In this document: positions 1 to 64,000 of the stretch, one piece after another
Layout: each line of letters opens with the position of its first letter
Position numbering within the stretch: position 1 is the first letter of the stretch
Source: a virus
Lineage: Duplodnaviria > Caudoviricetes
Length of the DNA stretch: 64,000 nucleotides
Reading direction: 5' to 3' (one strand)
IMG/VR virus record: IMGVR_UViG_3300021431_004524
Location: 64,001-128,000 of that record
The notes under the pieces: model-generated
Databases searched by the model: none
Told to the model about the DNA's origin: nothing
Seen by the model: the letters and a program-made list of their open reading frames with translations, nothing else
Made by a program: the position numbers and the translations under genes

Positions 1-1316
1 CATTAGCAAAGGGTGAATTTACAAAAGAAGGTGAGACACCAACATTTAAGGCTAAAAAAACATATGATAAATTAATTTCACCGGATGTGGGTGTGTCAAC
101 TGAAACAGTAGAGGATTTGACAGAACTCTTTTTTAGTGGTAAAATGAAACTTTCTGAGGTTAGACTTAGTGGATATTCCAATTCACATGGTTTAAATAGT
201 TCTAATGAAGTTAATAATGCACGAAATAATATATTAGCAAGAGAAAGGGCTAATACGGTTAAGGGGTGGTTAAAAGAATGGTTTTCTGACAAAATAAAAT
301 TTGTACCTGGAAATGATGAATCTGGTGTACAAGTTGACAAAGAAGATAAATCCAATGCAAGTGGTTTGTCTGCCAAAAAGTATCGTTCAACAAAAGTTGA
401 AATGGTGTTTAAGTCTGTGAAAACAGAGAAATTAACAGAAACTAATACAGAAGAAGCAGATAAAACAGTTTATCAGAAATATACCGGTTTTACACCTGAT
501 GGAGAAAAAAATGGAAAACAACTTTATAAAAATAAAGAAACAGGGGAACAATGGTATGAAACTGCCGATGGTGAACTGAGGAAATTAAACAGAACCGAGG
601 AAATTTCAGAACAACGTGGTAATACTAACATTCAATTCCATGAGGAACAGAATTATCGTGATTATCGCGGTAGAATGATGTTCATGTATACAACGGATAA
701 TGGTAATAATGAAACTAATAAGTTAAGATATGACCAAGAATATTATTTCTACAAACAGTTAGAAGAAACCAATCCGATTGTTTTTGAAAAACTCACAGAT
801 AAACTGAAATTCTTTGACCCCGCTTTCCATTCAATGACACCGGAAGGATTTACTGAACGTCTTACATTCCTTAACCAATGTACAAGACAAGGAAATACCG
901 TTACTTCTTCCGATATAAACGGAAAGACTGCAAGCAACCTTGCATTTGGTAGACCACCTTTCTGCGTTTTAAGAATTGGTGATTTCTATTATCAGACAAT
1001 TGTAATTGATTCAATTAATATTGATTATAATGTGTCTGGTGGCTTGCAGTGGGATTTAAATCCTGAGGGTGCTGGCGTACAACCTATGTTGGCACAGATT
1101 AACATAAGTTTCAAATTCATTGGCGGTGGTGACTTAGGTGGACCGATTAGAAGATTGCAAAATGCTATGACGTTCAACTATTATGCAAATTCGAGGTTAT
1201 TCGATAATAGGGCTGATAGAATTGAATATAATGGTGATGACAAGACTATGGGCGCATTAGACCACAGTGTTAATTCAAAGGAAAGTTTCGCTTATACTGC
1301 ACAAATGGCAAAATAA
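1..1316 (+). CDS. 5'-truncated tail/baseplate protein with OmpA-like peptidoglycan-binding domain and C-terminal tail-tube-initiator-like region
   Basis: Frame is open from nt 3, so the gene starts before the window. NNILARERANTVKGWL and KYRSTKV resemble the OmpA C-terminal motif. FGRPPFCVLRIGDFY...WDLNPEGAGVQP resembles myophage baseplate/tube-initiator proteins; followed by a LysM/gpX-like gene. Confidence 0.55.
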   Translation, partial: LAKGEFTKEGETPTFKAKKTYDKLISPDVGVSTETVEDLTELFFSGKMKLSEVRLSGYSNSHGLNSSNEVNNARNNILARERANTVKGWLKEWFSDKIKFVPGNDESGVQVDKEDKSNASGLSAKKYRSTKVEMVFKSVKTEKLTETNTEEADKTVYQKYTGFTPDGEKNGKQLYKNKETGEQWYETADGELRKLNRTEEISEQRGNTNIQFHEEQNYRDYRGRMMFMYTTDNGNNETNKLRYDQEYYFYKQLEETNPIVFEKLTDKLKFFDPAFHSMTPEGFTERLTFLNQCTRQGNTVTSSDINGKTASNLAFGRPPFCVLRIGDFYYQTIVIDSINIDYNVSGGLQWDLNPEGAGVQPMLAQINISFKFIGGGDLGGPIRRLQNAMTFNYYANSRLFDNRADRIEYNGDDKTMGALDHSVNSKESFAYTAQMAK

Positions 1317-1334
1317 AATAATATATGATGAAAT

Positions 1335-1649
1335 ATGGCTTATTACGATAGATATTCAAAGTTTAGAGTTGACGGTGAAATTAAAGTAGTACCTTGTATT
1401 AGGATTGCAAATGAGAATACTGATTTGCATATTGTCTATAATAAGGATAGAATGAGAATGGATATGCTTTCGTACAAATATTATGGAGACCCTGATTATG
1501 GATGGTTGATTTTACAAGCGAATCCATCCATTCCAAGCATGGAATACCTTATACAAGATGGCACAGTAATAAGAATACCTTATCCACTTTCTACCGCAAT
1601 TTCTCGATATGAACAGTCAATTAATGAATATAACAATGAAAACGAGTGA
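1335..1649 (+). CDS. baseplate LysM/gpX (gp53-like) protein
   Basis: RMDMLSYKYYGDPDYGWLILQANP...GTVIRIP is the typical phage tail-X/LysM signature. Confidence 0.8.
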   Translation: MAYYDRYSKFRVDGEIKVVPCIRIANENTDLHIVYNKDRMRMDMLSYKYYGDPDYGWLILQANPSIPSMEYLIQDGTVIRIPYPLSTAISRYEQSINEYNNENE

Positions 1650-1673
1650 TTTAACTTTAATTAACTATAAAAA

Positions 1674-1705
1674 TTTGGTAAAATGAAAAATAAGTAGTAA
1701 TTTTG
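1674..1705 (+). promoter_or_regulatory. Bacteroidetes primary-sigma promoter (-33 TTTG / -7 TAATTTTG)
   Basis: TTTG 1674-1677, 20-nt spacer, TAATTTTG 1698-1705, upstream of 1734 ATG. Confidence 0.65.
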
Positions 1706-1733
1706 TCTTAATAAACAAAGTTACTATTTTTTT

Positions 1734-2582
1734 ATGAAAAAGATTATTTTACTTTTAGTTTGTCTTACAAGCCTTACAGTTTCAGCACAACGTAGGAATT
1801 CCAACGGTGAGAAGATGGTTTCAAAGTTGGAAATCGATAATTATAACATCGATGATGAATTGTATGAGAAATCTGTTATTTCCTATATATATAATAATGA
1901 TAAATTGGTAAAGTTAGATAATTTTATTACGACATCATTAGGTGATATAAGAACAAGTAAAAATACAGATTCATATCATGTAACATTTACATACAATAAC
2001 GGGAAAATCGGCAAACCGGTACCCAAGTATGGTGCGGATTGTGTTTATGGTTATGAGTATGTTTTGAACAGTAATTCAAAGGTTAAAACTGTTAGGGAAA
2101 AATTTGTAAAAGATAATTCTTATAGCTATATACAATATGATTATAGGTATGATGACTATGGAAAACTGTCTTTAATGTATTATCAGTGGTATAATAAACA
2201 TGGGCGTATATACGAATCTGAAGATGATATAGAAAGAACATCAATAAAATGGCTCAATGGTAATATGTATGTGGATGGGTTTCAATTAACGTATTCAGAA
2301 AATATAAACGATTTGAATATTAATCCATCTGTATTCTTGCTTTTAGGTAGTCACTGTATGTTGTTTGGTGATAAAGCGTTTGAGCATTCTGCTGAATGGT
2401 TTGGAATGAAATCGCATAATTTATTGAATGAAACACTTTATATAGACGGTGTGTTGAAGTATCATTACCGTGTCGAGAATAATTTTGATGAACATGGCAA
2501 TTTGAATGAAATTGTTGTATACAAAGAAGAAAAAAATAATTGGCAGTTAAGAAAAGTAATAAAGATTAGTTATCTTTATTGA
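1734..2582 (+). CDS. secreted Bacteroidetes-type protein (signal peptide; DUF4595-like beta-rich fold), moron-like
   Basis: MKKIILLLVCLTSLTVSA|Q is a Sec signal peptide with Gln at +1, typical of Bacteroidetes. YxY/YDDYG beta-hairpin repeats; DLNINP...WFGMKSHNLL motif. Confidence 0.55.
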   Translation: MKKIILLLVCLTSLTVSAQRRNSNGEKMVSKLEIDNYNIDDELYEKSVISYIYNNDKLVKLDNFITTSLGDIRTSKNTDSYHVTFTYNNGKIGKPVPKYGADCVYGYEYVLNSNSKVKTVREKFVKDNSYSYIQYDYRYDDYGKLSLMYYQWYNKHGRIYESEDDIERTSIKWLNGNMYVDGFQLTYSENINDLNINPSVFLLLGSHCMLFGDKAFEHSAEWFGMKSHNLLNETLYIDGVLKYHYRVENNFDEHGNLNEIVVYKEEKNNWQLRKVIKISYLY

Positions 2583-2636
2583 AAAAGTGTATTCTAACTA
2601 GTTATATTTAAATAGAGAATTTATAGCTAGTTAGTA

Positions 2637-5600
2637 ATGGCAAACAGTGAAAAAAACATCGTACATCAGAAAGATAGAATTTTCTATGTAGAACCAAATG
2701 ACATATATGGTAGTGTAGACGGTGTACCTTTAACACCTGATTATTCTGATTATTGTATTTCGGTCAATTTGATTGCCGAAATTGTTACACGCTACAGACA
2801 GAGTGGCGAAGATAAAACAATGGCACTTACAGTATCTTACTCTGGTGCTCCTGGTGAAGAATCATCAAATAAGTGGGTTTCATTTCTTAAAGGCGAAGAT
2901 GCTAAGATATTTGGTGGAGAAGGTAATTTTCTTACAACTTATTATACTGATATAGACTATGATGACATTGTTAAGAAGAACATTGTCGAAGGCCTTGGTA
3001 TTGAGAGTATACAGATTTCATTTGAAAGTTACTATACACCTACCGTTGTAATAAAATTTATTGATGTGAGGGGTTCATCACTTTTCGGACGTGAGGAAGC
3101 GGTTCATGAAAGTGGTGAGGAATTATCATCGTCAAGTGTATTCGGTGCTTTTTTCACTATTCCTTATCCTAAGTTCAAATTACAGGTTAAAGGTTTTTAT
3201 GGGCATGGTGTTACCTATCAATTGACATGCTCAAATTTCAAGGCTTCGTTTAATTCTCAGACTGGTAATTTTGAAGCAGTTGCTACGTTTATTGGTTATT
3301 CATATTCTCTTTTGACGGATATCCCATTGAGATACCTGGTAGCAGCACCTTATTGTAAGTATGTCGGTGAGAAATATTGGGAAGAACATTTGAATACACC
3401 TGCATGGGCATTAAGTGGCGGTGAGAGACCAATGAAACTTTTTAAATTGATTGATAAAATAAAATCGTTCCTTGATGACAATAAAATCAATGAAAAACTC
3501 ATGACAGATGAACAAACTGAAATAAAAAATAATATTTCGAATGAAAAAGCACAACTTACGACATTAGCCACGACATATAAAGAATACGTAGAGGCATTAA
3601 AGGGCTTAAATAAGACAAGTAGTTCTCTGCGTATTATAAGAGGTGAAGGAGAAAATGATGAACAATTATTAATATTCTCCCCTTCACAAGAAAATGAAGT
3701 AACAGATAAATTGATACTTGCAAGTCAGGCGTTTATTAATGCTTTTGATACATATAATTCATCTAATAATGGTAAAGCCTTTAGTAATTCATTGTTGCCT
3801 AATTCGAAACATGATATATTTGAAGCCAACAGAAGAATTATTTTTGGAAAACTATGCAAGGTAACAAGAACGGATAACAAAATAACAGGCGTTACATTTA
3901 ATTGCACAGAACAGAGTTCTGAGGGTATTAAGACAATAGAACTTAACAATAATAATAAACCGAGCGATGAAGTGGCACGATGTCTATTCGAAGATTCTCA
4001 TCCTGAAGACGGTGATATTAAAAGTTATTTTTCTGATTATTGTTATCTTGTTAATCTTAATAAATTTCTTGATAAAATAAATGAAAGAATTGAAAATCTT
4101 AATAAAGAAGACAAGGAAATAAATAAACAAATTGCTGAAAATGTACAGACAAAGGCCGCTTATAAATTAGGATTTACCCCGTATATCGGCGACATTTTCA
4201 AAATAATAATGTGTCACCTTGAAACATTTATAAAAATAATGTGGGAATGTTATAATAACATTACCAAATCAGACCGTTCGCCCGGTTATCTTAATGTTCC
4301 ATTGGAAAGTACTGATTTTGTCAATCTTGATAAAAACAAGGGGCAGATTGGTGCATGGCCCGGTCTTTTTAACAATGGTAAGAAAACAGACCAAGGTGGC
4401 GATGAAGACAAATCAATAGAATATTTGGCATGGGTTGGTGATTTCAGTCATAATTTCGAGGAAGAAAAGGTAATTATTGAGTTGTATAAGGCCGTAAAGA
4501 AGATAGCACCGGGAGAACCTTTAGAGCCAAAACCGGTTACTATGGTTGCCGGATTACCTGTTATGCCAAATGATGTGAATAATATAGATACTGTTTTCGG
4601 TGAGTCAATTGAAAATAACATATCATCATTAGCCGGATATCTTTCTTTCAGAGCGGCGCAGATTTTCGGAATATTGTTAAAGGAAAAGGCTTCTACTGAA
4701 TTAGCAAGTTCATTAGGTAAGATGGACGCATATAATTTCTTTACATGCTTACAATCAAGAAGTGAATTAAAGAACACTTACATTAATGCTGAATCCGGTA
4801 ATTCGTTGGAAAATATACTTAATGGTGTGTCGAAGTGTTCTAATGACTTTGATTCGTTTTGTAATAAAACATATCAGGAAACTGATAAAACAAGACATTC
4901 GTTTGAAACTGTTTACAAAATTGCTCAAAACTATAATAATAGGGATAGACATCCTTTATTTAAAGATGAAGGCTCAAATTTGAAATATGTTCATTATTAT
5001 ACACTTAATAATGTTGGGCTTGTGCCTGATAAATTGACATCTTATAAAGAGTATCGTAATATATTTGAATATAAGTATGATAAAGAAAAACCGTATTTTT
5101 TATTCAATCGTAAAACAGATACATCTTCAACCAGTGAATTCTTGCACAAGTCAAGTTGTAAGGCTTTATTTACCAATATTGGTAAAGTAGATGAAGATAA
5201 AGAGGATTTGTATAAAGTCGAAAAATATATCAATGATGATATGTTTAATGTCATTGTGAATCCGGAAATTTCAAATTCTATTAAGAAAAAATATGATGAG
5301 ATAAAAAGTGGTACGTTTACTATATATGGTGACGAATTTACTGATGATTTTTCTAATGTTCTTGAAAAATTATGGCATGTTGAGGATTCTGATTATGGCG
5401 TATTCTTTAACGGAAATACTAGTATGTTATCAAAACCGTTCGCTGATTTTGATATAAAAGAAGAAGAATTGTATCCTCTTATGAAGGATAAAATAAATGA
5501 TGACAAAGCACCATCATCCGTAGATAATGAAAAATTATTTAATATTGACGGTAAGACAATAACATATTCTGTAAATGACGGAAACGGAAGATGGGTTGAT

Positions 5601-8600
5601 GAAAATAACAATGAATACTCTTTATCAAATCTTACAGTAAGAAATATTAGGGTCGTTTTCCCAAAATCAAATGGATACGGCGAACAAGACCTTTTCGGAG
5701 ACCCATTCTATTATTTACAAAATAATAAATTAGCCGATTATAAGTTTGAAACAAACGATAATGATAGGAAACTTCGTCAGAAACGTGCAAAGGCTATTTT
5801 GTTTTTGCATGCTCTTAATTATGATTTGAGCAAGATACCACAATTTTTGAAAAGTACCAAGAAAAGTGGTGGTATATATTCTTTACCTTATGGCTATGTA
5901 TTATTATTAGGTGGATTACTTTGGAGAGACAATTTTATAAAAGAAAAAAAGATTGACCCAATACAAAGTGGTTCAGATGGTTATATAAAAGTAGGTGATA
6001 ATAATACACTGTTCGTTAAACTGAATGATGGACAGTATAGAATGTGTGCGCTTATGAATGACGACAAAAGGAAATATAATATTACTGTTTCTTCTTTATT
6101 TGGTGGTGGAAAGAATTGGAAACCGGACTATCATATAACAAATAAACTTATTAGTCTTTTCTTGAGATTTGTCGATAATGAATGGAGTCTCATTATGTCA
6201 AAACTTGAATTAAAAACAGTTGGTGTGGACAAAAAAACTGATGGTGTGGGTGATTATATATGTTCTACATTTAAAAAAGACGTTGCCAGTTTCAAGTATA
6301 ACATAGATGAAATATTAAACAATAAAAGAGATGTATACCTAAGAGACTTTAAGAAACTGATTAAAAAAAGTGCATGGACACTTTATCGCTTAAGGGTTGA
6401 ATATTTCAATAATTTCTTCGATAATTACCGATATATATGGGTTAAAAAAGAACATAGAAATGGTGATGGAAGAGGTTTAATGCTTCTTTTAAATGAAAGT
6501 AATAATGATGTACAAAGTATTTTAAAGAATTTATATACTAAAAGAGTAATTGTATGTGATTCAAGTGGATACTATTACACTTATGATGAAGACAGTAAGA
6601 ATAATGAAATTACTATAGGTAATGATGTATTTAATGCATATTTGTCAGGATTCCGTTCAAAAATTGAAGATATTGCAAATAATGAAAAAAACGACACAAA
6701 CGATGAATATGGCGAAAGTGATGTAACACTTAAGAGGGATATTGAGCTTTCGATGTATATGTATCTTAAAATATTATGGGATAGGTGGCTTGTATCTACT
6801 ACAAATAAAAAATTACCAGATGGTAGAATTATAAGTTATCAAGACTATTATAATGTAGAAAATTTCTATAATAGTTTTATATTCATTGATGCATTTTATT
6901 TGAATATATACAAGAAATTACTCATAAACTGCGAGTCACTTAAAAGGTCATATGATGGCCGTGATGAGGATGGCACATTATTCCAATTTATTGGTGATAT
7001 AACAAAAGACCATCATTGTCTGTTCCTTGCTTTGCCGGATTATGTGGATATGGGTAATGCTAAGGCTGAAAAAGCAATCAATTCAATGCAGAATATGTTC
7101 AGACCAATTCCATATTCAGAAATGAATGATGTTGAAACTGAAAATAGGTTCGTAATTATTTATTCGCCTAGAATGTCAGAAAACCCGACATCTGACAATG
7201 GCTATAGAGAGGATTATTTCAGGGTATGGAATCCGGTGACAAATGATTTCGACGAGAAAATGCCAACCGCTTTTACTAATACGCCGGTAACTGAAAATTC
7301 TGATTTAGTTTCAAGATATGGCTATTATGTTCCGTCATTCGGTGTCGCATTTAGTCGGCAGAACAACCATATATTCAAGAATATAAATTTGGATATGTCA
7401 ACGCCGCTTGTAACGTCTGCATCAATTAATGCGTTGTCACGTATAAGTCAAATTGGAAGTGCAAGCCCACATAAGGTCGCATTTATGGGTCAGGATTTAT
7501 ATCCGGTTTACAGTAACTATTCATACATTTGTGAAATAGAAATGATGGGTGATGCCCAAATTCAACCGTTGATGTATTTCCAATTGATGAATATACCTAT
7601 GTGGAGTGGTGTATATATGATTTTCAATGTCACACACACAATTTCAGCCGGAACTATGACAACAAGATTCAAGGGTATGAAATTGTCAAGAAATCCGGTT
7701 CCGTATAGTTCTTCATGGTTTGTGTTTAATCCTGATGCCTCTACATATGACCCATATGAAAGAGATGAGGAAGAAAATAATTATGACTGGGGTGATGGAA
7801 ATTTTGGTACAGGTGGAAATGTTTCTATTGATAGTTCTTATAATAGGGTTACTAACCCTAAAGACCATTTTTCTGAAAAGGTTAATAGGAGAGATTTTGG
7901 TGAGGAAGGTATTAAAAAAACGAAAGAAACTGTAAGTAAAAAATTACAGAATATATATAATTGCTTATATGAGGAAATAGCCTCATTACCAGAAAACAAG
8001 CCAACAATGAAGTGGAATGTACATATAATTTCATCAAAACGAGACAAAAACAGCAAAGCTGGCGTTGGAAGTAAGAGTTGTCATACAACAGGTAATGCGT
8101 TGGATTTATGTGTAACACATTTTGATGAGACCGGAAAAGTTAAAGAATATGTAAAAGACGGAAGTTCACAACCTGAATTATATAAAGTCATTGATATTCT
8201 TTGTTCTTTGCATAGAGATGAAATATATCAGATTTTGGGTGAGTTTTGGTCAACTGATGCTTTCATGCAGAATAGAGACAACTTTGCAATGATTCATTTT
8301 TCAGATAGACACAATATTGAAGGACACGGAAATCATACTAAGTTTATATGTCAACTTCATAGAAATGGAAAACTTAGTAGAGGGGAACGTAAAACGTTTA
8401 CAAGAATAAATAGAGACCATGACAAGGCGTGGTTTAATGCAAATGTACCTAAAGCATTTTTTGAAATTGCAAAGAAATTTTATCATGCTCTTGGTACATC
8501 CACATTTAGAAAAGAATTTGGTAATTATGGGGATTATACAGATAATGAACTTAACGCATTGTTTGGTTCACCGGTTACAAATGGAAATAGAAGTACACCA

Positions 8601-9152
8601 GTTAATTCTTCATTTAAGCAATGGTTCGAATGGAGTATGAGTTGGGAAGGCGGCTCAGGCGGAGTTACTAGTGTGGCTAAAAAACAATACAAAATAGATG
8701 GCGGCACATCAGACACACCCTCAATAGAAGATATTGCTTTTGTTAGTTTTTGGAAGGTTAATCATCTAGATGATATTAAAGATGCCAGTGTTGCTATTGC
8801 GTGTATGTATACAATATTTTGGACGGGTAATTGTGCCTTAATTATTGATGCAATAAATGGTACGCCCTATTTAAACTCAAAAAGTTGGCCGTGGAGACTT
8901 AAAATAAGCGATATTCAGACAATTAATAATTTTCAGCCACTAAAACTATTTAATAAAATTAAAAAACAAGCAGGAAACTTTATTTTAGACCCGCCATCAT
9001 GGGCAAGTTTACCTGGTGGTGGCGACCCTAAACCTGGTTGGAGAAGAAGATGGTTTTCTATTGATTATGGTCCATCTTTAATATCGAATGCCGGTATGGG
9101 AAATAAAAGATATAGCGAAGAAGATTTAAGAAATGCAATGTCAAAACTTTGA
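2637..9152 (+). CDS. giant baseplate hub / tail-associated lysin with C-terminal M15-type peptidase and GH108-like domains
   Basis: N-terminal hub-like region (GIESIQISF...FIDVRG, YPKFKLQVKGFYG) and hub C-region (CEIEMMGDAQIQPLMYF, WSGVYMIFNVTHTI). SCHTTGNALD (H-x6-D) + MIHFS is a Zn-peptidase M15 motif. WEGG...FW...DDI...GWRRR resembles GH108. Confidence 0.65.
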   Translation: MANSEKNIVHQKDRIFYVEPNDIYGSVDGVPLTPDYSDYCISVNLIAEIVTRYRQSGEDKTMALTVSYSGAPGEESSNKWVSFLKGEDAKIFGGEGNFLTTYYTDIDYDDIVKKNIVEGLGIESIQISFESYYTPTVVIKFIDVRGSSLFGREEAVHESGEELSSSSVFGAFFTIPYPKFKLQVKGFYGHGVTYQLTCSNFKASFNSQTGNFEAVATFIGYSYSLLTDIPLRYLVAAPYCKYVGEKYWEEHLNTPAWALSGGERPMKLFKLIDKIKSFLDDNKINEKLMTDEQTEIKNNISNEKAQLTTLATTYKEYVEALKGLNKTSSSLRIIRGEGENDEQLLIFSPSQENEVTDKLILASQAFINAFDTYNSSNNGKAFSNSLLPNSKHDIFEANRRIIFGKLCKVTRTDNKITGVTFNCTEQSSEGIKTIELNNNNKPSDEVARCLFEDSHPEDGDIKSYFSDYCYLVNLNKFLDKINERIENLNKEDKEINKQIAENVQTKAAYKLGFTPYIGDIFKIIMCHLETFIKIMWECYNNITKSDRSPGYLNVPLESTDFVNLDKNKGQIGAWPGLFNNGKKTDQGGDEDKSIEYLAWVGDFSHNFEEEKVIIELYKAVKKIAPGEPLEPKPVTMVAGLPVMPNDVNNIDTVFGESIENNISSLAGYLSFRAAQIFGILLKEKASTELASSLGKMDAYNFFTCLQSRSELKNTYINAESGNSLENILNGVSKCSNDFDSFCNKTYQETDKTRHSFETVYKIAQNYNNRDRHPLFKDEGSNLKYVHYYTLNNVGLVPDKLTSYKEYRNIFEYKYDKEKPYFLFNRKTDTSSTSEFLHKSSCKALFTNIGKVDEDKEDLYKVEKYINDDMFNVIVNPEISNSIKKKYDEIKSGTFTIYGDEFTDDFSNVLEKLWHVEDSDYGVFFNGNTSMLSKPFADFDIKEEELYPLMKDKINDDKAPSSVDNEKLFNIDGKTITYSVNDGNGRWVDENNNEYSLSNLTVRNIRVVFPKSNGYGEQDLFGDPFYYLQNNKLADYKFETNDNDRKLRQKRAKAILFLHALNYDLSKIPQFLKSTKKSGGIYSLPYGYVLLLGGLLWRDNFIKEKKIDPIQSGSDGYIKVGDNNTLFVKLNDGQYRMCALMNDDKRKYNITVSSLFGGGKNWKPDYHITNKLISLFLRFVDNEWSLIMSKLELKTVGVDKKTDGVGDYICSTFKKDVASFKYNIDEILNNKRDVYLRDFKKLIKKSAWTLYRLRVEYFNNFFDNYRYIWVKKEHRNGDGRGLMLLLNESNNDVQSILKNLYTKRVIVCDSSGYYYTYDEDSKNNEITIGNDVFNAYLSGFRSKIEDIANNEKNDTNDEYGESDVTLKRDIELSMYMYLKILWDRWLVSTTNKKLPDGRIISYQDYYNVENFYNSFIFIDAFYLNIYKKLLINCESLKRSYDGRDEDGTLFQFIGDITKDHHCLFLALPDYVDMGNAKAEKAINSMQNMFRPIPYSEMNDVETENRFVIIYSPRMSENPTSDNGYREDYFRVWNPVTNDFDEKMPTAFTNTPVTENSDLVSRYGYYVPSFGVAFSRQNNHIFKNINLDMSTPLVTSASINALSRISQIGSASPHKVAFMGQDLYPVYSNYSYICEIEMMGDAQIQPLMYFQLMNIPMWSGVYMIFNVTHTISAGTMTTRFKGMKLSRNPVPYSSSWFVFNPDASTYDPYERDEEENNYDWGDGNFGTGGNVSIDSSYNRVTNPKDHFSEKVNRRDFGEEGIKKTKETVSKKLQNIYNCLYEEIASLPENKPTMKWNVHIISSKRDKNSKAGVGSKSCHTTGNALDLCVTHFDETGKVKEYVKDGSSQPELYKVIDILCSLHRDEIYQILGEFWSTDAFMQNRDNFAMIHFSDRHNIEGHGNHTKFICQLHRNGKLSRGERKTFTRINRDHDKAWFNANVPKAFFEIAKKFYHALGTSTFRKEFGNYGDYTDNELNALFGSPVTNGNRSTPVNSSFKQWFEWSMSWEGGSGGVTSVAKKQYKIDGGTSDTPSIEDIAFVSFWKVNHLDDIKDASVAIACMYTIFWTGNCALIIDAINGTPYLNSKSWPWRLKISDIQTINNFQPLKLFNKIKKQAGNFILDPPSWASLPGGGDPKPGWRRRWFSIDYGPSLISNAGMGNKRYSEEDLRNAMSKL

Positions 9153-9178
9153 AATTTCATAAAAAAGTAGTATATTTG
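9148..9178 (+). promoter_or_regulatory. Bacteroidetes-type promoter
   Basis: TTTG 9148-9151, 19-nt spacer, TATATTTG 9171-9178. Confidence 0.75.
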
Positions 9179-9201
9179 CTTCGTAAGTGAAATACTATAT
9201 C

Positions 9202-9819
9202 ATGCAAAAGTTAGCAAATATTGTAACAAAAGGTAGAAAAAGTGATTTTAGTGAAATATATAATGTGGTAAGTTCGTGTGAAGGAATTGACATGAATTTA
9301 CCCACTTTGTATATAGGGTTATCAACTGCCAAGAAGTGTATTGAAAATTTCTCGATACTTCAAAAGCATTATAAGGAACAGAACTGTTGGTGGACGTTTT
9401 CCAAGACGGAAAGAAGAAACGACTATCTCAATGATATAGAGAAATTCCAAGAGGATGTAATACTTGATGCTTTGAAATCAATTAAATATGAATATGTAAA
9501 TTTTATTAGATACAAAAGAAGTAGGATTGCCAATTTCATAAGGTATATGTATTCATCAACGGAGAAAATATGTTTTCTTACGAGGGAAAGTAATTTTCTG
9601 TTTATATATGATACAAAATTAAGGACAATATTTGGTTTGTCTTTGACATTATGTGAATATTGCGGTGTTAATAAATCTAAAATAATCACTAAAATTAAGT
9701 CAAACACTAACAATGTATTCATAAACGGTATATCATTTTTAAATTCAGATATTAAGCGTATAATTGGTAGCAACACACACTATATATTACCCTTATATTG
9801 TTATTTTAGGGAAAAGTAA
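9202..9819 (+). CDS. hypothetical protein
   Basis: Long ORF directly downstream of a promoter; ATG at 9202 preferred over GTG at 9187. Confidence 0.7.
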   Translation: MQKLANIVTKGRKSDFSEIYNVVSSCEGIDMNLPTLYIGLSTAKKCIENFSILQKHYKEQNCWWTFSKTERRNDYLNDIEKFQEDVILDALKSIKYEYVNFIRYKRSRIANFIRYMYSSTEKICFLTRESNFLFIYDTKLRTIFGLSLTLCEYCGVNKSKIITKIKSNTNNVFINGISFLNSDIKRIIGSNTHYILPLYCYFREK

Positions 9820-9850
9820 CTATTTATTATTATAAATAAGGTATAATACG

Positions 9851-10138
9851 ATGCCACAGAGATTTATATTAAAAAACCAACATAGAAAAGTAGTACGTCC
9901 TGCAAGCAGATATTTGTCTGCTAATAATACAGTCGTATCTAACAATAGTGAAAATAAAAAAGTTAATGAAGAGACTAAAATGAATAATGTAGAAAAGTTA
10001 AAATCAATCATAGGCGATGATGCCAAACTTCCAAAGAGAAGGGTAAAGTTTGAGAAAAAGGACAAGGGTCTTATTGAACGTACAGAGGATAGTACAATTC
10101 TCATTACGGAAGATAATAAAATGATGCTTAATGATTAA
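9851..10138 (+). CDS. hypothetical protein (possible head-associated)
   Basis: ORF following the TATAAATAAGGTATAATA element; carries VNE/ITE motifs. Confidence 0.65.
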   Translation: MPQRFILKNQHRKVVRPASRYLSANNTVVSNNSENKKVNEETKMNNVEKLKSIIGDDAKLPKRRVKFEKKDKGLIERTEDSTILITEDNKMMLND

Positions 10139-10140
10139 TC

Positions 10141-10965
10141 ATGTCTGTTGATAAAGAGTTACTTAAAAAATATCATCTTGAGGAAGCGCAAAAACGTTTC
10201 CAACAGATTAGTGAATATACTTTCATAACCAAGCCGATGCTTGATGAGGATGGAGATGACGATGACCAACAGCAGAATCCTATGGGTGGTCAGGATGGAA
10301 ATCAGCCTCCAATGCAGCAAGGTGGCGGCAATGATATGCCACAAGGTGATATGAATGGTGGTTCTGACGGTCAGCAGCCGCCTATGAGTGATGGTAAGGA
10401 GCCTCCACAAGACGGTGGCGGAATGCCGCAAGACAATGCGCCCGAAGGTGGTGAAGAAATGAATGTTGATTTTGAGCCTGGTGATGAAGGTCAAGATGCT
10501 GAAGGTGGTGATGATAATGTTGACTCAATGCAAGACGGTGATGAAGTGATTGATGTTGATGAACTTACCAATGCACAGGAAACAACAGAGGTTAAGATTG
10601 ACGGTGTTAATGATAAATTGCAAGATTTATTGGCTGTAACCACTAAATTTATTGCGGCAGTTGACCAAAACAACAAGAAGATTGACGATTTGAGAGCTGA
10701 ATTTGAAAAACGTAATCCATCAGAGGAAGAAAAAATTAACATTCGTTCACAAGCATCAGCACCATATTCTGAAACACCGAAAGACTTCTGGGATAAAAAG
10801 TCACAAAATTCAAATTATAATGTAATTTACAATAATGATGTTGACCCAGATAAGGAAGAAACGGAATATGTAATTAAGAAAGGTGATGTTACCGGCGGCG
10901 ATGACCGTTCTCTTGCAAAATCCCTTGAATATCCTTCAAAATTGAAAGATTTTTTGGATTTTTAA
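10141..10965 (+). CDS. acidic low-complexity protein, putative prohead core/scaffold-like
   Basis: P/Q/G/D/M-rich disordered region followed by a coiled coil; LEE/ISE/LDE motifs. Confidence 0.5.
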   Translation: MSVDKELLKKYHLEEAQKRFQQISEYTFITKPMLDEDGDDDDQQQNPMGGQDGNQPPMQQGGGNDMPQGDMNGGSDGQQPPMSDGKEPPQDGGGMPQDNAPEGGEEMNVDFEPGDEGQDAEGGDDNVDSMQDGDEVIDVDELTNAQETTEVKIDGVNDKLQDLLAVTTKFIAAVDQNNKKIDDLRAEFEKRNPSEEEKINIRSQASAPYSETPKDFWDKKSQNSNYNVIYNNDVDPDKEETEYVIKKGDVTGGDDRSLAKSLEYPSKLKDFLDF

Positions 10966-10996
10966 CGTAAAAAAATAACTAATATAAGATATTTAT

Positions 10997-11035
10997 ATAC
11001 AGTAACTGGGAAAAATAACCGGTTACTGTATTTTT
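10997..11035 (+). terminator. intrinsic terminator
   Basis: ATACAGTAACTGG / CCGGTTACTGTAT stem followed by a T run. Confidence 0.75.
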
Positions 11036-11048
11036 ATATATGTAAAAT

Positions 11049-11079
11049 TTTGTAAATTGAAAAAAATGCAGTACATTTG
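11049..11079 (+). promoter_or_regulatory. Bacteroidetes-type promoter
   Basis: TTTG 11049-11052, 19-nt spacer, TACATTTG 11072-11079. Confidence 0.75.
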
Positions 11080-11124
11080 CAATGTAATGATAATATAATA
11101 TAAACTATAAATAATTTTAACAAA

Positions 11125-12264
11125 ATGTCAGAACAAATTAAGTTAAATGTAAACACAAGCGCAGAGGAAATTTTGAGACAGCGCAGAGCAATTCAAGAAA
11201 GCAAAGAAAAACCGCAAGTTAAGAAAAAGTTCGAGTTTGATGAAAAGAATTATCTTAACTTACGTCTTAAAGAGGGTGAAACACAGAAGAAAGTTACAGT
11301 TAGAATTCTACCTGTAAGTGCTGATGACCCAAACACATTCCTAATTCTTCACACACATTCAATGAAAGTATCCAATGAAATATCCAAGAGTGGATACAAG
11401 TCGTTTATTTGCCTTAACGAAGAGAAATTACCTAATCATGACGGACGTGGTTGCCCATTGTGCCAGAAGTCTGCTGAACTTCTCAAACAGAGTAATGAAA
11501 TTCCTAATGACGCAGCACATAAGGATGAGAGAAAAGCATTATTTAAGCAGGGAATGCAATATCATTCAAAGGAAACATTTATTGTTCGTGTAATTGAAAG
11601 AGGTCATGAGGATGAGGGTGTTAAATTCTGGCGTTTTAACGCTCATAATGACGGAACCGGTATTTATGACCAATTGATGTCTATTTTTGACAACAGAGCA
11701 CAGGAATCAATTGATAACGGTGATGCTTACTATAGGTTAGAAAGTTATACTGATGAAAAAGGTGCCGGTATTGGGTATATTAAAATAGACAAAGAAGAAT
11801 ATGATTTACTTTCTGATGATGAACGTACTATTATTCCTTATAATGTATTTGATTTGAATAATGGTAAGGATTTCATTATTACGCTTCAGTATGTTAAGAG
11901 TACGGATAAGACAACACTTACAATTAGTGATGCCGGAAAGGAAACCCCACTTTCAAAGGATATAAATAAGGCATTGTCTTGGGTAAATGACGAGAAAACT
12001 TGGGCAGATTTATATTCAATGAAACCTTTTGAATATATTGACCTTATAGCCAATGGAAAAGTACCGTTCTTCGATAAGAACAAAGAAAAGTGGGTTGATA
12101 AGGCAACAGTAAGTGAGGAAGATATTGCGGCTGCTGAAGCACGTAAGATACTTGAAAACGGTGGTAAAAACACACAGACGGCTAAGACTGAAGAGAAAAC
12201 AAAAGATATAAATACTTCTCCACAGTTGGAAGATGAAGCGGAAGGTGATGATTTACCATTCTAA
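11125..12264 (+). CDS. single-stranded DNA-binding protein, T4 gp32-like
   Basis: VRILP, H...C...CPLC Zn site, FDLNNGKDFII, acidic tail ending DDLPF. Confidence 0.8.
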   Translation: MSEQIKLNVNTSAEEILRQRRAIQESKEKPQVKKKFEFDEKNYLNLRLKEGETQKKVTVRILPVSADDPNTFLILHTHSMKVSNEISKSGYKSFICLNEEKLPNHDGRGCPLCQKSAELLKQSNEIPNDAAHKDERKALFKQGMQYHSKETFIVRVIERGHEDEGVKFWRFNAHNDGTGIYDQLMSIFDNRAQESIDNGDAYYRLESYTDEKGAGIGYIKIDKEEYDLLSDDERTIIPYNVFDLNNGKDFIITLQYVKSTDKTTLTISDAGKETPLSKDINKALSWVNDEKTWADLYSMKPFEYIDLIANGKVPFFDKNKEKWVDKATVSEEDIAAAEARKILENGGKNTQTAKTEEKTKDINTSPQLEDEAEGDDLPF

Positions 12265-12270
12265 ATAAAG

Positions 12271-12307
12271 TAATAACCGGTCTAATAATTGGTTAGACTG
12301 GTTATTA
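12271..12307 (+). terminator. hairpin / probable terminator
   Basis: TAATAACCGGTCTAA / TTAGACTGGTTATTA inverted repeat after the SSB stop codon. Confidence 0.6.
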
Positions 12308-12342
12308 TATAAAAATAAAAGAATTATGGTTTTTACTTATTA

Positions 12343-12957
12343 ATGAGTAAATTTTATTACTATTTTGGGTCAATGTCAAGTGGTAAAACTGCTTTGCTAT
12401 TGATGAAAGCACATTCATTTGAAGAACGTGGTATTTCATTTTTGTGTATAAAGCCGTCAATTGATGACAGAGACGGCGAAGATATAATCAAATCGAGAAT
12501 CGGTTTATCGAGAGAGTGTATTTCATTTGATGCAACACATAATTTATATAAGTTTATTGACAACTATATTGTAAATGTACAACTTCAAGGCTATGACAAA
12601 CCAAGGTGGATACTTGTGGATGAGTGTCAGTTCTTAACGAAAGAACAAGTCGACCAACTTGCAGAGGTCGTTGATAATTTGGATGTAAATGTCATGTGTT
12701 ATGGTCTGAGGACTGATTTCAAGACTGATTTCTTTGAAGGCTCTAAGAGATTAATGGAAATTGCAGACGATATAGAAGAGTTAAAATCATCTTGCGGTTG
12801 TGGTAGGAAAGCCATAGTTAATGCAAGGATTGATGCCTTTGGAAATATAGTCAGTGACGGTGAACAAATTGAAATTGGTGGAAATGACAAATATATTTCA
12901 CTTTGCAGAAAATGTTATCATACATTGTTAGAGAAACAGAAAAAAGAAAAAATGTAA
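12343..12957 (+). CDS. tdk: thymidine kinase
   Basis: GSMSSGKT Walker A, SRIG, DECQF, YGLRTDF, C-terminal CGCG/CRKC Zn ligands. Confidence 0.95.
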   Translation: MSKFYYYFGSMSSGKTALLLMKAHSFEERGISFLCIKPSIDDRDGEDIIKSRIGLSRECISFDATHNLYKFIDNYIVNVQLQGYDKPRWILVDECQFLTKEQVDQLAEVVDNLDVNVMCYGLRTDFKTDFFEGSKRLMEIADDIEELKSSCGCGRKAIVNARIDAFGNIVSDGEQIEIGGNDKYISLCRKCYHTLLEKQKKEKM

Positions 12958-12985
12958 ATATAAACTAATTTAAAGTTAAAAAATT

Positions 12986-14113
12986 ATGGCACAACCAATT
13001 AAAAAAGGAGCAGGTATTAAAACCTTGTCAAAAGAAGAAAAGTTAGCAGCATTAAAAGCGTTTAAAAATGAAAATAATCTTAGTGGTGCTAAGGAGAAAG
13101 AATTATCGTGGTTCATATTGCCGGAGGCTTTCCAAGATGCTACAAGACTTCCTGGTATTCCGCAAGGCTATGTTAGCGCAATAAGGGGTCATTCAAATAC
13201 CGGTAAGAGTACAATTAAACTTGAATTGATTAAGGCTGCACAAAGACAGGGCGTTATTCCTGTTGTTTTTGAACTTGAAAACAATTTTGCATGGCAGCAT
13301 GCCAAGGACATTGGTGTAAATATTGAGGAATATGTAGATGAGGAAACCGGAGAAGTTACATATGGTCCTGGTGATGATATGCTGTATTACGATACTACCA
13401 AATTATATGAAATATACGGCAAATTCGACCATGAGCATGGAAAGTGGTTACAGAAAGCAAACCGTGAAACATATGTCATTGAGGACGTTGCAATGTGTAT
13501 TAAGGATTTGATACGTAAACAGAGGGAAGGTAAACTTCCTTTCGATATGGTCTTCATTGTTGATAGTATTGGTGTTGGCGATTGTTATAGGGCTGCTGCT
13601 AACAATTCAAGTAATAATATGTGGTATGCAAATGCAGTATCAACAGCATTTAACACAATTGTTAATGACCTTATTCCTTCTTCAAGAAATATTAATTCTG
13701 AATATACTAACAGTATGTTTGTGATTAATAAGATTTGGGTTGAGAATACTGCTATTGGACTTCCTTCGGCAAAAAGTAAGGGTGGTATTGCCTTAACTTA
13801 TGCTTATAGACTTCTTCTGTATGTCGGTGGTATTGCAAGTGCAAGTGTTAAAGCATTGACCGCTACATCTGGTGGAAAGGAATATCAGTATGGTGTCAAG
13901 ACAAAGATTAAGGTTGAGAAGAATCATATTAATAATCTGACTTATACCGGTGAAATTTGTTCATTACAACAAGGTTTGTGGAATCCGGACAAGTTGGATG
14001 AATACAAGAAAGAATATGCACAGTTTATCAAGGAAAAACTCGCAGAAACTAACAAGATTAGTCTTGATGAGGTTGGTGATATTACGTTTGAAGAGGTTGA
14101 TAAAGAGGAATAA
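12986..14113 (+). CDS. RecA/UvsX-like recombinase
   Basis: GHSNTGKS P-loop, FIVDSIG Walker B, KGG, KIKVEKN; replication-cluster context. Confidence 0.85.
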   Translation: MAQPIKKGAGIKTLSKEEKLAALKAFKNENNLSGAKEKELSWFILPEAFQDATRLPGIPQGYVSAIRGHSNTGKSTIKLELIKAAQRQGVIPVVFELENNFAWQHAKDIGVNIEEYVDEETGEVTYGPGDDMLYYDTTKLYEIYGKFDHEHGKWLQKANRETYVIEDVAMCIKDLIRKQREGKLPFDMVFIVDSIGVGDCYRAAANNSSNNMWYANAVSTAFNTIVNDLIPSSRNINSEYTNSMFVINKIWVENTAIGLPSAKSKGGIALTYAYRLLLYVGGIASASVKALTATSGGKEYQYGVKTKIKVEKNHINNLTYTGEICSLQQGLWNPDKLDEYKKEYAQFIKEKLAETNKISLDEVGDITFEEVDKEE

Positions 14114-14135
14114 TTAACTTAAATTTGATGAAAAG

Positions 14136-14435
14136 ATGAAATTGACTTTAAAAAAAGAGGCTGAGTTTGAATTTAATGAAAGTAAGTACACTGCAATTCC
14201 GAGCGAAGTGTTTACTACGTTGGTAGGTGAACCTGATGATAGTTGCCTTAGTGACACAAAACTACCGGAGATGGTAATGTTTGAAAACAAGGCTGATTAT
14301 ATCAAAACCGCAAAATTGCATGACATAGACTATAATAGAAGCATCTATGTTTCGAGTAAAGGACAGATTTTATGTTATTTGAATACTTTTTCAAGTGATG
14401 AGTCAACCAATTCCGAAGAAAGTAAAGGAGAATAA
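14136..14435 (+). CDS. hypothetical protein
   Basis: 99-aa ORF in operon. Confidence 0.6.
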   Translation: MKLTLKKEAEFEFNESKYTAIPSEVFTTLVGEPDDSCLSDTKLPEMVMFENKADYIKTAKLHDIDYNRSIYVSSKGQILCYLNTFSSDESTNSEESKGE

Positions 14436-15558
14436 TCCTAATTTGGGTGTTAAGACGTTTAATACACTACTTGTGGACGGTTCCAATATTCTGGAACTGT
14501 CCTCACTTGGTGATAAGACGATTTCAAGTAATGGAAAACAAGTCGGTGGGATACAGCAGTTTCTTTTGCAGATAAAGATTCTGATGATGAAAGCCAATTT
14601 TAGATATGTATATGTGTTCTGGGATGGAGATAACTCAGGATATTATAGATATCTTGTTAATGAGCAATATAAGAGTAACCGTGACAAGAATTTTATTGTT
14701 GATGATGGGCTTTCTGACTATATGAAAGAGTTCAATGCGAACATTAAACGTATGCAGAACTACATTTTCAATAAGAAAAATAAGGAAAAAACCGACCAAC
14801 AGAAGAAAGACAAGGAAATATTCTATGAACAGCGTGAAATTATAATGTCTTGTCTTGAAGAATTGTTTGTAAGGCAAGTAGTTTGTGACAAAGTTGAGGC
14901 TGATGACCTTATTGGATATTATGTTAAGAATAAAAAACCCAACGAACGTATTGTGATAATGTCAAACGATAGGGATTTGACGCAATTGATTGCCGATGAC
15001 GTAATTATATATATTCAAAGTACCAAGAAGTTCATTAATAAGAAGAATCATACAGAGGAAATGGGTTATTATTATGAGAATGTGTTACTTAAAAAGATGA
15101 TATGTGGTGATGCATCTGATAGTATTAAGGGTATAAAGGGTGTCGGTGAAATAACCTTATTCAAAAATTTCCCACAATTAAAAGAAAGGAAAGTAGAACT
15201 TGAAGAAATTATCGATGGTGCAAGGAAAATCAATGAGGAACGTGCAAAATTAAAACAAAAGCCTCTTCAATGGGCAAAAAACATCGTAGAAGGTATTACA
15301 GATGGTGCTCAAGGTGACAGAATTTATGAGATTAACAAAAAAATCATTGATTTGAAGAATCCGTTGATGACCGATGAAGCAAAAGAAATAATGGATAGTA
15401 TGATGTATGCCCCCATTGACCCTGAAGGACGAAGTTATGACAATTTATACAAAATTTTGTGTGATGCGGGCGTGGATGATTTGAAAGACCCTACCAGATT
15501 TAGTAATTTTTTTATAGAATATGCATATTTGATTGACAAAGAGAAGAAAAATTCGTAA
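14398..15558 (+). CDS. 5'-3' exonuclease / flap endonuclease (T4 RNase H / PolA N-terminal family)
   Basis: LLVDG, YKSNR, EADD, SNDRD, GDASDSIKGIKGVG (H3TH). Confidence 0.92.
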   Translation: MSQPIPKKVKENNPNLGVKTFNTLLVDGSNILELSSLGDKTISSNGKQVGGIQQFLLQIKILMMKANFRYVYVFWDGDNSGYYRYLVNEQYKSNRDKNFIVDDGLSDYMKEFNANIKRMQNYIFNKKNKEKTDQQKKDKEIFYEQREIIMSCLEELFVRQVVCDKVEADDLIGYYVKNKKPNERIVIMSNDRDLTQLIADDVIIYIQSTKKFINKKNHTEEMGYYYENVLLKKMICGDASDSIKGIKGVGEITLFKNFPQLKERKVELEEIIDGARKINEERAKLKQKPLQWAKNIVEGITDGAQGDRIYEINKKIIDLKNPLMTDEAKEIMDSMMYAPIDPEGRSYDNLYKILCDAGVDDLKDPTRFSNFFIEYAYLIDKEKKNS

Positions 15559-15564
15559 ATTTAT

Positions 15565-15595
15565 TTTGTAAGGTAAAATAAAAGCAGTATATTTG
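15565..15595 (+). promoter_or_regulatory. Bacteroidetes-type promoter
   Basis: TTTG 15565-15568, 19-nt spacer, TATATTTG 15588-15595. Confidence 0.75.
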
Positions 15596-15646
15596 CAAGT
15601 GATAGTTTAATATAGATTTGTTTAACAACGTAAATTTAAAAAAGAA

Positions 15647-16540
15647 ATGTTAGAAGACAACATTAAAAAAGAAGCAAAAGTCGTGGATAACGAAGCCTAT
15701 AAGGAAAGGTTTCAATTTCTACTTTGGGTAAATGATAATATTATTTGCCAACGTTATTTTAAGATTAATGGTTATAACAACGATTCTCTGAGGTCTTTAC
15801 AGTTTAAGGAGACAATGGATAATGTTGTTACAATGATTAAAGAGGATTTGATTTCAAAGAGTCGTATCTTTATGTGGTATACGAGGGATGAGCCTGTAAA
15901 GATGAAAGGTTTTGTAAACAATTATGATGGACTTGATTATTCTGATATTATATATTTGACTTCACCGGATTATAAGGATAGTGTGAAATTATCTAACGGT
16001 GAAATTATTGAGAAAGACTACTTTAATTATGCTGAAGGTACTGAGGATTCCTATGCCGATACAGAGGACTTGAAGCCTTGGGATGTTACGTTTAAATTCC
16101 AAATGCTGATTGATGAACAACCTGTGTATGAGCGTATATGGGATGGTACTGTATATCCTAAATATGTGCGCAACGGTGTTGATTTGACTAATTCTGATGT
16201 CTTGTATAAAGACAAGGAACCATCTTCTCTTCATTTCAGTTGTGCTATTATTCGTCATATGACGATTGGTAAAATTGACCTTGTTTACCATATTATCAAG
16301 CAGATTTGTGAGGTTATGAGTTACAAGTTTGAAGATAGTAACAAATATACCAAGCGTATGAAGTATGATGGCAAAAACTATCTTCTCTCAACCTATAATA
16401 AGGATTGGGTCGATGCCGCAAGACAGCATTATGCTGAAAAGACGAAGGCTTATCAGATTGACCTTATGAGAGATGAAAGATATAAGGATACGTTCGGTCT
16501 GACACCTGGTCAGTTTGAATATATCGAGAACCGTTTGTAA
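15647..16540 (+). CDS. hypothetical protein in the replication cluster
   Basis: 297-aa ORF with its own promoter and terminator; no recognised motif. Confidence 0.75.
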   Translation: MLEDNIKKEAKVVDNEAYKERFQFLLWVNDNIICQRYFKINGYNNDSLRSLQFKETMDNVVTMIKEDLISKSRIFMWYTRDEPVKMKGFVNNYDGLDYSDIIYLTSPDYKDSVKLSNGEIIEKDYFNYAEGTEDSYADTEDLKPWDVTFKFQMLIDEQPVYERIWDGTVYPKYVRNGVDLTNSDVLYKDKEPSSLHFSCAIIRHMTIGKIDLVYHIIKQICEVMSYKFEDSNKYTKRMKYDGKNYLLSTYNKDWVDAARQHYAEKTKAYQIDLMRDERYKDTFGLTPGQFEYIENRL

Positions 16541-16564
16541 ACGGTAATCAAATCTCCTTCCTCC

Positions 16565-16591
16565 GGCCGTTCAAATTAGGACGGCCTTTTT
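16565..16591 (+). terminator. intrinsic terminator
   Basis: GGCCGT/ACGGCC stem followed by TTTTT. Confidence 0.7.
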
Positions 16592-16636
16592 ATACATTTT
16601 TTTTTTGTTTAACAGAATAATTTTTTTAATTTATAA

Positions 16637-19174
16637 ATGAGTTCTAATCGTAATGATAGAAGTACATTAGGATATCTTGGTGCTGATTTCCAGTTAAAAC
16701 TTGTAAAATGTTTTTTTGAAGACCAAAAGTATTTTGCAAATATACAGGAAATCGTAGACCAAAATATGTTTAGCAATGAACATCTTAGAAGAATTGTAGG
16801 TTTCATGAAAGACCGTTATAACTTTAATGAGACCGTTACAACTTATTTTGAGATGGAAACTATAATCAGAAGTAAAGTTTCGGACGCAATTTCAGTTGAG
16901 CAACTTCTTGCCCATCTTGAGAAAATCAAGGAGATGGACTTAACCGGTATGGATTTGGTCGAGGAAGAATCGGAAAATTTCTTCAAGCAACAGAATCTTA
17001 CCAAGGCAATAAACAAGGCACAGGATATTATTAAGAAAGGTGAATTTGACAATTATTATGTAATTGAAGATGTAATAAAAAAAGCCCTTGAAACAAACAC
17101 CAAAGAAGAAGGCGGAAAAAGGTTGTTCGAAAATATTGATAAAACGCTTTCTGAGGATGCCAAGATAAGAATACCTACGGGAGCAGATAAACTTGATGCG
17201 ACACTGCATGGTGGTCTTGCAAAAGGCGAATTGGGGGTAATAATCGCACCAAGCGGTATCGGAAAAGCTCAACCACTTACTTCAAAGGTGCTTACACCAA
17301 CTGGTTTCAAGACTATGGGTGAAATGAAAGTCGGTGAAATGGTGATTGGCGGTGACGGTAAGCCGCATCAGGTGATTGGCGTATTCCCACAAGGAAAAAG
17401 ACCTGTATATAAGGTTAGTTTTAGCAATGGTACAAGCTGTGAGTGTGATATTGACCATTTGTGGAATGTAAATACTTATTATCAGAGAACTCGTAAAACA
17501 TATGTTAAAGGGAGTGGTGTGAAAAACATGAAACGGGAATATAATAGTGATAAAACGTTTAAAACGTGGAGTCTTAGAGAAATTATAGACCGTGGAATAA
17601 TTAAGTATTTTCCAAATTCCGGAAGGAAAACTTATGTTTTTAAAGTGCCTGTTGTAAAACCGATTGAATTTGATAAACAAGAAGTTCCTATTAATCCGTA
17701 TTTAGCAGGTTATTATATTGGTGATGGATGTTTCCAAAAACAGAATATTAGTGTTGGTATACAAGATAAAGAGTCTGCATTTAATGAACTGAGTGTTATA
17801 TTAAAAGATGAACTACATCCATTTTTTAATGAGAAACGAAATATATGGTCTTTTAACTTAACAGGAAGTATTAGAAAAAAATGTATTGATACATTTGGTG
17901 TTTGTAACAGTAAAGATAAAGAGATACCTGAATGTTATTTGTTGAATACAAAAGAAGTAAGAATTAGTATACTTCAAGGTTTAATGGATTCAGACGGTAC
18001 AGTATACAAAAACGGTCATTCTGAATTTAACACCAAAAGTAAAAAACTTGCAGAACAGGTAACTTTTTTGGTTAAATCTCTTGGGGGTTATGTTAGTGTA
18101 AAAGAAAAAAAGAGTAGTTATTTTAATAAAAAATATAATAAACGTATTGATTGTGGTATTAGTTATCGTGTAAGCATTATGCTAAATGATGAAAATATAT
18201 CTTTATATCGTTTTAAAAGAAAACAAGACAGAGTTAAATATCGCACTAAGTATAAAGAAAGTATTTACATTACCGATGTTGAATATTTGAGGGAAGATGA
18301 AACTCAATGTATATTGGTTGATTCTGACGAGCATCTTTATGTGACCGATGACTTCATTGTGACACATAATACCTCTGCTACAACCGGTTTTGCTGCCAAT
18401 GCTGCAATAACCAAATGTAAGAGTAATAATGATAAAGGTTTCAAAGTACTGCATTATTTCTTTGAGGATGAGGAAAACGATATAGAAAGAAAATATTATG
18501 GTTTTTTAACAGGCTACGATGCCGGTGATTTGCATTTGCCTCATATTAGACCGTATGTAATAGAAATATTAAATGAGAATGCTGAAACAAAACGCATGCT
18601 TCGTGAGAATATTAAATTTGAACGGTTAATAAGTGGCGAGGTAACGGCTTCACAGATTAAAAACAAAATAAGACATGAAATTGCACTCGGTTTTAAACCT
18701 GATTTAGTTATTATTGACTATTTTGAATGCTTGAAGGCTGAAAAGGGTGACAAAAGTGATAGTGAATGGACAAAAGAGGCTATTACAATGAGAAAGTTGG
18801 AAGCCATTGCACATGAATTCGATATTGCTATATGGGTTCCGATACAAGGCACAAAAGATTCACTAGGACAGGAACTTGTCGGTCTTATGCATGCAGGCGG
18901 TTCAGTAAAGAAAATACAGATTGCTCATGTCATTATCACTTTTGCGGCCAGTGATGCCATGAAGTTGGATGGTAAACTTAACATTGCCATTGGTAAGTTC
19001 AGAGGTGGAAAACTTGATAGGAATAAATTCATGAATGTCTATTTTAACAACGGAACTTGTAGGTTTGACATGAGTGAAGTCGATGAAAATAACGATGATA
19101 TGTCTTTTGACGAAAAGCAATCAAGTAGATTGAATGAAATTGCAAGGCAAACCAAACAAACTTATCAAAAATAA
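16637..19174 (+). CDS. replicative DnaB/gp41-like helicase, intein-containing
   Basis: IPTG...LDATLHGGLAKGELGVIIAPSGIGK|T Walker A split by the intein; IIDYFE Walker B; GKFRGG. Confidence 0.9.
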   Translation: MSSNRNDRSTLGYLGADFQLKLVKCFFEDQKYFANIQEIVDQNMFSNEHLRRIVGFMKDRYNFNETVTTYFEMETIIRSKVSDAISVEQLLAHLEKIKEMDLTGMDLVEEESENFFKQQNLTKAINKAQDIIKKGEFDNYYVIEDVIKKALETNTKEEGGKRLFENIDKTLSEDAKIRIPTGADKLDATLHGGLAKGELGVIIAPSGIGKAQPLTSKVLTPTGFKTMGEMKVGEMVIGGDGKPHQVIGVFPQGKRPVYKVSFSNGTSCECDIDHLWNVNTYYQRTRKTYVKGSGVKNMKREYNSDKTFKTWSLREIIDRGIIKYFPNSGRKTYVFKVPVVKPIEFDKQEVPINPYLAGYYIGDGCFQKQNISVGIQDKESAFNELSVILKDELHPFFNEKRNIWSFNLTGSIRKKCIDTFGVCNSKDKEIPECYLLNTKEVRISILQGLMDSDGTVYKNGHSEFNTKSKKLAEQVTFLVKSLGGYVSVKEKKSSYFNKKYNKRIDCGISYRVSIMLNDENISLYRFKRKQDRVKYRTKYKESIYITDVEYLREDETQCILVDSDEHLYVTDDFIVTHNTSATTGFAANAAITKCKSNNDKGFKVLHYFFEDEENDIERKYYGFLTGYDAGDLHLPHIRPYVIEILNENAETKRMLRENIKFERLISGEVTASQIKNKIRHEIALGFKPDLVIIDYFECLKAEKGDKSDSEWTKEAITMRKLEAIAHEFDIAIWVPIQGTKDSLGQELVGLMHAGGSVKKIQIAHVIITFAASDAMKLDGKLNIAIGKFRGGKLDRNKFMNVYFNNGTCRFDMSEVDENNDDMSFDEKQSSRLNEIARQTKQTYQK
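17267..18370 (+). mobile_element. class 3 intein with LAGLIDADG homing endonuclease (368 aa)
   Basis: Starts AQPL, ends VTHN before Thr+1. WCT signature: DHLW (block B), TQCILV (block F), VTHN (block G). LAGLIDADG blocks YLAGYYIGDG and ILQGLMDSDG. Confidence 0.9.
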
Positions 19175-19362
19175 ATGTGATTAAATAGACAGAAATTAAT
19201 ATTTTTAATAAAATTTTTTTATATTTTTTTATTCTGTGTATATCAGACAGTTAAGTGAGTTGCCTATATTTTTTAACAAAAATCGGTGACTTTTTTGAAA
19301 GACGATATGATATATATTATATACCAAAGTTACAGAATAAAGATTAAAAAATAATATAAATT

Positions 19363-21558
19363 ATGCGTGTAAGAAAAAGTGATGGCTCTTTTGAAGAGTA
19401 TAATTCAAACAAGGTTAAACGCGGTATCTGTGAGGCGTATACCGCAGTTAATGAGACATGCCCAGATGGGTTAATTGATTCGTTGGCAAATAACCTTTTT
19501 ATTTACGACAATATTTCTTCTAGTGAAATAAGAAGACAAGTTGAAGAGGCGTTAATGTCAGTGAACAAGAAAGTGGCTAGGGAGTATATTAAGAAATATG
19601 AAGAAAAACAAGATAAGGATAAAACTCTTAAAAAAGATAGTGATTTTATAAGAGACTATATCAGTGCATCAAATGCTTCATCCGGTTCAAAATATGATTC
19701 TAATGCTAATGTTGAAAATAAAAATATTGTAACACTTGGACAAGAACTTCATAAAGGCAAGAATATTCAGCAAAATAGGTATATAATGCATAATAAGATA
19801 AAGGCGTTATATTCTAAAAAACTCGCTGACCAATATATAAAGGATATTGAAACACATGTATTATATAAACATGATGAAAGTGGTACACCCGGTTATCCTT
19901 ATTGCGTGGCAATCACAATGTATCCATTCCTTATTGATGGTTTAAGAAATATTGGCGGTCAATCAAAAGCACCAACAGACCTTAAATCATACTGCGGAGA
20001 GTTTATAAATTTGGTTTATTCAGTATCATCACAATTTATGGGGGCTGTTGCAACACCAGAATTCCTTATGTATATGGACTATTTCATTAGAAAGGATTAT
20101 GGTGACGATTATCTTGATATACTTGATAAACAAGTTGAACTTAACAGGAAGGGTAGAACCCTTGAACAAGTTATTGAGAATTGCTTTCAACAGGTTGTTC
20201 ATTCTATGAATATGCCGGCGGGTAATCGTGGCTATCAAACGGTTTTTTGGAATGTAGGTTATTTTGATAAAAATTATTTTGATGGCGTATTCGGAGAATT
20301 TAGATTTCCTGATGGAACTGCGCCAAAATGGGAAACATTATCTTGGTTGCAGAAGAAATTCATGAAATGGTTCAATGAGGAAAGAACAAAGTATATATTG
20401 ACTTTCCCAGTCGAGACAATGGCGATGCTTACCGATGGTCATGATATAATAGACAAGGAATATGCCGATTTTACAGCTGAAATGTGGGCTGAAGGACACT
20501 CGTTCTTCTGTTATTTGAGTGATTCACCAGACTCTTTGAGTTCTTGTTGCAGACTTAGAAACTCATTGAAAGATGGAGAGGAAGATGACGAACATAACCA
20601 CACGACACACCAATTCTCTATGGGTACTGCATCAGTAGCGACAGGTTCAAAGTCTGTAATGACCATTAACCTTAATCGCGTTATTCAGAATGCCACAAGA
20701 GAGTATTTTGAGAAAGTTGAAGGTAAAAAGTTGGAGAATGGTGTACAAGTAGATATTCATAAGGTAAAGGATAAGAAAGCACTTTATGAATATATTGCTA
20801 ATGGCGTTACTGAAATGACTGAGAGAGTACACAAGTACCAAAGAGCATTTAATGAGATTATTAAGGATTTCCTTAACGCAAATATGCTTGACATATATAG
20901 AGCCGGATTCATTAACATGAAGAAACAGTATCTTACCATTGGTGTGAATGGCCTTACAGATGCAGCTGAGTTCTTATCAATTAATGCAAACCTTAATGAT
21001 GACTACGAGGAATTTGTAAATATGATTCTTGAAACTATCAATATCTCTAATAAGAAAGATAGAACAAGAGATTGTATGTATAACACAGAGTTTGTTCCAG
21101 GTGAAAACCTTTCTAATAAAAACTATAATTGGGATAAGAAAGATGGTTACTATGTATCGCCAAAGCATATAATGTATAGTAGTTATTTTTTCAATCCTGA
21201 AGATACTGAATTATCAATCCTTGATAAGATGAAATTACATGGCAAGAATTATGTAAAGTATCTTGACGGCGGACAGGCGGCACATTTGAATATTAATGAA
21301 CATCTTTCATTTGAACAATATAGGCATTTATTGAAAGTCGCATCTGAATATGGCTGTAGTTATTTCACCTATAATTGTAAGAATTCAGTTTGCAACGATT
21401 GTGGGTATATAAGCAAAGACACATTAGATGTTTGTCCTAAGTGTGGAAGCCACAATATAGATTATCTTACAAGAATAATCGGTTATCTTAAACGTGTTAG
21501 TTCTTTCAACGAAGCAAGACAAATAGAAGAACATATGAGAAATTATAATAAAGAATAA
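19363..21558 (+). CDS. nrdD: anaerobic (class III) ribonucleoside-triphosphate reductase
   Basis: N-terminal ATP cone, YCV, SSCCRL active-site loop, CNDC/CPKC Zn ribbon, RIIGYL glycyl-radical motif. Confidence 0.95.
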   Translation: MRVRKSDGSFEEYNSNKVKRGICEAYTAVNETCPDGLIDSLANNLFIYDNISSSEIRRQVEEALMSVNKKVAREYIKKYEEKQDKDKTLKKDSDFIRDYISASNASSGSKYDSNANVENKNIVTLGQELHKGKNIQQNRYIMHNKIKALYSKKLADQYIKDIETHVLYKHDESGTPGYPYCVAITMYPFLIDGLRNIGGQSKAPTDLKSYCGEFINLVYSVSSQFMGAVATPEFLMYMDYFIRKDYGDDYLDILDKQVELNRKGRTLEQVIENCFQQVVHSMNMPAGNRGYQTVFWNVGYFDKNYFDGVFGEFRFPDGTAPKWETLSWLQKKFMKWFNEERTKYILTFPVETMAMLTDGHDIIDKEYADFTAEMWAEGHSFFCYLSDSPDSLSSCCRLRNSLKDGEEDDEHNHTTHQFSMGTASVATGSKSVMTINLNRVIQNATREYFEKVEGKKLENGVQVDIHKVKDKKALYEYIANGVTEMTERVHKYQRAFNEIIKDFLNANMLDIYRAGFINMKKQYLTIGVNGLTDAAEFLSINANLNDDYEEFVNMILETINISNKKDRTRDCMYNTEFVPGENLSNKNYNWDKKDGYYVSPKHIMYSSYFFNPEDTELSILDKMKLHGKNYVKYLDGGQAAHLNINEHLSFEQYRHLLKVASEYGCSYFTYNCKNSVCNDCGYISKDTLDVCPKCGSHNIDYLTRIIGYLKRVSSFNEARQIEEHMRNYNKE

Positions 21559-21570
21559 TTTTATTTTAAA

Positions 21571-21804
21571 ATGATACAAATATTACGTAAAGACGGATGG
21601 AAACTAAATCCAAATGATAAAATCGTTAATGCCATATTAAAAAGATGTGAAAAGTGTGATGGATTATGCCCTTGTACACACGATTCTGAGGATTATGAAG
21701 GTAAGGATTTACATTGTCCATGTACTGATTACAAAATAAAAGATGTATGCGAATGTGGATTATATGTAAAAGATTCAAATTGGGATTACATAACAAAAAG
21801 GTAA
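21571..21804 (+). CDS. ferredoxin:thioredoxin reductase catalytic-subunit-like [4Fe-4S] protein
   Basis: GWKLNPN...CPC-x13-CPC-x8-CEC-GLYV matches the FTR-c CPC/CPC/CHC pattern. Confidence 0.8.
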   Translation: MIQILRKDGWKLNPNDKIVNAILKRCEKCDGLCPCTHDSEDYEGKDLHCPCTDYKIKDVCECGLYVKDSNWDYITKR

Positions 21805-21808
21805 ATTT

Positions 21809-22288
21809 ATGATAAAATATTATAATGCGATGGTAGTATTTGAAGAAATTCCGGATGAAGTGACACTAGCAATTAATATAACAAATTGTCCGTGTCATTG
21901 TCCGGGTTGCCATTCAAAGTTTTTGTGGGATAATGTTGGTACTGAACTAACAGAAGAAGAGTTACACAAGTTAATTTTAAAAAATGATGGAATAACATGT
22001 GTTTGTTTTATGGGCGGAGATTCAGACCCAGAAGATGTTGTTAGATTATCTGAATATGTAAATTGTATAGAACATTTAAACGTTGGATGGTACAGTGGTA
22101 GGGATGAATTTGTGAACAGTCTCAACTACGATTTTTTTGAATATGTCAAAATTGGCCATTATGATATGAATTTAGGTGGTTTGGATAGTAAAACAACTAA
22201 TCAACGCTTATACAAGAAAAAAATAAGCACATCCAATGGCTTGAATTTACCTACATGGCATGATATAACAAATAAGTTTTGGAAATAA
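21809..22288 (+). CDS. nrdG: anaerobic RNR activating enzyme (radical SAM)
   Basis: NCPCHCPGCHS (CxxxCxxC), FMGG, TTNQRLY; downstream of nrdD. Confidence 0.92.
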   Translation: MIKYYNAMVVFEEIPDEVTLAINITNCPCHCPGCHSKFLWDNVGTELTEEELHKLILKNDGITCVCFMGGDSDPEDVVRLSEYVNCIEHLNVGWYSGRDEFVNSLNYDFFEYVKIGHYDMNLGGLDSKTTNQRLYKKKISTSNGLNLPTWHDITNKFWK

Positions 22289-22308
22289 TAATTTATAAAT
22301 AATCTCAG

Positions 22309-22344
22309 AACACCTATATTTAATATTATAGGTGTTTTATTTTA
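22309..22344 (+). terminator. hairpin / probable terminator after the nrd operon
   Basis: AACACCTATA / TATAGGTGTT stem with T-rich tail. Confidence 0.6.
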
Positions 22345-22350
22345 TACAAT

Positions 22351-22737
22351 ATGGCAAGAACTCAACACTATGGAATTAAATTTCCTTTTAATATTAAAAG
22401 TGATGAAAAAACGTTTGTTGATTTAGATACTACGGCAGGAGAAGGTATCAAATCACAAATTATGCATCTTATCTTTACCCCAATCGGGCAAAGGATAAGA
22501 AGACCTCTTTTTGGCTCTAAACTCATACAGTTTATTTTCAATCCAAACGATAATCAGACGTATGGTGATGTTGTATCGGAAATAAAGGATATGGTAAAGA
22601 GGAATATACCTAATTGCAGTCTTGATGATATAAATGTCTATGAAATCAATGATGGTTTAGGACTTGTTGCAAGTATAAAATACAGCGTTAGCGAAAATGG
22701 TGGAACAACCCAATATCAAATAATGACTAATTTGTAA
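22351..22737 (+). CDS. baseplate wedge protein, gp25/GPW-like
   Basis: GIKFPF, IMHLIFTPIGQRIRRPLFGS. Confidence 0.88.
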   Translation: MARTQHYGIKFPFNIKSDEKTFVDLDTTAGEGIKSQIMHLIFTPIGQRIRRPLFGSKLIQFIFNPNDNQTYGDVVSEIKDMVKRNIPNCSLDDINVYEINDGLGLVASIKYSVSENGGTTQYQIMTNL

Positions 22738-22765
22738 TTCAAATAAAGAATTTTAATTAAATAAT

Positions 22766-24784
22766 ATGGCAGAGAGTAGAATACAATATTCAGCAAGGAA
22801 TTTTGATGATTTTAGAAAAGCGTTATTGGATATTTCAATGAAGTATTATCCTGACATAGCAGACAGTTATAATGACGCGTCTGTCGGTTCATGGTTTATA
22901 GACTTGTTTGCTGATGTGGCTGATGCTTTAAATTATCATATTGATAGGACGTATCAGGAAACTTCGGTCAATGCAGCCGGACAGAGAAGTTCTTTGTTGA
23001 GTATTGCAAGAAATAATGGTTTGAAGGTTCCTGGTAAAAAGGCCGCTGTCGTGGAGATTGAACTTTCTTGCGAGTTACCTTTAAATGCACAAGGTAGTGC
23101 AGCAACGGGTAATTTAAGGGAGGCTGATGAGAATTATGCCCCATATGTTAAGCGTGGCACATTATTTTCTACCGGACTTGTAACCTTTGAATTAGTTAAT
23201 GATGTTGATTTTAAAGAACAGTTTGATGAGAATGGTATATCGAACAGACAGATAATACCAAATCACGATTCAAATGGTAACATTATAAGCTATACATATA
23301 AAAAATTAGGTATTGCCGTTGCCGGACAAAGTAAGGTTTACAAAAGGGTTATCTCAAACAGTGATATTAAGCCTTTTATGAGTGTATTGTTGCAGGATAA
23401 GGATATTCTTGGTGTTGAAAGTATTCTTGTTAAACAAGGAACTGACTTGTCTACAAATCCTATGATAAAGGAATATAGTGTAGATAAGGAGACTTTTGAA
23501 GATAAGGATGGAAAACCAATTAATAGGTATTTTGAAGTTGATAACCTTGCAGAACAATATAGGTTTGGGGTTGATGAAAACGCCCCCACATGGGAAACTG
23601 AAACAACAAGTTACGCAACAACAGCCGATGGCGAACCAGTTCAGTTTGAAAAGGCGATTCAGATAACTCATGTCGCAAAAGGACAATGGAAACGTCTTAA
23701 AAATAAGTTTACAACTGAGTTTACAGACAATAATTCACTTAAAATAACATTTGGCGCAGGACTTAAAAATCAATATGGTACAATCCCGACTGATGCAAGA
23801 TTATTTACACAATATATAATGTCCAGAATGGAGGCTAATGATTATATGGGTGTATTACCTGAGCCGAATACGACAATGTATATACTTTACAGAGTTGGTG
23901 GTGGAGAACAGAGTAATATTGCAAAAGATACACTTACAAATATAATCAATTTAAGTATGACGATTGACGGTAACTGTGATGACGGCGAAGATTCAAGAAA
24001 GAAACGTAACGTTAAAAATTCATTAAAGGTTACTAATACGACACCTTCTTATGGCGGTAAGGATGAACCATCAGATGAGGAACTTAGACAGTTAATCAAA
24101 TACAATTCTGCTGCCAAGAACCGTTGTGTTACGTTACATGATTATGTTGCGAGGATAAATGAATTACCGGCAAAATACGGTACGCCATTCCGTTGCGGGG
24201 TAATTGAGGAAAACAATAAGGTCGTAATATATACGCTTGGTCTTGATTCCGAAGGACACTTAGAACCTAAATTATCTGAATATGTTGCAAATAATATAAA
24301 GGAATATCTGTCAATGTATAGGATGATTAATGACTTTGTTGAAATACGTTCCGGTAAAGTTATAAACGTTTCATTTGAAGTCGATATTTTCGTTGACAAA
24401 TCATATGAAAAATCTGAAGTGGTTAAGAGGGTTATCGAAAAAATAACTGAATATATGGACATACGTAACCATTTAATGGGTGATGAGTATTTCATTGGTG
24501 ATTTGGAGAAAGAGATTTCAAAACTTGATGGTGTTAAGAACCTTATTGAGTTAAGGGTTTACAATAAAGTTGGTACGGAAAACGGATATTCGGCTGATGA
24601 AACAACACAACAATTGATTGACCCGAATGATTGCTGCTATGATGAGTATGGCGAAGGAAATAGTAATTTTGATAGAAGAATAGACCTTAAAGCAAGTGAC
24701 AAGATTTTATTCACTGAGGCAAATAGTCTATTGGAAATCAAATATCCTAACCGTGATATAAGGGTTAATGTTCGTGAAAGATAA
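22766..24784 (+). CDS. baseplate wedge subunit, T4 gp6 / baseplate-J-like
   Basis: YSARNFDD, FIDLFADVADALNYHID, YRVGGG, GGKDEPS, NRCVTLHDY. Confidence 0.88.
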   Translation: MAESRIQYSARNFDDFRKALLDISMKYYPDIADSYNDASVGSWFIDLFADVADALNYHIDRTYQETSVNAAGQRSSLLSIARNNGLKVPGKKAAVVEIELSCELPLNAQGSAATGNLREADENYAPYVKRGTLFSTGLVTFELVNDVDFKEQFDENGISNRQIIPNHDSNGNIISYTYKKLGIAVAGQSKVYKRVISNSDIKPFMSVLLQDKDILGVESILVKQGTDLSTNPMIKEYSVDKETFEDKDGKPINRYFEVDNLAEQYRFGVDENAPTWETETTSYATTADGEPVQFEKAIQITHVAKGQWKRLKNKFTTEFTDNNSLKITFGAGLKNQYGTIPTDARLFTQYIMSRMEANDYMGVLPEPNTTMYILYRVGGGEQSNIAKDTLTNIINLSMTIDGNCDDGEDSRKKRNVKNSLKVTNTTPSYGGKDEPSDEELRQLIKYNSAAKNRCVTLHDYVARINELPAKYGTPFRCGVIEENNKVVIYTLGLDSEGHLEPKLSEYVANNIKEYLSMYRMINDFVEIRSGKVINVSFEVDIFVDKSYEKSEVVKRVIEKITEYMDIRNHLMGDEYFIGDLEKEISKLDGVKNLIELRVYNKVGTENGYSADETTQQLIDPNDCCYDEYGEGNSNFDRRIDLKASDKILFTEANSLLEIKYPNRDIRVNVRER

Positions 24785-24809
24785 TGAATACTATTTTTTA
24801 ACGTTTACG

Positions 24810-24841
24810 ACACTCTATTAATAGGAATAGGGTGTTTTTTT
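24810..24841 (+). terminator. intrinsic terminator
   Basis: ACACTCTATT / AATAGGGTGT stem followed by a T run. Confidence 0.65.
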
Positions 24842-24890
24842 ATTGAATAAAAGGTACATTTTACCTATTTTTATATTAAAATTATATATA

Positions 24891-25145
24891 ATGCCTTGTA
24901 ATTGTAAAAATAAAGTAAAGAAAATGGAGAAATATTCTGAAGACATTGTGAATGACGATGCCAAAAAGATTAAGAATCCATTTTTGAAAATATTAGAGAT
25001 TTTATTGCAAATTTGTTTTGGAATTTTCTGCGGTATCGTAATTATTATTATGATAGTGCCAATGTTGTTATACATTATCGGCTGTCTTATCACCGGTAAA
25101 GAGGCACATTTCAAGATTAGAAACATTTTTAAAAAGAAAAAATAA
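24891..25145 (+). CDS. small membrane protein with N-terminal MPCNCK motif
   Basis: ATG at 24891; long hydrophobic stretch ILEILLQICFGIFCGIVIIIMIVPMLLYIIGCLI; basic C-terminus. Confidence 0.65.
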   Translation: MPCNCKNKVKKMEKYSEDIVNDDAKKIKNPFLKILEILLQICFGIFCGIVIIIMIVPMLLYIIGCLITGKEAHFKIRNIFKKKK

Positions 25146-25165
25146 ACCGTTTTTAAGCACGTTTA

Positions 25166-28100
25166 ATGGCAGAGGGTTATAAATCTTACAGGATAAGGAC
25201 AAAAGTCGGTCAGGACGCACCAAATGTGGTAAATGTACACCTTGACCAAACATATGACGAGTTTCAGATTCTATCATTGAAGATAGACCAAAAAAATAGT
25301 TACAATTTATATCAATCTGATAAAGGTATCATCGTTGGTCGTGTATTAGCCAATGGTGGTGTCGGTGTGTCAAACGCCAAGGTTTCAATCTTTATTGAAA
25401 CTGATGATACAATGAGTTTGGATAAACATATCATATATCCTTATTCATCTGTTAATGATACAAATGATGATAGAGTAAGATACAATCTCCTGCCGGATTA
25501 TGTAGATGAGACTTGCCATCAGAATGTAGGTACATTCCCAAATAAGAGATACGTGCTTGATAATGATGATGTTATTGAGGTTTTTGATAAGTTTTGGAAG
25601 TATACAACAGTAACGAATACCGCCGGTGACTATATGCTTTATGGAATACCAACAGGTAATCACACCTTACACATGGATGTTGACTTATCTGATATTGGCT
25701 TATTAAGCCAGAAGCCACGTGACCTTGCTTATAAAGGGTTTAACATTAACTTATTTGAAAGCCCTACAAAATTCAAACAAGACACTAATCTTAATAGTCT
25801 TGCTCAAATTAAATCACAAGATATCGGTGTATTTGTCTATCCTTTCTGGGGCGACAGCACCGATAATTCAGATAATATTGCCGTAACACGTTGTGATATA
25901 CAGATTGACTATAAATTTGAACCTACTTGTGTGTTTATTGGCTGTATCATAACTGATACCGGCAGTAATGCAATCGGAAAGAATTGTGCAGGTACTGATA
26001 ATGTAGGTAAAATGTCTGATTTGGTTGCCGGTGAAGGGTCTATTGAAATGATTCGTAAGACCATTGATAACAAGGTTGAGGAATTTCAGATTAAAGGAAA
26101 TCGTGTAATTGACGGTGATGGTGTATGGTGCTATCAGATACCAATGAATCTTGACTATGTAATGACGGATGAATTTGGTAATCTTGTACCGACGGATAAT
26201 CCTGATAAGGGTATTCCTACAAGGACACGTGTAAGATTTAGAGTTTCATTGGATGACCCACCCAGTGATAATACCGCACGTAAGAGATGTAAATATCTTG
26301 TACCTAACAACCCAAGATTGGATGAAGATAGATTCCCTGTATTTACTGCTGATGAAATGCATGAACCTGACTATGAATTTGGCAGTAATACAAGGGAAGA
26401 GAGTTTCTGTGACTTGTTTTGGAATAAAGTCTATACAGTTAAGAACTATATTCCTAGAATACAGAAAAATACCAAAATTACAAATAGAAAACATACTGGT
26501 ATAAAATTAATAAACCATTATGGCGATAATAATCCAATGCCATATAATAATCTGAGTATCAAATTGTCATTCACATACAGATTTATATGTGTACTTACAA
26601 AGATATTCATTTTGTTGGTTGGCTTCTTGAACAATATAATTACAATACTTGGTGCAATACCTTGTAAGATTGCGGATTTCTTCAGAAGTATTGCTGATTT
26701 CTTTAATTTTAAGATACTTGGATGGAGACCTCTTGGGGTTGTTGCAAGTATGTTTGAGGCTGTTGCAAAAGTTTTCGACTTATTAACACCTCCTTGTATT
26801 GCGATTTCTTCTGAGTTTTGTACCGAAGATGTTACACACGCATATACATTCTATCCTGGATGCGGTAGAAAAGGCTTGGCAAATGTAATAGGTCCGTTGG
26901 CGGATTGTGTATGGGATAAAACACAAGAGAGACATTATGATGATATGCGTGATGTAAAACAAGAGGATAAGACAGAACCTATAAATAATGACTCAGAGTT
27001 GTATAATTGTGTTGAATCGCAATTGGCAGAAGATAATGATGCAACATCTTTCAACTTCCAAAATGACTGGATAAATGGTACACTTTATTCTCCATTATGG
27101 TATAGGAAGATAACACCAAAGCGAAGTTTCTTGTTTGGGCTGTTTAAACGTAGTGCGAAAGATGAGTGGTGTTCTGCTGACCATGCATACAATGGATTGG
27201 TAAGAATTTTCCACCCTTGTGCGGTTAAGCGTGACGGAACTGCAAAATATACAACACATGATGGTAAATCTGGGCAAGAAGCAAAATATATGAGTGGAAG
27301 TCCTGGATGTAGTGATGACTGTCATGAAAATAAGACAATCATTGGACTTAACAATGGTGTTATAAGAACTAAACAGACCATGTTAGGGCAGACCGTATAT
27401 TATTATAAACCTGTTGAATATGAGACTATTAAACAAGAAGGCGATGGCATAAGAAAAGAAGGAAATTATAACGGTGCTTTAAAACTTCTTTTTGCTACAG
27501 ATATTGTATTGCTTGGAAGTCTTAATGATTGTGACTTGAATGGTGTTCCACAATTCTTCAAATCTCTTGAATCAAGTACATATAAATTACCGCCTAACAT
27601 GTTGTTTACAGATAACAACATGGTTCAGAGTTTCAATGAAGACGGAACTATATCAACTCGTTTTGACCAAGTTAGCACAAGTGAAATGACTGGAAATGAC
27701 TGGGGCAATAGAAATGACGATATGTGTGGTGAACCTGATGGCGGTTTATTCTATGACATTGGCTGCTCTTCAATTGAAATGATACCTAAGTCATGTATTA
27801 ATCTTTTAAGGATATGTGAATTTGGTGTTTCATTGGATGAAACCAAACAAGTACCTAATTTGAAAAATGTTGAGGATTCTGGCGATAATGCATTTGAAAC
27901 ATTGGTACCTGATGGCTTTATTTCAAAGGACGAACTGTATAATGATAATGAACGTAGTATGTTTGCTACGATGAACGGTAATGAGTTATTAACAAAATTG
28001 AATACAGAAAATGGCTTGAAAGAATATGATTTCAGACATTTGTATGTTGATAATTTTGATAATTCATTGTTTTCCGCAATGTCTTTAAGACAGAAGAAAT

Positions 28101-31100
28101 GTTCAGAATATACCTATACAAATAACTGGAAACTTGAAAGCTTCAGTGCCGGATACTATGATTTTAGAATGGGTAAAAGACCTTATTTCTATGATAAAGA
28201 AAATAGGTTCCCAAGATATGAAAATTCATTCTATTTCTATTTCGGCCTAAAAGTTGGAAAAACGGCTATTGATAAGTTTAATAGTCAATTCTTTGCTGAA
28301 TGCTATAATTCAGAAGATGCAGTAAGTCCTATACGTATCGAAGTTAAAGGTAATTCATGGTGTTCTGAGATTAACGATGGTAAAATTAATGAGGGCGAAA
28401 ATAAAAAAAATGATGGTTTTGTTAAAATAGACCTTTCTGAAGTATCGTTACCTTGTGACATATTGATACAAGATGTTGAAAACGGTGACTTTGAATTTGT
28501 GGCTAAGGGTATTAATGATGAAAAAATCATAATTGCAAATAAAGATGTGGCTCGACAATATGAAAATACACACAAACAAGTGTGTATGACAAGGAAAATA
28601 AGGAAAAAAGATTACGGAAGAATATGCTCATTGGATAATAGCAAATATACAATGACGGTTACTGATTCAGAAGGTGAAATAATAACAGTAGATTTTGAAT
28701 TATATGCACCTTATCTTAAGTATGATGTTGAACCAACCAATTTCAAGAAACCTGAGAATGTGCTTTTGAACATGTTTAAAAATAGATATGACATTGCTAC
28801 ATACAAAACTGATTCTGGACGTGGAATTGGTGGAACAATTGCCATCTATAATATTGTGGATGGACTTAGTGGCGATGATTTATTTTTCTATGATATTGAT
28901 ATAGTTCCAATTAATAAGATAGATGGTTTAAAAAATGAGAACGACGAAGATATAAAATATGAAGTAAAAGTAAAAGTACGTAATGGTAAAATTGTTGAAT
29001 CTTCTGTTTATTTAGTCCATAGTGATTTAAGTGAGAAACGGTTCATTTTTGGTGTTCCTAAAGGTGATGAACGTTATAAGATTACCGTTACACAATATTG
29101 TGAATGGACCGGCACCGACGGTATTACTTATTATTATGATACTAATAACAAATATACCCACACTGTTTATATTGGTGATATGACACCTTATAAATTATAT
29201 ATAGGAAATGTTGTAGACTATGATGTAATTAGCCACTGGGGAACAGGTTATGAGTTAATAGAAGACATTGACAAAAAGGATTTTGATACGCATAAAGTTG
29301 AACTTAATGGAAGCGGTACATATTTTGATAATAGTAAATTCAGTGATAACTGGCTTCATATTTCTGATGCTGACGGCAGCAGTAATGGTAAACCACGTTA
29401 TTATTGGGATAAACTTATATCATATCAGAAATGTCTTAAAAAGATAAATAGTGACTTGAAAAACGGTAATTCAAATGAAAAATATTTTCCATTTAGAACG
29501 GCTAAATCTATTATTACTATTAGTGAATATATAAGGCCTGAAAATGTTAAAACAAATGATAACATACCTTATTTGGACGGTATTTTACTTAATGAATTCT
29601 TGAAGGAATTTATAAAGCGGTTAAATGATGATATTGATGATTTAAAAAACAAGTCGAATGGAAGTATAGATATAGAACAAGAAGATGCTATAAATATAAT
29701 GGAAGATATTATTCAGATGTGTGAGAAAATTATGGAAATAAAAGAAGAATTTATCATACAGATGAAATCGAATTTCTGGTTAACATGCCAAGAAGAGAGT
29801 AAAACAATCACATTTAGAGCGACAACAGACGATATGCCGGTAGGATTCTATATTGCACATCGTTCTGAGCGTTCATCCGATGATGGAAATTATAATGTAT
29901 TGGAATATAGACCAAGTGGGGAATTATATTTTTCATTTAATGAGGAAAGAAGAATTAGTGATATTACAATTCCATCATTAACCATAAGAAGTAGTGAAAA
30001 TTATGGTATTGATTTAATTCCAATTGCTGCTGATGAAAAACAAAAATATATTGTTCAAGATGAAGTATCGTTAGCTTTGGATAATAAATCTAATTTTAAA
30101 TTAAGTAATAGACAGAAATATGCGTTTTTTGTCGGTGTTATTAATTCTGCTGAACAGGTTAAGAAAAATCCACTTGACCGTAATGATGATGAAATGATTC
30201 CAAACGGAGATTCAATCCCGACTGGTATAAAGGATAAAGAATGGTATGAACCGAATACAAGTAAATTATTTGGCTTCCATGTACTTGATAAAATTATGAA
30301 TGTTGATTATATATCATGGGCTTATATTAATGGAATACCATATTTTGAGCCTAATGATGCCGAAAAAAACGGACACACTGTTATCTCAAGCGGTTTGTTT
30401 GCTGCTAATATGCACAATGGTGTCGCAAAAAAAATTAATAGTGATACTTCAACAGAATTTACTTTAACAGAATTTGAAATCCAAAAAGTTGGAGGATATA
30501 ATATGGAAATCGTTACAATTAATGATGAGGATTCAATGCCAACACAACGTTATATAAGCGGTTCTACAGAAGGTTCTACAGGTGCCCCAAGTTTTTATTT
30601 TAATTGGAGAAACTACACTGTTGATAGTTTATTTGAACCAACAAAATCACAAGGTGGTAAGACGGCCCAATATGTACCACTTTTGCCTGTTACATCAATT
30701 ATGGAAATTGAAGATTCTTCGTATTGTGATATATCAGAAGAAATATATGGTGGTATGACAATTAATTTGTTGGATGATTCTGTTAATAATTGTGAAGACC
30801 GAAGTCAGAATATTATACATGTAACGGCAAATAATAGTTCTGATGATGTGGTTTATTTCGTTTATAACGTTGAAACACATCCTTATCCGTTAAATCATTT
30901 TAATTTACCGGGAGAAAATGATTGGCTTAATACTATGACTAAAGAAATCAAAAAAGGTGATGTAATTAGTAGTGAAGAAGAAGAAAAATATAAAACATAT
31001 AAAATTTTTGGCATTTCAAACACTAAAGAGGTTCTTGTTGCGGAGTCGGCAAAAAAAGAAATAGGATTTGGTAATTATATTCCCATTTTTGGGACAGAAC

Positions 31101-32110
31101 TTCAAGACGACAATGGTGAAAATGTAAGTGTATGTGATTATTTTGGTATTGAATGTGGGGATAATGAAGACTTACGGAATTTTTATAATGGTTCTACAAT
31201 TGGGTCAACAGGTTTGTTTAAGAATGGTGAGAGCACGGTAAGAATAAAAACACCGTTTGGTTATATAACAACCACAGTTACGACAACTTTCAACGGTAAC
31301 ATATATATTGTTGCTGTAACAAAAAATAATTGTCGTGCAATATCACCGGTTTACTCTTTTGCTGATATATATGGCGGTATGGAGTTAGCTATTATTACGT
31401 CAAAAGTGGAGGATGGCACAGAGGAAATCGAGACTGATGAACAAGAAGTAGATGAATACGGTAATCCAATGCGTGACGATGATGGGAATTATATAATGAA
31501 AAAAGAAACTGTAATGAAGTATAAAACCGTTGATGAATATAAACTTGGTTTTCGTATAACGAATGTTAAAGATTTATACTATTTTAATAATTTTCCATAT
31601 GATTTTGAAGTCGTGGAGTGTAAAATAGATGAGCAACATAACATAACCGGTAGTGGTACATTAGCTGGAGAAGAATACTTATACATTAATATTGATGAAA
31701 TCACATATGGCTTGGTTAAAAATTATATAGGAAATATTTTGCAACGTATGGCATTGGCAAAAAGGGTTGAAATGGTTGCGACAGATTATACCGGTTTGAG
31801 GCATAGATTCCGTCCAAATATATCAAGTGAAGAAATTAAACGTTTCATGGTAATATTTGATTTAAATGGCGGATATTGGTCAGAAGATGAAACAGATAAT
31901 GCTAACCGTTCATATTATTGCATAAATGAATACAGTATTACATTAGGAACGCCATATTATCCTAATAGAAAATTCCTTGGGTGGTCTGAAAATAAGTCTG
32001 CTAAATATGGTGATGAGGGAATTGTAGAACCCGGAAAACCGATAACCGGTACAGAAGCAACTATATGGTACGCAATATGGGGTGAATCATCTGAACCCGG
32101 AACTAAATAA
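25166..32110 (+). CDS. giant putative virion/baseplate protein (carboxypeptidase-regulatory-like N-domain, hydrophobic hairpin, C-terminal InlB/Flg_new-like repeat)
   Basis: GIIVGRVLANGGVGVSNAKVS...TNTAGDYMLYGIPTG; C-terminal VIFDLNGG...KFLGWS...WYAIW; baseplate context. Confidence 0.6.
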   Translation: MAEGYKSYRIRTKVGQDAPNVVNVHLDQTYDEFQILSLKIDQKNSYNLYQSDKGIIVGRVLANGGVGVSNAKVSIFIETDDTMSLDKHIIYPYSSVNDTNDDRVRYNLLPDYVDETCHQNVGTFPNKRYVLDNDDVIEVFDKFWKYTTVTNTAGDYMLYGIPTGNHTLHMDVDLSDIGLLSQKPRDLAYKGFNINLFESPTKFKQDTNLNSLAQIKSQDIGVFVYPFWGDSTDNSDNIAVTRCDIQIDYKFEPTCVFIGCIITDTGSNAIGKNCAGTDNVGKMSDLVAGEGSIEMIRKTIDNKVEEFQIKGNRVIDGDGVWCYQIPMNLDYVMTDEFGNLVPTDNPDKGIPTRTRVRFRVSLDDPPSDNTARKRCKYLVPNNPRLDEDRFPVFTADEMHEPDYEFGSNTREESFCDLFWNKVYTVKNYIPRIQKNTKITNRKHTGIKLINHYGDNNPMPYNNLSIKLSFTYRFICVLTKIFILLVGFLNNIITILGAIPCKIADFFRSIADFFNFKILGWRPLGVVASMFEAVAKVFDLLTPPCIAISSEFCTEDVTHAYTFYPGCGRKGLANVIGPLADCVWDKTQERHYDDMRDVKQEDKTEPINNDSELYNCVESQLAEDNDATSFNFQNDWINGTLYSPLWYRKITPKRSFLFGLFKRSAKDEWCSADHAYNGLVRIFHPCAVKRDGTAKYTTHDGKSGQEAKYMSGSPGCSDDCHENKTIIGLNNGVIRTKQTMLGQTVYYYKPVEYETIKQEGDGIRKEGNYNGALKLLFATDIVLLGSLNDCDLNGVPQFFKSLESSTYKLPPNMLFTDNNMVQSFNEDGTISTRFDQVSTSEMTGNDWGNRNDDMCGEPDGGLFYDIGCSSIEMIPKSCINLLRICEFGVSLDETKQVPNLKNVEDSGDNAFETLVPDGFISKDELYNDNERSMFATMNGNELLTKLNTENGLKEYDFRHLYVDNFDNSLFSAMSLRQKKCSEYTYTNNWKLESFSAGYYDFRMGKRPYFYDKENRFPRYENSFYFYFGLKVGKTAIDKFNSQFFAECYNSEDAVSPIRIEVKGNSWCSEINDGKINEGENKKNDGFVKIDLSEVSLPCDILIQDVENGDFEFVAKGINDEKIIIANKDVARQYENTHKQVCMTRKIRKKDYGRICSLDNSKYTMTVTDSEGEIITVDFELYAPYLKYDVEPTNFKKPENVLLNMFKNRYDIATYKTDSGRGIGGTIAIYNIVDGLSGDDLFFYDIDIVPINKIDGLKNENDEDIKYEVKVKVRNGKIVESSVYLVHSDLSEKRFIFGVPKGDERYKITVTQYCEWTGTDGITYYYDTNNKYTHTVYIGDMTPYKLYIGNVVDYDVISHWGTGYELIEDIDKKDFDTHKVELNGSGTYFDNSKFSDNWLHISDADGSSNGKPRYYWDKLISYQKCLKKINSDLKNGNSNEKYFPFRTAKSIITISEYIRPENVKTNDNIPYLDGILLNEFLKEFIKRLNDDIDDLKNKSNGSIDIEQEDAINIMEDIIQMCEKIMEIKEEFIIQMKSNFWLTCQEESKTITFRATTDDMPVGFYIAHRSERSSDDGNYNVLEYRPSGELYFSFNEERRISDITIPSLTIRSSENYGIDLIPIAADEKQKYIVQDEVSLALDNKSNFKLSNRQKYAFFVGVINSAEQVKKNPLDRNDDEMIPNGDSIPTGIKDKEWYEPNTSKLFGFHVLDKIMNVDYISWAYINGIPYFEPNDAEKNGHTVISSGLFAANMHNGVAKKINSDTSTEFTLTEFEIQKVGGYNMEIVTINDEDSMPTQRYISGSTEGSTGAPSFYFNWRNYTVDSLFEPTKSQGGKTAQYVPLLPVTSIMEIEDSSYCDISEEIYGGMTINLLDDSVNNCEDRSQNIIHVTANNSSDDVVYFVYNVETHPYPLNHFNLPGENDWLNTMTKEIKKGDVISSEEEEKYKTYKIFGISNTKEVLVAESAKKEIGFGNYIPIFGTELQDDNGENVSVCDYFGIECGDNEDLRNFYNGSTIGSTGLFKNGESTVRIKTPFGYITTTVTTTFNGNIYIVAVTKNNCRAISPVYSFADIYGGMELAIITSKVEDGTEEIETDEQEVDEYGNPMRDDDGNYIMKKETVMKYKTVDEYKLGFRITNVKDLYYFNNFPYDFEVVECKIDEQHNITGSGTLAGEEYLYINIDEITYGLVKNYIGNILQRMALAKRVEMVATDYTGLRHRFRPNISSEEIKRFMVIFDLNGGYWSEDETDNANRSYYCINEYSITLGTPYYPNRKFLGWSENKSAKYGDEGIVEPGKPITGTEATIWYAIWGESSEPGTK

Positions 32111-32234
32111 CATTTAATTATATAAATAAAATAAATGCCAATGTTCAACAAAATATAAGTGGTCAATGTTATTTAGATGGTTCCAGTGCAGAACAAACAA
32201 TTTTTATGAGATATGAATTTAAACAAAATCCATA

Positions 32235-35159
32235 ATGAACAATATTCAAATTAGATTAGGACATACAGATTCCGTAAATTCAGTTGATAGACAGAATTTC
32301 TTAGACGTAGAACTTAAAAATACGTCTAAGTTATCTCATTTTACTGATATTAAAGCGACGATAGACCAATACGAACAGTTTAATACGGAAAGAGAAAACT
32401 GCAATAAATATCGTTTAATTTTAACCATTAATCCATATTGTACAAATGTCTTATTTAATCCGTTTACTGAAATCGTATATGCAGAGGGTGCGGGTGCAAT
32501 TGAAAATAAATTTGTTGGATGTGAAGCAATTGTTGATGGAGATACTTTCTGGGATAATGATAAGGATAAGGATGAGGAACCGGATATAGAAAAAGATTAT
32601 GCTAAACAATTAAACATAGACAAAGTTTACGGTAATGCAAAGCCAAATCGTGTTCAAATGATAATGAACACTGAATATTCAAGACCTGGCTGTGCTAATG
32701 ATAGTAAGGATAAGAATGGAAGAGAAATAACTGATGAAAATTATGTATATCATCCTGGCTATGATATATTCAATAATCATATATTAAGAAACAAATCCTT
32801 CAAAATTGTAAATAAACCAAAAGGAAACAACCACGAGCAATTTTTTAATACTATTGCGGATAAAATGCGTTATGCTGATGGTGAACAGGTGAAATATCGA
32901 AGAAGGGAAAGTTTACAAGATGATACTATGCCGGAAAGAGATAAACATTTATATGATTATGCTGATATATTACAATTTTCAAATGGTGATGCAATTAATG
33001 CCAATCTCACTGAAGAGAATGGCTGGTATGGTTTTATAAATACTTCAACAATACAATCACGTGACCCGGATGCTGGAGAAAATGGAGATAAATTTAATGA
33101 ATTGAATATTGGCCGTGTGTTGAATGACCATAAATCGTGTGAGTTTATTGATATGTATCCTGATAGGACATTATACTCATTTAATCCTAAGTATAACAAA
33201 TACCGACATCGTGAGGAATATAATTGGGAAGTAATTCTTACATATCCGTATAAAAACGTTGTTGCTGATAAGAAAAACAATGATTACAATGTTGTAAAAG
33301 ATGGTGATTGTAATGGATTGTTAATTCTTTCTGCCGTTAAGACTATGAGTCCAAGCAATGAAACAATAATTTTGTTTAGATGCATGACTAAACATGGGCT
33401 TAAACGTGGGGACACAGTGAGATTTTATTATATAGATAAAGAAGATGAAAATAAAAAATGGCAACAGTATGAAAAGAATTTCATTGTAAGAAACATAGGA
33501 GATTTGGAAAATAATGAAAAAGAATATTATTTCTATATAAATGATATGGATTTCATTAGACTAATTGACCCGGATAAATATGATGATATGGATGAAAATA
33601 ATAATGATTTTCAAGTACCCGATAAAAAATACCGTTTTGCAAGAATAGTCGGAAATGTTCCTTCAAGATACTATATAAGGATTTTCAAGAAATTACCAAA
33701 TTTCAAATATGCTGAAAAGAAGTTCCCAACCGACGGAAGTATGACAATTGATGATTATATCAATAATAATGCGAAGTATCCTGAATATTTTCCGGATGAT
33801 AAAAAGGGAAAAATGGTAACTTATGATAAGGAACAATATAAATTGGCATTTGAGTCAACAATTTACAATGATGATAGTACGCAGATAGTATTTACTGATA
33901 CTATTGATATTGATAATCTTGTCGATAGTCGTGGTTGTCCATTAACCGAGATTTATACCACAATTGTTAAAACAAATTACGGACATGACATGTGGTATGG
34001 TACTAATGGAAAAGATATTAATCGTAGTAATGAAGGTGTTGAATTTTCGCATTGTTTCGGACCGGTATCTGAAGGTTTGCAATTTTCACAGATAGAAACC
34101 GAATCCAAATATGCAGAGACAAATAGGAGAAATTGTGGTGATGTATGTATGTTATGTGTAGAAAAAGATAAAAATACTAATAAATATTTTGTATCTACAC
34201 CTTACAATGAGAATGTTACAATAGGTTCAAATGATGAATTTTTGGGTGATATAGTTGAATTTAACCCCAACGAATGTATTGAAAAATCATTACAATTCTT
34301 TATGCACCGTTTTAATACTGCTCAGAGGGAGTTGAGTGATGGAAGAATTTTCACATGGAATGAAATATGGTCAGACGATTGGGATGCTAAACCAAGTAAT
34401 GAAGACCATGTTATAACTGATAAAACTGATAAAGGTGATTTTCCTTTTTCCGTTACTGAAGAGACTCTTGATGATGACACGGTAACACAACGCCATGAGG
34501 GATATTTCTATCAACCGCATTATCGTATTCCTTTAAGGGAATTCGGGGCTATTATACAAGACCAACACTATGATGTTAATATAAACAAGATAGAACCTGT
34601 GCAGGCAGATGCCATTTATTTGAAAATAGTCACAAAAACAAGGAGTGGTGTCAATAAGGGCGATATTATTTATCTTTTTGATGATAAGAATAACAAAGTA
34701 TATGACTTTATTGTTACATATGTCGAAAATAAAGTTTCATTCTACGTAATGCCGTATGTAAAAGAGGGTAATCCTTGGCAGATTTTCAATTCAAAGAGTC
34801 AATTAAACTGGCTGGATATATGTAATTTGGCTGTTCCTGATGATAACGGTGAAATAAAACTTTATTTCAGAATAAAGAATGAAGAAATTCCACCTTATGC
34901 TGAAAAAGTCGGTAAAAACAAGTATTTGTGGCGTGAAGTTTTAAAGCCCGGCAATATGGATATACAGAATTTACCTGAATACGCATATTCAAACAATGCA
35001 TTTTACATATCTAATGAAATCAATTTCTTTTTGAAGAGGCAAGACCCACAAGGTTGGAATAATCTTTATTATGAGGATGGTTTCCCTAACGATATTCGGG
35101 GAAATATCAAGAAAGAATCTAATTATATCTATAAGGAAGAGAAAGAAGTCATATGTTAA
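32235..35159 (+). CDS. putative structural (baseplate/tail) protein
   Basis: 974-aa ORF in the structural operon. Confidence 0.55.
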   Translation: MNNIQIRLGHTDSVNSVDRQNFLDVELKNTSKLSHFTDIKATIDQYEQFNTERENCNKYRLILTINPYCTNVLFNPFTEIVYAEGAGAIENKFVGCEAIVDGDTFWDNDKDKDEEPDIEKDYAKQLNIDKVYGNAKPNRVQMIMNTEYSRPGCANDSKDKNGREITDENYVYHPGYDIFNNHILRNKSFKIVNKPKGNNHEQFFNTIADKMRYADGEQVKYRRRESLQDDTMPERDKHLYDYADILQFSNGDAINANLTEENGWYGFINTSTIQSRDPDAGENGDKFNELNIGRVLNDHKSCEFIDMYPDRTLYSFNPKYNKYRHREEYNWEVILTYPYKNVVADKKNNDYNVVKDGDCNGLLILSAVKTMSPSNETIILFRCMTKHGLKRGDTVRFYYIDKEDENKKWQQYEKNFIVRNIGDLENNEKEYYFYINDMDFIRLIDPDKYDDMDENNNDFQVPDKKYRFARIVGNVPSRYYIRIFKKLPNFKYAEKKFPTDGSMTIDDYINNNAKYPEYFPDDKKGKMVTYDKEQYKLAFESTIYNDDSTQIVFTDTIDIDNLVDSRGCPLTEIYTTIVKTNYGHDMWYGTNGKDINRSNEGVEFSHCFGPVSEGLQFSQIETESKYAETNRRNCGDVCMLCVEKDKNTNKYFVSTPYNENVTIGSNDEFLGDIVEFNPNECIEKSLQFFMHRFNTAQRELSDGRIFTWNEIWSDDWDAKPSNEDHVITDKTDKGDFPFSVTEETLDDDTVTQRHEGYFYQPHYRIPLREFGAIIQDQHYDVNINKIEPVQADAIYLKIVTKTRSGVNKGDIIYLFDDKNNKVYDFIVTYVENKVSFYVMPYVKEGNPWQIFNSKSQLNWLDICNLAVPDDNGEIKLYFRIKNEEIPPYAEKVGKNKYLWREVLKPGNMDIQNLPEYAYSNNAFYISNEINFFLKRQDPQGWNNLYYEDGFPNDIRGNIKKESNYIYKEEKEVIC

Positions 35160-36946
35160 AATATCAGTTAAATACACGGTTCATCAGAAATGACCTGGTT
35201 CCGATTGAATTATACGATTATTCAAGTGACGAACTGCTTGGTGATGAATTTAAGGATAAAATGTTGCTTACTTGCTATTCAAATGGAGAATTAACTTTTG
35301 GTAAGGATGCAAGTATAATGGCCATGTATGAACAATATATGGTCAATGACGATTTTATATCTTCCACAGCATATAATTTTAGCACTATTTATCATCCTTA
35401 TGGTTTAAATAAAGAAAATCGCTCATTTTCAATTATTTATAACAAATATTTCAACCTTGAAGTTGAAAGAACAAGTGTTACTACTGAGTTAGTAGATGGT
35501 CAACCACAAAAAACATGGTGGTATATATGGTTTAAGGGCAGTCATTTATTTGATATAAGTGGTGGTAATACATATACATTGTATCTTACGTTTGACGGTC
35601 CTAATGGATATAATGAAGACGAGCCTTTTGAATTGGAAGTTAATGGTTCAACATTTGTAACGAGTTCTATACTTAGGTTTTCTTATAAAGATGTTTTGGA
35701 TAAGATTGAACTTAACGGTGTTAAACTTGAGGATGTTATTTTCTATGAAGAAGATGGACAAACAGTCAGTGATGTATCGAGGGTGAGATTTTTCCGTGAC
35801 AATTTCGTATTTACCACCGGCATGTTCCAATTGTTTCTTGATAGGGCAATGGCAACGATTTCTTTACCGATTGAGCAGAAATTTGCCAGTGACTTATATC
35901 AGGATGACAATATACGTGAGCATTTTACGAATGCTGAAATCAAAAAGTCCATTAATAAGATAACTGAAATGGAAAAGGATGTGTATCATCCTGTTATATG
36001 GGATTCAGAAGACGATAAAGTAAAAAATGAAGTTTATAAAATAAGATTTAATCTACATTTCAGAGAACATAGAGGTGATGATTGGCTTGCAGATGCGGAT
36101 ACGTATTGGAATGGTGTAAATCCTGCCAAATTAGAGCCTATTGATGGTTATTTTACTTATTCTAATCCAGAACAACAGTCTGATTTGCTTACGTATTTGA
36201 ATTTTACTGACAAAGATGTACGCTATCAGAAAAATAAACTAAAGAAATCGTTTTTAAGAGTCATGTTTTTTGATTCAATGAATCCGGCTAATCAGAATAT
36301 GCTTGCATATTATACGATTTTCATGGATAGTGGAAATTATTTCAGTAAATATGCAAGATATATAGAGGCTGAAGGGTATAGAAAAATCAGTAAAACACCG
36401 GATGACACCGGTAAATATGACATAAAGGATAAATTAACGGGAATAAAAGTAGATAGAGAGCCAACAATAGATAAGGACACCGATATTGATGATATTGAGG
36501 AAGTTAGATTAAGTTCTCAGTTTGTCGTAGAGGATAAATATATGTCTGATGCTTCGAGTGAAGGTTTCTATCTTTATCTGTGGAAAGATAATTTCTTAGG
36601 TACATATCCTCAGAATATATACATGAAAGTGGAGTTTAACCATGCGGGATATGGAAGAACTATTCCGTTTATGTGCCCGTTTAAAGACCCGACTAAGAAT
36701 GAGGGTAACGGTTTCAAGTCATTTAGTGAGATATTAGATGATTGGTCTAGTAATGATAAAAAATACGGTATAGTAAAGTATTCAAAATATTCATACATAC
36801 ATTTTAAGTATAAGTATGACAAGATAAGTGAGAGACACGTATATTATCTTGATGATAAATTTTATGGAACTAAGCCGGATAAAGGTGGTGTCCATTTTGA
36901 AGATAACGCCATAACAATAAATTTATATGAAGCGAAGATAGTTTAA
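35153..36946 (+). CDS. putative structural protein
   Basis: 597-aa ORF overlapping the previous stop; IYMKVEFNHAGYG motif. Confidence 0.55.
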   Translation: MLKYQLNTRFIRNDLVPIELYDYSSDELLGDEFKDKMLLTCYSNGELTFGKDASIMAMYEQYMVNDDFISSTAYNFSTIYHPYGLNKENRSFSIIYNKYFNLEVERTSVTTELVDGQPQKTWWYIWFKGSHLFDISGGNTYTLYLTFDGPNGYNEDEPFELEVNGSTFVTSSILRFSYKDVLDKIELNGVKLEDVIFYEEDGQTVSDVSRVRFFRDNFVFTTGMFQLFLDRAMATISLPIEQKFASDLYQDDNIREHFTNAEIKKSINKITEMEKDVYHPVIWDSEDDKVKNEVYKIRFNLHFREHRGDDWLADADTYWNGVNPAKLEPIDGYFTYSNPEQQSDLLTYLNFTDKDVRYQKNKLKKSFLRVMFFDSMNPANQNMLAYYTIFMDSGNYFSKYARYIEAEGYRKISKTPDDTGKYDIKDKLTGIKVDREPTIDKDTDIDDIEEVRLSSQFVVEDKYMSDASSEGFYLYLWKDNFLGTYPQNIYMKVEFNHAGYGRTIPFMCPFKDPTKNEGNGFKSFSEILDDWSSNDKKYGIVKYSKYSYIHFKYKYDKISERHVYYLDDKFYGTKPDKGGVHFEDNAITINLYEAKIV

Positions 36947-38809
36947 ATGAGTAAGATACAGAAAACAATATGCAGAGAGGAACTGAAGTCACGTATTCCG
37001 GGATTGTTTGCCTATATAGAGGAAAATGATGCCGGTGAATTTAAACTTCATAAAGCAACGGACTCATTAAGTGGTTGTTATGGTAAAATTATCGAAAATA
37101 TGACTGTAAACGCCTCGTTAAAGGTTAATGGTGAGGATATAATAATGAGTGGTAATGTGTATTCGTACAGAACAATTATGAATGCTTATTATCAATATAA
37201 AAATAATAGTATTGATACCGTAGAGGATACTAATTTTTTTAAATTTGTCGATGATGCCATTGGAAAGGTAGAGATAGATTTCAATACACTTGGTTTGGAT
37301 GAGGAAAAGAATGACATGGTTCCACATTATATCTATTTGGCAAATACAAGAAATCTGTTCAGCCAATATTCAAAACTGAAAATTGTATATGATTATTATA
37401 CAGGTGGGTATACTGAAATTGATGGGAAACTTGCACCAAGTACTTTCGATATTAATAATTTAGAAGGGGATATTTGCTGTTTGTGTGCCAAATATGTAAG
37501 AATGGGTGGCACTATAATGTATAATAAATTAAATGGATTAATTTCTGAGGCTGAAACTGTCGCAAATAGATATTACGGCTATGTAGCAAATAATGATAAT
37601 TTGACTTTGAATTTAAACGTGTCATTAAAACAGTCAATTCATGATATTGGCTATCTTTCATGCTACTTACATGAATGGGTTGGAGGTGAAGAACATTTTA
37701 AAGACGAATTGTACACTTATAATGGATGTACATATAGATGTATGGAAAATAACCACGATAAATACAATGAAGAATTGATGAGATTTGAATTTGATGATAC
37801 TAAATTCAAAAAGATAACGGATTTGTATGATGGTGAAGGACAAGAAGAAATATATGATAAGTTAATTTCTTCATATAATCCATTTGGAAATAAATGGGTA
37901 ATTCGTGATGAGGATGGAAACATATTAACTGATGATAAATCTTATAATTTATCTGGTTCTGCCGACAGTAAGTTAAAATCATTAAGAAAATATAAGAATT
38001 ATATTAACGGTGAGGATAAAGAGGAAAAACCGAGTGATGATGAGGATTGGCTTTATTTCTATCGTGTTGGTACTGTTATTAATTATACAACAGTTACAGA
38101 TAATTCTGGAAACATAGCAGATATCGATAAACTTGCTGAAGGTATATTGGAACCGGCAACAGATGTTAATAAACTTGCAGCCTATGGCAATGTAATTAGT
38201 AATATTGAACCAGACCAAGACCAGACAAAACGAACAATAACGTTTGAATATTACATAAATGCACATTTAAAAGCCAAAAAAGTTATTACAAAAAAAGATG
38301 ATGACGGTAATACATTATATATGTTTGATGGATTTTATGCCGATGAAGATGACAAATATCATGGTGTAAAATATACGGAGACATATACATACGATGAAGG
38401 TGGAGAATTGGATAAACTTGTCAATGGTCAAGATACTATAACATTTGACGATTATGTAAATGATATTGACGATAGTATAACAACATATAATAAATATCCA
38501 TTTAGACTAACCGATTCAATTGTTTATTATAACAAGGAATTGCCTACGCAAATTGTTAGTATTCCGTTTATAAAAAGTGATTATGAAACCACTATAAAAA
38601 ACGAAACTGACTATTTATTTGCAGAGACGTTTAAGACGGACTATTTGGGCGATATAACCTATAAACCGAAGGTCGATAATAATGTAAGAATAGACAGAGG
38701 TAATTATTCAGCGTTTGAAAGGCATTTGAAACTTGCCGAGGTTAAAACTTTGAATGACCTTGTTGAGTATAGTAACGGTTCGTTTTTTAACGTGCAGAAA
38801 GTGAATTAA
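36947..38809 (+). CDS. putative structural protein
   Basis: 620-aa ORF; C-terminal VRIDRGNYSAFERHLKLAEV. Confidence 0.55.
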   Translation: MSKIQKTICREELKSRIPGLFAYIEENDAGEFKLHKATDSLSGCYGKIIENMTVNASLKVNGEDIIMSGNVYSYRTIMNAYYQYKNNSIDTVEDTNFFKFVDDAIGKVEIDFNTLGLDEEKNDMVPHYIYLANTRNLFSQYSKLKIVYDYYTGGYTEIDGKLAPSTFDINNLEGDICCLCAKYVRMGGTIMYNKLNGLISEAETVANRYYGYVANNDNLTLNLNVSLKQSIHDIGYLSCYLHEWVGGEEHFKDELYTYNGCTYRCMENNHDKYNEELMRFEFDDTKFKKITDLYDGEGQEEIYDKLISSYNPFGNKWVIRDEDGNILTDDKSYNLSGSADSKLKSLRKYKNYINGEDKEEKPSDDEDWLYFYRVGTVINYTTVTDNSGNIADIDKLAEGILEPATDVNKLAAYGNVISNIEPDQDQTKRTITFEYYINAHLKAKKVITKKDDDGNTLYMFDGFYADEDDKYHGVKYTETYTYDEGGELDKLVNGQDTITFDDYVNDIDDSITTYNKYPFRLTDSIVYYNKELPTQIVSIPFIKSDYETTIKNETDYLFAETFKTDYLGDITYKPKVDNNVRIDRGNYSAFERHLKLAEVKTLNDLVEYSNGSFFNVQKVN

Positions 38810-38864
38810 AGTTTGAAAACAGCATAAAAATAATATATATTGATAGATATACATATTAAGGTAA

Positions 38865-39776
38865 ATGAATAGTACATATGGGATTGTAAAAGCTAGTTTG
38901 ATAGACCCTGCGCAAGATGCACAGGTGTTTTATCATTATAGGCCGTCAAGAAGTAGTCAGGATACTTCTTTTGAAAATTTCAAGGAAATCAAAGACGTTT
39001 CATCAATTTTCACAAACTCTAAGTTAGAGACTGATGAAAATGACAAACGTTTACCTGGTATGTATAATCTTAATTTGCCAGTGTCTATATTTGGTAAAAA
39101 GGGTATTTACACGATTTACATAAAACCTAAAGAGTTTTCATGTACAATTAAAGATGTCGGTTCATTGTCAGCATATCCAGATGTAAAAGGTATCGTTATT
39201 GACATAGATAGTGTCGAAAACCGTTCTATGTTTGATACTGATAAATTAGTTGGATATCGTGTTGAATATTTTGAATATAATAACAGTAACGGTTTGGAAA
39301 GACAAGATTATTACAGGTTAATCACAAGTAATAATATGTGCGAACCGGTTTCACAGAACCTTACATCAGCAAATACAAATTCAAATGGCTATCGTTTTAA
39401 TGGAAGTGGTAGTTTATGTTTCATAACGCTTACGCCATCTACAAGTCCGAGTTTTAAGAGTAATTCTAAACCATATATAGGAACACCAAATCAAAAAATA
39501 GTCATCACCAATACTAAGTTCGACCCTGTAATGATTGAACTTGAAATGGTTGACCATGATATTGAGACACTTAGTGTAATGGCCGAGGGTAATATGATAA
39601 GGAATATGGATAAGGGTATCGTATCCTATTATAACTTTAATAATGAGATTTACAAACAGTATGAGTTCTCAACGATTAAGGATAATTACACTAAGAATAG
39701 TGTAGCAGAGACAAAATTTGACAGAAGCGATAATATTGACAACAGTCTTGATATAAATGATTTGATGGAAGTATAA
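38865..39776 (+). CDS. putative baseplate/structural protein
   Basis: 303-aa beta-rich ORF, TAATG-coupled to the next gene. Confidence 0.55.
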   Translation: MNSTYGIVKASLIDPAQDAQVFYHYRPSRSSQDTSFENFKEIKDVSSIFTNSKLETDENDKRLPGMYNLNLPVSIFGKKGIYTIYIKPKEFSCTIKDVGSLSAYPDVKGIVIDIDSVENRSMFDTDKLVGYRVEYFEYNNSNGLERQDYYRLITSNNMCEPVSQNLTSANTNSNGYRFNGSGSLCFITLTPSTSPSFKSNSKPYIGTPNQKIVITNTKFDPVMIELEMVDHDIETLSVMAEGNMIRNMDKGIVSYYNFNNEIYKQYEFSTIKDNYTKNSVAETKFDRSDNIDNSLDINDLMEV

Positions 39777-42487
39777 TGGCAAGATATAGCAAGATACATA
39801 GTAATTACGTTTTAAGTAAAACCCATCAAGATACCAAAAAAGGTCGTATATATGTGAGAGATTGGGTTACAATCGGCGGGCAGCATCAGATTGAGAAAGG
39901 TAAAAAACCATACTATTCTGATACTAACTTCCTTTTTACCGATAATTCATACCCATCTTACAAGAAAAAACATAACTACGGTAAGTGGGTAGCCCATTGG
40001 GATTACGAAGACGTAAAAAACAGTAAAGAAGATGTAAATATAGTAAAGGTCAATACGTCAAGTAATGATATACGTGACTTTGCTTATTATGGCTCTGCTG
40101 TAGAACTTGTCAAATCCTCTGTAACCAACATTATTAAATGGTTTCCTGCAAGGATTACATTGTCAACTGAGGCTGTAACTTATTTAGATGACAATCAGTA
40201 CAAAGAATTATCCGGTTATAAGATGCTGAATAACCCTTTTGAGGTTGATTTTGTACATACCCTCAGTGAAAAGGAAAAGGAAGAATACAACGTTGACCGT
40301 TTCTTGTGCGAATCATACGGAAATTTTATTTTTAAAGCACAAGATAGTGAGTCGGTACCGGAAACGGAAATGGAAATTATGTCATACACTGTTACAACAT
40401 CTAATGATTACTTGTTAGGTGGTTGTATACCCGAAAATTGGCTACCGAGAGACAATAGAGAACCTGTATATTCAGTTTCAATCAATGGTAGAAAGGTAAT
40501 CGAGGCATGGGTTATTAATTATGAGATTATTCCATTGAGTCAGTTATATAAATTGGAAATTAAACCTAAAAAAGAACTTCTTGATAACTATTTCAATGAA
40601 ATAGATGGTTTTGAGAAGCAACTTTTGACACTTGATTCGAAACCGTTGTATAAAAACTCTTTTTTAACGGCTATTGAAGGAGAATTAGACTATAAATACG
40701 TCTATCGTGATTATACGTGGCCGTCAACAGCAGTAGAATTTACCGTAGGAAATGAAACATTTACACATGGCATAATTGACATATCATCACAGACGTATAT
40801 GGACTATGTGTCAAGTTTGATTGATATGGCTTCTGTCTTTGATGAATTGTGGTGTGATAACCTTTATAGGAATATGACGCATGAATCCATCAAGAACTTT
40901 GACTGGACATATACAAGGGAATATAATGAAGGTGATGAACAAGACAACATAGACGGAGGCAATCAGATAATGAAATTAATTCGTGTCTATGGCCGTGCAT
41001 TTGATGACCTCAAACACAAAATAGATGGTATAAAATATGTTTCAAACAACACCTATGACGGATTTGTTAATCAACCTGATGCTGAAATTTCAGATAGACT
41101 TGAATTAATGGGATGGGACGTAACGTCTACAATTCCAAATTTCATTGATACTGACCAAGGATATATTGGAAAAGATACCGGATATGTAATCGATAAGAAA
41201 ACGTGGGATAACCTTAGTTCTATTGAGCAAGGTAAATATGAACTTGCTTACTATGATGAAGAAACCGGTGATATTATTGGCCAAACGTCTTATAATAAAC
41301 TTGATACTGAAAGTAAAAAGAAATTTAAGAACTATTATCCTCAAATGGATTTGAGCGATGAAAAAATTACCTCATCATTTATTGAAGAAAATGAATATAA
41401 ATGGTTTGATGCGGTAAACAGTAATAATATCAGTGCTCAGAAATCGGATATTGATTTCATGAAAAGGTTGCTGTTGTCTTCAAGCTGTATTTTCAATACA
41501 AAAGGCACTAAACATTCCATCGACATGGTAATGGGCATGTTTGGTTTCGGTGAAAGTGATTATACAATTACTGAAACATATTATCAAACAATCCCAATGG
41601 ACTATACAGATGAAACATATGATGAAATAGAGAATATCAATTATTACAAGAATTATTCTAAACATTATGATGATGCTTATTCTGGTGTTCCTATAAAGGA
41701 TATTTTCTTAGGTAGTAAACATGTCATTGTGCCATATTATGACCAAAGAAGGATATATGACGGTGATTTCATATTTGAAAGCCGCGGTGGATGGACTGAG
41801 AATGGTGAAAATACAGGAATATATACTGAAACATTATCATACCTTCATGTGGTAAGTGATTTTAGTGAGTTGTTGGATATTGACCCTAATTCATTACATG
41901 ACAAAGACATATATTATGTGGCAAACCTTTCAAGTTACAGTGAATATGTTAATACATTGCCACCTAACTTATCACATTTCTTTGTTCTTGTGCTAAATGA
42001 AGATTATAATGGTAAATACATGCCACACCTACCAGAGTCATGGGATAATATTGACATGAGTGATGTAAATAATGAAGATACAAAAAGAGCAAAATACCTT
42101 GATAGTATTATATCGACAAACATAGGAAATAATCCCCATGTCGGTTACGGTACATATGATAGTGGTGACGAATTTAAGCAATATATGGAGAAACCATTCA
42201 AATATGCCATTGATGAATATCTTCTTGATGAAGATTGGAAAACAAAGGCAGAGGATTTAACATTCAATATCAGTGATGCGGAAGATAATGACAAGGTTAA
42301 GAATCTTGTTAATTCTGGTGACAACACACCATATTATATTAACAGAAAATACATTAAAATCACAAATAATTTAGATAATGATTTGTATAAAGAATATTTT
42401 ATGGATGTTATCGTAAAATATCTTATGCAAGTTATTCCATCTACTGCCATACTTGTATTGGAAGGTTTCGATTATACCGAATCTTGA
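39776..42487 (+). CDS. putative baseplate wedge protein (gp7/tail-I-like)
   Basis: FAYYGSAVELV; IFNTKGTKHSIDMVMGMFG resembles the KGT motif of P2 gpI/T4 gp7-like proteins; C-terminal QVIPST. Confidence 0.55.
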   Translation: MARYSKIHSNYVLSKTHQDTKKGRIYVRDWVTIGGQHQIEKGKKPYYSDTNFLFTDNSYPSYKKKHNYGKWVAHWDYEDVKNSKEDVNIVKVNTSSNDIRDFAYYGSAVELVKSSVTNIIKWFPARITLSTEAVTYLDDNQYKELSGYKMLNNPFEVDFVHTLSEKEKEEYNVDRFLCESYGNFIFKAQDSESVPETEMEIMSYTVTTSNDYLLGGCIPENWLPRDNREPVYSVSINGRKVIEAWVINYEIIPLSQLYKLEIKPKKELLDNYFNEIDGFEKQLLTLDSKPLYKNSFLTAIEGELDYKYVYRDYTWPSTAVEFTVGNETFTHGIIDISSQTYMDYVSSLIDMASVFDELWCDNLYRNMTHESIKNFDWTYTREYNEGDEQDNIDGGNQIMKLIRVYGRAFDDLKHKIDGIKYVSNNTYDGFVNQPDAEISDRLELMGWDVTSTIPNFIDTDQGYIGKDTGYVIDKKTWDNLSSIEQGKYELAYYDEETGDIIGQTSYNKLDTESKKKFKNYYPQMDLSDEKITSSFIEENEYKWFDAVNSNNISAQKSDIDFMKRLLLSSSCIFNTKGTKHSIDMVMGMFGFGESDYTITETYYQTIPMDYTDETYDEIENINYYKNYSKHYDDAYSGVPIKDIFLGSKHVIVPYYDQRRIYDGDFIFESRGGWTENGENTGIYTETLSYLHVVSDFSELLDIDPNSLHDKDIYYVANLSSYSEYVNTLPPNLSHFFVLVLNEDYNGKYMPHLPESWDNIDMSDVNNEDTKRAKYLDSIISTNIGNNPHVGYGTYDSGDEFKQYMEKPFKYAIDEYLLDEDWKTKAEDLTFNISDAEDNDKVKNLVNSGDNTPYYINRKYIKITNNLDNDLYKEYFMDVIVKYLMQVIPSTAILVLEGFDYTES

Positions 42488-42541
42488 AATAATCGACATG
42501 TGCAAAGTGTTTTTGAAAGATAAAGAAGAATAATTTATGAT

Positions 42542-43711
42542 ATGAACAGAACAATATTGGTTGATAATATGAATCTTGTGTTTCCGGCTAATTGGGCAGC
42601 CGGAGACACTTCTAATCAAGATGAATTTACTGTTTTAATTGACGGAAAATCCGAGGGTGGAGGATTCAGATATGAAACAAGTAATGATGATTGGTTTGAT
42701 ATTATTCTTACTGATAATACGTTCACTGTAACTGTAAAGGAAAATTTCGACATTATTGAAAGAAACGGATATATCATTATACACCATAACAAAATGATAG
42801 GCGATGATGGTGAGGTGGTTGTTAATATCAAGCAAAATGGTGTTGAATGTGCCATACAAGCCAATCCGTCTGAAATAAGTTTCACCATTTATCCTTGGGA
42901 AAAACCGGACTTAGCAGATATACAAGCAAAACCTGAAAAAGATGAGAGAGAGATTAATATTTCTGTTATTGGTGGCAATGAAAAATACTTTATCAAGTCA
43001 TTTAAGGAATATAAACCAGTTGAAGTGACTAATGACAAAGGCAGAACTACTGTGAATAAGGTAATACAGAATGACAAAGGTATAAAAATCGAAAAAACAG
43101 GCGAAGATAAATTGAAAATTACCAGTTATGGACGTGTTTTTAAGGAAAACGACCAATTCTATGAGATAGTTCTTGCACATGATAATGATATTAGCAAAAC
43201 AGCGACTATTAAGGTTACATATGACGGTGTAGCAATTAATGATGATGTTCCATCATTAAATAGTAATACTAATCAAGTCGAAGAAGTTGTGAATACCGAA
43301 CCTACAAGAACCATGTTAAGAAAATCTGCTAATAGTTTAACCACTAAAAACGAAAATACTGACAATATGGGTAGTTATCTTAAAATTTATGGTTTAAATG
43401 AGCCAATTGTTGAATTAACAAAAAGGGGCAGGAAAAAAAGCATAGAAGAACCCTCAGAAGAAATCATTTTTGAACACGATGGTGGTGTAAAGGAATATGA
43501 TTTTGAAGTATCTCCAAAGCATGCATACGTAACAGTTAAATTGAATTGTGATTTCGTAAAATATAAGATAACCAATAATAAACTTATATTGGAAGCATCG
43601 CCAAGCACGGATATTTATGACCGATATGGCTTTATTAGAATAAGAAATGCAAGTGACCCGTTTGCTGTAGTATATAAGAGAATAGTACAAAAAGGAGAAA
43701 GCCCAAAATAA
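42542..43711 (+). CDS. BACON-domain (Ig-like) protein
   Basis: DWFDII...FTVTVKEN...ERNGYIII...VNIKQNG and FEHDGG...DRYGFIRI...IVQKG repeats. Confidence 0.7.
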   Translation: MNRTILVDNMNLVFPANWAAGDTSNQDEFTVLIDGKSEGGGFRYETSNDDWFDIILTDNTFTVTVKENFDIIERNGYIIIHHNKMIGDDGEVVVNIKQNGVECAIQANPSEISFTIYPWEKPDLADIQAKPEKDEREINISVIGGNEKYFIKSFKEYKPVEVTNDKGRTTVNKVIQNDKGIKIEKTGEDKLKITSYGRVFKENDQFYEIVLAHDNDISKTATIKVTYDGVAINDDVPSLNSNTNQVEEVVNTEPTRTMLRKSANSLTTKNENTDNMGSYLKIYGLNEPIVELTKRGRKKSIEEPSEEIIFEHDGGVKEYDFEVSPKHAYVTVKLNCDFVKYKITNNKLILEASPSTDIYDRYGFIRIRNASDPFAVVYKRIVQKGESPK

Positions 43712-43721
43712 CTTTCTCCTT
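43692..43721. terminator. bidirectional hairpin between convergent genes
   Basis: AAGGAGAAAG / CTTTCTCCTT stem at the junction of 43711(+) and 43720(-). Confidence 0.6.
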
Positions 43722-44550
43722 ATAAATTAATCAGAATTTCATCATCGTTTTTCACGTCTTCATATGAAGATATTTCAAATTTATATGTCTTGTATGGGTT
43801 TGTTACTTCATGTAGACTATATTTCATTGTTTCTACGTCCCATATTACAAAACCATGACCGGTTGTGTTTTCTCCGCTGTTGCATTGGAATACAGAGCCT
43901 GCATATACAATTGGAACACCGTTTTTCTTGATGGTCTGAAACTTATGTATATGTCCGGCCATAACACAGTCACATTCTTTGAAGTCGTTAGTATCAATAC
44001 CTTTCTCAGACATTCGACCTATATCAGTTACAGCACCGGCCACATCACCATGATATAATCCTATTAGTTTACAATCGGGATTCTTTTCCTTTAACCCATC
44101 AATGTTAGGTTTCATGAATTTATCAAACATTGAATAGAGTACCCATATAATGTTATCATCCTTGATATATCCACTTTTATAATTTAGAACCCTATCAGCA
44201 TACGTTATATTGGGATATACACCCTTAATTGAAAATGTAGGTGAGATTGAATCCATTCTATCTTGATTATTTTCAAGCATATCATGATTACCGGCGACGA
44301 TGATTGTTTTTCCGATAGCATTGATATAATTCATAAATTCATGAAATAAATCTTTTGATTCGTTGTCGGCTTTGATTTTCTTTTCAAATATGTCACCAAC
44401 GATTACAATTCTTATTTCTTCTTTTTTGAAACCTTTTGTTTCAAGCATTAATTCACCTGCAAGTTGTTTTAACATCTCGCCAAACGGTCTGTCTGAAGAC
44501 GTAGAGTTCGGTATATGAATATCGGCAATGTGTATAATTTTACGTATCAT
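43720..44550 (-). CDS. Mre11/SbcD-like metallophosphoesterase nuclease (gp47-like)
   Basis: ADIH, VGD, GNHD, YHG, GHIH, YAGS motifs. Confidence 0.88.
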   Translation of the reverse strand: MIRKIIHIADIHIPNSTSSDRPFGEMLKQLAGELMLETKGFKKEEIRIVIVGDIFEKKIKADNESKDLFHEFMNYINAIGKTIIVAGNHDMLENNQDRMDSISPTFSIKGVYPNITYADRVLNYKSGYIKDDNIIWVLYSMFDKFMKPNIDGLKEKNPDCKLIGLYHGDVAGAVTDIGRMSEKGIDTNDFKECDCVMAGHIHKFQTIKKNGVPIVYAGSVFQCNSGENTTGHGFVIWDVETMKYSLHEVTNPYKTYKFEISSYEDVKNDDEILINL

Positions 44551-44565
44551 AATTTATATTTTTTG

Positions 44566-44596
44566 CAAATATACTACATTTTCTTGTTAAAACAAA
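44566..44596 (-). promoter_or_regulatory. Bacteroidetes-type promoter for the SbcD-like gene
   Basis: Reverse strand: TTTG (44596-44593), 19-nt spacer, TATATTTG (44573-44566). Confidence 0.75.
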
Positions 44597-44718
44597 GTTA
44601 ATTTTAGTTAAAAGTTTCTTATTCGGACCTAGGTCCTTGTATACATAGCATATTTATTGATAAATGAAAATATTTCTTATATTTTCATTTTATAGCTTAT
44701 AATTAATTTTTAGTTAAC

Positions 44719-45483
44719 ATGGACCAGGACCTGAAGAAAAAGAGAATAATATTAGGTTTAGATGTTTCAACACGTTGTATAGGTTCCACGGTGGCAAGCC
44801 TTGACGATAATGGAACAATTAAAATTTTAGAAATAAGTCATTTAAGACTTAAAACCCCATCTAAGATAAAGGGAACGAAGTCGTTATTTCTTAAAAGTGA
44901 TTTATTCAAGCAAAAGTTAAAGGACAAATATATGAAATATTATATTACGGATGTCATCATCGAAGAACCTCTTATAAGCAGTAACAATTCTGAAACTGCT
45001 GCAACTTTAATGAGATTCAACGGAATGATTTCACAGTCCGTTAAGGATATACTTGGTGTAATACCGGATTATATCTCTTCATATGACGCAAGAAAATACG
45101 GTTGTCCTTCACTTATGGCAATTAGGAAATATAATAAGCATGGAGAACCATATCCATATAAGAAGATTCAGAAATCTATTAGGAAGAACGAGTTAGTGCT
45201 GTTTGGTGCTTATCCATTTGATTGTGCCAAGAAATACATACTATGGAATTATATTTCGGAGAAATTCCCGGATATTAAGTGGGAATATAATAAAAAACAA
45301 GAACTAAAAGATGAGAATTTTGATGCAAGCGATAGTCTTATGTGTGTTCTTGGATATGTCAGTAAGTGTAAATATGGAAAGAAAGGACCGGAAATTGTAT
45401 GTTGTACGAGTAAGAAAAACCGCATTGAATATACGGTAAGTTTCTGTGGACAGACTTTTAGTAAAACAATTACTTTTGAATAA
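44719..45483 (+). CDS. RuvC-like Holliday junction resolvase
   Basis: ILGLDVST, IIEEP, FDASDS acidic catalytic motifs. Confidence 0.75.
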   Translation: MDQDLKKKRIILGLDVSTRCIGSTVASLDDNGTIKILEISHLRLKTPSKIKGTKSLFLKSDLFKQKLKDKYMKYYITDVIIEEPLISSNNSETAATLMRFNGMISQSVKDILGVIPDYISSYDARKYGCPSLMAIRKYNKHGEPYPYKKIQKSIRKNELVLFGAYPFDCAKKYILWNYISEKFPDIKWEYNKKQELKDENFDASDSLMCVLGYVSKCKYGKKGPEIVCCTSKKNRIEYTVSFCGQTFSKTITFE

Positions 45484-45508
45484 AATATAGTTAATTTTTT
45501 ATAAAAAA

Positions 45509-45540
45509 TTTGGATATTCAGTATGTTTTCAGTATATTTG
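45509..45540 (+). promoter_or_regulatory. Bacteroidetes-type promoter
   Basis: TTTG 45509-45512, 20-nt spacer, TATATTTG 45533-45540. Confidence 0.75.
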
Positions 45541-45558
45541 CAGACAAATCGAGTTTAA

Positions 45559-46575
45559 ATGGAAGAAAGCATACTGAATTTGATTTATACGTTTCTCGGC
45601 AGTTATGGAAAACATTCTGGTGAATGGTATTCATTCAATTGTCCTGAGTGTGCTGCTGAAAAGGGTGTAAAAGCAGATAATAAATACAACCTTGAAGTAA
45701 CCATAGACCTTGCAGTTAGAGGCTGTGGAGGGTATCATTGTTGGCGTTGTAAGGACACAAACGGCACAAAGGGCACACTTGTATCATTGTTCAAGAAATA
45801 TGCCTCTAAACCCGTCCTAGATGAGTTCAGGCAGATTGTATATGATTATCGTGAGGCAAGAAAATATGAATTATTCGATGGAAGTGGTAACATACCCGAT
45901 GAATTTTCAGAGGAAAACGAGTTTTTTCTTCCTGATGGCTTCAAACCGATAAGAGAAAATGACATAAATGCCAAAGATGCAATTGAATATCTTTCAAAAC
46001 GTGGTATTACCAATGATATAATCAGACGTTTTAACATAGGATACATCGGTGATGATGAAAATGTACATTTTTCTTTAAGAAATAGGATAATCATACCGTC
46101 TTATGACAGTTTTGACGGACTTAATTATTGGGTCGGCCGTGATTATACGGGTAAAAACAAGGTCAGATACAAGAATCCAAAGGCCGAGAAGACAAAATTC
46201 ATTTTTAATGAAGGAAAAATCAATTGGTATGAACCTATTACACTGGTAGAAGGCCCGTTTGACCATATTGTCGTGCCTAATTCAATACCTTTACTTGGAA
46301 AAACGTTGGATAAGGATTATTTACTCTATGATAGGCTTGTTAAGTATTCACATAGCCTTATTAACGTGTTTTGTGATGATGACGCGTTGTATAATGCCAA
46401 AAAGATATATAAATTATTGGAAAATACTGAATTAAATGGTCGTATAAGGCTTATTGAGTGTCCAAATGGGTATGATGCTTCATTAATTTATGAAAAATAC
46501 GGAAATAAGGGTATTTTATCATTTTTAACAAAGGCTAAAAAAATAAATGACTATGAATTAGCAACTTTATGCTAA
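45559..46575 (+). CDS. DNA primase (Zn finger + TOPRIM)
   Basis: CPEC/CWRC Zn finger, YLSKRGI, RIIIP, RYKNP, LVEGPFD, DDDA. Confidence 0.9.
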   Translation: MEESILNLIYTFLGSYGKHSGEWYSFNCPECAAEKGVKADNKYNLEVTIDLAVRGCGGYHCWRCKDTNGTKGTLVSLFKKYASKPVLDEFRQIVYDYREARKYELFDGSGNIPDEFSEENEFFLPDGFKPIRENDINAKDAIEYLSKRGITNDIIRRFNIGYIGDDENVHFSLRNRIIIPSYDSFDGLNYWVGRDYTGKNKVRYKNPKAEKTKFIFNEGKINWYEPITLVEGPFDHIVVPNSIPLLGKTLDKDYLLYDRLVKYSHSLINVFCDDDALYNAKKIYKLLENTELNGRIRLIECPNGYDASLIYEKYGNKGILSFLTKAKKINDYELATLC

Positions 46576-46580
46576 TTCAT

Positions 46581-46611
46581 TTTGTGTTTTTGTAAAAATA
46601 TAGTATATTTG
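46581..46611 (+). promoter_or_regulatory. Bacteroidetes-type promoter
   Basis: TTTG 46581-46584, 19-nt spacer, TATATTTG 46604-46611. Confidence 0.75.
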
Positions 46612-46640
46612 CATAAGATATTGATTTAAAGGGAATAGAA

Positions 46641-47039
46641 ATGACAGTTGAAATTGAAATAATAGACCGTGTTTTCTATGGCTTAGAGGATTTTTGCTCT
46701 GCTAATGGGTTAGATGTTAAGGAATACATGTCTGATGCCATTATGGAGAAATATAACCTCGACAAATATGGTGATTTAAACGAAAAACTTGCTAAAAAAA
46801 CGAATATAGAGTCTACCAAGACAGATGAAACCAAGAAAAAGGTTGGAAGGCCAAAGAAAATAAAGGAAGAGGAAATAAATAATGAACAAGACGTTACATC
46901 ACAGGTTACTGAAGACAGACAAACAGAGCCAAAAGAAGAAGAAACAAGACTTGTGGAGGAACCAGTGGTTGAACCTGTGCCTATTGAAACAAACGGCGAA
47001 CCAGTTAAGAAGATAAGAAGGACATTAAAGACAAAATAA
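46641..47039 (+). CDS. putative DNA-binding protein (RHH-like N-terminus, AT-hook)
   Basis: Strand-helix-helix pattern VEIEI..LEDFCSANGLDVKEYMSDAI; KKVGRPKK AT-hook. Confidence 0.45.
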   Translation: MTVEIEIIDRVFYGLEDFCSANGLDVKEYMSDAIMEKYNLDKYGDLNEKLAKKTNIESTKTDETKKKVGRPKKIKEEEINNEQDVTSQVTEDRQTEPKEEETRLVEEPVVEPVPIETNGEPVKKIRRTLKTK

Positions 47040-47042
47040 AAT

Positions 47043-49463
47043 ATGGTTAATGTAAATCCGACAGATAAATTAGTATTTGATTTGAAAATGCTTCAAATCG
47101 ACTTCAACGAACAAAAGAAAGAGTCTCTTAGAAAGGAAATATCTGAGAAATATGGTGTTCCGTTGAAGAATGTTGAGGTTAATTTTGTACCTATTACCGT
47201 TGATACCGATGGTAATAGGATTTCTCTGACCTCAGATGTCATAGAGAATGTACAAGACCCTAATTTCCAAATTGAATTAATGAAGGAAATGCTTGATATT
47301 AGGGAAACAAAGGACGTTGATATTGAGGATATTAAAACTATTGATGCACAGGTTAACGCCTTCGTTGATTTTGACCAATATTCAAAGTATAAACTATATA
47401 AATTCAAATATGTAAAGTGGAGTAATTACCTTTCATACGGTAAGGATAACTATTTTGACTTTACAAAACTTCATGGACTTGTATTATTGAATGGAGAACC
47501 TGAAAATCAGAGTGGTAAAACAACTTTTGCAATAGATTTGCTCAGATTTGCATTATTTGGAAAGGCCCATAAGTCTCCAAACCTTGATAGTGTATTTAAT
47601 GTATACCATCCGGAGGAAACAGAGGTTGTTGTAGAGGCAGGAATTGAGATTGATGGTGTTGATTATGTAATCAGAAGAACAGTTACACGTCCTGCTTTGG
47701 AAAAGAGGACAAAAAAGAGTAAATCAAAACAGAAAATTGAGTATTTCAAGTTACTTAATGGTGATTATGAATTGATTGAGAACTGTGAGGGAGAAACTGG
47801 TGCTGAAACAAACAATATCATTCGTGAATCAGTCGGAAGCGTTGAGGATTATAATCTTGTAATTTCAGCAACTTCAAAGACACTTGCGGATTTGTTTGAT
47901 ATGGGACAGACTGATAAGGGAAAACTATTTTCTCGTTGGCTTGGCTTGCTTACTATTGAAAAGAAAGAGGAAATAGCAAAGGATTTGTGGAAAAAGAAGA
48001 TTTCACCGACATTACTTTCGAATACATACAATAAGGCAACCATTGAGAGTGAAATGACCGATTATGACACCCTTATTAAGAATAGTAAGGATGAAATAGT
48101 AAAGTCGCAGGAAAAGTTAAATGCTTCCAATGAAAAAATCAATAATCTTAATAACGAGAAGGTAAAAGTACTTACGAATCGTAAGGAAATAAAGGAAGAA
48201 TTAATCAAACTTGATGTTACTACGATAGAAACTAAATTAGCCACTAATAATACGGAACTTGCTAACTACCGTGCTCAAATGACTAAGTTAAAAGAGGATT
48301 ATAAAGTAGTAAAGGATGCTAAGTTTGATGAGAGTGAGTATACTTCAACAAAAGAAACAATTGAGAAGAAGAAAAACGAACAAAAGACATATTCAGACAA
48401 GAATATTGAAATAAAGGTTAAAATAGGTCAATTAAGAAATGATACAAAACGTATTGAGAAGTTAATTGAGGACAAAGTATGCCCGACATGCGGACACCCT
48501 ATTGAACTTGATGAACAGAACGGCTTTATTGATAAGAATAAACAAGAAGAAAATAAACTTATCGATGAAGGAAAGAAGAATAAGGCCGAAATCGATAGAA
48601 TACAGACTGAAATCGATAAATTGAACAAACTTGTCTCAGACATGGATGTTCAAAAGGAAAATCTGAGGAAAAAAGGTGAATTTGAACTTAGAATGACAGC
48701 CATAAAGTCTAATATTGAGAATTTGAAACTTAAAATTGCGGATTTAGAAAGACAAAAGACTGAAATTGAGACAAATAAGGATAATATCAAGTATAATAAT
48801 GAGATTGATATTAAGATAAAAAATCTTGATGAGACAATTAAGGCTGAAACAAATATAAAGGAACAACTTATCAAGGAAATTGAAAGTTATAACAATAATA
48901 TCAAGAATTACGAAAAGGAAATCACGAAACGTAAGGAACTTGTGACAAAGTTGTTAGAAGAAGAGAAAATTATCAGAAATTGGACTATTTATCAACAATT
49001 AGTAGGAAAGAATGGTATCGTAAAGATTGTGCTTAAGAGGGCATTGCCAATCATTAATAATGAGATTGCACGTATTCTTGACGGTCTGTGTGACTTTGAG
49101 GTTAAATTGTCGATTTCAGATGATGGCAAGGTGTGCATGGACTTGATAAGGGATGGAGTTGCGATTGATTTAGGAACCGGGGCTTCTGGATTTGAAATGA
49201 CGGCATCTGCACTTGCTATTAGAAGTGCTTTGGCTACAGCCAGCTCGTTGAGTCATAGTAATTGTTTGGTTTTGGACGAGGTTACAGCCCCAGTAGCAGT
49301 ATCAAATTATGATAATTTACATGAATTATATAAGAGAATAATTAAAAATTACGACTTTATACTTCATATTTGTCATAATGAAATGCTTTCAGATTGGCAC
49401 GACCAAAATATTGTAGTAGTAAAAGATTTAAAGAACAATGTTTCAAAAATTGAACTAAAATAA
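47043..49463 (+). CDS. Rad50/SbcC-like SMC ATPase (gp46-like) with N-terminal extension
   Basis: NYLSYG, QSGKTT Walker A, long coiled coil, CPTCG zinc hook, ASGFE signature, VLDE Walker B. Confidence 0.92.
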   Translation: MVNVNPTDKLVFDLKMLQIDFNEQKKESLRKEISEKYGVPLKNVEVNFVPITVDTDGNRISLTSDVIENVQDPNFQIELMKEMLDIRETKDVDIEDIKTIDAQVNAFVDFDQYSKYKLYKFKYVKWSNYLSYGKDNYFDFTKLHGLVLLNGEPENQSGKTTFAIDLLRFALFGKAHKSPNLDSVFNVYHPEETEVVVEAGIEIDGVDYVIRRTVTRPALEKRTKKSKSKQKIEYFKLLNGDYELIENCEGETGAETNNIIRESVGSVEDYNLVISATSKTLADLFDMGQTDKGKLFSRWLGLLTIEKKEEIAKDLWKKKISPTLLSNTYNKATIESEMTDYDTLIKNSKDEIVKSQEKLNASNEKINNLNNEKVKVLTNRKEIKEELIKLDVTTIETKLATNNTELANYRAQMTKLKEDYKVVKDAKFDESEYTSTKETIEKKKNEQKTYSDKNIEIKVKIGQLRNDTKRIEKLIEDKVCPTCGHPIELDEQNGFIDKNKQEENKLIDEGKKNKAEIDRIQTEIDKLNKLVSDMDVQKENLRKKGEFELRMTAIKSNIENLKLKIADLERQKTEIETNKDNIKYNNEIDIKIKNLDETIKAETNIKEQLIKEIESYNNNIKNYEKEITKRKELVTKLLEEEKIIRNWTIYQQLVGKNGIVKIVLKRALPIINNEIARILDGLCDFEVKLSISDDGKVCMDLIRDGVAIDLGTGASGFEMTASALAIRSALATASSLSHSNCLVLDEVTAPVAVSNYDNLHELYKRIIKNYDFILHICHNEMLSDWHDQNIVVVKDLKNNVSKIELK

Positions 49464-49484
49464 AAGAATATGGATTATGGATAG

Positions 49485-50189
49485 ATGAAGAGAACACAAA
49501 CGTTCGAGAAATTGGATGAAATTGATGCCTATTTTGAAGATATTAAGAAATATCGACCACTTTCTTCAAGGGAAGAAAAAGAATTGGCGGTTAAAATCAG
49601 AAAAGGTGACAAATCCGCTTTAGATAAGTTAGTTAATGCTAATCTAAAATTCGTTGTCAATTACGCAAAACAGTACCGTAAAAGTGGCGTACCGTTTTCA
49701 GACTTGATTTCTGAGGGAAATATAGGGCTTATTAAAGCGGCTGAGAAGTTTGATGAAACCAAGGGCGTTAAATTCATTTCATATGCCGTATGGTGGATTA
49801 GAAACTCAATTCAAGAATGCATAAACAGATATCTTGGAAATGTAGAAGAAGTAAATGCAGAAGCACACGTTTTTGACAATTGTAAAAAGGCCGAATATGA
49901 TTATTCTTCTAAAATAGTAAATGAGGAATTTGAAGAGGAACTTACAAACCTTCAAAGTAGGGAGGCCACGATTTCCGAATTAATGAAAACACTTAAAAAA
50001 CGTGAGATAAGAATACTTTCACTGTATTTCGGACTATATGACGGAAGAGAAATGACGTTAGATGAAATAGGACAAGAAATGGACTTGACAAAGGAGAGAG
50101 TTAGACAGATTAAAGACAAGGCGTTGGTTAAACTTAAAGTTAATGCTCTTTCATCAGACGAGTTCGATACATTTAAAGAACTAAGATAA
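49485..50189 (+). CDS. RNA polymerase sigma-70 family factor (RpoD-like, short)
   Basis: ANLKFVVNYAKQY, DLISEGNIGLIKAAEKFD, KFISYAVWWIR (region 2); MTLDEIG...LTKERVRQI (region 4.2). Confidence 0.93.
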   Translation: MKRTQTFEKLDEIDAYFEDIKKYRPLSSREEKELAVKIRKGDKSALDKLVNANLKFVVNYAKQYRKSGVPFSDLISEGNIGLIKAAEKFDETKGVKFISYAVWWIRNSIQECINRYLGNVEEVNAEAHVFDNCKKAEYDYSSKIVNEEFEEELTNLQSREATISELMKTLKKREIRILSLYFGLYDGREMTLDEIGQEMDLTKERVRQIKDKALVKLKVNALSSDEFDTFKELR

Positions 50190-50212
50190 TTATATAAATA
50201 AGGTATAATAAT

Positions 50213-50761
50213 ATGGCAAAAAAATCCGAAACTAAAAAGAATAAGAAGCAAGTCAAGAAGAGCGAAACCAAGAAAGTTGTAGATACAAGTTTCAAGGACG
50301 CATTTATGGAAGATGCAAAGAATACAACTTTCACTGAGGAAACAGTTAAAGAATTGGATGAAGTAAAGGTTGAACCAACTGATAATGAACCTGTAGAGGA
50401 AACAAATGAGGTTGAAGTCGTTAATGCGACTGAAGAACAAGAAGATACGACACTTGACGTAACAGATAGTGAACATGAACATTGGGACATTTACGCAACG
50501 GGTAGTGAAAATGAAGAACCTGTAGAAGAAGTTGTTACGGAAGCAGAGCCGACAGAAGAAGTGCCTCAAGTTCCATTTGTACAAACAGTCGTCGAAGAAG
50601 AATCTGAGAGTAATACGGTTGTGGAATCTGTTTCTTATACTCAGACTGAGGTTGAAGAAGAACCACAACCAAAGAAAGAAGAAATTAAACCTAAGAAAAA
50701 ACGTTCGACTTCAAAGGAAGTATACGGATATCATTGGATGGGTCTTATTTACGATGAATAA
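50213..50761 (+). CDS. acidic E/T/V-rich protein
   Basis: Basic termini, acidic disordered core, aromatic C-terminal YGYHWMGLIYDE. Confidence 0.6.
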   Translation: MAKKSETKKNKKQVKKSETKKVVDTSFKDAFMEDAKNTTFTEETVKELDEVKVEPTDNEPVEETNEVEVVNATEEQEDTTLDVTDSEHEHWDIYATGSENEEPVEEVVTEAEPTEEVPQVPFVQTVVEEESESNTVVESVSYTQTEVEEEPQPKKEEIKPKKKRSTSKEVYGYHWMGLIYDE

Positions 50762-50779
50762 AAATATATGATTTAAACG

Positions 50780-51286
50780 ATGAGTAAGGATAAAGGTTAT
50801 ATAGAGATTAGCGAAAGCATCAGAAGAATACGTGAGATAAATGAAGGTGGTCATCTGAATGAGGATTATTCATTTACTTCGACATCTACCGGTGTGCCGT
50901 CGTATAAATACCAAAATTCAACGGAAGATGATAACAGTGATGCCGTACCTTATACGATGCAGGATGAGTTAATGGCTAATATCACACAAACAGCCAAAAC
51001 ACAATTTGGCGCAGATTTTTCACAATCAAAAACACCTATGTTATACTATCCGAAAGACGGTGATGTGGTGCTTAGTGGAACTATCAGTGATATGAATGAT
51101 GCCAAATTCCAATTTAGATTTAAAGATTCTACCGGTAGCGGGTGTTATGTATGGGTTTCCCCACTTCAACTAACAGATGAAACAATAAATAAACTTTCCG
51201 TTATTAACGGTGTATTCAAAAATTGGAAAAAAGAACTTTCCGGTGTTGAGGATATTAAACCGATGGGTTTTAACAATAAACAATAA
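50780..51286 (+). CDS. hypothetical, possible head-internal protein
   Basis: ISE/INE/LNE motifs in the N-terminus. Confidence 0.6.
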   Translation: MSKDKGYIEISESIRRIREINEGGHLNEDYSFTSTSTGVPSYKYQNSTEDDNSDAVPYTMQDELMANITQTAKTQFGADFSQSKTPMLYYPKDGDVVLSGTISDMNDAKFQFRFKDSTGSGCYVWVSPLQLTDETINKLSVINGVFKNWKKELSGVEDIKPMGFNNKQ

Positions 51287-51291
51287 TATAT

Positions 51292-51323
51292 GGAGATAGA
51301 TTTCGGTCTATCTCTTATTTTTT
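51292..51323 (+). terminator. intrinsic terminator with UUCG tetraloop
   Basis: GAGATAGAT-TTCG-GTCTATCTC followed by TTATTTTTT. Confidence 0.75.
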
Positions 51324-51381
51324 CTATGGTTTTACAAACATTCTTGGTTTGAAAACTATTTATAGAAAATACTCATTATTA

Positions 51382-51597
51382 ATGACAATTACTGAGAATG
51401 AAATAAGGAAAATGCTTCAAGAAGAATTGACCAAACAAGAGGTAAGGAGCATGATAGACGATAAATTATCTGAGTATCTTAAAGACCGAGAACTTAAGAA
51501 ACAGATAAGAAATATTGCCGTTGATGTTATTGACGATTTTTTCCGTGAAATGTGGAGAAAGAACGGCTTTTGGAAAAATCCGCTTAAAAATAGATAG
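51382..51597 (+). CDS. small hypothetical, possible head-internal protein
   Basis: MTITENEIRKMLQEEL; ATG at 51382. Confidence 0.6.
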   Translation: MTITENEIRKMLQEELTKQEVRSMIDDKLSEYLKDRELKKQIRNIAVDVIDDFFREMWRKNGFWKNPLKNR

Positions 51598-51608
51598 GAG
51601 ATGCACCG

Positions 51609-52811
51609 ATGAATGATGTTATAATGTCAAATTTGAAAAAGTATGCCGCAAAGAACAAAAGTAGTGTTTTCGCCTTGAGGGATTGGATTACATTAAAAAT
51701 GAAAAATTTCTCTCTTACGGATGCACTTGAATGTGTGTATTTATTTGCCGGTGGACATGAGGATGAAATGACAAAGATAATCAAACAACTTACTGAAAAA
51801 CGTAAAGTTAATGGGCGCACACAAGTATATAATGCTGATAATATAGATATGATTGACATTGTTCGTGGTGCTAACGGAAAACTTGAATTGAGGGGCTATA
51901 ATCCGGATAAAGAACCAATGGCAAAAGGTCAACATGTATCACGTAACCCTAAAATATTCAGAAAGAGTGATGGTAAAATCAGTAAGACGTTCCAAAATTC
52001 TGAGAAGAAGATGATGGATTTCGGTGAAAAAGTAAGAGCACTTTATCCGGATGGTGATAATATGTATATTACACATGCAATGCAAGCCATTAAGAATTAT
52101 GCCAATGATAAGAAGATAAGTCCTGATAAGGTAATAGCATCGTTAGAAAAAGGAAGACTGAAACTGAAAGATGAGGATTATAACACATTTGAAATAGTTT
52201 CCGCTTTCAATGAATCAAGAACTATTGTAATAACCGAGGCGATGTTAAATGAACTTTACAATGAGTATGAAATGACTGAACATAAGTTCTATAACAATAT
52301 TAAGAAATTTCTTGCAGATTTACTTGCAGACCCGGTTAATGCAAAACCAACGAAACTTCTTTTAATGTATGGCATTACACGTAAATTCCTATTGAATCAG
52401 TTAGAGCGTTGTGGTATAATTGAACGTAAGAATAAAATATCTGATAAAGATGAAAACGGACAACCCAAAGAAGCCACAATGATGGTTGATTTCAATGTAC
52501 CGAGAAAAAATTTTGATAGAAAACTTAATCGTTTGTGGATAAGATTGTTTGAAAAGAATTTACCACCAAGAAAACGACATAATACAGAAATAAATGAAGA
52601 AGGGGAAGGCGCAACAACGGCAGACGCTTCAGGTGAGTTCTCTCAGCCGTTATTCCCTATGCAAAGAAGAAAAATGCCGGTAGAAGTTGAAGAGGCAACG
52701 GCCACAACAACAGCCGGTGACTATGAATACGACGTTCCTTTTGCCGGAGATAAAGAGACTTTGGCAAGAAAGAATGGCGTTGGGGGTTCTGTTTCTGTAA
52801 ATAGAGTATAA
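51609..52811 (+). CDS. hypothetical, possible head-internal protein
   Basis: FNES, ITE, LNE, INEE, VEE motifs; two EE-x-ATT...P-F repeats at the C-terminus. Confidence 0.6.
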   Translation: MNDVIMSNLKKYAAKNKSSVFALRDWITLKMKNFSLTDALECVYLFAGGHEDEMTKIIKQLTEKRKVNGRTQVYNADNIDMIDIVRGANGKLELRGYNPDKEPMAKGQHVSRNPKIFRKSDGKISKTFQNSEKKMMDFGEKVRALYPDGDNMYITHAMQAIKNYANDKKISPDKVIASLEKGRLKLKDEDYNTFEIVSAFNESRTIVITEAMLNELYNEYEMTEHKFYNNIKKFLADLLADPVNAKPTKLLLMYGITRKFLLNQLERCGIIERKNKISDKDENGQPKEATMMVDFNVPRKNFDRKLNRLWIRLFEKNLPPRKRHNTEINEEGEGATTADASGEFSQPLFPMQRRKMPVEVEEATATTTAGDYEYDVPFAGDKETLARKNGVGGSVSVNRV

Positions 52812-52825
52812 ATTTTTCGTAAATA

Positions 52826-53023
52826 ATGAATATTTATAGATGTAATAATGACGAGTATGCTCACGAGGCAGTAATAGAAAGATTGAAAGATATTGCAGGT
52901 GAGTTAGAACTTGAAGAAGAGAAACCGGAAGATGAAAGGGACAGTGAAAAGGAATTTAAACTTATTTACCGCCAATTCATTGAGGGTTTGAAACTGTCAA
53001 CAGGATACAGATATGGATTATAA
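52826..53023 (+). CDS. small acidic hypothetical protein
   Basis: 65-aa ORF in operon. Confidence 0.55.
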   Translation: MNIYRCNNDEYAHEAVIERLKDIAGELELEEEKPEDERDSEKEFKLIYRQFIEGLKLSTGYRYGL

Positions 53024-53044
53024 AAAATTTAAATAAAATAAAAA

Positions 53045-53908
53045 ATGTTATCAAAGAGATATACGTTCGGCGAATTAAATAGAATCCTTATGGAAAGCCA
53101 CAACGAGTTCAATCCTAAGATTGGCGATAAGGTGGAGAGTGAGGACAAGAAAAACAACGAAAAGGCAGTGGACGATATCATGAAACAGTCTAAGGAGTTC
53201 GATGGCGGTATTACTGATAAAAAGAAGAATACCAACAAAGAAGACATACAGGACTTCAACAAGACGACCCTTGATGTAGAGTTTGCATCTGAACCGGGTG
53301 AGGCTTACAGAGAGAGAGTTAAAGCACAAGTTCATGGTTTCCCATCTGCTGATAATGAGAAAAACAGCAAGATTAAGGAAGATAACAAATCCTTAGATTT
53401 TGAGGGTAATGAGAAATTCTATGACGCACAGAAGAAAAAGTCAGAAGAAATAAGTGACAAGGAGGCAGAACTTAAACATGCCGGCCTTAAAGCACGTGAG
53501 TTACCAAAAGAAGATTTCAAAAATGATACATTATTTAAAGAGAATAAAACAATGAAACGATTACATTTCAAAAATACCGTGTTTCTGAGTGAAGCACAAA
53601 TGCTTAAGAAAGTGCCGGAAGAATATAGAACATCTGACGGAAGATTTATTATGAAGGATGCAAGCGGCACTGAATACCTTGTAGAATGTTCTTATAACAA
53701 AGAATTTAATCATGGAAAATTAACGGTTGTTAATAAGACAAATAAAGAACAAATCAATGAACAGCTTGACCGTATGAGAGAATTGTTTGATTATAACAGT
53801 TCGTCATATATGGGCGGTACAACAAGTTCTTCAAGAAAAACAGAAACACAAGGCTTATCTGAAATGATTAACCGTGTAAAAGATATAGAAAAAGACGGAA
53901 TTAAATAA
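53045..53908 (+). CDS. hypothetical, possible head-internal protein
   Basis: LME, FKE, LSE and INEQLDRMRELF motifs. Confidence 0.6.
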   Translation: MLSKRYTFGELNRILMESHNEFNPKIGDKVESEDKKNNEKAVDDIMKQSKEFDGGITDKKKNTNKEDIQDFNKTTLDVEFASEPGEAYRERVKAQVHGFPSADNEKNSKIKEDNKSLDFEGNEKFYDAQKKKSEEISDKEAELKHAGLKARELPKEDFKNDTLFKENKTMKRLHFKNTVFLSEAQMLKKVPEEYRTSDGRFIMKDASGTEYLVECSYNKEFNHGKLTVVNKTNKEQINEQLDRMRELFDYNSSSYMGGTTSSSRKTETQGLSEMINRVKDIEKDGIK

Positions 53909-53949
53909 ATTTTGAATTGAGTTTTAAACAGGAGGAACCGGAGATTGAA

Positions 53950-54645
53950 ATGGAACAGATGGAGCATATTGGCTTTTTGGAGCGTATGATTAAACTTATG
54001 GACAAATATGGGCTTTGGAAAATAATCCAAGCAACTTTAGTATTGTCCTGTTTTTTGTATATAATGTATAATGTACAAAATTTACCGGAGATTGTATCTG
54101 GTGCATTTAACAGACAAACGGAAATAACACAAGAGGAACATGATGCGGCAGTTGAAGTCAGACGTTCTATAAAACCTGATATTGATATGTTATTAAAAGA
54201 TGCATTGTCTAGTATGAATGCCGATAGAGCATTTATTATTGAAATGCATAACGGTACTAACAATGTGGCCGGTCTGCCATTTATATATGGCGAAATGACC
54301 TATGAGGAAGTAAGGTCTAATATTTCACATGTTGATGAAGATTATACTTCTATAAACCTTTCAAGGTTTTCCTTCCCAATGTTTATCGAGAAAAATCATA
54401 TATGGTATGGAACTGTTGATGAACTCAAAAGGATTGACCCAAAAATTTCTGGGCGACTTGCATCTAATGATGTAACATACTTGGCAATAATAAATCTTTA
54501 TGGTGTCGCTAATAGCCTTGGATATTTCGGTTTCACCTATTGTAACGGAAAAGTTGTCCCGAATAGTAAGGAAATTGAAAGCCATCTTATGTCAACAGCC
54601 CAAAAATTATCGATTCTTCTTGATTCAAAAAGAAGAGTACGTTAA
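53950..54645 (+). CDS. putative holin (single TMD + GAF-like C-domain, T4 T-like architecture)
   Basis: Amphipathic N-helix; TM GLWKIIQATLVLSCFLYIMYNV; LLKDALSSMNADRAFIIEMHNG...LGYFGFTY GAF-like pattern. Confidence 0.5.
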   Translation: MEQMEHIGFLERMIKLMDKYGLWKIIQATLVLSCFLYIMYNVQNLPEIVSGAFNRQTEITQEEHDAAVEVRRSIKPDIDMLLKDALSSMNADRAFIIEMHNGTNNVAGLPFIYGEMTYEEVRSNISHVDEDYTSINLSRFSFPMFIEKNHIWYGTVDELKRIDPKISGRLASNDVTYLAIINLYGVANSLGYFGFTYCNGKVVPNSKEIESHLMSTAQKLSILLDSKRRVR

Positions 54646-54662
54646 AAAAGGAGGATATAGAT

Positions 54663-54929
54663 ATGGGATTTAAGGAAATTTACAATAGGTTTAATGAGGT
54701 GCTACAGTGGACGTTGATAACTCTTACACTGATTCTGTGCGTTGTTATATTAGTTAGAAATGGCAATGCAATTGACGAAAGTGAGAACTTACGACGTGAG
54801 AACTCTTACATTAAAATATACAGTAGTCAACGAGCGGCAGAATTATCTAAAAAGAATAAAGAATTGAATGATTCAATCTTGATTCTTAACGAAAAATTAG
54901 AAAAATACATAAAGAAAAAAAAGAAATAA
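54663..54929 (+). CDS. membrane-anchored coiled-coil protein (i-spanin- or antiholin-like)
   Basis: TM VLQWTLITLTLILCVVILV followed by a coiled coil; lies in the putative lysis cassette. Confidence 0.45.
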   Translation: MGFKEIYNRFNEVLQWTLITLTLILCVVILVRNGNAIDESENLRRENSYIKIYSSQRAAELSKKNKELNDSILILNEKLEKYIKKKKK

Positions 54930-54932
54930 TAT

Positions 54933-55433
54933 ATGGGAAACAACTGTAACAAAACTTTATTAATATTGCTTGCAATTCTTATTGCTTCTGTGATACTTAA
55001 CGTTGTACAGTATTATGACTTGCATAATATGGAAACTAAGACCACAATCGTTGAGAAACACGATACTATAACAGTATGTGACACACTTTATATAGAAAGT
55101 CCAAAGCCGGCAGAAGTCATAAAGACAAAGGAATATATTAAAGTACCGGTTGAAGTCATTAAAAATGATACCGTGTTCGTTGAATTGGAAAAAACCGAAA
55201 AAACATACAAGGATGATTCAACGTATGAATGTAAAATTTCCGGTGTCGAGCCGAATCTTGATTACATAAAAGTATTCCCTAAGACTACTATAATAACAAA
55301 TGAAAAAGTGATAACCAATACAATAACAAAGAAACCACATTTCAATTGGGGTATTCAAACAGGCCTTGGATACGGCGTGATAAACAAGAAACTTGATGTG
55401 TTTGTTGGACTGGGAGCACAATATAATTTTTAG
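54933..55433 (+). CDS. putative spanin-like protein (N-terminal TM, C-terminal amphipathic beta-hairpin ending in Phe; DUF6808-like)
   Basis: TLLILLAILIASVILNVV; DTI/DTL/DTV repeats; HFNWGIQTGLGYG...VFVGLGAQYNF. Confidence 0.55.
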   Translation: MGNNCNKTLLILLAILIASVILNVVQYYDLHNMETKTTIVEKHDTITVCDTLYIESPKPAEVIKTKEYIKVPVEVIKNDTVFVELEKTEKTYKDDSTYECKISGVEPNLDYIKVFPKTTIITNEKVITNTITKKPHFNWGIQTGLGYGVINKKLDVFVGLGAQYNF

Positions 55434-55470
55434 TCACAAAGGTTAACATTATTTTTTTATTATTATTTTT

Positions 55471-55499
55471 CGGCCAATCCTTGAGTTTGGCCGTTTTTT
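55471..55499 (+). terminator. intrinsic terminator
   Basis: CGGCCAA / TTGGCCG stem followed by TTTTTT. Confidence 0.75.
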
Positions 55500-55533
55500 A
55501 TTATATATTAATAGTATATACATTAATCGATTT

Positions 55534-55716
55534 ATGTTTTTGACAAAAGTTTTAGTGTTCATATTAATTATGTGTATCCTTAATCTATGCCGAGAGGCTT
55601 TTAGATTTGGTTACTGTTTTGCCGCCAATGAAAAATATGAAAGCAGTATTGTAAGAACATTGTTTTCATGGGCATCCATTTCCTATATATTAACAATAAT
55701 TTTTTGTGGGTTATAA
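55534..55716 (+). CDS. small two-TM membrane protein
   Basis: Two hydrophobic segments in 60 aa. Confidence 0.55.
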   Translation: MFLTKVLVFILIMCILNLCREAFRFGYCFAANEKYESSIVRTLFSWASISYILTIIFCGL

Positions 55717-55719
55717 ACT

Positions 55720-56229
55720 ATGGATTTACAGGAGAAATTAATTGAACTATCGGGATACGGTGTCACTTTCAATGTGGCAAATAATAATTTCGTTATAAAA
55801 ATAAAATATGACGAAAATTGGTCTATTATACAGCCAGAGGGTAATGATATAGCATTTTATCGTGACGAGGCAAATAATTCCGTATATTATTATGTTGCAC
55901 CGATAACGGTTAGCATTGATAAGTTATTCTCTGCAATAGATGAAACCATCGAGTATAATCAGGAACTTGAATTGAAGGTGAAACTGTTCAGAGAAAAAAT
56001 GACAGAATTGCAAGAATTGTTTACAAAAGAAAGTCTTGAAGTTCTTAAAACACTTGAATTTAAAGTAAAAAAGAAAAGAGATAAAATCAAAAAAAGTAAA
56101 CAAACTGAAATAGAGGAAGAAGTATCTGAAGAGAATGAATCAGTAAAAGATATTGAAAAAGAAGATACGGTAGAAGAGGAAAAAGAATCTGAAATAGATA
56201 AGAAAATAAGTGAATTGATAAAGAAATAA
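55720..56229 (+). CDS. hypothetical protein
   Basis: 169-aa ORF with coiled-coil/charged tail. Confidence 0.65.
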   Translation: MDLQEKLIELSGYGVTFNVANNNFVIKIKYDENWSIIQPEGNDIAFYRDEANNSVYYYVAPITVSIDKLFSAIDETIEYNQELELKVKLFREKMTELQELFTKESLEVLKTLEFKVKKKRDKIKKSKQTEIEEEVSEENESVKDIEKEDTVEEEKESEIDKKISELIKK

Positions 56230-56230
56230 G

Positions 56231-56620
56231 ATGTTGCTATTAATTACATTCATAAGTTATATTTTTTTATTATATGGACTTTCCAACCTTGTGGTATTCG
56301 CCAATGGGCCGTTTCATGTATTTGAAAAATGGCGTAATTTCTCACATAACATAGACGAACAGTTTGGTGAATTGTTTACATGTATGATGTGTTTTTCAAC
56401 ATGGGTAGGACTTGCTTTAAGTCTTATTAATAACTTGATATTCCCAACCGTATCATTTACGGCATTTAATATCATTTTAGGCTCAGTAGCACCTTGGTGG
56501 TTTATTGCGATATTGGATATGGGGTTTGCAAGTGCCGTGGTTTGGCTGTTGCATCAACTTGAAGAAATGATGGAAAGAAGTAATCCGATTTATGATGAAA
56601 CGATAGAGGAAACCGAGTAG
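56231..56620 (+). CDS. DUF1360-like membrane protein
   Basis: GELFTCMMCFSTWVG matches the GEL-x2-C-x2-C-x3-W motif; multiple TMs. Confidence 0.6.
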   Translation: MLLLITFISYIFLLYGLSNLVVFANGPFHVFEKWRNFSHNIDEQFGELFTCMMCFSTWVGLALSLINNLIFPTVSFTAFNIILGSVAPWWFIAILDMGFASAVVWLLHQLEEMMERSNPIYDETIEETE

Positions 56621-56622
56621 AT

Positions 56623-56877
56623 ATGGATAGTGAGATTTTAAGAGAATTGGAAATTAACCGTAATGACAAGGTTGCCGTTGAGACACAAGTTGAGAACTAT
56701 AAGAAATCATTTGCCAATGAATTGGTTAATGGTGGACTTGGAACGGAAATGTGTATGGGGTTGAAATTAAATCAGGCTTCAGTTAAATTGAGGAAACCCT
56801 TAAAACTTAGATTTAAGGAAAAAATGGATAATTTAAAGAATAAATTCAAAATTGTTTTCGGTGTATATGGTGATTGA
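56623..56877 (+). CDS. hypothetical protein
   Basis: ORF in operon. Confidence 0.55.
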   Translation: MDSEILRELEINRNDKVAVETQVENYKKSFANELVNGGLGTEMCMGLKLNQASVKLRKPLKLRFKEKMDNLKNKFKIVFGVYGD

Positions 56878-57136
56878 TGACTTATTTGAAATTGCCAATG
56901 GGTTTGACAATACGTTATTGATGCTTCAAGAAAAGTATCAAAGTGATTTGAAGAGAAAATTTACAATAGGCATACAACTGCCTATAAAGGAACTGAGGGT
57001 TCTTGACCATGACCTTTATGTCACGCAGAATGGAAGTTCAGATGGTTTTACGCCAAGTGATGAAATCAGAGCCAAGATATTAGGACTTGATTTCGTTATT
57101 GTCTCAGAAGAAGAAAAGGAAACTGAACAATCATAA
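56867..57136 (+). CDS. hypothetical protein
   Basis: ATG at 56867 overlapping the previous gene end. Confidence 0.55.
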   Translation: MVIDDLFEIANGFDNTLLMLQEKYQSDLKRKFTIGIQLPIKELRVLDHDLYVTQNGSSDGFTPSDEIRAKILGLDFVIVSEEEKETEQS

Positions 57137-58042
57137 GGCATGTATGCGTTTGCAAGCCTCTCTTGTCCAACCGGTTTTCTTTTCCAATTCATTTAAAAAC
57201 CATGTTGACATATGCTTATTAAGTTTGTCCGTAAAAAGGATGAACTTATTTTTCTTTAGTTTAATGACTTGTTTTTCCAATATATCATATAGCCTTTCCG
57301 CTTCTTTGTCTGTCTTACATGTCACAAAGTCGAAGTCCGTATCATATTGGATTACAACCTTATTATTATATATGAAGACACGTTTGGTGTTTTCCCGACA
57401 TACATCTTTTAATACCATTTCATTAAGTATGAAATGTGCATCCTTTCTCTGTTTTTTAGGATGATAACCGTATACACTGAAGTTTTCCTCTACCTTCCAA
57501 TCATGCTTTGCAATTATTTTGTAGTCACTGTCAGTTATTACGTTTTCTATGAATTTTCCATCTTCATTTCTGAATTTACTGATTTTATCCTCATCTTCAA
57601 TATCGCCGACTTTTTCAACAATCATTATTTCATATTTCATGTCGATGGTTGAACTACCGTTCTTTGGTCTGCCATTAGTTGTTTCATATATTTCAACCGG
57701 ACATAATACACTATTTTGATTTTCTTCTATAGCATCGTTATACATGTCATAAGCATCGTTTTTCCACCAAGTAGTTCCAATCCTTTTGACACGTTTATGA
57801 TTCTTCATTATCACAACCATGTAATATGCATATTTATCATGTTGTTTCTTCTTCTCTTCAAGGATAACAGCACGTCTTTTTTTATATGCACGCTTATTTT
57901 GCTTACTTCTCAGTTTTTTCTTATGTTCAATTTTCTTTAATCTTTCCTTCTCAGCCTTCTTTTCGGCTTTAATACGTTCTTTTTCTAATTTTTTCTGTTT
58001 TTCTTCTTCACGTTTTTTAAGTAACTTTTCTAATTGTGTCAT
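57131..58042 (-). CDS. hypothetical protein with K/R/E-rich N-terminal helix
   Basis: 303-aa reverse-strand ORF. Confidence 0.7.
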   Translation of the reverse strand: MTQLEKLLKKREEEKQKKLEKERIKAEKKAEKERLKKIEHKKKLRSKQNKRAYKKRRAVILEEKKKQHDKYAYYMVVIMKNHKRVKRIGTTWWKNDAYDMYNDAIEENQNSVLCPVEIYETTNGRPKNGSSTIDMKYEIMIVEKVGDIEDEDKISKFRNEDGKFIENVITDSDYKIIAKHDWKVEENFSVYGYHPKKQRKDAHFILNEMVLKDVCRENTKRVFIYNNKVVIQYDTDFDFVTCKTDKEAERLYDILEKQVIKLKKNKFILFTDKLNKHMSTWFLNELEKKTGWTREACKRIHAL

Positions 58043-58087
58043 AATGAGTTAAAATCAAATAATAACATAAATATATGCTGAAAATGT

Positions 58088-58118
58088 TTTGCAGTAAAGT
58101 AAAAAAGTAGTATATTTG
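58088..58118 (+). promoter_or_regulatory. Bacteroidetes-type promoter
   Basis: TTTG 58088-58091, 19-nt spacer, TATATTTG 58111-58118. Confidence 0.75.
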
Positions 58119-58157
58119 CAACTGACATATAAAAATATTAATTAAAAAGGTATAAAA

Positions 58158-58649
58158 ATGAAAACATTTGATTTAACAGAAGAGAATCAGGAGTTGTTTA
58201 ATGACTTGTTTGAGGAAACCGGTTATCACAATTACATGCAGTTGAGACTTATTGGAGTCGCTAAATCAAAAGATGTGATTACAGTGAACAGACCAAATGC
58301 GGTTGCAAAACATGTCGGACATCTACCAGATGATGTAGTAACTATTCTTGTGTATGAGGATGCATTTGACCGTCTTGATGATAAAAATAAGAGACTGCTT
58401 ATCAAAGATGCATTTAACCTTATATCTTATGATAGTGAAAAGGATAAGATTACAATTGGCACACCAATGATTACTGTGACTGTAAATGGCAGACAGATGT
58501 GGGGTGATGAACTTATTAATGCAGCAGAGATTGGTGTTATGGCTATCCAACAGATAGAGGAAGAAAAACGTGAGGCACGTGAAGAGGAAAAGGCACGTAA
58601 GGCGGCTGAAAAGGCTGCTAAGAAACGGTATAAAAACAAGAATGCATAG
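58158..58649 (+). CDS. hypothetical protein (possibly degenerate phage metallopeptidase-like)
   Basis: VYEDAFDRLDDKNKRLLIKDAF resembles that family but lacks HExxH. Confidence 0.5.
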   Translation: MKTFDLTEENQELFNDLFEETGYHNYMQLRLIGVAKSKDVITVNRPNAVAKHVGHLPDDVVTILVYEDAFDRLDDKNKRLLIKDAFNLISYDSEKDKITIGTPMITVTVNGRQMWGDELINAAEIGVMAIQQIEEEKREAREEEKARKAAEKAAKKRYKNKNA

Positions 58650-59400
58650 TAATTATTCATTGTATTGTGGTGATTGTATAGAGGTAATGCGTCAGCTTAT
58701 TGCAATGCATGTAAAGGCTGATGCAATTATCTGTGATATTCCCTATGGTATTCATAATAATAAGTTTGATACGGTTATACCATTTGATGATATGTGGGAT
58801 TGTATCGACAAACTTGTTAAACCAAAGGGCAATATCATCTTATTTGGTAGTGGTTTGTTTGCTTGCAAATTGGCTTTAAGCAATGAGAAGAAATTCAGAT
58901 ATGAATTAATTTGGAAAAAGTCAAAATGCGGCTCACCACTCACTGCCAAGTATATGCCATTAAAAAAACATGAGAATATTCTTGTATTCGGTGAAAGCGC
59001 AGCGTATTATGAGCCACAAATGACAACCGGGACACCATATAAAAGGAAATATACGCCAAATAAGGTAAATAACCTTGGTTATGGTATTGCAGGTGTACAG
59101 ACTGACAATAAAGGCACAAGACACCCATCAACAGTGCTTGATTTTCCACAAAAATGGAGAAGACAAGACCAACTTCATCCAACACAGAAACCTGTTGAAT
59201 TAATGGAATTCCTTGTTAAGTCCTATTGTCCTAAAAGCGGACTTGTAATAGATTTTTGTGCCGGTAGTGGAAGTACCGGTGTCGCATGTATAAACACTGA
59301 TAGAGATTTCATCGGGATAGAAATTGATAAGAATTATTATAAGACAATGAGTGAAAGAATAAGTAAGGCTGTAATTAATAAAGAACAAAGTAATGGATAA
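58642..59400 (+). CDS. beta-class N6-A/N4-C DNA methyltransferase
   Basis: GDCIE, DIPYG (motif IV), HPTQKP, DFCAGSGST (motif I); ATG at 58642. Confidence 0.9.
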   Translation: MHSNYSLYCGDCIEVMRQLIAMHVKADAIICDIPYGIHNNKFDTVIPFDDMWDCIDKLVKPKGNIILFGSGLFACKLALSNEKKFRYELIWKKSKCGSPLTAKYMPLKKHENILVFGESAAYYEPQMTTGTPYKRKYTPNKVNNLGYGIAGVQTDNKGTRHPSTVLDFPQKWRRQDQLHPTQKPVELMEFLVKSYCPKSGLVIDFCAGSGSTGVACINTDRDFIGIEIDKNYYKTMSERISKAVINKEQSNG

Positions 59401-60070
59401 TGTAAAAGATTTAAGGCTTTTTGCCACAGATAAAGGTGTAAATGGTAATACATTTGACGAGTATCAGAAGTATAATTTTGGAAATACATATATAAATCCA
59501 AGTGTTGTTGAAGAACGCCAACTTAATGTTACAAGTATCGATGTTTTCAGCCGACTGCTTATGGATAGGATTATATTCCTTGGTACTGAGATTAACGAAG
59601 ATGTTGCAAATATCATTTCTGCTCAACTTCTTTGGCTTGAACAACAAGGAAACGGTGATATTACACTACAGATTTCAAGTCCCGGTGGAGGCATTTATGC
59701 CGGATATCAGATACTTGATACGATGTCATTCATTAAACCAGACATTTCAACTATATCTATGGGTATGGTTGCTTCAATGGCAACAGTAATTGCAAGCAGT
59801 GGTACAAAAGGAAAGAGATTTATCCTACCTCATGCAAGATTCCTTGTACATCAGCCTTTACAGCACGGCGGTGGAACAAAACAATGTAGTGATGTCCAGA
59901 TACAGGCAAAAGAGATACAGATATTAAAGGAAGAATTACAGCATATATTGGCTGAAAATAGCGGTCAACAATATGATGTGATTGAAAAAATGTGTGACCG
60001 TGATACAATCCTTACAGCAAAGGAGACAATTGATTATGGCTTTGTTGATTCAATAGTAAATAGGAAGTGA
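59393..60070 (+). CDS. clpP: ATP-dependent Clp protease proteolytic subunit
   Basis: DVFSRLLMDRIIFLG, SPGG, GMVASMA (Ser), HQP (His), DRD (Asp). Confidence 0.93.
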   Translation: MDNVKDLRLFATDKGVNGNTFDEYQKYNFGNTYINPSVVEERQLNVTSIDVFSRLLMDRIIFLGTEINEDVANIISAQLLWLEQQGNGDITLQISSPGGGIYAGYQILDTMSFIKPDISTISMGMVASMATVIASSGTKGKRFILPHARFLVHQPLQHGGGTKQCSDVQIQAKEIQILKEELQHILAENSGQQYDVIEKMCDRDTILTAKETIDYGFVDSIVNRK

Positions 60071-60876
60071 TGTTAGACATAAACAAGGTATATAATGGTG
60101 ATTCAGATTTGATATTGAAAAATATTGACTCTGAATCAATTGATTTAGTAGTTACATCACCACCTTATGATAATCTAAGGAAATATAATGGTGTTGGTGA
60201 CACGTGGAATCATGATAAATTCAAAGAAATTGCCAATGAATTGTGCCGAACACTGAAGAAAGGCGGTGTAATTGTATGGAATGTCAACGATAAGACAGAA
60301 AATGGCTCTAAAACGGGTACATCTTTCAGACAAGCATTGTATTTCATGGATTTAGGTCTTAATTTGAACGACACAATGTTGTGGAAAAAAAGCAATTGTA
60401 TGCCGCAAGTCAAACAGCCGAGATATACACAGTGTTTTGAATATATGTTCATATTTTCTAAAGGTAAACCAAAGACTTTTAACCCAATTATGAGACCGTG
60501 TAAATCAGCCGGGTTGCATTATCAATCAACAGCAAAAATAATGGGTGGGGAAAGTGGAAGAAAAAGTCTTGATTATCATGTAAATTCAGAAATGGTAGAT
60601 TATAACGTATGGGAAATGGCAGTTGCACAGAATCGGGAAACATATCCTGTAAATGGCAAGGAAATAAAACATCCTGCTGTCTTTCCTTATGAATTGCCAT
60701 ACAGACATATACAAAGTTGGTCAAATGAAGGTGACATTGTGTTAGACCCTTTTGCTGGTAGCGGAACTACATTACTTGCAGCAAGAGATTTGAACAGGAA
60801 TTACATTGGTGTTGAAATGAATAGTGATTATTGTGAGATAATAAAACAAAGACTAAATAAGGATGGATGCAGATAA
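60070..60876 (+). CDS. beta-class DNA methyltransferase, probably N4-cytosine
   Basis: VTSPPY, HPAVFP, DPFAGSGTT; TGATG-coupled to clpP. Confidence 0.9.
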   Translation: MLDINKVYNGDSDLILKNIDSESIDLVVTSPPYDNLRKYNGVGDTWNHDKFKEIANELCRTLKKGGVIVWNVNDKTENGSKTGTSFRQALYFMDLGLNLNDTMLWKKSNCMPQVKQPRYTQCFEYMFIFSKGKPKTFNPIMRPCKSAGLHYQSTAKIMGGESGRKSLDYHVNSEMVDYNVWEMAVAQNRETYPVNGKEIKHPAVFPYELPYRHIQSWSNEGDIVLDPFAGSGTTLLAARDLNRNYIGVEMNSDYCEIIKQRLNKDGCR

Positions 60877-61015
60877 GATTATAAATGATTTATACCAAGG
60901 TGCTTTGGATAACAGACCGACATTTACGGATGAAATGATTGAACATATGAAACAAGAAGTTGCCAAGATGAAAGATGAAGCAAGAAAATGGCACGAAATT
61001 CATAAAAAAAATTAA
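60863..61015 (+). CDS. small hypothetical protein (50 aa, not in ORF track)
   Basis: MDADKIINDLYQGALDNRPTFTDEMIEHMKQEVAKMKDEARKWHEIHKKN; fills the gap after the MTase. Confidence 0.5.
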   Translation: MDADKIINDLYQGALDNRPTFTDEMIEHMKQEVAKMKDEARKWHEIHKKN

Positions 61016-61073
61016 AATGATTGTCGTTTTTTACTTAAGCACACTAATTATTAGTGTACTTATTTAATTAAAA

Positions 61074-61742
61074 ATGATGAATACTTCGACAAACGATAAA
61101 ATATTAAATAAATATTACTTTGTACAAGATGAAGTAATTTATAATATAAGTAATTCACAAGATTCAGATTACTGTGGGATATCACCTGGTTATGATGATA
61201 ATGGAGTAAAAAGTGATGATGTTCTTAAGGGTATTTTTCCATACATCAAGCTTACTTATACAACATTTAAAACAGAGACAGATTCAGACGGTAATATAAC
61301 ACGAACAGACGAAACTACTGGTAATCAGAAATATTTATGGTTGCAAAATTTTATTTATGAAGGCGATAAATATGACGGAAGTAAATTTATCTGTACGGAA
61401 AAATTACATAAAGATGGGTGTAAGACTTTCATACAAAGATATGTTAAAAGTTTAGAGAATCAAATCAGAGATAGAATAAAAGCGGGGTATACGGTTTCAA
61501 GTCTGCGTAATTTATATCCCATCTATCTTTATGAGAAAGAATATGAAACAAGAATAGATGGAAAATATGTTAAAGTTACAGATGTATCTGATTTTGCTAC
61601 CCTTAGTATTCTTTCTGATGATAATATAGGTAGTTTGTATGAAAGATTAGCGAAAGAAGAAGCCGAAATTGCTGCAAATAAGATACTTAATAAAAATAAT
61701 CAGCAAGTTGATACTTTAGATTTAACTGTTAAACCTATTTAA
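61074..61742 (+). CDS. hypothetical protein
   Basis: 222-aa ORF. Confidence 0.7.
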   Translation: MMNTSTNDKILNKYYFVQDEVIYNISNSQDSDYCGISPGYDDNGVKSDDVLKGIFPYIKLTYTTFKTETDSDGNITRTDETTGNQKYLWLQNFIYEGDKYDGSKFICTEKLHKDGCKTFIQRYVKSLENQIRDRIKAGYTVSSLRNLYPIYLYEKEYETRIDGKYVKVTDVSDFATLSILSDDNIGSLYERLAKEEAEIAANKILNKNNQQVDTLDLTVKPI

Positions 61743-61748
61743 AATTAA

Positions 61749-61776
61749 AAGAGTCTCAATTTACCTTGAGACTCTT
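61749..61776. terminator. bidirectional terminator between convergent genes
   Basis: AAGAGTCTCAA / TTGAGACTCTT perfect 11-bp stem. Confidence 0.7.
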
Positions 61777-61895
61777 CTTATAAATCTTCGAGTGGTATTC
61801 GGTGTTCCATTTGTCACAACAGTATGTGAAGGTGTCTTTATAATCTTTTTAGCCGGCTGTGTAGCCAAGTTCTTTTTTCCGCAATTACATCTCAT
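61761..61895 (-). CDS. small basic peptide with N-terminal MRCNCGK motif (44 aa, not in ORF track)
   Basis: MRCNCGKKNLATQPAKKIIKTPSHTVVTNGTPNTTRRFIRRVSR; lies downstream of the ferritin-like gene. Confidence 0.55.
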   Translation of the reverse strand: MRCNCGKKNLATQPAKKIIKTPSHTVVTNGTPNTTRRFIRRVSR

Positions 61896-61915
61896 TTTTG
61901 TATTTATTGTTTAAG

Positions 61916-62329
61916 TTAATTATTTTGCTTATAGTTTGATACTTTATCAAAAGAACAAAGGAATATGTTCTTCTGCATTGCGCCTTTGTAATCATCAATT
62001 GTTGATACAAGTCCTGATAATTTGTCAATTTTACTAAATTCAGTCTTTAGAATATCAACTATTTCTGTTGCTCTCTCACAAAGTTCACCGAGGTCATCGG
62101 TTTCATTAATTTCAAGTTCGTTCAACTTAGTAAGTTGTGAATATGACGGCTTTCCGTAATATCCAAATGACTGTTCAGCCAATTCATCAGCGAAATCGAC
62201 AATAGTATTTCTGACTTTATCGCATAATTCATGGGCATGATTGCTGTCAGTCGAATAGTGTATCATTTTCGTTGCATCAGCATATAGATACAGTTTAAAA
62301 ATTATGTCACTTATCTGTGAAATCTCCAT
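61916..62329 (-). CDS. ferritin/Dps-like four-helix protein (DUF5856-like)
   Basis: KMIHY...HAHELCD...FADELAEQSFG Dps-like metal-ligand spacing. Confidence 0.65.
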   Translation of the reverse strand: MEISQISDIIFKLYLYADATKMIHYSTDSNHAHELCDKVRNTIVDFADELAEQSFGYYGKPSYSQLTKLNELEINETDDLGELCERATEIVDILKTEFSKIDKLSGLVSTIDDYKGAMQKNIFLCSFDKVSNYKQNN

Positions 62330-62403
62330 TTTGCTATTAATTTTCCTATAAATATACTTTAAAAATTAAACTTTAACAATATTTAAGATACTTTTATACA
62401 ATT

Positions 62404-62427
62404 TTTGGCAATAAATTAGTATATTTG
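62404..62427 (+). promoter_or_regulatory. Bacteroidetes-type -7 element
   Basis: TAGTATATTTGC with TATATTTG at 62420-62427; -33 TTTG not at the usual spacing. Confidence 0.55.
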
Positions 62428-62442
62428 CCAAAAATTTAGATT

Positions 62443-62646
62443 ATGAGTATAGTTTATCTGATAATTGCCATTATTATAATATTAAATGGCACACGTGTTA
62501 GAAACAAATATGTGAATTACTATTTTAATTTTGATACAAGCAGCCCATGTAAAGCGTTTGCACATTTTTTGGGGACATTTTTATATGCCTTAACTGAGGG
62601 TGTTTGTTGGTGGTATATAATAAAAACAATAATTGAAAAAATATAA
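62443..62646 (+). CDS. small membrane protein
   Basis: Two hydrophobic segments; TAATG-coupled to the next gene. Confidence 0.55.
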   Translation: MSIVYLIIAIIIILNGTRVRNKYVNYYFNFDTSSPCKAFAHFLGTFLYALTEGVCWWYIIKTIIEKI

Positions 62647-63476
62647 TGTTTCAACCTGTAATTAAGTGGAGTGGCAGTAAAAGAAGCCAAGCAAGTGAGA
62701 TTATTAAATATTTTCCAAAGGAAATTGATACCTATTATGAACCTTTTTGCGGAGGCGCATCTGTGTTAAGAGCGTTATTAGAAAGTGAAATAAAGGTTAA
62801 TAAATATGTGTGTTCAGATTTAAATAATGGCTTAATAGAACTATGGAATAAAATAAAATATAACCCTAATGAAGTTGCCGACCACTATGAGAAGTTGTGG
62901 TATGAAATGAATGGTGATGTCAGCAAGGATAAAGCATATAAAAGGTCTTATTTTGAAAAAATAAGGGAAAGATACAATATAGAGCATAATCCATTGGATT
63001 TTATGTTTATAATGAGGACTACGACAAATGGAATGCCAAGATATAATTCCAATGGTGATTTTAATAATTCGTTTCATATTACAAGAGACGGAATTATTCC
63101 AGATAAATTAAGACAGATAATTAAAGAATGGAGTGATTTATTGTTCACTAATGATGTGTCATTTATAAACTGTTCTTATGAATATATAACCCCGTCAGAT
63201 AATGATTTTATGTATATCGACCCACCATATGCCGGCACAAAGGGTATGTATTTTGGTGGATTTGATAATAACAAATTATTTGAATGGTTGAAGATTGTAA
63301 AATGTAAATGGGCGATGTCATATGATGGTATAAGCGGTAAAATAGACAATACATATAACGTACCGGAAGATTTATATGATGAACATATATACATTAAGAG
63401 TGGAAACAGTTCATTTAAAAGAGTGATAGGTAAATCGAGAGATTCAATAGTTTTTGAAAGTTTATATATAAAATGA
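62646..63476 (+). CDS. Dam-family (D12 class, alpha) N6-adenine DNA methyltransferase
   Basis: KWSGSK, YYEPFCGGAS, SDLN, YIDPPY. Confidence 0.9.
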   Translation: MFQPVIKWSGSKRSQASEIIKYFPKEIDTYYEPFCGGASVLRALLESEIKVNKYVCSDLNNGLIELWNKIKYNPNEVADHYEKLWYEMNGDVSKDKAYKRSYFEKIRERYNIEHNPLDFMFIMRTTTNGMPRYNSNGDFNNSFHITRDGIIPDKLRQIIKEWSDLLFTNDVSFINCSYEYITPSDNDFMYIDPPYAGTKGMYFGGFDNNKLFEWLKIVKCKWAMSYDGISGKIDNTYNVPEDLYDEHIYIKSGNSSFKRVIGKSRDSIVFESLYIK

Positions 63477-63790
63477 CAAAAGAAGTTGAAGAATTTATAC
63501 TTCTGAATGATAAAGAAGATAAATTATTTTTAAATAATACAGAAAAGGTAATGTTTATTATCCTATCCGACCAAATCTGTATGTTATTTGAAGAGTATAA
63601 TAAAGAAAGGTATTTTGATAAGTTAAAACTAATTAAAGACTTCTATGATAAAATATTTGTCTTTACTGTAAGACCGTTGATGGAAAACAATGAAAAACTG
63701 ATGAAAGAACTTGAGTTACAGATGAAATACGGCACAAGAATCACATTATTGCCGGAAGAAATTGACAAAATAAGGAAAAAGGCTCTATGA
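63473..63790 (+). CDS. hypothetical protein
   Basis: ATGA overlap with the MTase stop. Confidence 0.6.
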   Translation: MTKEVEEFILLNDKEDKLFLNNTEKVMFIILSDQICMLFEEYNKERYFDKLKLIKDFYDKIFVFTVRPLMENNEKLMKELELQMKYGTRITLLPEEIDKIRKKAL

Positions 63791-63870
63791 GTTGTTTCCC
63801 TACTATAAGGAACACTATAATAAGTTAAATAATAAAAATGGTTTAAAGTTAAAAAAAAAGTTTGGTAATT

Positions 63871-64000
63871 ATGTTAAGAGCTTGGGCAGTAAAGGACAAT
63901 AAAGGGCGGGAAGTCATTTGCCAATGTCATTGTAAGCCGTTTGACTATCTTGAAACGGTTTTGGATAATGAAAGACATGGTTTTGTACCTAAAGGACTAT
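63871..64000 (+). CDS. 3'-truncated hypothetical protein
   Basis: MLRAWAVKDNKGREVICQCHCKPFDYL... open to the window end. Confidence 0.4.
   Translation, partial: MLRAWAVKDNKGREVICQCHCKPFDYLETVLDNERHGFVPKGL

Follow-up and report, generated by a model that had tools for sequence, protein, structure and literature searches.

Introduction

To our knowledge, only two routes have been documented for the re-reduction of redoxin-type class III ribonucleotide reductases (RNRs): NADPH/TrxR/thioredoxin (Trx) for NrdD2 enzymes, and ferredoxin/FDR/NrdH for the NrdD3 enzyme of Methanosarcina. Canonical ferredoxin:thioredoxin reductase (FTR) acts on Trx and requires a variable subunit; FDR depends on its rubredoxin domain. 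FDR reportedly acts on NrdH in the NrdD3 system of Methanosarcina (Wei et al. 2015, Biochemistry 54:7019), and an NrdD2 class III RNR reportedly runs on Trx, TrxR, and NADPH (Wei et al. 2014). NrdD2 enzymes are defined by a third Cys beside the thiyl-radical Cys, an active-site Glu, and a conserved bottom Cys, and mutation of C329/C330 inactivates the NrdD of Thermotoga maritima (PMC4493059). The NrdD of Prevotella copri has been found by experiment to be formate-dependent (PMC11226230). Among phages, a mini-FTR is already known from crAss001, where gp5 is annotated as a 'putative ferredoxin-thioredoxin reductase' and counted among auxiliary metabolic genes (PMC6235969). We found no report in the open-access literature of a phage FTR-like gene linked to NrdD. 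What is new here is the comparative linkage of such a gene, called FTRm below, to NrdD2-type nrdD/nrdG and to Trx.

The window analyzed is a stretch of 64,000 nucleotides (positions 64,001 to 128,000 of IMG/VR record IMGVR_UViG_3300021431_004524) from a giant, gut-type phage. It belongs to a record of 235,653 bp that is only ~60% complete. The inferred host order is Bacteroidales, of which P. copri is a member.

Genes of the nrdD-FTRm-nrdG locus

Three genes follow one another closely on the plus strand: nrdD (19363-21558, an ORF of 731 aa), the FTRm gene (21571-21804, an ORF of 77 aa), and nrdG (21809-22288, an ORF of 159 aa), with intergenic gaps of 12 bp between nrdD and FTRm and 4 bp between FTRm and nrdG. 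The ORF coordinates agree with the original prediction, which had placed a 77-aa gene tightly between nrdD and nrdG. A terminator-like hairpin (22307-22338, plus strand), with a stem of 12 pairs and then a T-rich tail, begins 19 bp past the nrdG stop codon. Upstream of nrdD there is a weak promoter-like site (19186-19214, plus strand; TAGACA-17-TAAAAT) with 10 of 12 consensus matches, and such matches are common in the AT-rich DNA here (30 observed vs 19 expected). The 12- and 4-bp gaps, together with the hairpin after nrdG, suggest that nrdD, FTRm, and nrdG probably form a single operon, one that serves anaerobic dNTP synthesis and brings along some of its own electron supply.

In profile searches, the nrdD product scores 759 bits against TIGR02827 (cut-off 568) and matches PF13597 with E 4.5e-89. 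It has an N-terminal ATP-cone at residues 1-77, and among solved structures T. maritima NrdD (4COI/4U3E, E 4e-66) comes closest to it. The finger loop reads SLSSCCRLRN (C395-C396), not MGCR. C395 and C396, the thiyl-radical Cys and the adjacent 'third' Cys in SSCCRL (codons at 20545-20550, plus strand), align with T. maritima C329/C330; E576, the NrdD2-defining Glu in NTEFVP (21088-21090, plus strand), aligns with E495 in NIEQVP; G707, the glycyl-radical site in RIIGYL (21481-21483, plus strand), aligns with the RIVGYL motif; and C181, the bottom Cys, aligns with C125. The C-terminal Zn ribbon comprises C677/C680/C691/C694. All of these residues, as well as R397, are invariant across nine aligned NrdDs that are 38-51% identical to the window NrdD, eight of the nine adjoining an FTRm gene, and the neighboring NrdDs scanned at L019, L088, L089, L095, and L105, plus L077, all carry the Cys-Cys pair. 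With every signature residue present, the phage NrdD is assigned to NrdD2, the Cys-Cys/Glu, redoxin-dependent type; the earlier view of it as a Cys-Cys redoxin enzyme and not an MGCR formate enzyme is borne out by both the T. maritima alignment and the nine-sequence alignment. Since the NrdD of P. copri, a member of the inferred host order, is formate-dependent, a redoxin-type phage enzyme plausibly needs a reductant chain of its own.

NrdG, the putative activase, has the radical-SAM motif C27-x3-C31-x2-C34 and scores 146.4 bits against TIGR02826 (nrdG3), slightly below the cut-off of 151.7. It also matches PF13353 (E 9.7e-5) and phrog_626, and nrdG accompanies nrdD in every relative.

FTRm is related to the FTR catalytic subunit

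The Cys pattern of FTRm is C33-P-C35, 13 residues, C49-P-C51, 8 residues, and C60-E-C62, followed by G-L-Y, and there is an extra C26-E-K-C29 upstream; the original prediction had read both correctly. Searched alone, the window protein gave no Pfam match at E<=1 and nothing meaningful in NCBIfam or PHROGs, and a match to XisF (E 0.025) was rejected as Cys-rich noise. A single-sequence phmmer search of the PDB reached the FTR catalytic chains 2PVG/1DJ7 (E 0.006) with the three Cys pairs aligned. The family profile matched 4TPU (FDR) over the full length with E 1.8e-6, including an N-terminal G(W/Y)xLNP motif held in common with FDR, and matched 2PVG (FTRc) with E 1.3e-5 and 7PWE with E 2.9e-4. 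PF02943, the FeThRed_B family to which the original prediction had pointed, was matched individually by 30 of 37 FTRm homologs (best 3.1e-9), so that this expectation held for the family and failed for the window protein alone. FTRm is thus in the FeThRed_B superfamily at the level of profiles, not of the single sequence against Pfam, and its closest solved relative, judged by profile score, is the FTR-like domain of Methanosarcina FDR.

There are 71 FTRm homologs at E<=1e-14 in a 90% cluster database, and homologs amount to 143 confirmed viral loci and 842 clusters at 50% identity. The six Cys are invariant in a 37-sequence alignment. The second spacer has 8 residues in 250 of 252 family members, and the first, with 13 residues in the window FTRm, ranges from 8 to 13 across the family. 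The many homologs, the invariant Cys, and the constant second spacer speak for a genuine gene and not a frame open by chance. By alignment, C33, C49, C51, and C60 are the predicted ligands of a [4Fe-4S] cluster, and C35/C62 a predicted redox-active disulfide. Longer homologs include fusions with HNH/NUMOD endonucleases, dUTPase, and PF01996, some of which may be gene-call read-throughs, and none with Trx, glutaredoxin, NrdG, or NrdD.

An AF2 model of FTRm has a pLDDT of 79. With Foldseek, its top matches in the PDB are FTRc chains, at a non-significant level (E about 1, TM 0.47). In an exhaustive VIA-align comparison with 48,161 chains, no more than three had Z>=2. All three belong to the FTR family, with low Z scores: 1DJ7_A at 4.5 (rmsd 3.0 Å over 63 residues), 4TPU at 3.5, and 7PWE at 3.4. 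The profile searches, and less strongly the fold comparison, support the proposal that the small protein is a relative of the FTR catalytic subunit.

Two finer points of the original prediction gained no support from the comparison. The extra CxxC, C26-E-K-C29 (21646-21657, plus strand), had been suggested as a built-in dithiol shuttle, but only 19 of 252 family members carry both Cys, and position 29 is Asn in 182 of the 252. The Glu that stands between the last two Cys of the window FTRm, where His was expected, had been pointed out. It is no special feature: the position is hypervariable (His in 95 of the 252 members, Cys in 76, Glu in 42, Val in 12, and others), and FDR (4TPU) carries Tyr where canonical FTR has the His of CHC. 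From these residues, the CHC His is a trait of canonical FTR and not of the wider superfamily.

FTRm and Trx recur beside nrdD and nrdG

A synteny survey found the FTR-like gene recurrently linked to Cys-Cys-type nrdD/nrdG in several phage lineages, an association on which the original prediction depended. At least eight gene orders place FTRm beside NrdD2-type nrdD/nrdG. With D for nrdD, F for FTRm, G for nrdG, and T for trx, the arrangements are D-F-G (27 loci of the window clade and L095), D-G-F (L045/L049/L077), F-D..G (L088), D..G-F (L089), G-F (L093), D-T-x-x-G-F (L120), D-x-G-F-x-T (L125/126), D-F-T-G with overlapping genes (L128), D-F-x-G (L127), and D-T-F-G (L007/8/28/29). Despite these rearrangements, 33 of 37 RNR-linked FTRm sequences fall into one clade (support 89/90). 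Within the group with NrdD identity >=77%, the slot between nrdD and nrdG holds FTRm at 12 loci, Trx at 10, both at 2, and nothing at 2; many NrdD2-bearing phages have neither FTRm nor Trx nearby. The alternation of FTRm and Trx in one slot suggests a portable, probably ferredoxin-driven electron supply for dNTPs.

A proposed route of electrons to NrdD

We consider it probable that the three-gene operon works in a chain that leads from host ferredoxin through FTRm and thioredoxin to NrdD. NrdG would put the glycyl radical on G707, and each turnover of NrdD would leave an active-site disulfide, which we infer to involve C181 and C395. FTRm, with one putative [4Fe-4S] cluster on C33/C49/C51/C60 next to the redox-active disulfide C35-C62, would take two single electrons from a low-potential carrier of the host (ferredoxin, possibly flavodoxin) and pass them to thioredoxin, which would be the phage WCGPC Trx in complete relatives and otherwise the host Trx. 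Reduced thioredoxin would in turn re-reduce NrdD. The putative elements of this scheme are Fe-S binding, the ferredoxin donor, the Trx acceptor, and the direction of electron flow. Several observations count against it: the window FTRm lies below Pfam thresholds and matches the FTR fold weakly (Z 4.5, Foldseek with E about 1); FTRm is found without NrdD in crAss001 as well as in roughly half of the near-complete ~100-kb records; chromosomal FTRm is away from nrdD, and many NrdD2 phages lack FTRm/Trx nearby; no Trx is present in the window's own record, itself just about 60% complete; a variable subunit and a rubredoxin domain are both missing, and ferredoxin docking on a 77-aa protein is only presumed; and the catalytically helpful CHC His is replaced by Glu.

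FTRm also occurs outside phage RNR loci. The gp5 gene of crAss001 (MH675552.1 2271-2468), whose product is 63% identical to FTRm over residues 1-67, lies in a tRNA array next to a gene for a Dps-like protein, an arrangement of crAss001-like phages that goes with a lack of NrdD, and the crAss001 genome has no NrdD and no Trx. NrdD is absent from about half of the near-complete ~100-kb FTRm-bearing (crAss-like) records, and the NrdD-bearing GenBank crAss-like phages cr85_1, cr111_1, cr116_1, and IAS virus are not among the FTRm-positive records. Chromosomal copies in Bacteroidales (Prevotellaceae, Paludibacteraceae) stand alone, not adjoining nrdD, and in L117-119 FTRm lies between the halves of a split dnaE. 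An obligate co-occurrence of FTRm with phage NrdD was rejected on the evidence of crAss001 and the ~100-kb records. Because FTRm is found in phages without NrdD and in chromosomes away from nrdD, its role is not restricted to RNR. These occurrences, and the description of gp5 as an auxiliary metabolic gene (PMC6235969), would fit a general redox auxiliary that connects the thioredoxin pool with that of host ferredoxin, for instance in thiol homeostasis or oxidative-stress tolerance of the anaerobe under infection, with RNR one of many beneficiaries and the placement beside nrdDG reflecting co-expression with early or nucleotide-metabolism genes. We regard this as unlikely, because the tight, often overlapping linkage with nrdD/nrdG/trx persists through at least eight orders and down to ~40% NrdD identity, the FTRm sequences linked to RNR group together in a coherent clade, and the alternation of FTRm and Trx in the same slot would be left unexplained.

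No thioredoxin or glutaredoxin match was found with Pfam in the window or in the whole 235,653-bp record (~60% complete). The original prediction had also noted that the window has no Trx, which stands, and had proposed a route through host Trx or directly to NrdD, a proposal that the relatives modify. In three complete ~410-kb relatives whose slot contains FTRm, a 100-102-aa Trx is encoded elsewhere in each genome, with a WCGPC active site read in two of the three, and the linked redoxins are PF00085 thioredoxins by Pfam, with active sites WCGPC, WCAPC, or WCNPC. Since Trx stands in the operon of close relatives and elsewhere in the complete ~410-kb relatives, the likely intermediate is a phage-encoded Trx. 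If FTRm instead acted as a ferredoxin:NrdD reductase, reducing the NrdD disulfide without thioredoxin, this would explain why the window operon has FTRm and no Trx, why the 235-kb record has no Trx, and why a complete 168-kb genome (G005) has FTRm adjoining nrdG and no Trx; the frequent use of FTRm or Trx as alternatives in the slot (12 vs 10 loci) could then mean functional equivalence. Such direct reduction is nonetheless quite unlikely, given that Trx is kept elsewhere in each of the three complete 410-kb genomes that have FTRm in the slot and that both genes share one operon in many lineages. Known FTR and FDR enzymes act on redoxins, and the ~60% completeness of the record means that a Trx may lie outside it. 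For the chain through Trx, the electron donor must come from the host, since the window's record has no ferredoxin motif and neither it nor four relatives, which include three complete genomes of 410 kb, have flavodoxin, rubredoxin (PF00301), or the FTR variable subunit (PF02941). A phage-encoded donor was rejected on these empty scans.

FTRm most often adjoins or overlaps nrdG, and no phage flavodoxin was found for NrdG. FTRm, with or without Trx, could therefore serve activation, either by keeping the Cys of the Zn ribbon or NrdG reduced or by feeding the radical-SAM cluster of NrdG to allow glycyl-radical formation; activation of the E. coli class III RNR reportedly needs the thioredoxin system to reduce C-terminal cysteines (Padovani et al. 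2001). This role is very unlikely, in that FTRm adjoins nrdD and not nrdG in L088, L128, and L127, and all the linked NrdDs in the sample (nine by alignment and six by scan) have the redoxin-type Cys-Cys/Glu, as would suit a function in turnover. Moreover, FTR-type clusters are not ordinary one-electron carriers. Finally, although the Pfam failure of the single sequence, the low fold Z-score, and the absent catalytic His would suit a small structural or regulatory protein that binds zinc through its six Cys and merely resembles FTR, this is highly improbable in view of the full-length profile matches that include the N-terminal G(W/Y)xLNP motif of FDR, the CPC/CPC/CxC register and 8-residue spacer of FTR, the structural matches exclusively to FTR-family chains, and His as the commonest middle residue in the family (95/252).

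Discussion

The locus, together with its relatives, points to a third combination, of ferredoxin, a minimal FTR, Trx, and NrdD2, carried as a compact operon by large gut or rumen-type phages. We propose, tentatively, that FTRm, with 62-77 aa and one [4Fe-4S]/disulfide module but neither a variable subunit nor a rubredoxin or flavin domain, may be a self-sufficient thioredoxin reductase, the smallest known, and that with phage Trx it may form a mobile two-gene cassette that couples NrdD2 to the host ferredoxin pool. If this is true, phages of formate-type (Bacteroidales) hosts could make dNTPs without formate or NADPH. Confirmation would provide a minimal FTR scaffold for enzymology and engineering, explain what a gene family does whose crAss001 annotation says only 'auxiliary', and show how phages that infect anaerobes obtain the reductant for making DNA. 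The variation in the slot (FTRm, Trx, both, or neither) offers ready-made genetic controls.

The FDR (4TPU)/NrdH/NrdD3 system of Methanosarcina likewise shows a genetic link of an FTR-type [4Fe-4S]/disulfide module to a class III RNR and a small redoxin, and FDR, like FTRm, has no His in the CxC motif (Tyr in FDR). However, FDR has 173 aa and a C-terminal rubredoxin domain, whereas FTRm has 62-77 aa, lacks this domain, and ends ~15 residues past the CxC. The partner redoxin is NrdH in Methanosarcina and a classical WCGPC-type thioredoxin in the phages, and the reductase is NrdD3 (third Cys, no Glu) in the one and NrdD2, with E576 present and invariant, in the other. The Methanosarcina system is archaeal, whereas the FTRm system is phage-encoded and bacterial. 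The Desulfotalea psychrophila glutaredoxin/FDR fusion (7PWE) also joins an FTR-like module to a redoxin partner, but as a fusion with glutaredoxin, whereas FTRm is a separate protein.

Plant and cyanobacterial FTR (1DJ7, 2PVG; PF02943) has the same CPC...CPC...CxC arrangement and 8-residue second spacer and is the best structural match, and thioredoxin is the presumed acceptor of FTRm as it is the acceptor of FTR. In contrast, FTRm has no variable subunit (PF02941), is ~40 residues shorter, has a first spacer of 13 residues in the window protein instead of 16, and carries Glu in place of the CHC His; its would-be role is in dNTP supply, whereas plant FTR serves light regulation. The gp5 protein of crAss001 belongs to the same phage-encoded mini-FTR family, but its gene lies in a tRNA array without NrdD/Trx, and no link to ribonucleotide reduction has been proposed for it. 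Finally, the NrdD2 enzymes of Neisseria bacilliformis and T. maritima share the bottom Cys, the Cys-Cys pair, and the Glu with the phage NrdD (PMC4493059). In those bacteria electrons come from NADPH through the flavoenzyme TrxR, whereas the phage operon encodes a putative Fe-S disulfide reductase, which would imply a donor at the level of ferredoxin.

The nrdD-nrdG locus and its record

In the window, a gene for a 77-amino-acid protein resembling ferredoxin:thioredoxin reductase (FTR), here called FTRm (21571-21804, + strand), lies between nrdD (19363-21558, +; 731 amino acids) and nrdG (21809-22288, +; 159 amino acids). The three co-directional ORFs are separated by gaps of 12 bp (nrdD/FTRm) and 4 bp (FTRm/nrdG), and just 3′ of nrdG is a terminator-like hairpin (22307-22338, +) whose stem is 12 pairs long. 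Phage-like genes flank the locus. Two of them encode baseplate proteins, a gp25-like wedge protein and a J protein, and a third (16637-19174, +) encodes a DnaB-like replicative helicase (AAA_25/DnaB C-terminal region) that is split by an intein carrying LAGLIDADG homing-endonuclease and Hint domains. The window spans bases 64001-128000 of its record (G000), a 235,653 bp IMG/VR virus entry, labeled 'provirus', with an estimated completeness of ~60%. Its nearest complete relatives are phage genomes of ~410 kb, one of which has inverted terminal repeats, and G000 is therefore probably a jumbo-phage fragment rather than a prophage.

FTRm as a minimal FTR-like protein

The original prediction described the cysteine framework of an FTR catalytic subunit in the 77-amino-acid ORF, and the sequence is exactly as described: C33-P-C35, 13 residues, C49-P-C51, 8 residues, C60-E-C62, and then G-L-Y, with C26-E-K-C29 upstream. 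FTRm alone has no match in Pfam, NCBIfam, or PHROG family scans. A single-sequence search of PDB sequences matched FTR catalytic chains (E = 0.006) and aligned each of the three Cys pairs with its counterpart, and many of the 71 close homologues of FTRm have a precomputed match to PF02943 (FeThRed_B). In an alignment of 37 family members the six cysteines are invariant, and 30 of the 37 match PF02943 individually. The best match of the family profile is the Methanosarcina acetivorans ferredoxin:disulfide reductase (FDR; 4TPU), in a full-length match that includes an N-terminal G-W/Y-x-L-N-P motif (E = 1.8e-6), followed by FTR catalytic chains (E = 1.3e-5) and a Desulfotalea Grx/FDR fusion (7PWE; E = 2.9e-4). 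With an AF2 model of FTRm (pLDDT 79), FTR catalytic chains rank at the top of a Foldseek search without significance, and when the model was compared exhaustively with 48,161 chains, only three reached Z ≥ 2, all of them FTR-family chains with low Z (4.5, 3.5, and 3.4). These matches bear out the proposed kinship with FTR and, on sequence and model, place FTRm in the FTR-catalytic/FDR superfamily as a minimal member. C33, C49, C51, and C60 are the predicted ligands of a [4Fe-4S] cluster, with C35 and C62 the predicted redox-active disulfide. Neither an FTR variable subunit nor a rubredoxin is encoded in the window phage or its complete relatives.

The family comprises 842 clusters at 50% identity (E ≤ 1e-3), mostly of 60-130 amino acids. 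Longer homologues are fused to dUTPase, NUMOD/HNH homing endonucleases, or a PF01996 domain (P0078, 269 amino acids; P0074 and P0077, about 227; P0086, 397), and some of these fusions may reflect gene-call read-through in recoded phages.

Two features singled out in the original prediction are not family traits among the 252 members that fit the six-Cys pattern. The glutamate that replaces the usual histidine of the last Cys pair is one state of a hypervariable position, as the middle residue is His in 95 members, Cys in 76, Glu in 42, Val in 12, and other residues in the remainder; in FDR the middle residue of this CxC is Tyr. The extra CxxC, suggested to be a built-in dithiol shuttle, is complete in just 19 of the 252, with Asn at position 29 in 182, and a conserved shuttle of this kind is unsupported.

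The window NrdD as a redoxin-type class III enzyme

The window NrdD scores 759 bits against TIGR02827 (cut-off 568), has an ATP-cone in a family-model scan, and has Thermotoga maritima NrdD (Tm) as its best solved relative (E = 4e-66). Its match to the formate-dependent NrdD of Prevotella copri is weak and confined to the C terminus. In a residue-by-residue alignment, the Tm counterparts of C181, C395-C396, and E576 (NTEFVP) are C125, C329-C330, and E495 (NIEQVP), respectively. Because these residues pair with their Tm counterparts, the window NrdD is, by sequence, an NrdD2, the redoxin-type class III ribonucleotide reductase (RNR) defined by Cys-Cys and Glu (PMC4493059). The radical Gly707 lies in RIIGYL and the Zn ribbon is intact. 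The signature residues are invariant in nine NrdDs with 38-51% identity to the window protein, eight of which adjoin an FTRm gene, and Cys-Cys is present in all neighboring NrdDs scanned for the motif (loci L019, L088, L089, L095, L105, and L077, the last read with TGA as Trp). The radical-SAM CxxxCxxC motif is present in the window NrdG, whose TIGR02826 score of 146.4 bits is slightly below the 151.7 cut-off.

In L077 (positions 3397-5540; IMGVR_UViG_3300021255_000060, 168 kb with direct terminal repeats), from a phage that also has nrdG-FTRm, five TGA codons interrupt the nrdD frame, each where the alignment has a conserved Trp. Code 4 leaves the frame open, and this phage therefore appears to read TGA as Trp. 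Inteins interrupt nrdD in several relatives, giving ORFs of ~1087-1092 amino acids in L123/L124 and L128.

Linkage of FTRm, NrdD2, and thioredoxin

Surveyed from FTRm, the predicted association with CC-type nrdD and nrdG recurs in several gene orders. With D, F, G, and T denoting nrdD, FTRm, nrdG, and trx, the order D-F-G occurs in 27 of 80 viral loci, which belong to the window's clade, and in L095, where NrdD is only 42% identical. Other orders are D-G-F (L045, L049, and L077, in 166-168-kb phages), F-D..G (L088), D..G-F (L089), G-F (L093), D-F-x-G (L127), D-T-x-x-G-F (L120), D-x-G-F-dUTPase ... T (L121), D-x-G-F-x-T (L125 and L126), D-F-T-G (L128, with overlapping genes, and L022), and D-T-F-G (L007, L008, L028, and L029, relatives in the window clade). 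In an FTRm tree, 33 of 37 RNR-linked rows fall in one clade (support 89/90), at a resolution limited by the short alignment. Some window-clade loci have extra genes at the nrdD/FTRm junction, among them homing endonucleases and a methyltransferase. This junction is an insertion hot spot in relatives L005, L010, L012, L015, L019, L020, L021, and L027, where the inserts are HNH or GIY-YIG-like endonucleases, a DNA methyltransferase, a 234-amino-acid ORF of unknown function, or thioredoxin.

Surveyed from NrdD, among loci sharing 77% or more NrdD identity with the window, 12 have only FTRm in the nrdD-nrdG slot, 10 have only thioredoxin, two have both, and two have an empty slot. The slot is mostly empty at 70-74% identity, and at 47-54% neither gene is nearby. 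Pfam matches confirm the thioredoxin genes. In each of the three complete ~410-kb genomes that have FTRm in the slot, a thioredoxin of 100-102 amino acids is encoded ~158 kb away (WCGPC read in two of the three), in a region without a counterpart in the window's incomplete record. Because this spacing would put thioredoxin just outside the record, the window phage probably encodes it as well. Five complete relatives of 317-401 kb have thioredoxin and no FTRm, and one near-complete relative has neither. Four complete phages of 185-190 kb (G069-G072, with loci L187, L191, L197, and L200) encode an NrdD2 of 51-53% identity; their FTR-like match is no more than distant and partial (about 29 bits), at a site far from nrdD, and thioredoxin was not found in them.

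FTRm genes away from NrdD

Phage crAss001 gp5, 63% identical to FTRm, sits in a tRNA array in a genome lacking both NrdD and thioredoxin; it already carried the annotation "putative ferredoxin-thioredoxin reductase" and had been called an auxiliary metabolic gene (PMC6235969). Another 43 viral records with FTRm, most of them ~100 kb, include 22 with NrdD; of the 24 records with a completeness of 90% or more, 11 have it. In no ~100-kb record is NrdD within 6 kb of FTRm. GenBank crAss-like phages with NrdD of the window's type are absent from the FTRm-positive records. In L117-L119 (3289-8714; 20-36-kb contigs), the DNA polymerase III alpha gene is split into a PHP/N-terminal and a polymerase/C-terminal half, with FTRm between the two and a Pif1-like helicase alongside.

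Stand-alone FTRm copies of 62-72 amino acids adjoin housekeeping genes in Prevotellaceae and Paludibacteraceae MAG chromosomes, and the family is therefore also bacterial. Such apparently chromosomal copies, in L083, L094, L097, L098, L100, and L104 (Prevotellaceae, Paludibacteraceae, and Bacteroidales MAG contigs), neighbor mutS, ftsA/ftsZ, rpsF-rpsR-rplI, aspS, and xylose genes, and the phage copies may derive from bacterial genes of this kind. One FTRm-bearing bacterial genome has an NrdD2-NrdG pair without FTRm between; three others match the NrdD2 family model only weakly and only at the C terminus, through ORFs equal in length to the formate-type P. copri enzyme. Thioredoxin is directly upstream of a more distant FTR-like gene in two Paceibacterota genomes (L107:5462-6207 and L108:5235-5985, CPR MAGs; a WCPPC thioredoxin immediately 5′ of an 89-92-amino-acid gene), an arrangement that independently fits a thioredoxin-directed role of the wider family.

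A proposed route of electrons to NrdD2

The most economical reading, which we consider reasonably likely, is that electrons would flow from host ferredoxin (or flavodoxin) to FTRm, then to thioredoxin and NrdD2. Thioredoxin would be the core partner, with FTRm an add-on coupling it to the low-potential pool. No flavodoxin or rubredoxin was found in the phage genomes examined and no ferredoxin motif in the window's record, and therefore any electron donor would have to be a host protein. P. copri, whose NrdD is formate-dependent by experiment (PMC11226230), belongs to Bacteroidales, the inferred host order, and the formate route of such a host would not serve a redoxin-type phage NrdD.

It is unlikely that FTRm is a general redox auxiliary with RNR as only one client, a role consistent with crAss001 gp5 and the chromosomal copies, set against the clustering of most RNR-linked sequences in one clade. 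Direct reduction of NrdD by FTRm appears quite unlikely; slots holding FTRm alone would suit it, and the distant thioredoxin of the ~410-kb genomes speaks for an intermediary. We give little credence to a role in NrdD/NrdG activation rather than turnover: FTRm adjoins nrdG in many loci, and also follows nrdD or precedes it. That FTRm is a Zn protein merely resembling FTR, for which the lack of a family match by the lone window protein might be cited, is highly improbable beside its relatives' matches to PF02943. The chain through FTRm and thioredoxin to NrdD2 has good support from comparative genomics and can be tested directly; its components are individually known, and its biochemical role is predicted.

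Comparison with known systems

Searches of open-access literature found no paper that ties a phage FTR-like gene to ribonucleotide reduction, the sole mention found being the crAss001 annotation. Compared with canonical FTR, FTRm has no variable subunit, and the window protein also lacks the CHC histidine. Of the systems described so far, the Methanosarcina FDR-NrdH-NrdD3 chain comes closest. In contrast to that chain, the phage FTRm has no rubredoxin domain, the phage systems would use classical thioredoxin instead of NrdH, and the system in the window would serve NrdD2 rather than NrdD3 and is phage-borne.
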